Of a stretch of DNA of 42,373 bases, positions 1 through 42,373 are shown one piece after another. The stretch lies in NCBI GenBank assembly GCA_050331235.1, contig JBHJHA010000068.1, positions 1 through 42,373 on the forward strand. The letters are read 5' to 3'. A model generated the notes under the pieces. The model worked only from the letters and a program-made list of their open reading frames with translations. It was not told the DNA's origin and made no database searches. Each line of letters starts with the position of its first letter. Within the stretch, counting starts at the first letter, position 1. Source of the stretch: Leptolyngbyaceae cyanobacterium. Its GTDB lineage: Bacteria; Cyanobacteriota; Cyanobacteriia; Phormidesmidales; Phormidesmidaceae. Made by a program: the position numbers and the translations under genes.

Positions 1-159
1 AACAAGTTTTGGTGACTGGCGCAATGTTCATCCATGAGTCCGACGGTCGGCTGGGCTGTACGGGGCGCTGTCATTGACTCTGCCTAGTTCTCAGCCTCTA
101 TACCCTAATTTATCTACCGCTAGAGTCATTGAAGAGCGATAAGATAGAGTTCCACTGTC

Positions 160-2205
160 ATGTTGCCTGTGGTCACCGCCGTTTCCGTGCTGCCTCTCAA
201 TTCTCAAGTATTACTGGGTCATAACCAGGAGACCTATCAACGTTTGCAAACCGCTGTGCAATCGACACCGCCGCACCGCTTTTGCTTGGCAATTTGTGAC
301 GACTTGTCACTGCAGCGGCAACTAGCCGCCACCTTAGAGGAAAGCCTGCAGCACACAGGGGCGATCGCCCCCACCCAATTTTTATTGAATGCTGAGCAGC
401 CCAACCTCCCGCTGCAGCTGGCTAACTGGGCGACCCAGCGACCAGGCAATCAGGGCACTTTGCTGCAAGTTTTAGGCATTGAGCAGCTCACCTATCGTGG
501 CTCAGATACGCAATATCAGTTTTTACGATCGCTCCATCAGCTTTGGCCAGCGTGGCAACAGTTACACTGCAGCCTCCTCCTGTGGGTGCCGCGTCCCTGG
601 CTGCGGCAAATTCGTCGCGAAGTCCCGCATCTGGGTCAGACAGTCTTTGAGTTTATTAGCGAGCCGACCCCGATCTCAACCCTGACGCCGCAGCCGACCT
701 ATGAAGCGAGCTTTTCCCCCGTGCGGCGGTGGCAGTTTTTAGGCCAGGCAGAGGCCATAGCCGCTGCAACAGACTCACCCGCCAACGATGCCGCCGCCTC
801 TCTGGCCGCTGCGTCGTTAGATCCCGCAGAAGCTCCGTCAGAACCCACTGACACGACTGAGGCCGATTTGCCCGCCATTTCAGAAACCCTCTGGTCAGAA
901 CTGCAGGCCGACCTCACCCAGTTTGAGGCGACCCGCTTAGAGACAGATGTCGCGGCCTTTGACTCCACACAGCGACAACGCGACGCCTTAGATCTCAGTG
1001 AATCAGGCAATACCGCTCTCACAGACTTGGCGACCCTGAGTTCCCAGCAGCGAGCTCATTGGCAGGTCGCGTTTGATTTGCGCGATCGCGTGCAAGCGGG
1101 CGCAGCCAGCGCCCCGCTTTTAGAGACGGCCATTCGCGCCTATGAAAGGCTCCAGCCGCTGCGGATCAGTACCCCCCAGCGCACAGAGGTGCTGAATGAC
1201 TTAGGCAGCCTATATTGGCTTTGGGCCCAGCAGGCGGAAACGGTGGACATCTATTGGCAGCGACTGCTAGATAGCAGCGAGCGGTACGAAGCTGCCCTAT
1301 CGCCTATCAGCTCAGGGACAGACACCAGGGTACTCAATCGGCTGCACAGTAACCTAGGCAGCGTGTACAGCCTATTGGCGGCGCATCAAACGCCCACCCA
1401 CTATCTCGGCAAGGCAGTCAGAGCCTTTCATCGGGCGTTGCAATACGTGTCCACCGAGACGGCGGCCGAAGAATACGCCACGCTGCAGACACACTTAGGG
1501 ACAGTCTATTGGAGCCTGTCTCAATACAGCCAAGAGGCGACTTATCTACATCGGGCGATCACCGCTTATCAAGAAGCGTTGAATCAGACGCTCCCCCAAC
1601 AAGTACCGCAGATCTACGCACAACTGCAAAACAACCTGGGCATCGCTTTGTGGAGCCTGTCACGCCATGAACGCCCTATATTTTTGCTGGAGCGGGCGGT
1701 GGAAGCCTATCGGACGACATTGGCCTATCGCACCCTAGAGACGGATCCCATTGGGTATGCCGCTACCCATAACAATCTCGGCACCGCCTATTGGGATCTG
1801 GGGGGACAGTATGAGGCGGATACCGCAGCCCAACAGCAGGCGTGGCGGCAGGCAATCGCCGCCTATGAAACAGCCATTACTGCGGCTGAGCAGGTGCCTG
1901 CCGCGGAATTAGGATTCGATCTATGGGCCACTCATCACAGCGTTGGGGTGGTTTATGACCAATTAGCAATCGCCCTGGCCCCCGAGGCCCAAGCCCAAGA
2001 ACCGCTGTTGCTAGCGGCTCTGCCCCACTACGTCACGGCCTTGACCGGCTGGCAAGCAACGGCCACAACCACCGCTGATGTCGCGTTCCAAGCGTTGCTG
2101 AGAAACCTGCAATTGCAGGCAAGATATTTAGGGATTGAAACTCAGCAGCGATCGCTGAGCCAGATTCCAGCGGCTTGGCTACCAGATCTTTGGCGTAAAC
2201 TGTGA
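160..2205 (+). CDS. Tetratricopeptide-repeat protein with an N-terminal alpha/beta domain and acidic linker
   Basis: 681-aa ORF. The C-terminal half has repeated TPR-like units (LNDLGSLYW, HSNLGSVYS, QTHLGTVYW, QNNLGIALW, HNNLGTAYW), each followed by A..AY..AL helices. Confidence 0.85.
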   Translation: MLPVVTAVSVLPLNSQVLLGHNQETYQRLQTAVQSTPPHRFCLAICDDLSLQRQLAATLEESLQHTGAIAPTQFLLNAEQPNLPLQLANWATQRPGNQGTLLQVLGIEQLTYRGSDTQYQFLRSLHQLWPAWQQLHCSLLLWVPRPWLRQIRREVPHLGQTVFEFISEPTPISTLTPQPTYEASFSPVRRWQFLGQAEAIAAATDSPANDAAASLAAASLDPAEAPSEPTDTTEADLPAISETLWSELQADLTQFEATRLETDVAAFDSTQRQRDALDLSESGNTALTDLATLSSQQRAHWQVAFDLRDRVQAGAASAPLLETAIRAYERLQPLRISTPQRTEVLNDLGSLYWLWAQQAETVDIYWQRLLDSSERYEAALSPISSGTDTRVLNRLHSNLGSVYSLLAAHQTPTHYLGKAVRAFHRALQYVSTETAAEEYATLQTHLGTVYWSLSQYSQEATYLHRAITAYQEALNQTLPQQVPQIYAQLQNNLGIALWSLSRHERPIFLLERAVEAYRTTLAYRTLETDPIGYAATHNNLGTAYWDLGGQYEADTAAQQQAWRQAIAAYETAITAAEQVPAAELGFDLWATHHSVGVVYDQLAIALAPEAQAQEPLLLAALPHYVTALTGWQATATTTADVAFQALLRNLQLQARYLGIETQQRSLSQIPAAWLPDLWRKL

Positions 2206-2242
2206 CGTTTTCTAGCAGCGATGGCACGAGTAGGAGGGTGCC

Positions 2243-4063
2243 ATGGCAAGCTCAGTCACACTACAGTTTTATCGGATCAATCACCCAGCCATGCAGGTCA
2301 CTCCTTATCTTTGGTGGTTAGGCTTAGGCTCCCTAGGCAGCATGATTATGATGACGCCCGCCATGGCCGACCCTACCCTATTTTTGGCCTATCCGCCCGC
2401 TGAGCATCAGACGACCAGCGATCGCATCTTTCTGATTGGTACTGCTGAGCCCGATCAACCTGTCCTGCTCAATGGCACCCCCATTGAAAACCGCAGCGAA
2501 TCCGGGCATTTTGCCCCCACGGTGCCGCTAGCGATGGGAGCCAATACGCTGACCCTGAGCCAGGGCGATACAGAGATCACGGTGGTGGTGTCCCGACTTG
2601 CTGCGACTCCCACCGTACCGCCTGACACCTGGTTTGTCGCTGGCTCTCTAGTCCCTCAGGTCGACCGCTCACAGCCGTCTGGAGAGCTAGTGTGTTTTGG
2701 TCTGCAGGCCGTACCCGATGCCGACATCACTGTCGACTGGGCCGGACAAATTCTGCCCCTAACGGCTGTCCCCAACGCCGTGGCGCTGCCGCCCAATTCG
2801 GCAGTATTGACAGCGCAAAATGCCCCACTCCCCCTCGCTGCCACCGCCTACGAGGGCTGCACGGTAATGCCCAACGCAGATATTGCCGAATCGCCCGTTT
2901 ACCGACTGAATGATGGCAATAAAATCACCACAGCGATCGCCCCCGGTCGGATCAGTCAACTCCTACCCCTCCCGTTTCAACTGGCGGAAGTTACGGTGCC
3001 CTCAGGCATCGCCCGCACCGGCCCTAGCACCAACTATTCTCGCATTACGCCTCTGCCCCGGGGCACACGCGCGGCGGTGACAGCGATCCATGGCGACTGG
3101 CTACGGCTCGACTATGGCGGCTGGATACGTCGCTCCGAAACGGCTTTATCCTCAGCAGCGGCTCCGCCCCGGTCCACTTTGCGCAGCGTTCTCTCCATCC
3201 AGATTCCAGGCTGGACTGAGGTCCGATTCCCGTTGCAAGCGGCCGTCCCCATCGCCATTAGCCAAACGGCTGATGACCTTACCCTCACCCTGCACAACAC
3301 CACGCCCCAAACCGACACCATTTATTTCGATACAGATCCAGTGGTCGAACGATTAGACTGGCAGCCCGTCTTGCCGGACCAAGCTCAGTTTCGCTTTCAG
3401 TTTAGAACGGCTCAGCAGTGGGGCTACAAAGTACGATACGAAGGGACAACACTGGTTCTTTCCCTCAGGCATCCCCCTCAGCTAACCGATAACAATTTGG
3501 CCGGCAGCACTATTTTGCTGGATCCGGGCCACGGCAGCGAAAATGATCTGGGAGCTCGGGGCCCCACGGGCTATCCCGAAAAGGATGTAACGCTCTTGAT
3601 TTCCCAGCTATTACGGGCTGAGCTAGAAGCCCGGGGAGCTCGGGTGGTGATGACCCGCGAGGGAGATGATGATTTATTTCCCCGCGATCGCGTTGACATC
3701 ATTCAGCAAGTCGAGCCAACCCTTGCCCTGAGCATCCATTACAACGCCTTACCGGATGCCGGCGACGCCCTCGCCACCGCTGGCATCGGCATGTTTTGGT
3801 ATCACGCCCAGGCGCATGACCTCTCCGAGTTTTTACACGATTACCTGGTGCGCGAGCTTGATCGCCCAGCCTATGGCGTGTATTGGAATAATCTGGCCTT
3901 AACGCGGCCTTCAGTAGCCCCCTCAGTGCTGCTAGAACTGGGATTTATGATCAATCCCTACGAGTTTGAGTGGATTACCGATCCGGAGGCTCAGACCGCT
4001 TTGGCCGCCGGCTTGGCTGACGCGATCGCGATATGGCTGCAAACAGCAACGGCGACAGACTGA
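2243..4063 (+). CDS. N-acetylmuramoyl-L-alanine amidase (Amidase_3 family), exported
   Basis: C-terminal ILLDPGHG...EKDVTL...VVMTR...LSIHYNA...PSVLLELGFM Zn-amidase motifs. Signal-peptide-like N-terminus; the true start may be ATG 2291. SH3b-like segment ARTGPSTNYSRITPLP. Confidence 0.92.
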   Translation: MASSVTLQFYRINHPAMQVTPYLWWLGLGSLGSMIMMTPAMADPTLFLAYPPAEHQTTSDRIFLIGTAEPDQPVLLNGTPIENRSESGHFAPTVPLAMGANTLTLSQGDTEITVVVSRLAATPTVPPDTWFVAGSLVPQVDRSQPSGELVCFGLQAVPDADITVDWAGQILPLTAVPNAVALPPNSAVLTAQNAPLPLAATAYEGCTVMPNADIAESPVYRLNDGNKITTAIAPGRISQLLPLPFQLAEVTVPSGIARTGPSTNYSRITPLPRGTRAAVTAIHGDWLRLDYGGWIRRSETALSSAAAPPRSTLRSVLSIQIPGWTEVRFPLQAAVPIAISQTADDLTLTLHNTTPQTDTIYFDTDPVVERLDWQPVLPDQAQFRFQFRTAQQWGYKVRYEGTTLVLSLRHPPQLTDNNLAGSTILLDPGHGSENDLGARGPTGYPEKDVTLLISQLLRAELEARGARVVMTREGDDDLFPRDRVDIIQQVEPTLALSIHYNALPDAGDALATAGIGMFWYHAQAHDLSEFLHDYLVRELDRPAYGVYWNNLALTRPSVAPSVLLELGFMINPYEFEWITDPEAQTALAAGLADAIAIWLQTATATD

Positions 4064-4326
4064 GTGCCTGACCACGCTGAGTCCTGGCGGTGTGCCGCTT
4101 GATAACGCGCACCTCAACCCCGTTGTCCAACCCCTGGTAGCCGTCCCCTGATCAGCGACACCAGATCAGCTCGCATACTGCGGTCGGCAAGGAATCCGCG
4201 CCGGTTTCGTTCGGTTCTACGCCTACGAAACCCCCGTTATTTCCAGTAACCTCATAGCTATCAGCAAGAATTGTCAGTGATCGGCTGCTCATTGGCACCA
4301 GGGATCACCGACGAGGCAGGGAGGAA

Positions 4327-5874
4327 ATGGTGGAAGCGGTTACACATATCCGTTTGAGCGATTTAATCAGTGATCTGGCCGAATGCTCAGGAGTAGGGTC
4401 GCCCAATGCCCCAGCTTTGCCTACGCAAAAAGCTCTGTTGGTGGCAGAGGCAGAATGGCGGGCCGCGATCGCCGCTTTGACCGGCTTGCTCCCGACGTTG
4501 CCCCGGTCCACCACACCTAGCCCTGGTGCAGGCATTCCCACCGCCCAGGGTGTCACTGTCTCAGGTCCCTTGCCTGTACTCAATGGAGCCGACTTTGACC
4601 ACCGCTTGGAGTCATGGGTCGTCACGCCTCAACCATTAGCAAACGCACTTCAGGGGCAGCGGACTTTGCTACCAGCATCCGGGGGGGCGTCACCGCCATC
4701 CCGACCGGCGATGCAAATTCTCCCTCTCGCCCTCAACAGCCCGATTTTGTCCGAGCGGTTTTGCTTGGTGATGACACCGACGTTCAGCATGGCGCTGGTG
4801 TTAGGGCAGCCCACAGGGAAAAAGCCCTGTTTACAGTACTCGTTTGATCCGACGGTGCTCATGGCTATCTGGCAGCAAATCCGCCACCATGTGACCGACA
4901 GCATGGAGGCGAGTCTGGCGCGCTTAGATCACAACCTAGCTCAGACGATTTCAGTGCCCGATTATCAAATCATTACTCGCTTCACTCAGGCATTCTTGTC
5001 GAACTTGCCCCATCGCCAAAGCGCTGCTTTCTCAGCGGCGGAAGAGCGCGGCAACCTGCGTTTTAGTACCTGGTCTCCAACCTTTGCCACGGACTCAGCT
5101 CACCCTGCCCATGCCGGTCAACTGCTAGAGGCGTTAGAAAAACCCGCAGCAGAAACGATCGGTGAAGAAACTGAACTGCTGCAAGCCATGGCCCATGAAA
5201 TCCGGACGCCGTTAACGACGATTCGGACCCTAACGCGATCGCTATTGCGACGCAAAGATGTGACCGCCGACGTTAAAAAGCGGCTGCATCGCATTGATAT
5301 TGAGTGCACACAACAAATTGATCGATTCAACTTGATTTTTCGCGCGGTGGAGCTAGAGACTGCTGAGCGCGATCGCCCCCGCTCATCCCTGACCCCTATT
5401 GCCCTCAGTCAAATTTTTACGGATGCCATTCCCCGATGGCAACAGCAGGCCCAGCGTCGCAATCTCAAGCTCGATGTGACGCTGCCCCCAGCCCTGCCAC
5501 GGGTCACCAGTGACCCGACATTGCTCAATGAAGTGCTGACCGGAGTCGTTGAGTGGTTTACCCAATGTCTGCCCCCGCAAAGTCACATTCACATGACAGT
5601 GATGTTGGCGGGACATCAGCTCAAGCTGCAGTTTGAAGCCGAACCACTAACTGGCAAACAGGTTATGGCGGCCAACTGCGGGCAGCGCCGCGCTCCCCTC
5701 AAAGCTGTAGGACAACTCCTGTCGGTCGCCCCGGAAACGGGCGGAGTCAGCCTCAATTTAGATGCGACCAAAAATCTCTTTGAGTTTCTAGGCGGCAAGC
5801 TGATTTTGCGCCAGCGCCCAGAGCAAGGCGATGTGCTCACCGCTTTTTTACCCCTCGATACCCGAGAAGTATGA
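4327..5874 (+). CDS. Soluble sensor histidine kinase with degenerate ATPase domain (probably cyanobacterial Hik34-like)
   Basis: H-box AMAHEIRTPLTTIRTLTRSLL. The C-terminal region lacks recognisable N-box and DxGxG motifs. No TM segments. GGAGG RBS upstream. Confidence 0.8.
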   Translation: MVEAVTHIRLSDLISDLAECSGVGSPNAPALPTQKALLVAEAEWRAAIAALTGLLPTLPRSTTPSPGAGIPTAQGVTVSGPLPVLNGADFDHRLESWVVTPQPLANALQGQRTLLPASGGASPPSRPAMQILPLALNSPILSERFCLVMTPTFSMALVLGQPTGKKPCLQYSFDPTVLMAIWQQIRHHVTDSMEASLARLDHNLAQTISVPDYQIITRFTQAFLSNLPHRQSAAFSAAEERGNLRFSTWSPTFATDSAHPAHAGQLLEALEKPAAETIGEETELLQAMAHEIRTPLTTIRTLTRSLLRRKDVTADVKKRLHRIDIECTQQIDRFNLIFRAVELETAERDRPRSSLTPIALSQIFTDAIPRWQQQAQRRNLKLDVTLPPALPRVTSDPTLLNEVLTGVVEWFTQCLPPQSHIHMTVMLAGHQLKLQFEAEPLTGKQVMAANCGQRRAPLKAVGQLLSVAPETGGVSLNLDATKNLFEFLGGKLILRQRPEQGDVLTAFLPLDTREV

Positions 5875-5893
5875 GCCACCAGCACTACATCTC

Positions 5894-6574
5894 CTAAAGG
5901 CCAGGTGCAACAGTCATAAGGGTATCTGGCGCGATCGCGGCCAGATGGGAGTAAGCCTCCTTAACGACGAAAGTACCGCGCAGAAAGCCCGTATTGGCGG
6001 CAGGGCAGGCATACGCCAGCGTCTCGGCTGAAAATCGATCTTGCAACTGCTTGACCTGCCGTAACTGACGAGGCCAGTGAAAGGTTTTGGCAAACCGTAA
6101 AGGTCTGAGCTGACCATCGCGATCAGGCAGAAGATGTCGCCCAGTGAACAAAATACCGCCCTGCTGGGACAAGTAGACACAGGCCGAGCCCGGTGAATAG
6201 CCCGGCGTCCACAATACTTCGCCAAAGCCATCTAAGCGGTAGCGATCGCCAAAAGGTAGGAGATTAGGCAATTCGGGCAGCAAATAAGCCTCTTGCTCTT
6301 GCACCAGGACGGTCGGACAAGCAAGGGCAGCCTGCAACGCTTTAGCCTCACCGCTAGCGCCCCGGTGGGTGATCACCCAATGTTGCACACCGCCGCGATC
6401 GCGGATGAACTGCAAGACCGATTCATCGTCAGGCGGTGCATCAATCAGCAGATTAGCGGCAGCACCGGTTGTATCACGCCCTAAACAAAAGTAGGCAGTG
6501 CCGCCTAGGGTTGCCCGGTTGGGAGCAAACGCATAAATATCAGCCAGGATGAGACGCGGTGGTTTGATAGACAA
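5894..6574 (-). CDS. MBL-fold metallo-hydrolase-like protein (cyanobacterial, degenerate motif)
   Basis: NLLIDAP, ITHRG, WTPGYSPGS and ILFTGRHL follow the metallo-beta-lactamase topology. The HxHxDH motif is degenerate. TTG start. Confidence 0.8.
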   Translation of the reverse strand: MSIKPPRLILADIYAFAPNRATLGGTAYFCLGRDTTGAAANLLIDAPPDDESVLQFIRDRGGVQHWVITHRGASGEAKALQAALACPTVLVQEQEAYLLPELPNLLPFGDRYRLDGFGEVLWTPGYSPGSACVYLSQQGGILFTGRHLLPDRDGQLRPLRFAKTFHWPRQLRQVKQLQDRFSAETLAYACPAANTGFLRGTFVVKEAYSHLAAIAPDTLMTVAPGL

Positions 6575-6942
6575 CGTAAAAACTCAACAAGAACAATTAA
6601 GAAATTTTGGTGAGTCGACTTTGCAGTCTTCCCATACCGTATTTTTGGACGGTTGTTTACCGTAACATGCGTCTGAGAAACATCTGCTAGGGTAAGGGCA
6701 GTGCAACTATCGGGAACAGTCGACAGACTTAGCTGTGTTACCTTGTGGCCGTTCTGCAGTCGCGCAGAGTGGTGCTACATCCCTGCATAGATCTCAACCT
6801 GGGTCAGCGCAAACCTTAGCCGACTAATCTCAACGATAAGATAAAGGAACAAACCTTTGGTCAGGTCATCTCCACAGACTGTGATAGTGTCGATTTTCGG
6901 TGGCGGATTGCCTGCCGTGGGACAAGCAGGAACTTCATCTTC

Positions 6943-8415
6943 ATGCTGATTTTATTGCTGTTGCTCAGCATCTTTACCTATTACGTTGTGAAAAAGAGCG
7001 TCGCGGGTCTGACGCGTACGCCCATCTGGATGCTCTGGCTCGTCATGATGATTCCTGCCTTTGTATTGGCTTTCTGGAGCCTTAGCGGGCGGGCTGAGGA
7101 GCCCTTTCCCTTAAGCATTCTGCTAGGATTGTTCATTCTCTGTCCCGTTTTGTACTGGGCGTTAATTCAGTGGGGACGAGTCCCCCAAAAGGCCAACTCG
7201 CAAACACCTTTGCAAAAGTCCGCGGCTGAAACGCTTAAAGCAGCGACCGAAAAAGCAGCCATTCCCCCGTTAGGCAAGGAAGAAGAGGCTACCATCCAGC
7301 ATTGTTTCCCGTGGTCGATTTATTACTTGCAGAATATTGAATATCGACCTCAAGCTCTCATCTGTAAAGGCCAACTGCGATCGTCACCAACAGTGGCCTA
7401 CAACACGGTGCGGGAAAATATTGAGACCCATTTTGGCAAGCGCTTTTTGGTCGTTTTCCAAGAGGGGCTCAACGGGAAACCTTTTTTTGCCCTCGTTCCC
7501 AATCCAGAACGGCAGTCGACTCCATCCTCTACCCGGCCAGAAAAACTCACGCGACCCGTCCTGGCGTTGGGATTATTTGTGGCGACGCTATTTACCACTA
7601 CCGGGGTGGGGGCCTTTATCACGGGCATTACGGAAGAGTCGCTCCAGAGTAACCCCAACTTGTTTTTGGAGGGGCTACCCTATGCCGTGTCGCTTCTGGT
7701 GATTTTAGGGATTCATGAGTTGGGGCACTACTTAACTGCCAGACGCTACAAGATGAAGGCAACGTTGCCATATTTCATTCCAATTCCCTTTTTCCTGGGG
7801 ACATTTGGGGCGTTCATTCAGCTGCGATCGCCCGTTCCCAATCGTCGTGCACTCTTTGATGTCGGCATTGCCGGCCCCTTGTCAGGCTTAGTGGCGGCCT
7901 TACCACTGCTGATCTGGGGGCTGAGTCACTCAGAAATTGTAGCGATGCCTGAAAATGCAAGTCTGCTTAACTTTGAAGCCCTTGATCCGGGAGCTTCCAT
8001 CGCTTTAGCGCTGCTCAGCAAGCTGACCCTCGGCAGTCAGTTAAGTCTAGATAATGCGATTCACCTGCATCCAGTCGCAGTTTCTGGCTGTTTAGGATTG
8101 GTGGTCACAGCCCTTAACTTAATGCCTGTCGGGCAGCTCGACGGGGGACATATCGTTCACGCTATGTATGGCCAGCGCAACGGTGCCATTATCGGCCAGG
8201 TATGTCGATTTTTGGTATTAGGTCTCACTTTTGTCCATAGTGAGCTGTTCATTTGGGCCATTTTGCTGTTTTTTATTCCGGCGATTGATGAACCCGCGCT
8301 GAATGATGTAAGCGAGCTAGATGACAAGCGTGATCTATGGGGTCTGATTGCTTTAACAATTCTGGTGTTAATCGTGCTACCCACGCCTGGTCCTCTCAAA
8401 GCCTTGCTGTTCTAG
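6943..8415 (+). CDS. Site-2 protease, peptidase M50 family (EGY-like intramembrane metalloprotease)
   Basis: HELGH zinc motif, GTFGAFI, DVGIAGP, LNLMPVGQLDGGH and multiple TM helices. Confidence 0.93.
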   Translation: MLILLLLLSIFTYYVVKKSVAGLTRTPIWMLWLVMMIPAFVLAFWSLSGRAEEPFPLSILLGLFILCPVLYWALIQWGRVPQKANSQTPLQKSAAETLKAATEKAAIPPLGKEEEATIQHCFPWSIYYLQNIEYRPQALICKGQLRSSPTVAYNTVRENIETHFGKRFLVVFQEGLNGKPFFALVPNPERQSTPSSTRPEKLTRPVLALGLFVATLFTTTGVGAFITGITEESLQSNPNLFLEGLPYAVSLLVILGIHELGHYLTARRYKMKATLPYFIPIPFFLGTFGAFIQLRSPVPNRRALFDVGIAGPLSGLVAALPLLIWGLSHSEIVAMPENASLLNFEALDPGASIALALLSKLTLGSQLSLDNAIHLHPVAVSGCLGLVVTALNLMPVGQLDGGHIVHAMYGQRNGAIIGQVCRFLVLGLTFVHSELFIWAILLFFIPAIDEPALNDVSELDDKRDLWGLIALTILVLIVLPTPGPLKALLF

Positions 8416-8464
8416 AATGGGGCTTAATTTAGTTGCTTACCGTATTTGCCCCCCCTAGGTGCCT

Positions 8465-8932
8465 ATGACTCAAGAAATCACTCGGTGGCTCACAGAGATT
8501 CGGACGCTACAGCAGCAGTTAGAGTCAGTGCGGCAAGAACGGGATGAGGCCTATCAAAGTGCCGCTAATTGGCGCCGTTTATATGATGCTGAAGCTCAAC
8601 AGCGGCGGACTGAGACGACAGCTTGGCAGGCGACCGAAACAACGCTCAGGACAGAGCTGTCTACGCTCCGGGCCCAGCAAGGAGAGATCATTTCTCCCGC
8701 TGGCGAAGTGCAGCTTGACAGCGATGATTTGCAAACCGTCGAAGGTCTGCGCAAAGAGCTGATCAAGGCGCTGCAAACCTGCGATCGCTTACAAAGGGCG
8801 CTGAATGCCGAAAAGCAGGACCATGTAGAAACCCGCAAAACCTTGACTGCCGCCCTAGGCGAAACCATCGACGCGTTGAATCCCTCTTCTAGCCTAGCCC
8901 AACCGCCAGCCGCTAGAGACCCAGGTCAGTGA
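8465..8932 (+). CDS. Coiled-coil hypothetical protein
   Basis: Heptad-rich E/Q/R/L sequence. ATG 8465 (alternative GTG 8459). Confidence 0.7.
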   Translation: MTQEITRWLTEIRTLQQQLESVRQERDEAYQSAANWRRLYDAEAQQRRTETTAWQATETTLRTELSTLRAQQGEIISPAGEVQLDSDDLQTVEGLRKELIKALQTCDRLQRALNAEKQDHVETRKTLTAALGETIDALNPSSSLAQPPAARDPGQ

Positions 8933-8947
8933 GCGAGCCTAGGTTCG

Positions 8948-9586
8948 CTATTCTTTCTGAGTCGTCTCTAGGTCGCGACCTGGCAAACTCTCCATGATCG
9001 ACAAAACGGCTTGCTGTGCTGCTAGGATGTCGCGCTCTTCTCCACCGAGATACAGGCGGCCAAAACTACCAACTGAGTTGATTTGCAAGATGTTAATTAA
9101 CGCTGCCTTTTCAGCTTCGTTGGCCGCCAACGATGCATAAGCAGCCGGTTCCACTTCAAACACATAGAGCGTTTGTCCAGCCACAATCATATTGCCGCGG
9201 CGGCTTCGGTTGATGAGCTGGACGTGGTTGGAGTCGAGGTTACGGATCACTTGACTAGAAATCACCCTGGGGCGAAAGCATTCACGGCGATCAACTCCAA
9301 TGGCATCAAGCACGGCGCGTCCCGCCGCACGGACTTCGGCTTGGCTGCTCGCATGGATTTCTAAGGTGCCGTAGAGCCGTTCAACCATCAAAACCGCAGG
9401 ACGCACAACGGCAGCTTTGAGGGCGATATCCATCAAGCGGTTAATTTCAATTCCCGGTGAGATTTCCAACCAGAGTGAGGTGTCACCGGGCAGCGGCAAA
9501 AACCCGACTGAAACGGTTCCCATATATGCGGCGTGCTGCGGTTGCAGACTGTCGATGTAAACGTAGCTGCGCAGATCAACGCCCAA
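8948..9586 (-). CDS. ccmP: Carboxysome shell tandem-BMC (BMC-T) protein CcmP
   Basis: 212 aa with two permuted BMC domains: [67 protein letters not shown] start. Confidence 0.92.
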
Positions 9587-9739
9587 AACTTTTCAAGCTC
9601 CGACAACTCCCCTGTCAGTATATCGGCCTGCGTCCACCCGCCAAAGTTTTACTCTGCTGAGAGCGACAATCAGCCCCAGTCGGCTCTCAGGACCGACTAT
9701 CTGCGCCTCAAGACACCGCTATCAGGGGCCGAGGTCAAT

Positions 9740-10792
9740 TCACTGAGATGGGTGACGGGTAGCGACTTCAGGTAAATCCATAAGGCAAATCCATGGATCA
9801 TCGACCCGAGCGATCGCCCCACCGGGAAATGGGTCGGTCTGGCTGCGATTGGACGCGTACAGCAGCTTGATGACTTTTTCCACATGATCAAACCGGAGGG
9901 AGGTCAGCACATAGGGCTGCAACCAGCGGCGAATGACACGGCGCTGGAGGGCTAAGGGCGACGATCGCAGCGATCGTCGCTGCAGTCTATCGTTCAGCAC
10001 GGTGAGTTCATAAAGCCGGTCAGCTTCGGCGGTAAGGTAGGCACCCTCAGCGGTCAACAGCTCAGCGGTCTGCGCCAATGTGGCCTCAACCTGGGGATTG
10101 AAATGGGTGCTCAGGATCGGTAAAACGTCCAATCGCATGCGATTGCGCCGATAGTGGCGATCGCGGTTGGTGCTGTCTTCCCAAACGGGGATATCAAATT
10201 GCTGGCAAAAGTTGCCGGTCTGAGCCCGCGTGATGTCCAGCAACGGACGTGTCAAAGCAATCGCCGGATGTTCAGGACTTAAGGGACGCTGCCACCCTAG
10301 GGCTTGTAAGCCCTCCAGGCCGCTGCCCCGTACTAAGTTAAAGAGCAAGGTTTCGGCGCGATCGCTGGCCGTGTGGCCAGTAACCACATGGCTACAGCCG
10401 AGCTGCTGGGCCATCCGTCCAAAGGTTTGATAGCGCCATTGCCGAGCGGCGGCTTCACTGCGGGAGGACAGCGTCGCGGTCTCAACCATACAATGCACTC
10501 CCCAATCAGCCGTCAATTGACTCACAAAGGCTGCATTGGCCGCAGCATCGGCACGCCAGCCATGGTTGCAGTGGATGGCGTAGAGCTGCCATTGCCACTG
10601 CTTTTGCAAATCGGTGAGCAGCCGCAGTAGACACTGAGAATCTTGCCCCCCGGAAACCGCTATGAGCACCTTGGCTTGGGCCGGCAACAGCGGCGTCGCG
10701 ATCGCGACGCCGCTCGGGTGTGAGCTCAGGGGTTGCACCGGCTGAGCCTTCAGTCGCTGGTGCAAGTGGGCGTGCAACAAACTCCAGGTCAC
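9740..10792 (-). CDS. tilS: tRNA(Ile)-lysidine synthetase
   Basis: PP-loop AVSGGQDS, HCNHGWR, EAAARQWRY, TGHTASDRAET, WEDSTN, RNRMR. The likely start is GTG 10792; the ORF-track extension to 10900 looks non-coding. Confidence 0.95.
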   Translation of the reverse strand: MTWSLLHAHLHQRLKAQPVQPLSSHPSGVAIATPLLPAQAKVLIAVSGGQDSQCLLRLLTDLQKQWQWQLYAIHCNHGWRADAAANAAFVSQLTADWGVHCMVETATLSSRSEAAARQWRYQTFGRMAQQLGCSHVVTGHTASDRAETLLFNLVRGSGLEGLQALGWQRPLSPEHPAIALTRPLLDITRAQTGNFCQQFDIPVWEDSTNRDRHYRRNRMRLDVLPILSTHFNPQVEATLAQTAELLTAEGAYLTAEADRLYELTVLNDRLQRRSLRSSPLALQRRVIRRWLQPYVLTSLRFDHVEKVIKLLYASNRSQTDPFPGGAIARVDDPWICLMDLPEVATRHPSQ

Positions 10793-10911
10793 TAGCTCGT
10801 CGTCGCCCCCACAATTCAACCTTCTCACAATAACTTTTTGATTCTGCCGCACAGTCTCGAGATCGTGCTTTAAGATGGCATGACGAGATTGCTCCTTCAC
10901 CCGACGCCTTC

Positions 10912-11718
10912 ATGAGCTTGGATTCTACCCCCATGAGTGTGGATGCTTTGCCCCCCGAAGCGGTTACTGACCTGCCGAGTAGTGAAACCGATCCAACTTT
11001 GCAAGTCCGATTTAAGACTCAAAATGGCAAGGTATTGTTGCTGCTACCCCCCGAGCCGCCCCAATCAACCTTGTCACCCTGGGAAGAAGTCTGGGAACAA
11101 CTCAAGCATCGCTTAGGCGCCGGTGAGCGATTTTGGCAACCACAAACCCCCGTATACGTCGTGGCCCGCGATCGCCTGCTTGATTCCCGTCAGCTGCAGG
11201 CCATTGCCGATGCCTTAGCGGCAGCCCAGTTACAGCTTAAGCGCGTCTATACCAGCCGCCGCCAGACCGCGATCGCCGCCGTCACAGCAGGATATTCAGT
11301 TGAGCAGCAGGTACCACCGACCCATCTCAATCAGTCTCCCCGGCAACCAGCCACCCCCCTAGACGACCCCCTCTACTTACAAAGCACCATTCGCTCCGGC
11401 ATGGAGATTCGCCATCGTGGGACAGTGGTGATTTTAGGCGATGTCAATCCGGGAGGCAGCCTGGTAGCAGAGGGCGACATTATCGTGTGGGGCCGCCTCA
11501 AGGGCTTGGCCCACGCAGGATCTCAGGGCAACCAAAGCTGCCGCATTATGGCACTAAAAATGGAGCCCACTCAGTTGCGTATTGCCGATAAGGTCGCCCG
11601 TCCCCCCGAGACTCCGCCCGTTGATCACATGCCAGAGGTGGCTTACATCGGTGATGGGGGCATTCGCATCGCCGCCGCCCAGGACTTTTCTCGGTGGCTG
11701 GCCGAACGCTCACCTTAG
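10912..11718 (+). CDS. minC: Septum site-determining protein MinC
   Basis: C-terminal beta-helix TIRSGMEI..GTVVILGDVNPGG..AEGDIIVWGRLKGLAHAG..PTQLRIAD...PEVAY. Confidence 0.95.
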   Translation: MSLDSTPMSVDALPPEAVTDLPSSETDPTLQVRFKTQNGKVLLLLPPEPPQSTLSPWEEVWEQLKHRLGAGERFWQPQTPVYVVARDRLLDSRQLQAIADALAAAQLQLKRVYTSRRQTAIAAVTAGYSVEQQVPPTHLNQSPRQPATPLDDPLYLQSTIRSGMEIRHRGTVVILGDVNPGGSLVAEGDIIVWGRLKGLAHAGSQGNQSCRIMALKMEPTQLRIADKVARPPETPPVDHMPEVAYIGDGGIRIAAAQDFSRWLAERSP

Positions 11719-11907
11719 GCGACTCACCGCCGTTGACGGAAGCGTCCATCAGCACTGAGCTGAGCTTAACTTAACGTAATCGCTAAAAAGTCTTAAGTGC
11801 CTATTAAGGTGTGTATTTTCGCACACATCTCACCCAGGTCTCTACTTTAGAATGGACCTATAGGAAAATCCTTTTTACAAATTTAAGAGCCCTGGGAGGT
11901 ACTACTC

Positions 11908-12105
11908 ATGCTGGTAGTTATGATGAAAGATCAACTCTTGTCTCCCAATGCAATTTGCAAAAACTGCTTGATGGCCAATCAACAGGGCGAACCTCGGTTT
12001 CACCAAGGTCGCTTAACCTGCGGTCGGTCTCTTAATTCGCTATCGGAAAATCAACCTCAACAGTATGAGTGCCAAATGGGCTTCAAAATTGCCCACATTA
12101 GTTGA
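11908..12105 (+). CDS. Small Cys-rich hypothetical protein (CxxC...C...C)
   Basis: 65 aa. GGAGG RBS at about 11894-11899. ICKNCLMA...LTCG...YECQMGF. Confidence 0.75.
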   Translation: MLVVMMKDQLLSPNAICKNCLMANQQGEPRFHQGRLTCGRSLNSLSENQPQQYECQMGFKIAHIS

Positions 12106-12225
12106 GCTGGACATGCGCAACCCCTAGAGATTGAGAGAAAGTCTTAAGACCGCTATAACCTCTCCTCATTTCTCCGTTAGCATAAGAGGGATTGGTTATT
12201 CATTCGCGGAGGCTTAGGGCACTCA

Positions 12226-12729
12226 ATGACTTGGCGAGGCACTACAACAGCTCAAGACCGTTTTTTCGCTTGCTTACCTTATTTGCTACCGCTGATTGAA
12301 GTTTGCTTGCTCGGCATGTCGTTTGCATTTAGGGCCGATATTGGTCTGTTTGCTCAGTTTCCTGCGCTCGGCCTGATTTTGGTCCCCCTAAGCCCCCTGA
12401 TTAGAATCTACACAGGCTTTCCGTTTGCTGGCCTGATCGTCTTTATCCTGCTGTTGACTTTGGTGGTGCGCAATACTAACATCAGCCACTTCATCCGGTT
12501 CAATACGATGCAAGCGATTTTGCTAGACATCCTACTCATCCTAGGACAAATCATTCTCGACATGGTGTTAGTACCAGCACTGGGCACGGGCTTGTTTGTT
12601 GACACAATTCTTAACGTCGTTCTTTTAGGTATTTTGGGGGCCGTTATTTATTCCGTCGTGCAGACCATTCGCGGGCAGTATGCAGAGATTCCCACCCTGT
12701 CCGAAGCGGTATACATGCAAGTGCGCTGA
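12226..12729 (+). CDS. Tic20/Ycf60 family membrane protein
   Basis: MTWRG..DRFFACLPYLLPL, VVRNTNISHFIRFNTMQAILLDI, GQYAEIPTLSEAVYMQVR. Confidence 0.9.
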   Translation: MTWRGTTTAQDRFFACLPYLLPLIEVCLLGMSFAFRADIGLFAQFPALGLILVPLSPLIRIYTGFPFAGLIVFILLLTLVVRNTNISHFIRFNTMQAILLDILLILGQIILDMVLVPALGTGLFVDTILNVVLLGILGAVIYSVVQTIRGQYAEIPTLSEAVYMQVR

Positions 12730-12770
12730 TATCTAAGGCCACGTCCTAACCCTTAAAGTATCGAGTCATC

Positions 12771-12801
12771 GCCGGTTTCTGTTGATCAAGAGCCGGCTTT
12801 T
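12771..12801 (+). terminator. Intrinsic terminator after Tic20-family gene
   Basis: GCCGGTTTCT...AAGAGCCGGC stem followed by TTTT. Confidence 0.55.
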
Positions 12802-12909
12802 GCATGGCCTCCTACGGGAAGCAGCGATCGCGCAGTCCTGAGCCCCAACATCGCAGCCAGCCTGGATTTACTCACCTCTGACAGAACCGCGAGCAGACAC
12901 GCATCTACG

Positions 12910-13764
12910 CTACCAGTCTTGAGAGCCCATGGACTCCATCGAGACATCTAAGGAGTCCATAGAATCCATCGCTAGGAGTTGTGAAGGGACCGGGCGAGCC
13001 TGCACGGTATTTTCCAGGGAGCCGATGCCCTCAATTTCCACCCTTACGCGATCCCCGATCGCTAAGGGGCCAACGCCGACGGGGGTGCCCGTGAGCACAA
13101 TATCTCCCGGCAATAGAGTCATGATGCGACTGATGTAGGCTACTAGCGCTTCCGGCTGAAAGACCATATCGCTGATTTCAGCGGCTTGGACCGGCTGTGA
13201 ACTTTCGTTCAAAAAGGTTTGGAGCTTGGCTTCTGGGTTAAGTTCTCGCACAATCCAAGGCCCGAGGGGGCAAAAAGTATCAAACCCCTTTGCCCGAGTC
13301 CATTGGCGATCACGGGCCTGCAAATCTCGCGCCGTGACATCATTAGCAATGGTATAGCCCCAAATTTTGTCCTGGGCCATCTCTTCATTGCAGTCCAAGC
13401 AGCGATCACCAATTACCAGCGCCAACTCGCCTTCAAAGTCCACTCGCTGCGACTGCGACGGATAGAGAATAGGCGACTCAGTTGCAATCACGGTAGTAGA
13501 CGGTTTGATGAATAAGAGCGGTTCTGTCGGTAAGTCACCCCCCATCTCGGCAGCATGTTTAGCATAGTTTTTGCCCACAGCAATAATCTTTGAGGGAGCA
13601 CAGGGCGCTAGCAGGCGATAACTATCGACCTCAAGGACGGTTTCAGTGACCTCCCCTTGGAGCCAAGGCGGCGCATCCAGCACGTGTACACTGCGATCAG
13701 ACTGAAGCAAGCCATAGTGGAGAGGACCTGCCTGCGATTGAACTCGAACGTACCGTTGCGCCAT
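12910..13764 (-). CDS. Fumarylacetoacetate hydrolase family protein
   Basis: [62 protein letters not shown]. Likely start ATG 13764. Confidence 0.93.
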
Positions 13765-13780
13765 GGATTCCTTCAAATAC

Positions 13781-13789
13781 TGGTATGAT
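13781..13789 (+). promoter_or_regulatory. Extended -10 promoter element of rpsF
   Basis: TGgTATGAT lies about 6-7 nt upstream of the 5' end of the predicted leader structure. Confidence 0.55.
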
Positions 13790-13795
13790 TGTAAA

Positions 13796-13888
13796 TCCTT
13801 GCCTTTTCGCCGGTTGCCCAGCAATTCCCTGCATCAGCAAGTTACCTGAGGCCATTTATACCGGGAAAGGCCATTTGTCCACAAGGAG
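13796..13888 (+). ncRNA. rpsF 5' leader, S6:S18-binding autoregulatory RNA type
   Basis: TCCTTG (13796-13801) pairs with CAAGGA (13882-13887, overlapping the SD). GCCTTT pairs with AAAGGC, which is followed by the CCR motif (GGCCA). Inner CCGGT/ACCGG stem. Confidence 0.7.
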
Positions 13889-13895
13889 CACCGTC

Positions 13896-14273
13896 ATGAA
13901 AAACTTGATGTACGAAACGATGTACATCCTGCGACCAGATATTCAAGAAGAGGTCGTAGATGCTGAAATCGCCCGCTATCAGGAAATTCTCCAGGAGCAG
14001 GGGGCAACTATTTTAGAGACGCAACATCGTGGCAAGCGTCGCCTAGCCTATGAAATTCAAAGGCATCGGGAAGGTATTTACATCCAGATGAACTACCAAG
14101 GACCTGGGCACGTAGTCGCCCCAATGGAGCGAGCCATGCGCCTGAGCGAAAATGTCATTCGCTATCTAACGCTTAAGCAAGAGCTGACGGAAGATTTCGC
14201 CGAAGGCGATGATATGCCCGCAGCACAAGCGGAGGGAGTTTCTTCCTCAGCGCCTCCTCCGGGAGCAGCGTAG
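13896..14273 (+). CDS. rpsF: 30S ribosomal protein S6
   Basis: [48 protein letters not shown] before ATG 13896. Confidence 0.97.
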
Positions 14274-14304
14274 CGGTCAGCGATCGCCCGTTTAATCAAT
14301 TGCG

Positions 14305-14358
14305 ACCCGCGCTATGACTGGTCAACTTTGACTCCAGGCATAGTGCGGGTTGGTTTTT
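14305..14358 (+). terminator. Long hairpin terminator downstream of rpsF
   Basis: ACCCGCGCTATG.CTGG...CCAGGCATAGTGCGGGT stem followed by TGGTTTTT. Confidence 0.65.
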
Positions 14359-14722
14359 ATGGCTTCCCCCCTGATTCAACCCTCGTTCATGGATTGAGTT
14401 AGCCTAGGGAATCGATATTCGACACGTCATGGGTCATCCGGACGGCTTGGGGGTAGCTAGCCAAAGCATTCCATCAACCTCCTCCATGAGTTGATTTATG
14501 TAAACGCGTCGCATTTCTGAGATCCGGTGTTAAAGTATCAGCAAAACAGTCCCCAATGGCTATTTTGCGGCGTTTAGAGGCAAGTATTCTGAGCTTGTAG
14601 GCACTGAAAACGTCGGCATAGCATCAGCAGGTTATTGGCTAGCGGGACAATCAGGTGCACAGACTGCGAGTAGAGCGTTTTTTAGAAATTTTGTGATAAG
14701 GGTTAGCGGTGTGACACAAGCA

Positions 14723-15256
14723 ATGAATTCCTCTTACTCCACTCATCAGGCTGAAGTGGCTCGTCTCAAGGAAGAGTTGCAGATGCGTGATGAGCTTGTG
14801 CAGCAACTCTCGCGTGAGTTGTTTCGCCTGGTCAAAGGCAATGCGGGCGTGATGCCAGCGACGACCGAATCTTCAGAACAACAGCAGGCGGAAATCCGGG
14901 CCTTGCGCGAGCAACTACAAGGGGTCGAGCAGCAGGTAACGTTCTATCAAGGACAGCTCGAAGAGCGCAACACCGAAGCGGTCCAGCTACGACAGTCGGT
15001 CCAAGAGTTGACCGATCGCACGCGCATGCTAGAGCAAGTTGTGCAGGAACTACCTAAGGTTTATCGGCAAAAGTTTGAAGATCGAATGACGACGGTCCGC
15101 GAAAAGGTTAAACAGCTACAGGGAGAAAATCACCGCTTGCAAGCTGAGTTACAGAGTGTCAGCTATCGTCTAGCAGTTCGAACTCGGCGATCGCAAGAGC
15201 TAGATTTACCTAGCTTCGCCGGTGGCGGTGTCAGCCTACCCGGATTCTCTAGCTAA
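14723..15256 (+). CDS. Cyanobacterial coiled-coil protein (Npun_F5560-family-like)
   Basis: ELQMRDELVQQLSRELFRLVKGN and QELTDRTRMLEQVVQELPKVYRQKF. Family name is from recall. Start could also be GTG 14693 or 14711. Confidence 0.7.
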   Translation: MNSSYSTHQAEVARLKEELQMRDELVQQLSRELFRLVKGNAGVMPATTESSEQQQAEIRALREQLQGVEQQVTFYQGQLEERNTEAVQLRQSVQELTDRTRMLEQVVQELPKVYRQKFEDRMTTVREKVKQLQGENHRLQAELQSVSYRLAVRTRRSQELDLPSFAGGGVSLPGFSS

Positions 15257-15303
15257 GCGACCGGCAAAGCCAAGCGGTACCCTTCAGCCTCATCTAAGTC
15301 TGA

Positions 15304-16131
15304 TCAAGATAACGGCTCGATATGTCCCATATAGACGAGGGCAGCGTAAATCAAGGCGGCAACCTCGGCCCGCGTAGCCGGGGCGTTAGGACGTAAACGT
15401 CTATCGGTTTCAGGATTTGGGCTAATAATGTTGGCTTGCATTGCGGCCGCGACCTTTTTACGGGCCCAGGGGGCGATCGCTTCCCAGTCTTGAAACGCTT
15501 GCAAACGCTGCTGCGAGGTGGTCGTCTCTGGCAATGACAAACCGGCTGCTAAAGCCGCCAATACTTCTAAACGGGTTACCGTTTGATCAGGGCGAAAGTC
15601 TCCTTCCGGATAGCCTGACATAAACCCAGTCATCGTAGATTGCTGAATCGTCTCTTCAGCCCAGTAATCCGGTGGGACGTCACTGAATGATTTGGCCTGA
15701 TTTTTGGCGGCGATGTCAAAGGCTTGGGCAACCTGGACAGCTAGTTCGGCCCGGGTGAGTGGCCGGTTGGGGGCAAAGGAACCGTCGGGCAATCCGTTCA
15801 GCACGCCCCTAGCGGTCAATGCATTCAAGTAAGGTTGGGCCCAAAAGTCATCAGGCACATCGGTAAAGCTCAGGGGAGGGCGTACTGGCGTGAGGTGGCT
15901 AGGACTCGCACTATCTGGCACTTGAGGCTCAGGAACGACCAAAGAATCGGCCTGCGGCTCACGACTCCTAAGTGCGGATTGGGCCCCATTATTTAGTTGC
16001 GGCAGGGCAAGCTGACCATTAGCCAAAGGGGGAAAGCCATCAACGCCCAGCCATCCAGCCATGCCCCCTAAAACCCCTACCGCAACCAGGGGCACTATCC
16101 AATTATCTTGAGCACGGGGGAGAAGCGGCAT
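15304..16131 (-). CDS. S-layer homology (SLH) domain protein with N-terminal membrane anchor
   Basis: Three SLH repeats (FTDVPDDFWA..GLPDGSFAPNRPLTRAE; FSDVPPDYWA..GYPEGDFRPDQTVTRLE; FQDWEAIAPWA..LRPNAPATRAE). Likely start ATG 16131. Confidence 0.88.
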   Translation of the reverse strand: MPLLPRAQDNWIVPLVAVGVLGGMAGWLGVDGFPPLANGQLALPQLNNGAQSALRSREPQADSLVVPEPQVPDSASPSHLTPVRPPLSFTDVPDDFWAQPYLNALTARGVLNGLPDGSFAPNRPLTRAELAVQVAQAFDIAAKNQAKSFSDVPPDYWAEETIQQSTMTGFMSGYPEGDFRPDQTVTRLEVLAALAAGLSLPETTTSQQRLQAFQDWEAIAPWARKKVAAAMQANIISPNPETDRRLRPNAPATRAEVAALIYAALVYMGHIEPLS

Positions 16132-16312
16132 GGCAGTTGGCTCAACTGTAAACCGGCAATTTATATAACGAATCTCCGGTATGGAATGCAAAATTTTGCA
16201 GAACTTCTTCGGATTTTGTAAGTATTTGACTGACAAAAGTGGGCGTGATCGGTTAAAAGAATTTAATGTTCCCTTTTTGTAGATGTCGTTTGTTGGTTGC
16301 GTCAAAACTCCT

Positions 16313-17032
16313 ATGAACAAGTTTGCCTTCATTGGTTCAGCCTCTCTGCTGAGCCTGGTGGTAGCAGGTGTGGCCACAAGCCGTCATTCCACCGCCACTT
16401 ATTTGCCCGATGAGGCTGCTCTTTCGAGTAGCTGGGTCGCTACGGAGCAGACTCCAATTCAGAATACGTTGTTTCAGCAGCTATTTGCAGCGGCGGAATC
16501 GCTCACCGTACTACCACAGATGAAACGGGCTATCGCCACTAGCAATCCCGAAATTGTGCCCGCAGAAACCGTTTTTACGGACTCAGAGGTACGTCTCACT
16601 GGGGTCGGTCCTCTGCGGATTGGCATGACTTTAGAGGAAGCGACCGATGCCCTGGGGTTGCCACTGCTCCCCATTGGCAGCAACTTGGGCGGTGACTGTG
16701 CCTACTATCAGCCTGACTCCGTCTCTCAAGCACTGGGCCTTATGGTCGTCGACAACCGAGTTATTCGCGTCGATGTTTGGCCGGGCAGTTCTCTCAAGAC
16801 GGTCAGCGGGGCCAAAATTGGCACCACCGAGTCAGAGCTAGAGGAACTCTATCCAGAACAGATTGAAGCTCTGCCTAATCCATACACCCAAGGTCAGGTG
16901 CTCACGCTGACACCGACCGATCCCGAGCTAGCACTCTATCGCTTGGTCTTTGAGACCGACTCCACCGGTAAGGTGGTCCAGTTTCGAGCGTGTCAGTTTC
17001 CGGCAGTCACTTGGCCCGATGGCTGTGCGTAA
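16313..17032 (+). CDS. Exported hypothetical protein
   Basis: Signal-like N-terminus MNKFAFIGSASLLSLVVAGVA. GVGPLRIGMT and GAKIGTT repeats. C-terminal GC and a likely disulfide. Confidence 0.7.
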   Translation: MNKFAFIGSASLLSLVVAGVATSRHSTATYLPDEAALSSSWVATEQTPIQNTLFQQLFAAAESLTVLPQMKRAIATSNPEIVPAETVFTDSEVRLTGVGPLRIGMTLEEATDALGLPLLPIGSNLGGDCAYYQPDSVSQALGLMVVDNRVIRVDVWPGSSLKTVSGAKIGTTESELEELYPEQIEALPNPYTQGQVLTLTPTDPELALYRLVFETDSTGKVVQFRACQFPAVTWPDGCA

Positions 17033-17068
17033 GCGCTAGATTGTGAGGGACATGCTTAGGTATTGCTC

Positions 17069-19128
17069 ATGCCCAACCGTCTTGCTAACGCTCAGAGCCT
17101 TTACTTGCGTAAGCATGCCCATAATCCGGTTGACTGGTGGCCGTGGTGTGAGGAAGCTCTAGAAACTGCGCTGCGCGAGCGTAAACCTATCTTTTTGTCC
17201 ATTGGCTACTCGAGCTGCCACTGGTGCACTGTGATGGAAGGGGAGGCGTTTTCGGATACAGCGATCGCTAATTATCTCAATGCCCATTTTCTCCCTATTA
17301 AAGTTGACCTCGTGAAGGACGCCCTGACATCGACAGTTTGTACATGCAGGCGCTGCAGATGATGGTAGGACAGGGGGGCTGGCCGCTGAACATATTTTTT
17401 CCCCTGACGATTTAGTACCGTTCTACGGGGGCACCTACTTTCCAATCGAGGCCCAATATGGCCGTCCAGGATTTCTGCAAGTCTTACAGGCGTTGCGGCA
17501 ATATTTTGAAACGGACACCGAGAAAGTCAGCGCCGTGAAGGCAGAAATTCTCAGTAATTTGCAAAAGTCTGCCAAACTGCCAGCCGGGGGAGACCTGAGT
17601 CAAGATGTTTTAGAGCGGGGCTATGGTCTCTGCGCCCAGGTGTTAGCGCCCAGGACAACAGCAATCGGTTTCCGATGATTCCCCATGCCTTAGTGGCACT
17701 GTGAGGGGGTAAGTTCCACATTGTGGGAGAAACTCAACCGGGCAGCCTGGCAGTATGCAAACAACGGGGCCTCGATCTGACTTTGGGAGGGATTTTTGAT
17801 CATGTGGCCGGCGGGTTTTATCGCTACACCGTAGACTCGACTTGGACGGTCCGCACTTCGAAAAGATGCTGTATGACAATGGCCAGATCATGGAGTATCT
17901 GGCAGAACTCTGGAGTCTCGGCGTCCAAGAGCCGGCCATCAAGCGGGCGATCGCCTTGACCAAGGGGTGGCGACAGCGGGAAATGACGGCCCCGGCTGGC
18001 TACTTTTATGCCGCTCAGGATGCTGACAGCTTTTCGTCCTCCCAGCATATCGAACCGGAGGAAGGGGCCTTCTATATCTGGTCCCATGGGGAACTCCAAA
18101 GCCTCCTGTCTGAAGACGCGCTGGGCAGCTTAGCGGCAGCCTTCACGGTTTCAGTGGTCAGAAATTTTGACGGGCATAATGTTTTGCAGCGTCGCTACCC
18201 CGGACCGCTCGGTGAGTCTAGTGAACAGGCATTGGCGACTCTATTTGAGGCCCGTTATGGCAAACCAGCAGCAGCGCTGACTACATTTCCCGCCGCGGAA
18301 GATAACCAAGCCGCCAAAATGGTGCCTTGGCCTGGGCGGATTCCAGCTGTGACCGATACGAAGATGATTGTCGCCTGAAACAGCTTGATGATTTCTGGTT
18401 TGGCTCGAGTAGCGGCAGTCTTTGGCGATCGCGAAGCCTACGAGATTGCCACCCAAGCAATGGCTTATATTCTAAAAAATCAGTGGGTCCAGGAGCGGCT
18501 CCATCGGTTAAATTATGCCGGTCAGCCCTCTGTATTGGCTTAGTCAGAGGACTATGCCCTGTTGGTCAAAGCCCTGCTGGATCGGCATCAGGCCAAATGG
18601 CAGTGGCCCGACCAGAAAAATGATCATGACTGGCTGCCCGCTGCGATCGCAGTCCAGGCTGAGTTTGACTAGTGGCTCTGGAGCGGTGAACTGGGAGGGT
18701 ACTACAACGCCGCCTCAGATGCCAGCGACCAACTCCTTGTGCGGGAGCGCACCTACCAAGACAGTGCGGTCCCAGCGGCCAATGGCATTGCGATCGCCAA
18801 TCTGGTCAAACTAGCACTCCTGACGACTGACCTCACCTATCTCGATAAAGCGGAAGCCAGCCTTCAGGCCTTTGGCACGGTGATGGCTCAGATTCCCCGA
18901 GCGTGTCCTTTATTGCTCACAGCACTCGATTGGTTTCGCCATGCTACCCTCGTCAGGCTACCGCCCGACAAAATCGCCAGCTTCCTGACCCAATACACCC
19001 CTATAGCCCTCTTTTAAGCCGACCACGACCTACCGACTGAGGCCATGGGTTTGGTGTGTGAGGGTCTCTTTTGCGAAGCCCCAGCAACGGACTGGGCCAT
19101 GTTGCGATCGCAATTAGAAACCAGTTAG
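17069..19128 (+). pseudogene. Thioredoxin-domain/(alpha/alpha)6 YyaL/SSP411 (DUF255) family pseudogene
   Basis: Family motifs ([86 protein letters not shown]) are spread across frames. About 4 frameshifts (near 17309, 17397, 17660, 17850) and in-frame stops at 17702, 18376, 18541, 18670 and 19015. Confidence 0.92.
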
Positions 19129-19209
19129 CAACGACTAAGCTAGGTAAGCTTGCCCTTGTGACGATATCTTGGAAGTGGAGGACAGAAATAACCCGGTTAT
19201 TGTTTGCCC

Positions 19210-19998
19210 ATGGCTCCCCACTTAGCCAGAATTGATCTTTATCCCATTAAGTCCCTGGACGGGATGGCGGTCACGACCGCTGCGGTGCTTCAAAGTGGCG
19301 CCTTGCAGCATGATCGTGCCTTTGCCTTATTCGATCATACTGGCCGGTTTGTTAACGGCAAGCGGTTTGCCCAAATCCATCAGGTGCGATCGCTCCTCTC
19401 CCCGAATCTCAGCCAAATTACGGTATGGGTTGACCATCAGTCCGCAACTCGTTCCACGTTTCTTCTCCTAGAGGAACAAGCTCAGTTCGAAGCTTGGTGC
19501 AGCGATCACTTCCAACAGCCTGTTACCCTCCGGCATAATTTGGCGATGGGCTTTCCTGACGATACAGACTCTCCTGGTCCTACGGTCGTTAGCACCGCCA
19601 CCCTGCAAACCATAGCTGACTGGTATGGGCTTGACCTCGCGGAAACCCGCCGCCGCTTTCGGAGTAATTTGGAAATCGATGGCGTACCCGCATTTTGGGA
19701 AGACCAATTATTTTCTAGCTCAGGTGACCCCGTCCCCTTCCAGATCGGTCAGGTCACGTTTTGGGGCATCAATCCCTGTCAGCGGTGTGTGGTTCCCACG
19801 CGCGATGCTCACACCGGGTCTCCCACAGCCGGCTTTCAAACAACCTTTGTACAGCGGCGAGCAGCCACTCTGCCGCCCACCGTGGCGCGATCGCGATTCA
19901 ACCACTTTTATCGCCTTGCCGTTAACACTCAACTGGCACCCAATTCAAAGCTGACTCCGGTATGCGTTGGCGATTCAGTGACCGTATTAACCCGTTGA
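19210..19998 (+). CDS. MOSC domain protein (MOSC_N + MOSC)
   Basis: IDLYPIKSLDG, HDRAFAL, GFPDD, RRFRSNLEIDG, WED, PCQRCVVPTRD. Confidence 0.9.
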   Translation: MAPHLARIDLYPIKSLDGMAVTTAAVLQSGALQHDRAFALFDHTGRFVNGKRFAQIHQVRSLLSPNLSQITVWVDHQSATRSTFLLLEEQAQFEAWCSDHFQQPVTLRHNLAMGFPDDTDSPGPTVVSTATLQTIADWYGLDLAETRRRFRSNLEIDGVPAFWEDQLFSSSGDPVPFQIGQVTFWGINPCQRCVVPTRDAHTGSPTAGFQTTFVQRRAATLPPTVARSRFNHFYRLAVNTQLAPNSKLTPVCVGDSVTVLTR

Positions 19999-20044
19999 TA
20001 TACCCCATTGACCTTTCAATCAGCTCCTGGAGTCGATTCCCCCG

Positions 20045-20524
20045 ATGCTACAAGAGATTTACAAATATGTACCGATCACAGATACCCTCGCGACAGCTGG
20101 ACAGCCTACCGAGTCTCAATTTGCCGATATCAAGCAGGCTGGATTTCAGGTAGTGATCAATCTGGCTCTTCCCACATCGACGAATGCATTGCCCGACGAA
20201 CGGACCGTCGTTGCAGGTCAAGGGATGCGCTATTATCCAATTCCGGTGATTTGGGAGCAGCCAACTTTAGCAGACTTTCAGCAGTTTCAAGCGGTTCTAG
20301 CAGAGCACGCCGGGCAAAAAGTCTTCGTTCACTGCGCCATGAATATGCGTGTATCCGCCTTTGTCTACCTTCATCGGCGACTGCAGGGTGTACCACGGGC
20401 GGAGGCCGAGCCCGCCATGGCGCGAATTTGGCAACCTAACAACATCTGGCAAACATTCATCGACGAAATGCTAGAGCCAGACTCCGTGCCAACTCCGTCA
20501 GCATCCGAGGCCGCTCAGGACTGA
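20045..20524 (+). CDS. Protein-tyrosine-phosphatase-like (DUF442-type) protein
   Basis: ATAGQPT, AGFQVVINL, YYPIPV and an HCAMNMRVS (CX5R-like) loop. Confidence 0.82.
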   Translation: MLQEIYKYVPITDTLATAGQPTESQFADIKQAGFQVVINLALPTSTNALPDERTVVAGQGMRYYPIPVIWEQPTLADFQQFQAVLAEHAGQKVFVHCAMNMRVSAFVYLHRRLQGVPRAEAEPAMARIWQPNNIWQTFIDEMLEPDSVPTPSASEAAQD

Positions 20525-21526
20525 TCACTGGTAATAGCTGCGGTACCAGTCGACAAACTTTTGAATGCCGACGTCAATGGGCGTATTGGGCTTAAAGCCG
20601 ACATCTTGCATCAAATCTTCGACATCGGCGTAGGTTACGACCACATCCCCCGGCTGCATCGGCTTCATGATTTTTTCAGCCGGTTTACCCATTGCTTTTT
20701 CGATTACTTCAATAAAGGTCAACAGCTCGACAGGGCTGTGATTACCAATGTTGTAAATTTTGTATCGGGCTTTAGAGTTGATCGCTCGCTCAGCGGCGAT
20801 GCGCTCGGGTAAAAAATCGAGTAGTCGAACAATGCCCTCAACGACATCATCGATATACGTGAAATCGCGCTTCATCTTGCCGTGGTTATAAACGTCGATG
20901 GGGCGATCATGGGCGATCGCGTCCACAAACTTGAAATAGGCCATATCGGGTCTGCCCCAGGGGCCATACACGGTGAAAAATCGCAGTCCCGTTACCGGGA
21001 TGTCGTACAGATGACTGTAGGAGTGCGCCATGAGTTCATTGGCCTTTTTGGTCACTGCATAGAGTGAGACCGGATAGTCAACGTTGTCTTCTGCAACAAA
21101 GGGAACCTTAGTATTTGCCCCATACACTGAACTGGAGGAGGCAAAAATTAGGTGGTTCAAATTTTCGGAATGCCGGCAGCCTTCCAAAATATTCAAAAAT
21201 CCTGAGAGGTTGCCTTCGGCATAGGCATGGGGATTTTGCAAGGAGTAGCGCACGCCGGCCTGGGCTGCTAAATGAATCACATGGGTGAAGGCATGATTTG
21301 CAAACAAGGCTTCCATGCCGGCTCGATCATGCAGATCAATTTGCTCAAAGGTGAATTTAGGGTAGGGCAATAGCTGAGCCAAGCGATCGCGCTTAAGTTG
21401 TACAGAATAGTAATCATTCAGATTATCTAATCCGATTACCTCATATTGCTCGCTTAGCAAGCGCTGGCAGACAAAGAAGCCAACGAACCCCGCCGCCCCT
21501 GTCACTAAAATTTTTTGGTTGGTCAT
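20525..21526 (-). CDS. NAD-dependent epimerase (UDP-glucuronate 4-epimerase-like)
   Basis: VTGAAGFVG, HLAAQAGVRYS, ASSSSVYG, YAVTKKANE, RFFTVYGPWGRPDMA, RDFTYIDD. Confidence 0.93.
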   Translation of the reverse strand: MTNQKILVTGAAGFVGFFVCQRLLSEQYEVIGLDNLNDYYSVQLKRDRLAQLLPYPKFTFEQIDLHDRAGMEALFANHAFTHVIHLAAQAGVRYSLQNPHAYAEGNLSGFLNILEGCRHSENLNHLIFASSSSVYGANTKVPFVAEDNVDYPVSLYAVTKKANELMAHSYSHLYDIPVTGLRFFTVYGPWGRPDMAYFKFVDAIAHDRPIDVYNHGKMKRDFTYIDDVVEGIVRLLDFLPERIAAERAINSKARYKIYNIGNHSPVELLTFIEVIEKAMGKPAEKIMKPMQPGDVVVTYADVEDLMQDVGFKPNTPIDVGIQKFVDWYRSYYQ

Positions 21527-22501
21527 GTGTATTTAGACTGATCGAATCAGCGGTACGAGGCTCTGATGAGCGGTTGGCTATGCTTCAAAAACATTACCTC
21601 AAATGATGAACTCCTCGGCATTCATGCCCCACTGAGGACAACAAGTCGAGCAGAGGGCCGTCCTCAACTTTCCAGATTGTTTAATAATGAGCATCATTTA
21701 CCCTCGTAGCCACGGTCGTTAGGGTCACAGCCATCCGCTCGTCACCTTCCTATGCTAAGAGGCTGGCTTTTGCCCTCGAGCCGGAGTTGCCGGCGGATCA
21801 TCAGAGCACGTTCGCCACATTCATCCCCGACTGCGCAGAAGCAGGCATTATCAACGCCTCCCAGCCCTGACCTCGGCGCTTTTCAACTAATGGCTGGCCA
21901 TCCGCAAACTCGCGGAGAGCGAGGCGTGTGGGATTGCGCCTTGGTCGGCATCAACTCCCATCGCTCACGAACTCGAGCAAGGCCGCTAACCGCTGACAGC
22001 GCAATGGGCACCGCCCCAGAGAAGATTTAGACCAGTAACGACTTAAGAAAGATCAACGATTTACCCATCTCTATTCACTAAGTGGGTATTAGCAAACCTC
22101 ACTCTTTTCCGCTGAACAATTCACTTATTGAGTGTCGTTTTTGTTAAAACAGTCTGATGTTCCGAGTAAGCCTTTGGAATGATTATTTCCAGATTTACAT
22201 CACTCGTGGAATCTGACTGAGCGATCGCTGTTCATTTTTAGCCTGAAGGCTTTAGCGGCTCATCGGGTTGCCATAGGAGTCAGCGCCAAGAAGCGACCTG
22301 AGACGAGTGGCCGGCCTCAGGGCTTCCTTTGATTAAGGCCCATCTTGCCCATGATTAGTCGCTTGTTTGTATGGAAGGAATTGACCATCAAAATACTGCT
22401 TCACCTGCTACAGTCCTTTTAGAGAAAATTTGCCTGGCAACAACAGTGCTACGATGAATGCGACACAAAAGAAGAGACCTAAAAAGAAGGATACGTAATC
22501 C

Positions 22502-24655
22502 ATGCAAGAAGTAGACAAGTCAATATCCTTTGATGGACGGGATATTCGACTTAAAGTAGGTTTGTTGGCCCCACAAGCTGGAGGCTCTTTGTTGATTGAG
22601 TCGGGCGAAACGTCAGTGCTAGTGACCGCGACTCAGTCATCCGGGCGAGAAGGAATTGATTTTTTGCCCCTTTTGGTTGATTACGAAGAGCGCCTTTATG
22701 CCGCTGGACGGATTCCGGGTGGCTACTTACGCCGAGAAGGACGACCACCGGAACGGGCGACTCTGGTGAGCCGTTTAATTGACCGTCCGATGCGGCCCTT
22801 GTTCCCTTCCTGGTTGCGCGATGATATTCAGATCGTAGCCAGCACCCTTTCGATGGATGAGCAGGTTCCCCCTGATGTGTTGGCGGCTACGGGAGCTTCT
22901 GTCGCAGTTTTGCTGGCCAAAATTCCGTTCAATGGCCCGATGGCTGCTGTACGGGTTGGGCTGCTGGGCGATGATTTTGTCATCAATCCCACTTACACCG
23001 AAATTGAAAAGGGCGACTTGGACCTTGTGGTTGCTGGCTCTCCGGATGGCGTCATTATGGTTGAGGCCGGGGCCAATCAACTTCCCGAGCAAGATGTCAT
23101 TGAGGCGATCGATTTTGGCTACGAAGTCGTTCAAGACTTAATCAAAGCTCAAAATGAACTTTTGGAAGAGTTGGGAATTGAACGAGTCATTGCAACTCGG
23201 CCCGAAACGGATCCCACTTTAGAGCAGTTTCTGGAAGAGCGGGCGACCTCGCCGGTTAAGGCTATCCTGACTCAGTTTGATTTGCCCAAGCCTGAGCGGG
23301 ACGAAAAGCTAGATGCCATCAAGGCAGAAATTAGCGAAGAAATTGCCGCGAAGCCTGAAGATGATCCCATCCGGCAGGCCGTTGATGATAACCCGAAAGC
23401 TTTGGGCAATACCTACAAAGGTATTACTAAAAAGCTTATGCGTAAGCAAATTGTGGAAGAAGGCGTCAGAATCGATGGCCGCAAGCTTGACGAAGTGCGA
23501 TCGCTTAGTTCTCAAGTTGATATTTTGCCGTCTCGGGTGCATGGCACAGGGCTCTTTCAGCGTGGGTTGACGCAGGTGCTCTCAGTCGTCACCCTGGGCA
23601 CCGCCGGCGACGCACAAATGATGGATGATTTACATCCTGACGAAGAGAAGCGCTATCTTCATCACTACAACTTCCCCCCGTTTTCGGTAGGAGAAACGCG
23701 GCCTATGCGATCGCCCGGTCGCCGGGAGATCGGGCACGGAGCCCTCGCCGAACGGGCCTTAGTGCCTGTTTTGCCGCCTAAAGAGGATTTTCCCTACGTG
23801 ATCCGGGTCGTCTCTGAGGTTTTGTCGTCAGACGGATCCACTTCGATGGGCTCGGTTTGTGGCTCCACTCTGAGTTTGATGGATGCAGGTGTCCCCATTA
23901 CTAAACCGGTCAGCGGGGCCGCCATGGGGCTCATCAAAGAAGGCGACGAAGTGCGCATTCTGACTGACATCCAAGGAATCGAAGACTTTTTGGGCGACAT
24001 GGACTTTAAGGTGGCTGGGACAGACGCGGGCATTACAGCCCTCCAGATGGATATGAAGATCACTGGGCTGCCGGTCGAGGTGATTGCCAAAGCAATTCAT
24101 CAGGCCAAGGGTGCTCGCTTACACATTTTGGAATCTATGATGCAGGCGATCGACAAGCCCCGCGACGTGCTGTCACCCTTTGCTCCCCGACTACTGTCCT
24201 TCAAGATTGATCCGGACATGATTGGCATGGTCATTGGGCCAGGGGGCAAAAAGATTAAGTCCATTACTGAGCAAACAGGGGCTAAAGTCGATATCGACGA
24301 TGACGGTACCGTTACAGTCTCTTCCCTGGACGGTAAAAAGGCCGAAGAGGCCAAAGCCATGATTGAAGCTGTGGTCTTCAAGCCATCGGCGGGAGATGTA
24401 TTCCTCGGCAAGGTCACTCGCATTATCCCCATTGGGGCGTTTGTCGAGTTTGTCCCGGGACAAGAAGGTATGATCCACATTTCTCAACTGGCTGACTATC
24501 GCGTCAATAAAGTTGAAGATGAGGTCTCCGTTGGCGACGAAGTAGTGGTCAAAATTCGGGAGATTGATAACCGGGGCCGAGTTAATCTAACTCGCCTCAA
24601 CATTCATCCGGATGAGGCGGCGGCGGCTCGAGGAGAAACGGCCTCCACCAGCTAG
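22502..24655 (+). CDS. pnp: Polyribonucleotide nucleotidyltransferase (PNPase)
   Basis: Two RNase PH domains ([50 protein letters not shown]) plus KH (IGPGGKKIK) and S1 (EGMIHISQL) domains. Confidence 0.98.
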
Positions 24656-24689
24656 TCTTTCTCGGCCGTATCATTGCAGGCGCAAAGAG

Positions 24690-24723
24690 TAAATAAAGAG
24701 GCGCGATCGCGCCTCTTTATTTA
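24690..24723. terminator. Bidirectional terminator: perfect 34-bp palindrome
   Basis: TAAATAAAGAGGCGCGA|TCGCGCCTCTTTATTTA lies between the convergent pnp and glycosyltransferase genes, with a T-rich tail on each strand. Confidence 0.85.
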
Positions 24724-25455
24724 TGAGTAGGTCAAGGCCCGGATGGCAAACTTGGGCAGCGCTAGCATCCGACGCCAGCGCCAAGGTTCCTGATAGAGTC
24801 GGTATAGCCACTCTAGATTATTGTTGCAAAAAAAGGCTGGGGCGCGCTCTTTGGTGCCGGCCCAAATATCAAAGCTGCCGCCTACCCCGATCCAGATGGC
24901 ATGGGGACATAGTGATCGCCGCTCAGCAATCCAAAATTCCTGGCGGGGAACTCCCAGGGCAACCAAAATAACTGTTGGCTGTTTTTGTCTTAGTCGTGCC
25001 TCAAGGGCAGGTAGCTCCTCTGGGGTAAAGTAGCCATTTTGAACTCCTGCGATCGTCAGCCCTGGTTTACGGATCTGCCAGTGATGGGCAGCTTGCTCAG
25101 CAATGCCGGGCGCTGCACCTAAAAAAAAGACCGACTGTTCGGACATCAGTTGTTCGAGCAGAGACTCCGCCAATTCAATGCCAGGACAGCGTTGAATCCG
25201 TTTACCCTTGAATCGGAAATAGAGCACGATGCCCGCACCGTCCGGAATAGCCAAATCAGCGGCACACAGCACTGCTTTGAGTTCAGGATTGGCGTCTGCC
25301 TGCATCGCCATTTCGGCGTTGAGGGTCACCACGTGAGAACCTAACCCTTGCTGGTGACGAGTCAATAGCCAGTCGCTATAGTGCTGCCCCCAGTGAATAG
25401 GCAGACCCATTACGGATAATGTTTGTAGCTCTCCCACTGGCTCCCCGTTGAACAT
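24721..25455 (-). CDS. WecB/TagA/CpsF family glycosyltransferase
   Basis: VVTLNAE, IPDGAG, RCPGIEL, VALGVPRQE, GVGGSFD, ERAP, LEWLYRLYQEPWRWRR. Confidence 0.93.
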   Translation of the reverse strand: MFNGEPVGELQTLSVMGLPIHWGQHYSDWLLTRHQQGLGSHVVTLNAEMAMQADANPELKAVLCAADLAIPDGAGIVLYFRFKGKRIQRCPGIELAESLLEQLMSEQSVFFLGAAPGIAEQAAHHWQIRKPGLTIAGVQNGYFTPEELPALEARLRQKQPTVILVALGVPRQEFWIAERRSLCPHAIWIGVGGSFDIWAGTKERAPAFFCNNNLEWLYRLYQEPWRWRRMLALPKFAIRALTYS

Positions 25456-25656
25456 GATGTATTGCCAATCACAAAAAAAATCGCTGTAATGGCACCAGTC
25501 GTACGTAACTCAACCGCTTCGGCCCAATCGACGTCCGAAAATGAATTTTACATCACCAAGGGAAGAACCGTTTTGCACACCCTGTGAAAAACTTAATTGG
25601 CCGACGAGCACCGCCAGTCAATCAAAGTCAAAAGGAACGGCGATCGCCCACCAGCT

Positions 25657-26610
25657 CTAGTAATCCAGTTCCTCTTCGTACTCAGTCACCTTTTTCTTTT
25701 GGGGAATATTAACTGGTGGCGCATCATAGGGTTCGGGCTCGTCATCCGTCCAAACGTCATCAGTAACTTCTCTCACGTCGGCCTGATAGTCCACAGGTTG
25801 GGGCATCGGCGGCTCGCGCCAGTTGTCTTCTGGCTCTGTGGGCAATTCGCGATAGGCTACTTCCGCTTGACGCGGGGGCATCGGTTCCGCAGAAATGGGT
25901 TCGGGCTCACCCCAATCATCGTCAGTCCAGCGTGCTTCCACGGCGGGAGATTGATTACGCATTGGCTCAACGGGCGTTTGGACCCCCGACGGGAGTTGAT
26001 TGGCCGTTGATACTGGCATGATGTACTCGCTTTCATCATCTCGTTCCCACGGGGCCCGCCCAATGCCTAACCGCTCTAACAGGCCAACGCTGAGCTGCAC
26101 CAGCTTTTCTTCGGCCCCTTCAAAGACAATCAGGCGATCGGGACCACTACTCACGATTTCATCCACCGGCAACTCATAGGTGCTGATAACCTGATCGGGA
26201 ATTTTAGGTAGACCAAAGGAAGCAATCACAATAGATTCCAGCTTGCCGGTCACAACATCAAATTTGAGATCGCGCAGGCGGCCTAACATCTCCCCTGACT
26301 CCGTAATCACCTCAGAGTTGATCATGGTGCTGTAAGGAGTGAGATTCAAATCATCCTCGATGACGTCGTCGTCATCCACTAAGATGACATCGCCCACCTG
26401 GCGAATACTGCTGAGCTGCATCGTGTGTTCAGTACCCGACATCACCCCCGGCAAAAGCTGCTCACGCAGGCCAACGGCCACGACTTCGCAGCGGTCAATA
26501 TCAACCCATAGCTGACTCACAAATCCCAGACTTTTGCCCGTCGTTCTGGTAACGACTTGCGTGCCCAGAAAGTCGGAACGTTGGCGAAACTGGTCATAGG
26601 ATGGGGTCAT
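25657..26610 (-). CDS. Tandem PRC-barrel domain protein with acidic tail
   Basis: FLGTQVVTRTTGKSLG and INSEVITESGEMLGRLRDLKFD are PRC-barrel starts. The C-terminus is D/E/P-rich. Confidence 0.88.
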   Translation of the reverse strand: MTPSYDQFRQRSDFLGTQVVTRTTGKSLGFVSQLWVDIDRCEVVAVGLREQLLPGVMSGTEHTMQLSSIRQVGDVILVDDDDVIEDDLNLTPYSTMINSEVITESGEMLGRLRDLKFDVVTGKLESIVIASFGLPKIPDQVISTYELPVDEIVSSGPDRLIVFEGAEEKLVQLSVGLLERLGIGRAPWERDDESEYIMPVSTANQLPSGVQTPVEPMRNQSPAVEARWTDDDWGEPEPISAEPMPPRQAEVAYRELPTEPEDNWREPPMPQPVDYQADVREVTDDVWTDDEPEPYDAPPVNIPQKKKVTEYEEELDY

Positions 26611-26713
26611 AGCCGGAGCCTGATTGGAACTCTAAGATTGATAAACAAACTGCAGTTCAAACAACTAGCAGTTCAATGAATGATTCTACAGGAGGACTCT
26701 GATCTTAACAGAT

Positions 26714-29700
26714 CTACATGGAAGCACTTTGGGGCTCTAGCTTAATCCCAAGCACTTGAGTATAAGCGCCCCGGGCTTGGGTCACGCCAATCGTCCGCTG
26801 GGCTGCCTCAATCATCGGACGACGCAAACTCACCACAATAAATTGAGCCTGCCGCGCCTGTTGCTTAATCATTTTAGACAAGCGCTCAACGTTCGCACCA
26901 TCTAAGAACATATCGACTTCATCAAAGGCATAGAACGATGAGGGTCGATACCGCTGTAAAGCAAAGATAAAGCTGAGTGCCGTCAGCGACTTTTCACCTC
27001 CAGACATAGACGCCAAGCGGCGCACAGGTTTACCCTTGGGGTGCGCGACTAAATTTAGCCCACCATTAAATGGATCTTGCGGATCGTCGAGTTGTAGGTA
27101 ACCGTCACCATCGGAGAGCTGGGCGAAAATGTCGCTAAAGTTTTCATTTACTGCATCAAAGGCTTCTTGAAATGCCCGTTGGCGTAGAGTTGTAAAGTTT
27201 TCGATGCGGAGCAGTAGCTCAGTGCGTTCCTCTTGCAAAGTGGTGAGCTTTTGGGAGAGTTCTTCTAAGCGCTCTTGGGTTTGGTTGTACTCTTCCAAAG
27301 CCAGCATGTTAACAGGTTCTAGAGCTTCGAGCCGCCGCTGGAGAGAGCGGATTTGTTTTTTAATGGCTTCCAAATCGATGTCTGCGGGCACCTCTGGTAA
27401 CGGTTCCGGCAGTTCAGCAGCTTGGGCTGAGAGCTCGGTTTCTAAGGCGGCAAGCTGCTGTTGTCGTTCCTTACGGGTTTCGAGGCGCTTTTCTCGCTGC
27501 CATTCAATCTGCTGTTTTTGGGTTTGCTGTTGCCGGTACTGCCCTTCGACGCGATCGCGACTGCCTTTTTCTTCTGCCAGTTGGGCATCCAAGGCACTCA
27601 GCTGGCGCCGGACCGCTTGCAGAGCAGTCGTCATCTCAGATTGCTGCGTTTCTAGCGCCCGACGCTGGTGTTCCTGCTGGGTTTGCTGCTGTTGATACTC
27701 GGCAATCTGGCGCTGCTGCTGCTGAATGGCGGTTTGCGTACGCTCCTGCCGAGCCTGAAAATCCCGGAGTCGTCGCTCTGCCGCCTGTAAGATGGCCTGG
27801 CGATCGCTGAGCTGCTGCTCGAGGGCCTGCACCTCAGACTGGGCCTGCTGCCATTCGCTATGGGTTTGGGATTGTTCCAACGCGGCAAGCGCTTCCCGCT
27901 GGGCCTGCAGCTCCGCTTCCTGGGTAGGGAGCTGAGCTGTCATCTCTTGGAGGCGATTTTGGGCCGTGGTCAATTCGGCTTGGTACTGGGCCAGTCGGGT
28001 TTCCGCTTGGGCTCGCTGCTGTTGCAGTTGCCGCTGCTGTTTTTGCACCTGCTCCGTTTGTAGGGTCTGCTCCCGGTACCGCTGCCGAGCTTCGATCAGG
28101 GCGTCAGAGGCCGCCTTAACCGCCACGGTAGCAGCTCCCATGCGCTGTTCACACCGTTCTAAAACCTGCTCGATTTCACCTAAGCGCCGCCGCAGGGCGA
28201 TCGCCTCTTCCGATTCTCCCGCTTCAACGGTGCCAAAGTGTAGCCGACCACGTTGCTTGCTAAGGCTACCGCCGGTCATCGCGCCGCTGCTCTCCAGTAA
28301 TTCCCCGTCTAGGGTAATCATGCGCTGCTGGCCAAGATGTCCCCGCGCCGCCTGCAGAGTTTCAAACACGGCGGTGCTGCCAAAAACGAACTCAAATATC
28401 TTGCGATAGCGATCGTCGCAGTCAATGAGATCAACAGCGTAATCAATCAAACCATCGGGCCGTTTCCAATCTGGGATGCGGGTGATCTTCGGCACGCGAA
28501 TGGCATTTAAGGGCAAAAACGTCGCGCGTCCGGCCCGGCGCTGCTTCAAAAGCGAGATGCCCTGGGAGGCCACTTGATCATTTTCCACAACGAGATAGCC
28601 CAGTCGCCCCCCAGCGGCAATTTCCAACGCAAGTTGAAACCGCGGATCGACGCGACCGAGCTGCGCGACGAGACCACAGATGCCCGGCAGGCCACTATCC
28701 ACCAAAATTTGAGTAGCCTGGGTGCCTTGGCTTTCTTTAATCGCCTGGGTTTGAGCTTCCAATTTGTCTAGTTCGCGATGCTTCTGGCGCTGCTCTTGCA
28801 AAAGCCGCTGCTGGGTTTCGCGCTGTACTTTGAGTTCTTGTTCCGCAGCCGCGACGGCTTGGGCCAGCCGCTGAATCTCGCTTTCTGTGGTGGCATTTGC
28901 CTGACCACCGCTAGCCGGAGCGGCTTGAGCCTCAATCTGTTGCGTGAGGTCTTGAACACTGGCAATCAGTTCTTCAATCTGTTGGGTGAGCTGGCTCACC
29001 CGCTCTTGGAGGCGGACCTGCTCGGCGCGCTGGGGTTCCAAGGTGCGCAGTAGGTCTTCGATCTGCCAGCGACGCTGGGTTTGTTCTTCGACCCAAGCCT
29101 GGGAAGCGCTGGCGATCGCGCTAGTTGCCTTCCGTTTTTCCGCCAGGGCAGTTTGAGCATCGGCCTGGTGGCGGGCCAGGGTAACCAACTCTCCCTGCTG
29201 CAAAATCTGCAGCTCATCGGTGAGCTGGGCCAAAGTCTGTTGTTGGGCTTGTAGATCGATCTGCGCCTGACGTAGATTGGCCGCCGTCGTCTGCCCGGCA
29301 CTGGTCAAGCTCTGCTGCTGACGCTGGAGCTGTCGCATTTCGGCTTCTTGGGTGGCCAGCTGGGACTGCAACGCCAAATGCTCATCTTCACCAAGGGCCT
29401 TGACCCGAGCGTTGAGCGCCTCCAGGGTTTGCGCAGTGGATTGGAGAGTATGCTCGAGCTCTTGCACTTGGGTACCGAACTGCTGGATTGCTTCCGCATC
29501 TTGTTGAATTTGCGTCCGCAAAGCCACAACTTGTTGCTGCTGCTGCTGCCAGATCAAGACGGTTTCCCACGCTGTGCGAGTGTGTAGCTCGGTCTTGAGG
29601 CGCTGATATTTTTCTGCCTTGAGGCGATCTTGAGCAAGGCGATCGCGCTGGCTAATCAGCTCTCGCTCCACTACTCGAAAGCGCTCTTCCCGCTCTCGGA

Positions 29701-30406
29701 CAACCTCAAGCTTTTCCAACGCCTGGTTGATTTTGCGATCAAACGAGGCCACCCCGGCTAACTCATCAATAATTTCCCGACGTTCCCGCGCATTCATCGA
29801 AATAATGCCGGTCACATCACCCTGAAGCACCACATTGTAGCCCTCAGGATAAACGTGAAACCGTTGCAGTTGTTCATGCAACTCAGTGAGGGTACAGGGA
29901 TCGCCGTTGATGTAGTAGTTCGAGGTATAGGTCCCCTGGTTGGTCACCCGTAAGCGTCGAGTCACCGTCCATTCCCGGGGCTGCGTCGGCAGCGGCACTA
30001 CGTTACTACTGGCCGCGGCATCCGGCTCGACCTCAGCCCCAGGACTGCTGGCTTCATCGGCTGGGGTTGCCGTAATATCAATTGCCTCCTGGGCATCCTC
30101 AACGCGAGCGGCATTGCGGTCAATAATCAGTTCTGGGGCTACATCGCTAATGTCAAAGGTAACGGTCACCAGAGCTTCAGCGGTCGTGCGGCGTCCCAGA
30201 TGGCTTTGGTTGACCAAATCAGGTAGGCGATCGGCCCGCATTCCCCGTGAACTGGCTAACCCCAACGCAAACAACAACGCATCCAAAATATTGGACTTAC
30301 CCGAACCATTAGGCCCAGAAATAACCGTAAAACCCGGCAGCAGCGGCACTGCTGTCGTGCCGCCGAACGACTTGAAATGAGAAAGTTCTACGCGCTTAAT
30401 ATGCAC
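26714..30406 (-). CDS. smc: Chromosome segregation protein SMC
   Basis: Walker A GPNGSGKSN, hinge (GICGLVAQL..RATFLPL..ITLDGELLESSGAMTGG), signature MSGGEKS, Walker B FDEVD, long coiled coils. Confidence 0.98.
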   Translation of the reverse strand: MHIKRVELSHFKSFGGTTAVPLLPGFTVISGPNGSGKSNILDALLFALGLASSRGMRADRLPDLVNQSHLGRRTTAEALVTVTFDISDVAPELIIDRNAARVEDAQEAIDITATPADEASSPGAEVEPDAAASSNVVPLPTQPREWTVTRRLRVTNQGTYTSNYYINGDPCTLTELHEQLQRFHVYPEGYNVVLQGDVTGIISMNARERREIIDELAGVASFDRKINQALEKLEVVREREERFRVVERELISQRDRLAQDRLKAEKYQRLKTELHTRTAWETVLIWQQQQQQVVALRTQIQQDAEAIQQFGTQVQELEHTLQSTAQTLEALNARVKALGEDEHLALQSQLATQEAEMRQLQRQQQSLTSAGQTTAANLRQAQIDLQAQQQTLAQLTDELQILQQGELVTLARHQADAQTALAEKRKATSAIASASQAWVEEQTQRRWQIEDLLRTLEPQRAEQVRLQERVSQLTQQIEELIASVQDLTQQIEAQAAPASGGQANATTESEIQRLAQAVAAAEQELKVQRETQQRLLQEQRQKHRELDKLEAQTQAIKESQGTQATQILVDSGLPGICGLVAQLGRVDPRFQLALEIAAGGRLGYLVVENDQVASQGISLLKQRRAGRATFLPLNAIRVPKITRIPDWKRPDGLIDYAVDLIDCDDRYRKIFEFVFGSTAVFETLQAARGHLGQQRMITLDGELLESSGAMTGGSLSKQRGRLHFGTVEAGESEEAIALRRRLGEIEQVLERCEQRMGAATVAVKAASDALIEARQRYREQTLQTEQVQKQQRQLQQQRAQAETRLAQYQAELTTAQNRLQEMTAQLPTQEAELQAQREALAALEQSQTHSEWQQAQSEVQALEQQLSDRQAILQAAERRLRDFQARQERTQTAIQQQQRQIAEYQQQQTQQEHQRRALETQQSEMTTALQAVRRQLSALDAQLAEEKGSRDRVEGQYRQQQTQKQQIEWQREKRLETRKERQQQLAALETELSAQAAELPEPLPEVPADIDLEAIKKQIRSLQRRLEALEPVNMLALEEYNQTQERLEELSQKLTTLQEERTELLLRIENFTTLRQRAFQEAFDAVNENFSDIFAQLSDGDGYLQLDDPQDPFNGGLNLVAHPKGKPVRRLASMSGGEKSLTALSFIFALQRYRPSSFYAFDEVDMFLDGANVERLSKMIKQQARQAQFIVVSLRRPMIEAAQRTIGVTQARGAYTQVLGIKLEPQSASM

Positions 30407-30824
30407 TGGCCAGGGCTTGAGCGGTTAAAACAAATGTACTGAATCCTTAAAAGAATCGCAAGGCTCCCGTTAATCTGACGGAGATTTGCATCCGACTCAG
30501 GGAGGTGTTGGAAAAATCCTGACAGGATTAGCGATCGCCCCCATGTTAGCTAGCGTATCTAGAAGCTCTAACAACTATATATGGGGTCCGTCTGCTAAAC
30601 CCTCAAGTTCATTAAAAAATAGTTAGAGAAATTTCCTTCCCCTGGCACCCTGGCATGTGAGGACGCTTAAGTGTACTGCCAGCACTTCAGAAATGCCACT
30701 TATTTGGCCCTGCAAACGATCGATGACAGGGGCGATCTCGTCAACCTAGAGGCCGCTTAGTCAGCTGACTAGCGCCCAGCCATTATATCACCCATACGCC
30801 TATGGCCCGATGTTTTAGTCAACC

Positions 30825-32066
30825 TTAGTAGGGAACTTGGTTCAAGAAATTTCCCGGGGGGCTATATTGACACACCAAATACCGGCCCGACTGCGATTCC
30901 GGAAAATTGGGAAAGAGTAGGCTGCCATTGCCTCCACGCAATGTGCCCGTCGCAAACCCGCAGCCGACTTCCGTTGTGTCACGCCAGACGATTTGGGTGT
31001 AGTGACCAATCACCCCCGTCGCTTGACTTCGAGCTTCGGCAAACGGGATACCCGGAATGTAGTTGTTGTTTTTTTCTCTGGCCCAGCGATCCACCATGAC
31101 CGCCAGCGGCGACGTATCGCCAATGTCGACGGCCAAATTCTCCCCGGTATTGGTCAATCGAGTCGCTCCTGCCTCACTGTGCTCAAACACCAGACCATTG
31201 GCCCAAGTTTGGGCACTAGTCGCCAACTGGGTCGACCAGGTTAAGGGGGCGACGCCAACCTCAGCGCGATATCGATTGTGGGCCTCCAACAGGGCCACGA
31301 CTTCCACTTGGCTCAAGGTACTGGTGGCCTCGGGCAGTGAGGCCTGGGCAGTGGGGGTGGAGGGCTCTTCAGGAGTTTCTGGTGGGCGCGTCGCACTGGT
31401 GCCAGCGGGCAAGTCTCCCGCGGCAAACTCACCACAATAGGCGGTGCGGGCCATCACCGCAGCGGTGTAACCCCGGGTAGCCCCCGTACTCGGCTGGAAG
31501 GCTTGACCAGCCTCATTGACTGGGCGAGCAATGCCACCACAAAGGCTAGCCATATAGCGAATCGAGTCCGCCGCCCAGTGCCCAGAAATATCCGAAAAGT
31601 TGAACGTTGGAGTGCCGACGTCAGCGCCCCCAAACAGCTGGCGGGTCATCGCCATGAGCTCGGCGCGAGTCACCGTTGCCGTCGGATCAAACAGCCCATT
31701 GCCCCGGCCAGCAATGATGTCAAAGTCTGCCAGATAAGCAATCTGCGACTCACTCCAGCGGCCAGCGGGCACATCTCTGAAACAGCTTTTGAGGTTGCCG
31801 TTTTCGGCATCGGTATACCCTAAGAAAGTCGCAATGATGGCGGCCGCTTGCTCGCGGGTCAGGGTGCTATTCGGGCGAAAGGTGCCATCGCCCGGACCGG
31901 CAATTAACCCCAAGTCGGCAGCCAATTCAATTTCCTCAGCGTAGACATGGTTGGACGTATCGGAAAAGGTCAGGTTCTGGGTCTGGGCATCAGCAAGAGA
32001 AAAGGCCCCCCAGACAGTACTCAGGGTGGCTGTCCCCACCAACCCAGCAATCACTTGTTTGAACAT
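30825..32066 (-). CDS. Secreted SLH-domain + CAP (SCP/PR-1) domain protein
   Basis: Signal peptide from ATG 32066. Three SLH repeats. CAP motifs LEAHNRYRAEVG, GENLA, GHYTQIVW, VGCG, LVCQYSPPGN. Confidence 0.88.
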   Translation of the reverse strand: MFKQVIAGLVGTATLSTVWGAFSLADAQTQNLTFSDTSNHVYAEEIELAADLGLIAGPGDGTFRPNSTLTREQAAAIIATFLGYTDAENGNLKSCFRDVPAGRWSESQIAYLADFDIIAGRGNGLFDPTATVTRAELMAMTRQLFGGADVGTPTFNFSDISGHWAADSIRYMASLCGGIARPVNEAGQAFQPSTGATRGYTAAVMARTAYCGEFAAGDLPAGTSATRPPETPEEPSTPTAQASLPEATSTLSQVEVVALLEAHNRYRAEVGVAPLTWSTQLATSAQTWANGLVFEHSEAGATRLTNTGENLAVDIGDTSPLAVMVDRWAREKNNNYIPGIPFAEARSQATGVIGHYTQIVWRDTTEVGCGFATGTLRGGNGSLLFPNFPESQSGRYLVCQYSPPGNFLNQVPY

Positions 32067-32262
32067 GTTAGGCCGTTTCAAAAGGGGCAGTTCCACACCA
32101 ACAACATCGCAAAATGCCCGCGTCATAAGCATTATCGACCGGCTCGTCACCGGCTCGTCAACCCGGCGACTGCTAAATCGGGGCAATTGGTCAATCCAGT
32201 CCCTATTTAGCAGTCTGATTTCTTAGAATAATAGACGCCCTAACCGACAGGATGTTTCTACT

Positions 32263-33732
32263 GTGACAGCGACCCTTAGCGCGCGTGTTGATTTGGCTGA
32301 TCTGATGAGGGCGGCGATCGCGACCTTCGATGTACCGGCCGACTGGGTCGGCATGCGGGCCACTCGTGAAGCGAGTGTCTATCGCTCGCAGCGGGATGGC
32401 AAGCCCGAATGCAATCAGCGATCGCTCCAGCAGGGCGTCATGGTTGAGGTGTTGGTTGACGGCCAAATGGGCTACGCCGCGACCAACCAACTGACCATTG
32501 ACGCCCTCCGGCAAGCAGCGCTCCAGGCCTATCAGCAAGCCCAAGCAGCGGTCCCCTGGCAGATTTATGCCTTTCCATCAGCGATCCGCCCCCAAGTCAT
32601 GGGGGTCTACCGTTCTACAGTTGAGAAGCCCCTCAAAACCCTGTCCGCCCAGCAAGCCCATGCGCTCCTCGCCCAGATCTGTCATACGTTAAAAGTCTCT
32701 GACAAAATCGTGCAGGCGAGCGCGGCGATTACGGCGAAAGAAGTCGACACCTGGCTGGTCAGCAGTTCCGGTACGGATGTCCATCAGCAGTTTTCCTTAT
32801 TTACTCCGACGTTTGGCGCCACCGCCCAAGACGGGGCGATCGTCCAGATGCGCAGTAATAACGGTCGCGGCCACAGCTACCAAGCCGGCTGGGAATTTTT
32901 TGACCTGGGCGACGCGCTGTGGGAGTCGGTGGCGCGCATCGGCGAGCAGGCAGTGGAGTTGTTGACGGCACCCCAATGTCCTGACATGACGACGACGCTG
33001 GTCTTAGCCCCAGACCAGATGATGCTACAGATCCACGAGAGTATTGGTCATCCCCTCGAACTTGATCGGATTTTGGGCGATGAGCGCAACTATGCCGGCG
33101 GTAGCTTTGTGAAACCGGCGGACTTTGGGCAATTACAGTACGGCTCTGAGCTGTTGAACGTCACGTTTGATCCGACGGTCGACCAGGAGTTTGCCAGCTA
33201 CGCGTTTGATGATACGGGGGCAGTGGCCGAGCGGCAGCATCTCATTCGCCATGGCATCTTGCAGCGGGGACTCGGCAGCCATGAAAGCCAAAACCGGTTA
33301 GGGGTGCCAGGGGTCGCCTGCGCCCGAGCCACGAGTTGGGATCGGCCACCCATCGATCGCATGGCCAATATCAATGTGGAGCCGGGCGATCGCTCGCTGG
33401 CTCAGATCATCGGCTCCATCGAAGACGGCATTTATATGGAAGCCAATCGCTCTTGGTCCATTGATGATCAGCGCTACAAGTTTCAGTTTGGGTGCGAATA
33501 TGCCCAGCGCATCCGCGATGGGAAACTGGCCGAAACCGTTCGCAATCCCAACTACCGGGCCACGACCCCACAGTTTTGGGGCAGTTTGTCTCAGGTGGGC
33601 GATCGCAGTACCTGGCAAATGTTTGGCACTCCCTTTTGCGGCAAAGGTGAGCCCAACCAAATTATTCGGGTTGGCCATGGAGCCCCGGTCTGTGCCTTTG
33701 AGCAAATCGAAGTCTTCGGCGGAGTCGGCTAA
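32263..33732 (+). CDS. tldD: TldD-type metalloprotease subunit (TldD/PmbA family)
   Basis: IHESIGHPLE (HExxxH), FDDTG, PPIDRMAN, FQFG, CGKGEPNQ. Confidence 0.88.
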   Translation: MTATLSARVDLADLMRAAIATFDVPADWVGMRATREASVYRSQRDGKPECNQRSLQQGVMVEVLVDGQMGYAATNQLTIDALRQAALQAYQQAQAAVPWQIYAFPSAIRPQVMGVYRSTVEKPLKTLSAQQAHALLAQICHTLKVSDKIVQASAAITAKEVDTWLVSSSGTDVHQQFSLFTPTFGATAQDGAIVQMRSNNGRGHSYQAGWEFFDLGDALWESVARIGEQAVELLTAPQCPDMTTTLVLAPDQMMLQIHESIGHPLELDRILGDERNYAGGSFVKPADFGQLQYGSELLNVTFDPTVDQEFASYAFDDTGAVAERQHLIRHGILQRGLGSHESQNRLGVPGVACARATSWDRPPIDRMANINVEPGDRSLAQIIGSIEDGIYMEANRSWSIDDQRYKFQFGCEYAQRIRDGKLAETVRNPNYRATTPQFWGSLSQVGDRSTWQMFGTPFCGKGEPNQIIRVGHGAPVCAFEQIEVFGGVG

Positions 33733-35063
33733 TGCACCAGTGGGAAACAACATTTAACCAATTGATTGATGCGCTACTGCCCCAGCTCCAGCCGGAGGAA
33801 GCGGTTAGAGTCAGCCTCATTGCGGAAGCCAGCCAATTCACTCGATTCAATCGGGCGCAAATCCGTCAGACCGGCAGCATTGCAAAAGGCACCCTCTCGA
33901 TTACGTTAATTGCCCTGGAGTGTTCGGCCACTGAGTCAGTCACCTTTACAGGCGATAAATCAGTCGACTGGCCACTGTTGTGGGCAGCCATATCAACGCT
34001 CCGGGAGGAACTAGCTGGGTTGCCGGCGGATCCCTATCTGATCCGGCCAGAAGGCACGGCCCAGAGCCGCGAGGTCTATGGCGGAGAACTGTTGCCCATC
34101 ACCGCAATCGCTCCGACCTTATTGCCAGCCATGGCCGGGCTAGATGCGGTGGGTCTGTATGCCGGCGGACGCTCCGTACGGGCCTATGCCGATTCGGCGG
34201 GGCAGCGCCACTGGTTTGAGACCGAGACCTTTACACTTGACTACTCTCTGTTTACGCCATCGGGGCAAGCGGTCAAAGGCATTTATGCTGGCAGGGATTG
34301 GGATATGGCAGCCTACACAGCGCAATTGGTCGCGTCTAAATCCCTTTTGGAACGGATGGCTCAGCCTCCCAAACAGTTAGCCCGGGGGCAATACCGCACC
34401 TACTTTGCACCGGCAGCCGTTGCAGACTTAGTCGGGATGCTGTCTTGGGGCGGGATTGGAGAAGCCGCGATTCGGCGGGGGGGGAGTGCGCTGGCAGCCT
34501 TGCAACGAGGTGAGCAAGCCCTCTCGGAGCAGCTCTCCCTAGCAGAAGACTTTTCCCAGGGGCAGGTGCCCCGATTTAATCAGTTCGGGGAGTTGGCGCC
34601 CACGACACTGCCGCTGATCGAGGCTGGGCAGTTGGTCAATACCTTAGTCAGTGCGCGGACGGCCAAGGAATACGGGATGGCCTCAACCTATGCCGAGGGG
34701 GGAGAGTATCTGCGATCGCCTGTCCTTGGCCCCGGCACCCTAGCTGAAGCGGACATTCTCACCGCTTTGGATACTGGCCTCTACGTGTCTAACCTGCACT
34801 ATCTCAACTGGAGCGATCGCCCCCAGGGGCGCATTACCGGCATGACCCGCTACGCCTGCTTTTGGGTCGAGCAGGGTCAGCTTATTGCCCCCATTGAAAA
34901 CCTACGGTTTGACGAAAGCCTTTACAACTTTTGGGGCAAGAATCTAGTGGCTTTCACTCAGGCTCCTCAGTTGATCCCAGAGGTCGGCAGTTACGACTAT
35001 CGCGACATTGGGGGGACTACGGTTCCTGGCATGTTGGTCGATAAGTTTGCCTATACATTGTGA
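33732..35063 (+). CDS. TldE/PmbA-type non-catalytic partner subunit
   Basis: Overlaps the tldD stop (TAATG). TRFN, LHYLN, TGMTRYACFWVEQG, PIENLRFDES. No HExxH. Confidence 0.85.
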   Translation: MHQWETTFNQLIDALLPQLQPEEAVRVSLIAEASQFTRFNRAQIRQTGSIAKGTLSITLIALECSATESVTFTGDKSVDWPLLWAAISTLREELAGLPADPYLIRPEGTAQSREVYGGELLPITAIAPTLLPAMAGLDAVGLYAGGRSVRAYADSAGQRHWFETETFTLDYSLFTPSGQAVKGIYAGRDWDMAAYTAQLVASKSLLERMAQPPKQLARGQYRTYFAPAAVADLVGMLSWGGIGEAAIRRGGSALAALQRGEQALSEQLSLAEDFSQGQVPRFNQFGELAPTTLPLIEAGQLVNTLVSARTAKEYGMASTYAEGGEYLRSPVLGPGTLAEADILTALDTGLYVSNLHYLNWSDRPQGRITGMTRYACFWVEQGQLIAPIENLRFDESLYNFWGKNLVAFTQAPQLIPEVGSYDYRDIGGTTVPGMLVDKFAYTL

Positions 35064-35193
35064 CGTTAGCTCGATCAGCGGAGCATGCCTGCTGCCAGGC
35101 ATGATTTTTCCAGCAAGGCTAAACTCACCGAATCATCCGCTCAAGGCAAAAGATCACCGCAGCGGGGTCAGAGATCGCAGTCTCAATGAATTC

Positions 35194-35245
35194 TTAAACC
35201 AAGTTTTATTGAAAAATTAACCTTCCTACGGTCTTTCCTTAAAGG
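35194..35245 (+). promoter_or_regulatory. Pho box (SphR/PhoB binding) upstream of the phn operon
   Basis: TTAAACCA (35194), TTTATTGA (35205), ATTAACCT (35216) and CTTAAAGG (35238) sit on an 11-bp register and resemble the cyanobacterial YTTAAYYW repeat. Confidence 0.7.
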
Positions 35246-35275
35246 GGATATTGAACAATATTGACAGCTTTTTTT

Positions 35276-35297
35276 ATGTCTATTTAGGTATAGACGT
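35276..35297. promoter_or_regulatory. Candidate GntR/HutC-family (PhnF-type) operator
   Basis: ATGTCTATTTAGGTATAGACGT contains a GTCTAT-N6-ATAGAC inverted repeat and a GT-N-TA-N-AC core (GTATAGAC, 35288-35295). Confidence 0.55.
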
Positions 35298-35377
35298 TTG
35301 TCACATCCTGAGTGTGTTCTCCGACAGAGTCAGGGATGACATGATAAGAGGCGATATTCAGCCATCTTGGAAGCACT

Positions 35378-36205
35378 ATGCGACCAGTCAATCAACGCCT
35401 TGACGAAATGTCCTCACGGCAGCCAGCGGTTTTTGTTGACCATTTGTCGAAATCTTTTAAGGGGCAATATGCCCTGAGAGAGGTGACCTTTGAAGTGGCA
35501 GCCGGCGAGCGCATTGCCCTAGTAGGGGCATCGGGATCGGGTAAATCAACACTGCTGCGCAATGTCAATGGTCTCCACATTGGCGACAAAGGCGTTGTGG
35601 AAATCTTTGGTAGCCCGCTGCAGGCTGATGGCGCGCTGCACTCAAAAGCCCGTCAACTCCGTAGCCGCATCGGCTTTATTTTCCAGCAGTTTAACTTGGT
35701 CAATCGGCTTTCGGTCATTGAAAACGTGATGGTTGGCAGTCTCTCCAAAGTTTCCTTAGGACGATCGCTCTGTCAGTATTTTTCCAAGACAGAAAAGCTG
35801 CAAGCGCTCGCGGCGCTAGAGCGCGTGGGCATTTTGGAGCAGGCCTACAAGCGGGCTTCATCCCTATCGGGGGGACAGCAGCAGCGGGTGGCGATCGCCC
35901 GCTGCTTAATGCAGGGTGCCCAGATCATCTTGGCAGATGAGCCGATTGCCTCCCTGGATCCCGAGTCGGCCCGCAAGGTCATGGAATTGCTGACCCACCT
36001 CAACGAAGATGAGAGCATTACCGTCATCACGTCTCTGCATCAAGTGCAAATGGTGCATCGATATTTTGACCGGGTCGTGGCTTTGAGAGATGGCACAGTC
36101 CGCTTTGATGGTCTGACCAAAGACCTCAACGACGACCAGCTCAATAATATCTACGGTTCTGCGTCCGAAGAGCTGGTCTTTAGAGGGCATGCTGAGGTGT
36201 TTTAA
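35378..36205 (+). CDS. phnC: Phosphonate ABC transporter ATP-binding protein
   Basis: GASGSGKSTLLR, IFQQFNLVNRLSVIENV, LSGGQQQRVAIAR, ILADEPIASLDPESA, SLHQV. Confidence 0.95.
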   Translation: MRPVNQRLDEMSSRQPAVFVDHLSKSFKGQYALREVTFEVAAGERIALVGASGSGKSTLLRNVNGLHIGDKGVVEIFGSPLQADGALHSKARQLRSRIGFIFQQFNLVNRLSVIENVMVGSLSKVSLGRSLCQYFSKTEKLQALAALERVGILEQAYKRASSLSGGQQQRVAIARCLMQGAQIILADEPIASLDPESARKVMELLTHLNEDESITVITSLHQVQMVHRYFDRVVALRDGTVRFDGLTKDLNDDQLNNIYGSASEELVFRGHAEVF

Positions 36206-36320
36206 TTCCCACCTTTAGCCACCCCAACTGCGAGTTTGCTCCTTACACACCTGCAATGCTGAAACTGGTTTCAGCTGTTTGTTTGCTCGACATATTTTGA
36301 TGTTTAGTTTGGAAACTGCC

Positions 36321-37394
36321 ATGAAATTCTCTTTACTCAACAACTGGTCAGCTCGACTGGCGTTTGCCCTCGCCAGCACGGCTCTGATTGCTAGCTGCAG
36401 CAGCTCTTCGACCCCGGAGGCCTCTGACGCTGAGACCTCTGAGGACACGGCTGAAGAAACCGCCTCGGCGGAAGGCGAAGCCTGCGCCCCTGAGATCGCT
36501 GAAATCGACTTTGGCATCATCTCAACCGAGTCACAAACCAACCTGCAAGAAATCTGGGAGCCGTTCCTCGAAACGATGGCAGAAGAGATGGGTCGCCCCG
36601 TCAATGGTTTTTATGCCACTGACTACGCTGGCGTCATCGAAGCGATGGGAGCCGGTAAGATTCAAATTGCTTGGTATGGCGGTAAGTCTTACATCGAAGC
36701 GGCGAAGCGATCAGGGGCTGAGGCCTTTGCTCAAACCGTTGCAAGTGACGGTTCTAAAGGCTACTACGCACACCTAATTACGAATAAAGAAAACCCCATC
36801 GTCGGTGAAATCGATGTTGAAGCGGGTAACGGTGACCAGTACGTGATTGATAACGCTGGCAACCTGACCTTTGCTTTCAACGACCCCAACTCTACCTCTG
36901 GCTTTTTGGTGCCGAGCTACTACGTGTTTGCACAAAACGGCGTTAATCCTGAAGAGTCCTTTAGTGAGCTAATTTTTGCCGGTAGCCACGAGGCAACGGC
37001 TCAAGCTGTAGCGAATAATCAAGTCGACGTCGCAACCAATAACAGCGAGTCCATGTCTCGCCTTCAAGAAACCGATGCAGAAGCCTTTGAGCAAGTCCAA
37101 ATCATCTGGACTTCGCCCTTGATTCCCAGTGACCCGATTGCCTATAAGGACGATATTCCCGAGTGTCTGAAAGCGGAACTCAAAGACTTCTTTTACAACA
37201 TTGAGGATGAGTCTGTATTGGGCCCCCTCGACTGGCAAGGCTTTGACGAAGCGGGCGATACCGATTGGAATACTATCCGTGAACTCGATGTCGCTAAGCG
37301 TATGGAGGAAGTCAAGAATGACGATGCGTTGAGTGAGTCTGATAAAGAAGCTCAGCTAGAAGAACTCAATAAAGAGTTGGAAGCATTAAAGTAG
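36321..37394 (+). CDS. phnD: Phosphonate ABC transporter substrate-binding lipoprotein
   Basis: Lipobox IASC. FGIISTES, ATDYAGVIEAM, DPNSTSGFLVP, GSHEA, DVATNNSE, WTSPLIPSDP. Confidence 0.95.
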   Translation: MKFSLLNNWSARLAFALASTALIASCSSSSTPEASDAETSEDTAEETASAEGEACAPEIAEIDFGIISTESQTNLQEIWEPFLETMAEEMGRPVNGFYATDYAGVIEAMGAGKIQIAWYGGKSYIEAAKRSGAEAFAQTVASDGSKGYYAHLITNKENPIVGEIDVEAGNGDQYVIDNAGNLTFAFNDPNSTSGFLVPSYYVFAQNGVNPEESFSELIFAGSHEATAQAVANNQVDVATNNSESMSRLQETDAEAFEQVQIIWTSPLIPSDPIAYKDDIPECLKAELKDFFYNIEDESVLGPLDWQGFDEAGDTDWNTIRELDVAKRMEEVKNDDALSESDKEAQLEELNKELEALK

Positions 37395-37405
37395 GCTACC
37401 TCTGA

Positions 37406-37507
37406 CCGACGTTGGGCATTCAGTCTATGAAACTTGCTCAGTGCCCAGCGTCGGCTAACGCCCTCTTTACAAGCAGTCAGGGAATGCGCTGAGCGTTCCT
37501 GGCTGCT
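37406..37507 (+). promoter_or_regulatory. Two tandem stem-loops between phnD and phnE (mRNA stabiliser or partial terminator)
   Basis: CCGACGTTGGGCATT/AGTGCCCAGCGTCGG (37406-37454) and AGCAGTCAGGGA/TCCTGGCTGCT (37472-37507). Confidence 0.65.
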
Positions 37508-37541
37508 AAGTGCTGTTTTGTCCTTAGCTGCTTAATTCACC

Positions 37542-38375
37542 ATGGCCAATAACTCGTCATTCAACACCACTGAAATGCATTACTCCCCCGCTGTGCGCGA
37601 GGTCCTGGCAAAGGAAAAGCCATTTTGGACAGTCTGGAGTATTGGAGGGCTATTACTTGCCATCGCGGTGTTAATCTACGCTGGCATATTAAGCGACTTG
37701 AGCTTTGTCGAGCTGATCGAAGGCATTGGTGCAATGGCAAACCTGGTGGGTAAGTTTTTCCCTCCCGACTTTACGCGCTGGGCCAGCTACTTCAGCGCGA
37801 CCATTGAGACGATCGCGATGGGCATCTGGGGAACTTTGTTGGCGGTGGTTGTGGCCATTCCGTTATCGATTCTCGCGGCAGAAAATGTGTGTCCCCCTTG
37901 GGTCGTGTTTCCCACTAGGCGTTTGCTCGATGCCATGCGCGCCATCAATGAGCTAGTGTTTGCCCTCATTTTCATTGTGGCGGTCGGCCTAGGTCCCTTT
38001 GCTGGCGTATTGGCCCTGTTTGTCCATACTGCTGGCACATTAGGCAAACTGTTTTCCGAGGCAATTGAGGCGATCGAGCCCGGTCCCGTGGAAGGTATTC
38101 GGGCGACCGGGGCCAGCAAACTACAGGAAGTGATTTTTGGGGTGATTCCCCAGGTGATTCCCCTGTGGACGTCGTTTACGCTTTACCGGTTTGAGTCCAA
38201 CGTGCGATCGGCTTCAGTCTTGGGCATCGTGGGCGCGGGCGGTATCGGTGTTGCACTGTACCAAAACTTCCGCGCCTTCAACTATCAAAACGTTTGTGCT
38301 GTACTCATTATCCTGGTAGTCACAGTCGGTGTAATTGACACCATTTCGGCACGCATTCGTAACCGTCTTGTCTAA
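37542..38375 (+). CDS. phnE: Phosphonate ABC transporter permease
   Basis: FFPPDF, ETIAMGIWGT, RAINELVFALIF, GKLFSEAIEAIEPGPVEGIRATGA, YRFESNVRSASVLGIVGAGGIG. Confidence 0.95.
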   Translation: MANNSSFNTTEMHYSPAVREVLAKEKPFWTVWSIGGLLLAIAVLIYAGILSDLSFVELIEGIGAMANLVGKFFPPDFTRWASYFSATIETIAMGIWGTLLAVVVAIPLSILAAENVCPPWVVFPTRRLLDAMRAINELVFALIFIVAVGLGPFAGVLALFVHTAGTLGKLFSEAIEAIEPGPVEGIRATGASKLQEVIFGVIPQVIPLWTSFTLYRFESNVRSASVLGIVGAGGIGVALYQNFRAFNYQNVCAVLIILVVTVGVIDTISARIRNRLV

Positions 38376-38399
38376 TGCAAATTGGAGAGTCAAGCACTT

Positions 38400-38765
38400 A
38401 TGGGATTTGAATGGATGCTCTATCTCCTACTGGGCTTAGGGGTTGGCACCCTCAGCGGTCTGATCGGCATTGGCGGCGGCGTACTAATCACACCCGCTCT
38501 AATTTATTTTTTTGGCTTTTCCCAACACTATGCCCAAGGGACGACCTTAGCGCTGCTAGTCCCCCCCATCGGGTTACTAGGCGCTTGGACCTATTTTCAA
38601 CAGGGCTATGTCGATGTGCGGGCCGCCGGGCTTATTTGTTTGGGTTTTGTGTTTGGGGGCTTGATTGGTGCCAAATTCGCGGTCGATTTGCCCGAGCAGT
38701 TTTTGCGGCAGGCGTTTGGGGTTGCGATGATTCTGCTGGGCGTCAGGATGGTAACGTCTTCTTGA
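38400..38765 (+). CDS. Half-size TauE/SafE (TSUP) family membrane protein
   Basis: GTLSGLIGIGGGVLITPAL, AQGTTLA, GGLIGAKFA. About 4 TM helices, i.e. a single TSUP repeat. Confidence 0.85.
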   Translation: MGFEWMLYLLLGLGVGTLSGLIGIGGGVLITPALIYFFGFSQHYAQGTTLALLVPPIGLLGAWTYFQQGYVDVRAAGLICLGFVFGGLIGAKFAVDLPEQFLRQAFGVAMILLGVRMVTSS

Positions 38766-39030
38766 GCTTGAGCCCACAATAGAACGATCGCTGCGGGTGT
38801 AAGTCATCCTCTGCATGGTAAGGGTTGACTGCATTTCGCATCGATATCCAAAGTTGGATAGGCGTCGGGTAACGCCGCTAAGCAGCAGATCTGTACGGGC
38901 TTGTCCGACCGCGCCGCCCCATTGAAGCCAGTGGACTGTTAGCCTGCCACCGGCCAGTGACTCGCAAGAGACAGATAACAGGCTCAAAGGTTTTACATCA
39001 TTGCCGACAACATTTGACATGGGAGGGGTT

Positions 39031-40167
39031 ATGGCAGAGCAGGTCTACACCAACTACTGTTTGCAGTTACCGGATCAAGAGGTCTTGGGGACGCTGGTCG
39101 TACGCGATGGCCGGATTGCGGAGGTGCAGCCGGGTACCGCAACTGCGGGGGAAGATGGCAAAGGCCAGTATCTCTTACCGGGTTTGGTTGAGCTACACAC
39201 CGATAATTTTGAGCAACGGTTATCCCCTCGCCCTAAGGTGCGATGGCCGATTGAGATGGCGGTTTTGCACCACGATCGCGATCTGGCGGCGGCAGGTATT
39301 ACCACAGTGTGCGATGCGATCGCCGTTGGCGACATTACCCCTACCTCGATGCGGATGACCCAATTTGACCCGATGATTCAAGCCATTCACCAGGGGCAAG
39401 AAGCGGGACGCTTGGCCGTTGATCATTACTTACACCTGCGTTGCGAATTGGGCTACGACAAGGTGCACGAGGTGACAGCGACCTACGCCGGACATCCCCT
39501 GCTGCGGCTGATATCGTTGATGGACCATACGCCGGGGCAGCGTCAATTTGCTCAGGTGGATAAGTACAAAGAATATTATCAGGGCAAGCACGGTGTCACC
39601 GATGCGGAGATGGAAGATTTTATCCGCGATCGCATTACAGCTCAACAGCAACATGCAGAACTCAATCGGCGTCAGCTCGTAGCATTGGCCGGCGATCACC
39701 AAGTCTGCTTGGCCAGCCACGATGACGCCACCTCAGAACATGTACAAATGGCCGCCGCTGAAGGAGCCCATATTTCGGAGTTTCCCACCACCTTATCTGC
39801 CGCCAAAGAAGCTCATCAGCACGGACTACAAGTGTTGATGGGAGCGCCAAACCTGATTTTGGGTGGTTCCCACTCAGGTAATGTCTCAGCCATGACGCTG
39901 ATTGAACATGACCTGGTCAATATCATTTCCTCTGACTATGTGCCACAGAGTTTGCTGCAGGCGATGTTTTTCATTGCTGAGCAACAGGCCCGGCCGCTCC
40001 ACCAAGTGATGCGCCTGTTCACCAGCAATCCAGCTCAGGCGGTGGGGTTGGCGGGCGATCGCGGCAGTTTAGAAGTCGGCAAACGGGCAGATTTTATCAC
40101 CGTGCGGCATGACGGCACCCTGCCGCGGCTGACCGCCGTATTTAGCCAGGGCCAACGGATCACCTAA
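39031..40167 (+). CDS. phnM: Alpha-D-ribose 1-methylphosphonate 5-triphosphate diphosphatase
   Basis: LLPGLVELHTDN, PRPKVRW, HLRCE, SLMDHTPGQRQF, LASHDD, SEFPTT, MGAPN..GGSHSGNVSA, SSDYVP. GGAGGGG SD before ATG 39031. Confidence 0.95.
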   Translation: MAEQVYTNYCLQLPDQEVLGTLVVRDGRIAEVQPGTATAGEDGKGQYLLPGLVELHTDNFEQRLSPRPKVRWPIEMAVLHHDRDLAAAGITTVCDAIAVGDITPTSMRMTQFDPMIQAIHQGQEAGRLAVDHYLHLRCELGYDKVHEVTATYAGHPLLRLISLMDHTPGQRQFAQVDKYKEYYQGKHGVTDAEMEDFIRDRITAQQQHAELNRRQLVALAGDHQVCLASHDDATSEHVQMAAAEGAHISEFPTTLSAAKEAHQHGLQVLMGAPNLILGGSHSGNVSAMTLIEHDLVNIISSDYVPQSLLQAMFFIAEQQARPLHQVMRLFTSNPAQAVGLAGDRGSLEVGKRADFITVRHDGTLPRLTAVFSQGQRIT

Positions 40168-40237
40168 GGGCGGTCAAACTTGGCCAGTGTGATCGGTATG
40201 GATGGGGTGTAGTTGTCAGCAGTGTTTAAGGGGCTTT

Positions 40238-40783
40238 ATGGCGTCTCAGTTACAGGATTTATTTCAGCTCTATCGAGATCGCGGCCAAGCTCAGTATGGC
40301 GGCGAGGCGGTAAGCCAGCTTGAGCATGCACTCCAATGCGCGGCTTTAGCAGAGCAGGCTGATAGCCCACCAGAACTGATTGTGGCGTCGCTGTTTCATG
40401 ACTTGGGACATTTGGTCCACGACTTGGGAGAGGGCGCAGCTCAGCGGGGTATTGACGATCGCCACGAATATCGAGCATTACCCCGGCTCAAAAGGTTGTT
40501 TAGTTTAGCGGTAACGGTTCCCATACAGCTTCATGTGGCGGCCAAACGGTATTTATGTGCCGTTGATCAGGGCTATTGGCAAACCCTCTCTCCAGCTTCT
40601 CAGCGGAGCTTGGCACTGCAAGGGGGAATTTTTTCGGCGGCTGAGGCTGCAGCATTCATTCAGCAACCCCATGCCCCCGCAGCGGTCAAACTGCGCCGGT
40701 GGGATGACCTCGCCAAGGTCAAACAGCAGCCAACACCAACGCTAGAGCACTTTGAGGCGATCGCAAACGGCATCACTCAGTAG
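40238..40783 (+). CDS. phnZ: Phosphonate-degradation HD-domain di-iron oxygenase (PhnZ-like)
   Basis: YGGEAVSQLEHALQ, LFHDLGH, DDRHE, HVAAKRYL, LSPASQRSLALQGG, LRRWDDLAK. Confidence 0.85.
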   Translation: MASQLQDLFQLYRDRGQAQYGGEAVSQLEHALQCAALAEQADSPPELIVASLFHDLGHLVHDLGEGAAQRGIDDRHEYRALPRLKRLFSLAVTVPIQLHVAAKRYLCAVDQGYWQTLSPASQRSLALQGGIFSAAEAAAFIQQPHAPAAVKLRRWDDLAKVKQQPTPTLEHFEAIANGITQ

Positions 40784-40833
40784 TCGAATCGGCTTCTCAC
40801 CGAGTTTACTCATGGTACAAATGCGCATGGTGC

Positions 40834-41475
40834 TTAAGTGAACGGCGATTTCAGAAAGATGGCGCGATACACGGGCAAATCCTTACCTAGCGTCAGAATT
40901 TCGCGATCAGTTTGCGCCGGAAACGGACTCTCTTTGAGCCAAGCTGCCTCACTGCGACGAAACATGGCATTTTCGCTGAAGCGATCGCACATTTCCTGGG
41001 CAACCGCTTCGACGTCCGATTGCAACACCACACGGCCGCCCACTGGTAGGGTCTTCGCTAGCGCCTGTACCAGCTCTGGCTGCACAACGCGACGCTTTTG
41101 ATGGCGTTTCTTAAACCACGGATCCGGAAATTGGATACTGACCTGTTGCAGCGTATTGGCAGGCAGCGTCTCCAATAGCTCTGCCAGGGAAGCATTGGCA
41201 TTACAAAACAGGAAATGTAAATTCTTGAGGCTTTGGCGATCGCGCTGCTGGAGGGCATAGTCCACCAGCGGCGCTCGAATCTCTAGCCCTAGGAAATTCC
41301 ACTCAGGGGTAAGCTCGGCCATCTGACTAATGAAGTAGCCCTTAGCACAGCCGATATCGATATGCAGCGGCTGTGAGGGCATCTGATAAATCGTGGACCA
41401 GTCAAGCTCGCCGATCTGGGTTTGATACTTGTGACTGAGCGGATTTACATGTTGTCGAACTCTAACAGCCGCCAC
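40834..41475 (-). CDS. trmB: tRNA (guanine-N7)-methyltransferase
   Basis: VRVRQHVNPL, HIDIGCAKG, FLGLEIR, NLHFLFCNAN, QFPDPWFKKRHQKRR, LQSDV, TDRE. Confidence 0.95.
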   Translation of the reverse strand: MAAVRVRQHVNPLSHKYQTQIGELDWSTIYQMPSQPLHIDIGCAKGYFISQMAELTPEWNFLGLEIRAPLVDYALQQRDRQSLKNLHFLFCNANASLAELLETLPANTLQQVSIQFPDPWFKKRHQKRRVVQPELVQALAKTLPVGGRVVLQSDVEAVAQEMCDRFSENAMFRRSEAAWLKESPFPAQTDREILTLGKDLPVYRAIFLKSPFT

Positions 41476-41573
41476 GGGAAAGACTCCTTTTCCTGTTCAA
41501 ACCATCACCTTACCTTAGAAGTCAGGGGACTGACTGATGCTATAGGAGTGAGGCCTTGATCTCGGATGCATGG

Positions 41574-41912
41574 CTAGAAGCTGGTTTTAAGAGTTTCCCG
41601 GAGTTCAAACGCAGTGTCGTCATTGTTGCTTGACACCATAATCATAACGGTTAGGTCATCCAAGCTTTCTAAGCAGACAAAGACCGCTGTCGAGTCTTCG
41701 GTGGTTCCTGCCACGCTATTCCCTTCGACCTGAATGTTACCCAGTCCTTGGTTGCTGAGGGCCGTAGTCGAGCGATCGATGCAGGCAACAACATCCGCTT
41801 CAAGGGTGCGCCAGGCATAATACAGTCCTGGTGACTCAGCTCGCGCTGGGGCGGCTCCAAAGACAAGTCCAGCGGCGATCGCGGCAAACGTCCAAATTCG
41901 AGATATAGCCAT
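41574..41912 (-). CDS. Small secreted hypothetical protein
   Basis: Signal peptide ending APARA. Two Cys. 112 aa. AAGGA upstream. Confidence 0.7.
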   Translation of the reverse strand: MAISRIWTFAAIAAGLVFGAAPARAESPGLYYAWRTLEADVVACIDRSTTALSNQGLGNIQVEGNSVAGTTEDSTAVFVCLESLDDLTVMIMVSSNNDDTAFELRETLKTSF

Positions 41913-42221
41913 GCTCTTGAGTCCTTATTGGCAAAAAGGGCGCAATCACTTTTCCTGGATTAGTCTAGCTTTCTCCCTTAGCGAAGCTCAAACTTTCTAT
42001 CGGGTTTAGCAGTCAGCCAACGCCCACGCTCCGTCCGATCAAATCGATCTCACGGGGTAAGCTGAGCCGCTCTTACCATGCTCTTAGAAGCCGTATGGGC
42101 TCCGAGGGTTCCCGGAGGTATGACGAGGCTTGTGGGCAATTGGCAATGTGACCGACACAACGCGACGTTGGGAAAAAGGTCAAGCTATGCTTATTACCGT
42201 TATATGTGGAGAGGCAAACAT

Positions 42222-42373
42222 ATGGTCGGGGTGATACAAAAACTGGGATGGCCACTGGCACTGAGTTTGTGTGTAGGCGCGATCGCCGCTTGTCAGCAGG
42301 CCGCAACGTCAACGGAGCGGCCCCCTGGAGGCCGGGCGGGGGGGGGGGGGGGGGGGGGGGGTGGGGGGGGGGG
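42222..42373 (+). CDS. 5' fragment of a putative lipoprotein, truncated at the contig end (not in ORF track)
   Basis: GGAGAGG SD, then ATG: MVGVIQKLGWPLALSLCVGAIAAC-QQAATSTERPPGG, with lipobox IAAC. No stop before the window end. Confidence 0.65.
   Translation, partial: MVGVIQKLGWPLALSLCVGAIAACQQAATSTERPPGGRAGGGGGGGGGGG
42338..42373. other. Terminal poly-G run, probable sequencing/assembly artefact
   Basis: About 35 G with a single T at the extreme end of the sequence, typical of two-colour chemistry no-signal tails. Confidence 0.8.

Follow-up and report, generated by a model that had tools for sequence, protein, structure and literature searches.

A gene run for phosphonate uptake and processing in a Leptolyngbyaceae cyanobacterium (genome G000, assembly GCA_050331235.1) raises the question of which pathway it serves. 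The window, which is the whole stretch of 42,373 nt analyzed (contig JBHJHA010000068.1), contains phnC, phnD, phnE, a half-size TauE gene, phnM and a PhnZ-family gene (six genes, all on the + strand, 35378-40783). Neither phnF-L nor phnY is found within the locus. The initial annotation left three options: a split C-P lyase regulon, the import of already hydroxylated phosphonates for PhnZ, or an undescribed pathway in which PhnM and PhnZ are coupled. We favor the first of these. With a probability of about 85%, the locus is the uptake-plus-tail piece of the canonical C-P lyase pathway, whose genes occupy as many as four loci in this genus, phnF-GH-GNAT-IJ being likely unassembled. The locus likely does not represent a new pathway. 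The chemistry is known, and it is the layout that is new.

Gene content of the locus

The features of the locus are listed in Table 1. For the five phn genes, family assignments are based on the NCBIfam bit score relative to the curated cut-off, which all five exceed; this includes all three proteins of the PhnCDE importer. The gene run, its shared orientation and its borders had been described correctly, as had the lack of phnGHIJKL and phnY, the half-size TauE protein and the noncoding stretch of about 265 bp. The longest ORF for phnD has its start at 36279.

Table 1. Features of the phosphonate locus and its surroundings (positions refer to the window)
Feature	Position	Strand	Evidence or remark
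tldD/tldE	32263-35063	+	bounds the gene run on one side
Pho-box-like repeats upstream of phnC (inferred)	35193..35244	+	TAA-core words at 35193, 35216, 35238
putative PhnF-type operator before phnC	35277..35299	+	pattern match: TGTCTAT, 6 nt, ATAGACG
phnC, ABC ATPase	35378..36205	+	TIGR02315, 283 bits (cut-off 266)
phnD, phosphonate-binding lipoprotein	36321..37394	+	TIGR03431, 307 bits (cut-off 261)
phnE, permease	37542..38375	+	TIGR01097, 312 bits (cut-off 217)
half-size TauE/SafE membrane protein	38400..38765	+	PF01925, 85 bits, model positions 127-237 (of 237)
tauE-phnM spacer	38766..39030	+	265 nt, likely former phnM promoter
phnM, ribose-phosphonate triphosphate diphosphatase	39031..40167	+	TIGR02318, 487 bits (cut-off 391)
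phnZ-family HD-domain diiron oxygenase	40238..40783	+	TIGR03276 (Phn-HD), 233 bits (cut-off 215)
trmB	40834-41475	-	convergent, bounds the gene run on the other side

A half-size TauE/SafE gene behind phnE is conserved across the genus, with copies in G001, G011 and G012 being 89-91% identical. It had been proposed that tauE occupies the place of phnF-L. This does not apply, as the contiguous operon of G001 shares tauE behind phnE, while phnF-L lie beyond phnC. HIP1 octamers occur in phnC (35891), phnM (39316, 39626 and 40055) and phnZ (40757), which makes 5 in 5406 nt versus 7.3 expected at the genome mean. The GC content of the locus is 53.3% (genome: 52.6%). The argument from these HIP1 sites against a recent acquisition from a non-cyanobacterial donor holds.

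A probable C-P lyase pathway dispersed over distant loci

A genome-wide search for phnGHIJKL, as had been suggested, was partly successful: phnK and phnL are found on other contigs, and phnF-J are not in the assembly. The gene for phnK (C58:61526-62284; 372 bits, cut-off 303) is solitary and located behind a gene for a HetZ-related protein 2, while the solitary phnL (C65:34994-35647; 330 bits, cut-off 256) is beside gyrA. Both are full length and free of stops. Values for pN/pS are 0.10-0.17 for phnK (7 congener comparisons) and 0.20-0.27 for phnL (6 congener comparisons), with synonymous sites saturated versus all congeners, so that the ratio is blind to recent loss of selection.

In this assembly, the C-P lyase genes are thus spread over three loci, and over four in G011, a two-contig assembly. 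One contig of G011 carries tldD-tldE-phnCDE-tauE-phnM-phnZ at 4.59 Mb, phnF-J at 2.68 Mb, phnK at 3.42 Mb and phnL at 3.63 Mb, phnFGH-GNAT-IJ, phnK and phnL being 1-2 Mb away from the locus corresponding to ours. A complete core elsewhere in the genome had been named as the result that would reduce the locus to a split canonical pathway. In G011, the same locus is accompanied by every core gene elsewhere, and this four-way layout, together with phnK and phnL of G000, supports the split regulon.

Compared to the phn genes of E. coli (phnC-P) and the clusters of Trichodesmium and Nodularia spumigena, PhnC, D, E, M, K and L of G000 pass equivalog cut-offs. PhnG, H, I and J are absent from the G000 assembly and present in G011; in the congeners, PhnG, H, I, J and F are found together with a GNAT acetyltransferase, which is PhnO-like by position only. 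A phnN gene was not found in G000 (the single match is a guanylate kinase and was rejected), and PhnN is likewise not found in Trichodesmium according to the available text of PMC10574752. The C-P lyase is usually encoded in one operon, and its genes tend to be detected and counted as a single cluster. G000 lacks such a contiguous operon; up to four loci are involved in this genus, and unrelated genes surround the solitary phnK and phnL. Teikari et al. report cyanobacterial clusters of 8-21 kb without clear synteny, and dispersal is not described in the accessible part of that paper (PMC5955973). No description of a dispersed phnK/phnL layout was found in the openly accessible papers searched.

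Other members of the family have a contiguous operon, phnEDC-F / GH(GNAT)IJKLM(M2)Z (G001, G015, G024, G030 and others), which consists of the same genes and has phnZ as a tail after phnM. The phnM-phnZ pair is the tail of this operon. Among the 123 family genomes that are at least 90% complete, phnJ occurs in 57, all of which have phnK (57/57). Only two of the 59 phnK genomes are devoid of phnJ, G000 and G114, the phnK of the latter being on a contig of 2017 nt. Outside the genus, no more than about 3 kb separates phnJ from phnK in 49 of the 50 phnJ genomes (in the remaining one, contig ends interrupt the region), whereas they are far apart in 6 of the 7 phnJ genomes inside the genus. The genus-wide four-way split, unseen in the other genera of the family, is a modest novelty: subunits of one complex have remained intact with their genes at as many as four widely separated positions, and this over a divergence large enough to saturate synonymous sites. 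Such mat cyanobacteria, which may use methylphosphonate and release methane, would escape surveys that look for clusters.

The individual steps are established for E. coli, as far as covered by the available text of PMC10574752 (PhnGHIL, PhnM, PhnJ, PhnK and PhnL). By analogy, PhnCDE would bring in phosphonates upon phosphate starvation, PhnGHIL would attach them to the ribose of ATP, PhnM would then take off pyrophosphate, and the C-P bond would be broken by PhnJ, opened by PhnK/PhnL.

The missing phnF-J block

None of phnF, G, H, I and J is found in the G000 assembly, which is 95.5% complete. The best match to PhnF is another GntR gene, which is below the cut-off and was rejected. We consider it most likely that the block is present in the organism and was lost in an assembly gap, for three reasons.

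One is that the flanks, which every congener tested has kept, are also missing. The flanks of phnF-J in G007, G008 and G011 are absent from G000 as one block: the DUF4335 gene (present in 13/13 congeners), the phnF-linked DUF3038 paralog (12/12 congeners searched) and a DUF192 gene were all not found in G000. A further reason is that a flanking gene is cut at a contig end. Of the gene following phnJ, only the last 53 codons are left, at positions 1-159 of contig C62. The next gene on C62 codes for a 2OG-Fe(II) protein, and the same gene follows in G005 (phnJ, next gene, 2OG-Fe(II) gene).

Finally, metagenome run X1 offers a contig that matches the block and is similar in depth. C62 is on one contig of X1 (depth 11.9), and a 6575-nt contig (depth 10.8) aligns collinearly with DUF3038-phnF-phnG-phnI of G011. 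The latter is tied to G000 by depth and gene order only, its alignment being to a relative with about 79% identity, and X1 has a second phnF-G-GNAT contig (depth 19.4). In X2 and X3, the joints shared with the 6575-nt contig have depths of 3.5 and 2.9, respectively, compared with 2.3-4.2 for pieces of G000 in these runs. Depth in a metagenome is no measure of cell abundance, and the genome may itself come from X1. The X1 contig that contains C62 extends past the start of C62 by only 791 nt and does not leave the neighboring gene. An exact 40-nt search with the start of C62 gave 0 matches among metagenome contigs, a set that may exclude the records of this genome. A shared glycosyltransferase gene was rejected as a depth marker: in this gene, G000 and G011 have an identity of only 70%, and the loose ends are not those of G000.

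Regulation

Upstream of phnC, three TAA-core words are spaced by 23 and 22 nt, and these are putative Pho-box-like repeats. TTAA words are at a similar position in most of 9 aligned congener promoters (judged by eye). The PhnF box is an inverted TGTCTAT, according to the available text of PMC11494704. With a matrix trained on relatives, the phnC operator reaches a score of 14.2 and ranks 12th genome-wide (the top matches of the scan are not at phn genes); the scores of the relatives themselves are circular, as their own sites trained the matrix. The relatives have a tandem PhnF-type site before phnC, and the promoter alignment shows its second half to be eroded in G000. The contiguous family operon has PhnF-type sites of the same kind before phnC and phnG.

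The tauE-phnM spacer has a PhnF-type site in 7 of 8 congeners with the same gene order; none is found in this spacer of G000 (best score 3.1) or in G010. The spacer is likely the former phnM promoter, with its site eroded in G000. PhnF-type sites are found before phnK in 0 of 15 loci, and a score above 10 is reached at only 2 of 14 phnL loci (G005 12.8, G034 10.5). PhnF would likely co-regulate phnCDE and phnG-J, and also phnM in most congeners, via copied operators, and phnK and phnL would likely follow the regulation of their host loci. A PhnF-type site was placed before the moved phnM and, in general, none before phnK or phnL. The layout is a natural test of whether PhnK/PhnL need co-regulation with the core. 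A promoter and terminator scan gave counts no higher than those of shuffles (5 versus 4.3 and 10 versus 6.9).

PhnM and PhnZ

PhnM is 73-81% identical to 5 aligned relatives, 3 of them from phnJ-bearing genomes, and does not diverge in motif columns; there is no close solved structure by sequence. PhnZ aligns to solved PhnZ (4MLM, E 4e-25) and TmpB (6NPA, E 4e-30), both, like GmPhnZ1, mixed-valent diiron HD oxygenases, and the histidines and aspartates of the HD motif are matched. Residues H30, H54, D55, H76, H99 and D156 as well as Y20, K103 and R153 align to solved PhnZ and presumably include the diiron ligands. The protein is below the cut-offs of the GmPhnZ1 and TmpB subtype models (158/300 and 146/300).

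Unlike in the PhnZ/TmpB systems, no PhnY/TmpA partner is encoded near phnZ. The only PhyH match in G000 is an unlinked PhyH-kinase fusion (653 aa, on C19), which was rejected as PhnY, and 3 of 5 congeners searched have no PhyH/PhnY match over the cut-off. The 2OG-Fe(II) gene on C62 (TIGR02466) was rejected as well: although close to phnJ in G005, it follows an unrelated gene there, and the phnZ loci read do not contain it. Attachment of phnZ to other phosphonate clusters without PhnY* has been reported before (PMC8154272, including Table 1), and co-occurrence of phnZ with the C-P lyase is given as 21% (PMC9381506), both as far as the available text of these papers goes. PhnZ is likely a PhnY-independent side branch, which would act in parallel and use oxygen on imported (R)-1-hydroxyalkylphosphonates, e.g., hydroxymethylphosphonate or R-HAEP. 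The proposed import of hydroxylated phosphonates is thus likely for this side branch, but does not account for the locus as a whole.

Alternative explanations

The split pathway has to be weighed against a recent deletion of the lyase core, with phnM, phnK and phnL as undecayed relics and phnCDE plus PhnZ as the useful part, acting on ready-hydroxylated phosphonates. We consider this improbable, though it is the strongest competitor. It fits the intact phnM kept without the core in G010 and G026, the absence of phnF-J from a nearly complete assembly and the eroded PhnF-type sites, which run against our preferred reading (the phnC site is half eroded, and the phnM site is eroded as in the core-less G010). 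Among 13 congeners, at least 2 have truly lost the core. In G007, the flanks are all kept, phnF is frameshifted, phnI is a fragment and phnK has decayed; in G010, phnF-DUF3038-DUF4335 are kept, while J, K, L and Z are absent. These losses, however, left phnK/phnL gone or broken and DUF3038/DUF4335 in place, the reverse of G000, where, moreover, the missing block stops at a contig edge and has a counterpart in X1.

A coupling of PhnM and PhnZ in a lyase-free pathway not described so far, e.g., with PhnZ oxidizing a nucleotide-linked phosphonate that is trimmed by PhnM, is the least probable option. The pair moved jointly at the operon split (G000, G005, G009, G011, G012 and G013) and has no linked PhnY candidate, but phnJ is present in each of the 12 other genomes, out of 61, in which no more than 3 kb separates phnZ from phnM. 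This and the presence of phnK and phnL also speak against considering PhnM and PhnZ "two orphan enzymes". The two genes lie apart in G002, G003 and G004, G010 has lost phnZ and retained phnM, and in all 6 of the other phnZ loci read, neither phnM nor a recognizable phnY accompanies phnZ. Nor does the conservation of PhnM and of the PhnZ residues fit a new coupling. Hardly more probable is a true loss of the oxygen-sensitive PhnGHIJ with selection of PhnM, PhnK, PhnL and PhnZ for a lyase-free, oxygen-using route, for which G010 and G026 would be further cases.

For the split pathway, co-expression is only presumed, given the lack of PhnF-type sites at phnK and mostly at phnL. Orphan phnM plus phnCDE is real in G010 and G026: both genomes are 99% complete and have an intact phnM despite lacking phnJ, K and L, so that phnM-based counts would over-call such genomes.

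The phn locus and its partners in the genome

The six genes of the locus (phnC, phnD, phnE, a half-size tauE, phnM and a phnZ-family gene) sit at the positions initially annotated. PhnC, PhnD, PhnE, PhnM and the HD protein score above the respective NCBIfam cut-offs; the TauE protein covers only half of its Pfam model. GC content equals that of the genome and five HIP1 sites were counted (7.3 expected at the genome mean), so that there is no hint of recent foreign origin, which bears out the native origin proposed from HIP1.

Our verdict is that the locus represents a split canonical C-P lyase pathway with a known accessory oxygenase. A split regulon was among the options of the initial annotation and is the one upheld: phnK and phnL lie on other contigs, and the congener G011 has the full set in four loci. 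The genome-wide search proposed there (4.80 Mb, 118 contigs, 95.5% complete) was partly successful. It recovered phnK (contig C58, preceded by the gene for HetZ-related protein 2) and phnL (C65, flanked by btpA and gyrA), each full length and solitary. The whole assembly lacks phnG, phnH, phnI and phnJ, and no match above cut-off was obtained for phnF and phnN. PhyH, sought for PhnY, occurs only in one kinase fusion unlinked to the locus. The pN/pS against congeners is 0.10-0.17 for phnK (n=7) and 0.20-0.27 for phnL (n=6), so both sequences look conserved; as synonymous sites are saturated, a recent loss of selection would stay invisible. A second phnCDE-like transporter on contig C109 shares 30-43% identity with the first, and its PhnD scores under the cut-off.

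According to PMC10574752, established C-P lyase chemistry has PhnGHIL build ribose-phosphonate triphosphate, which PhnM trims before PhnJ cleaves with PhnK and PhnL. The same order would apply here: synthesis by PhnGHIL, trimming by PhnM and, last, cleavage by PhnJ with PhnK and PhnL. Beyond the genes, families and places observed, including the G011 layout, the dispersed proteins would assemble, and PhnF together with Pho signals may regulate their genes.

Four-locus layout in the genus

In the two-contig assembly of G011, the tldD-tldE-phnCDE-tauE-phnM-phnZ order is as in our genome (at 4.59 Mb). The same contig carries the other pieces: phnF-GH-GNAT-IJ (2.68 Mb), phnK (3.42 Mb) and phnL (3.63 Mb). 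A HetZ-related gene precedes phnK in all seven dispersed loci read, and phnL is within about 3 kb of gyrA in five of six. In four congeners (G003, G004, G005, G012), phnCDE-tauE-phnM is back to back with phnF-J and phnK is elsewhere. Among 123 genomes of the family (completeness at least 90%), phnJ and phnK are within about 3 kb of each other in 49 of the 50 phnJ genomes outside the genus, the remaining one being cut by contig ends; inside the genus they are far apart in 6/7. The dispersed layout is thus a genus trait.

The congener G001 has a contiguous operon. Its PhnM clusters with those of other genera and a second phnF remains at the old site, while G005, already split, is at the genus base in the PNPase tree; from these single-gene trees (FastTree; subsets of 17 and 18 genomes; weak inner support, no clade test) we infer that dispersal is likely old and that G001 re-acquired its operon later. 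The closest named records sharing the phnK neighbour carry the names Halomicronema sp., Leptolyngbyaceae or unclassified cyanobacteria.

What would be new is stable four-way dispersal as a pathway variant. Teikari et al. (PMC5955973) describe cyanobacterial phn genes as variable yet clustered, whereas here they are dispersed. Searches of the open literature found no description of such dispersal; supplements or subscription papers may list such genomes.

PhnF-type sites

In most relatives, pattern and matrix scans found a GntR-type palindrome upstream of phnC and of phnG; of the eight congeners with the tauE-phnM order, seven carry it in the spacer as well (chance of the loose pattern about 0.02 per region). 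A similar PhnF box is known from Agrobacterium (PMC11494704). The 265-nt spacer, initially described as non-coding DNA, therefore probably represents a promoter through which PhnF controls the relocated phnM. None of 15 phnK loci has such a site upstream of the gene. The top PhnF-type palindrome of our genome (score 23.0) lies away from phn genes, between a hydrolase-like gene without a name and one for a small membrane protein.

Absence of phnF to phnJ from the assembly

An assembly gap is the most likely cause of the missing phnF-J (probability roughly 0.85). The block runs DUF192, DUF4335, DUF3038, phnF, (phnG-J) and an unnamed gene in G007, G008 and G011; our genome lacks it entirely from DUF192 to phnJ. 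DUF4335 is present in 13/13 congeners and absent from ours; the phnF-linked DUF3038 paralogue is present in all 12 searched, and only the other paralogue is in ours. Of 50 protein clusters common to congener loci, 19 have no close match in our genome: 11 are in the block, six are scattered and two look like shadow frames. The unnamed gene survives as its last 53 codons (bases 1-159 of contig C62), upstream of the 2OG-Fe(II) gene that follows phnJ and the unnamed gene in G005. In the family survey, phnK accompanies phnJ in 57/57 genomes; phnK lacks phnJ in 2/59, ours and one with phnK on a 2017-nt contig.

Real core losses look different. G007 is a C-P lyase caught mid-decay: all flanks are kept, and between them are GNAT, a phnF with a frameshift and a fragment of phnI, while phnK is decayed and phnL, phnM and phnZ are absent; phnG/H/J are gone and the broken phnK lies behind a HetZ-related gene. 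G010 retains phnF-DUF3038-DUF4335 and lacks phnJ, phnK, phnL and phnZ. The tauE-phnM site is eroded in our genome just as in G010, where the core is gone, and one good half is left of the site at phnC. Such erosion fits read-through from phnC; a recent loss of phnF would also fit. In run X1, which holds our genome, a 6575-nt contig (depth 10.8), tied to it by depth and gene order alone, has pieces aligning in order to G011 DUF3038, phnF, phnG and phnI. The first 8 kb of C62 are on one X1 contig (depth 11.9) with 10 differences, nine of them near the C62 start, the pattern that a contig end of low quality would give. Depth at the shared joints is 3.5 in X2 and 2.9 in X3; pieces of our genome range over 2.3-4.2 in these runs. 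X1 holds a second phnF-G-GNAT contig (depth 19.4). All four runs are from one study, possibly the source of the assembly. With an assembly gap, the genome would retain the core.

PhnM and PhnZ

In G010 and G026, both 99% complete, intact phnM and phnCDE persist, and phnJ, phnK, phnL and phnZ are absent; phnM can thus outlast core loss alongside phnCDE. These copies may be relics or hint at a lyase-independent PhnM role. G026 retains phnF and the GNAT gene as well, and its phnM is preceded by a PhnF-type site. In other genera, the space between phnM and phnZ is taken by a second PhnM paralogue, divergent at about 30% identity. A metallophosphoesterase gene follows phnZ in G015 and G032, perhaps in place of PhnP; contig C12 of our genome encodes a 51% homologue of the esterase.

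Our PhnZ retains the positions matching the residues that bind metal and phosphonate in solved PhnZ; it falls short of both the GmPhnZ1 and the TmpB models. A phnZ above cut-off occurs in 23 of 61 genomes, within 3 kb of phnM in 13 of them; apart from ours, all 12 with phnM-linked phnZ have phnJ. In contiguous operons phnZ directly follows phnM; in G002, G003 and G004 it is apart. Six further phnZ loci are solitary or near a different phosphonate-like cluster, with no PhnY recognisable by eye. These loci and the position at the phnM tail suggest that PhnZ likely serves a PhnY-independent side branch. In two other cyanobacteria phnZ ends an ABC transporter cluster with, by eye, PhnX-like hydrolase and FAD oxidase lookalikes.

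In the window, pieces without a long ORF match a gene that is a single 691-aa ORF in G011; frameshifts or assembly errors are possible.

Coordinates of features discussed in the text
Feature	Genome or contig	Coordinates
Top PhnF-type palindrome	own genome	C36:66590-66605
PhyH dioxygenase-APH-family kinase fusion, 653 aa	own genome, C19	L001:235-2196
Second phnCDE-like transporter	own genome, C109	L066:5866-8970
Nine differences from X1 contig	own genome, C62	L062:1-254
Pieces matching the 691-aa ORF of G011	window	17069-19134
Secreted SLH and CAP domain protein, beside tldD	window	30825-32186 (-)
Decaying C-P lyase loci	G007	L125:4382-11603; L118:2749-3178
Contiguous operon; extra phnF at the genus's usual site	G001	L051; L131
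phnM and phnCDE without core	G010	L052:8202-12686
phnM and phnCDE without core	G026	L053:9067-14603
Second PhnM paralogue	other genera	L054:7270-8466; L055:7122-8288; L056:11860-13023; L059:6635-7870
phnZ-ended ABC transporter clusters	two other cyanobacteria	L214:104-6306; L215:5806-11950
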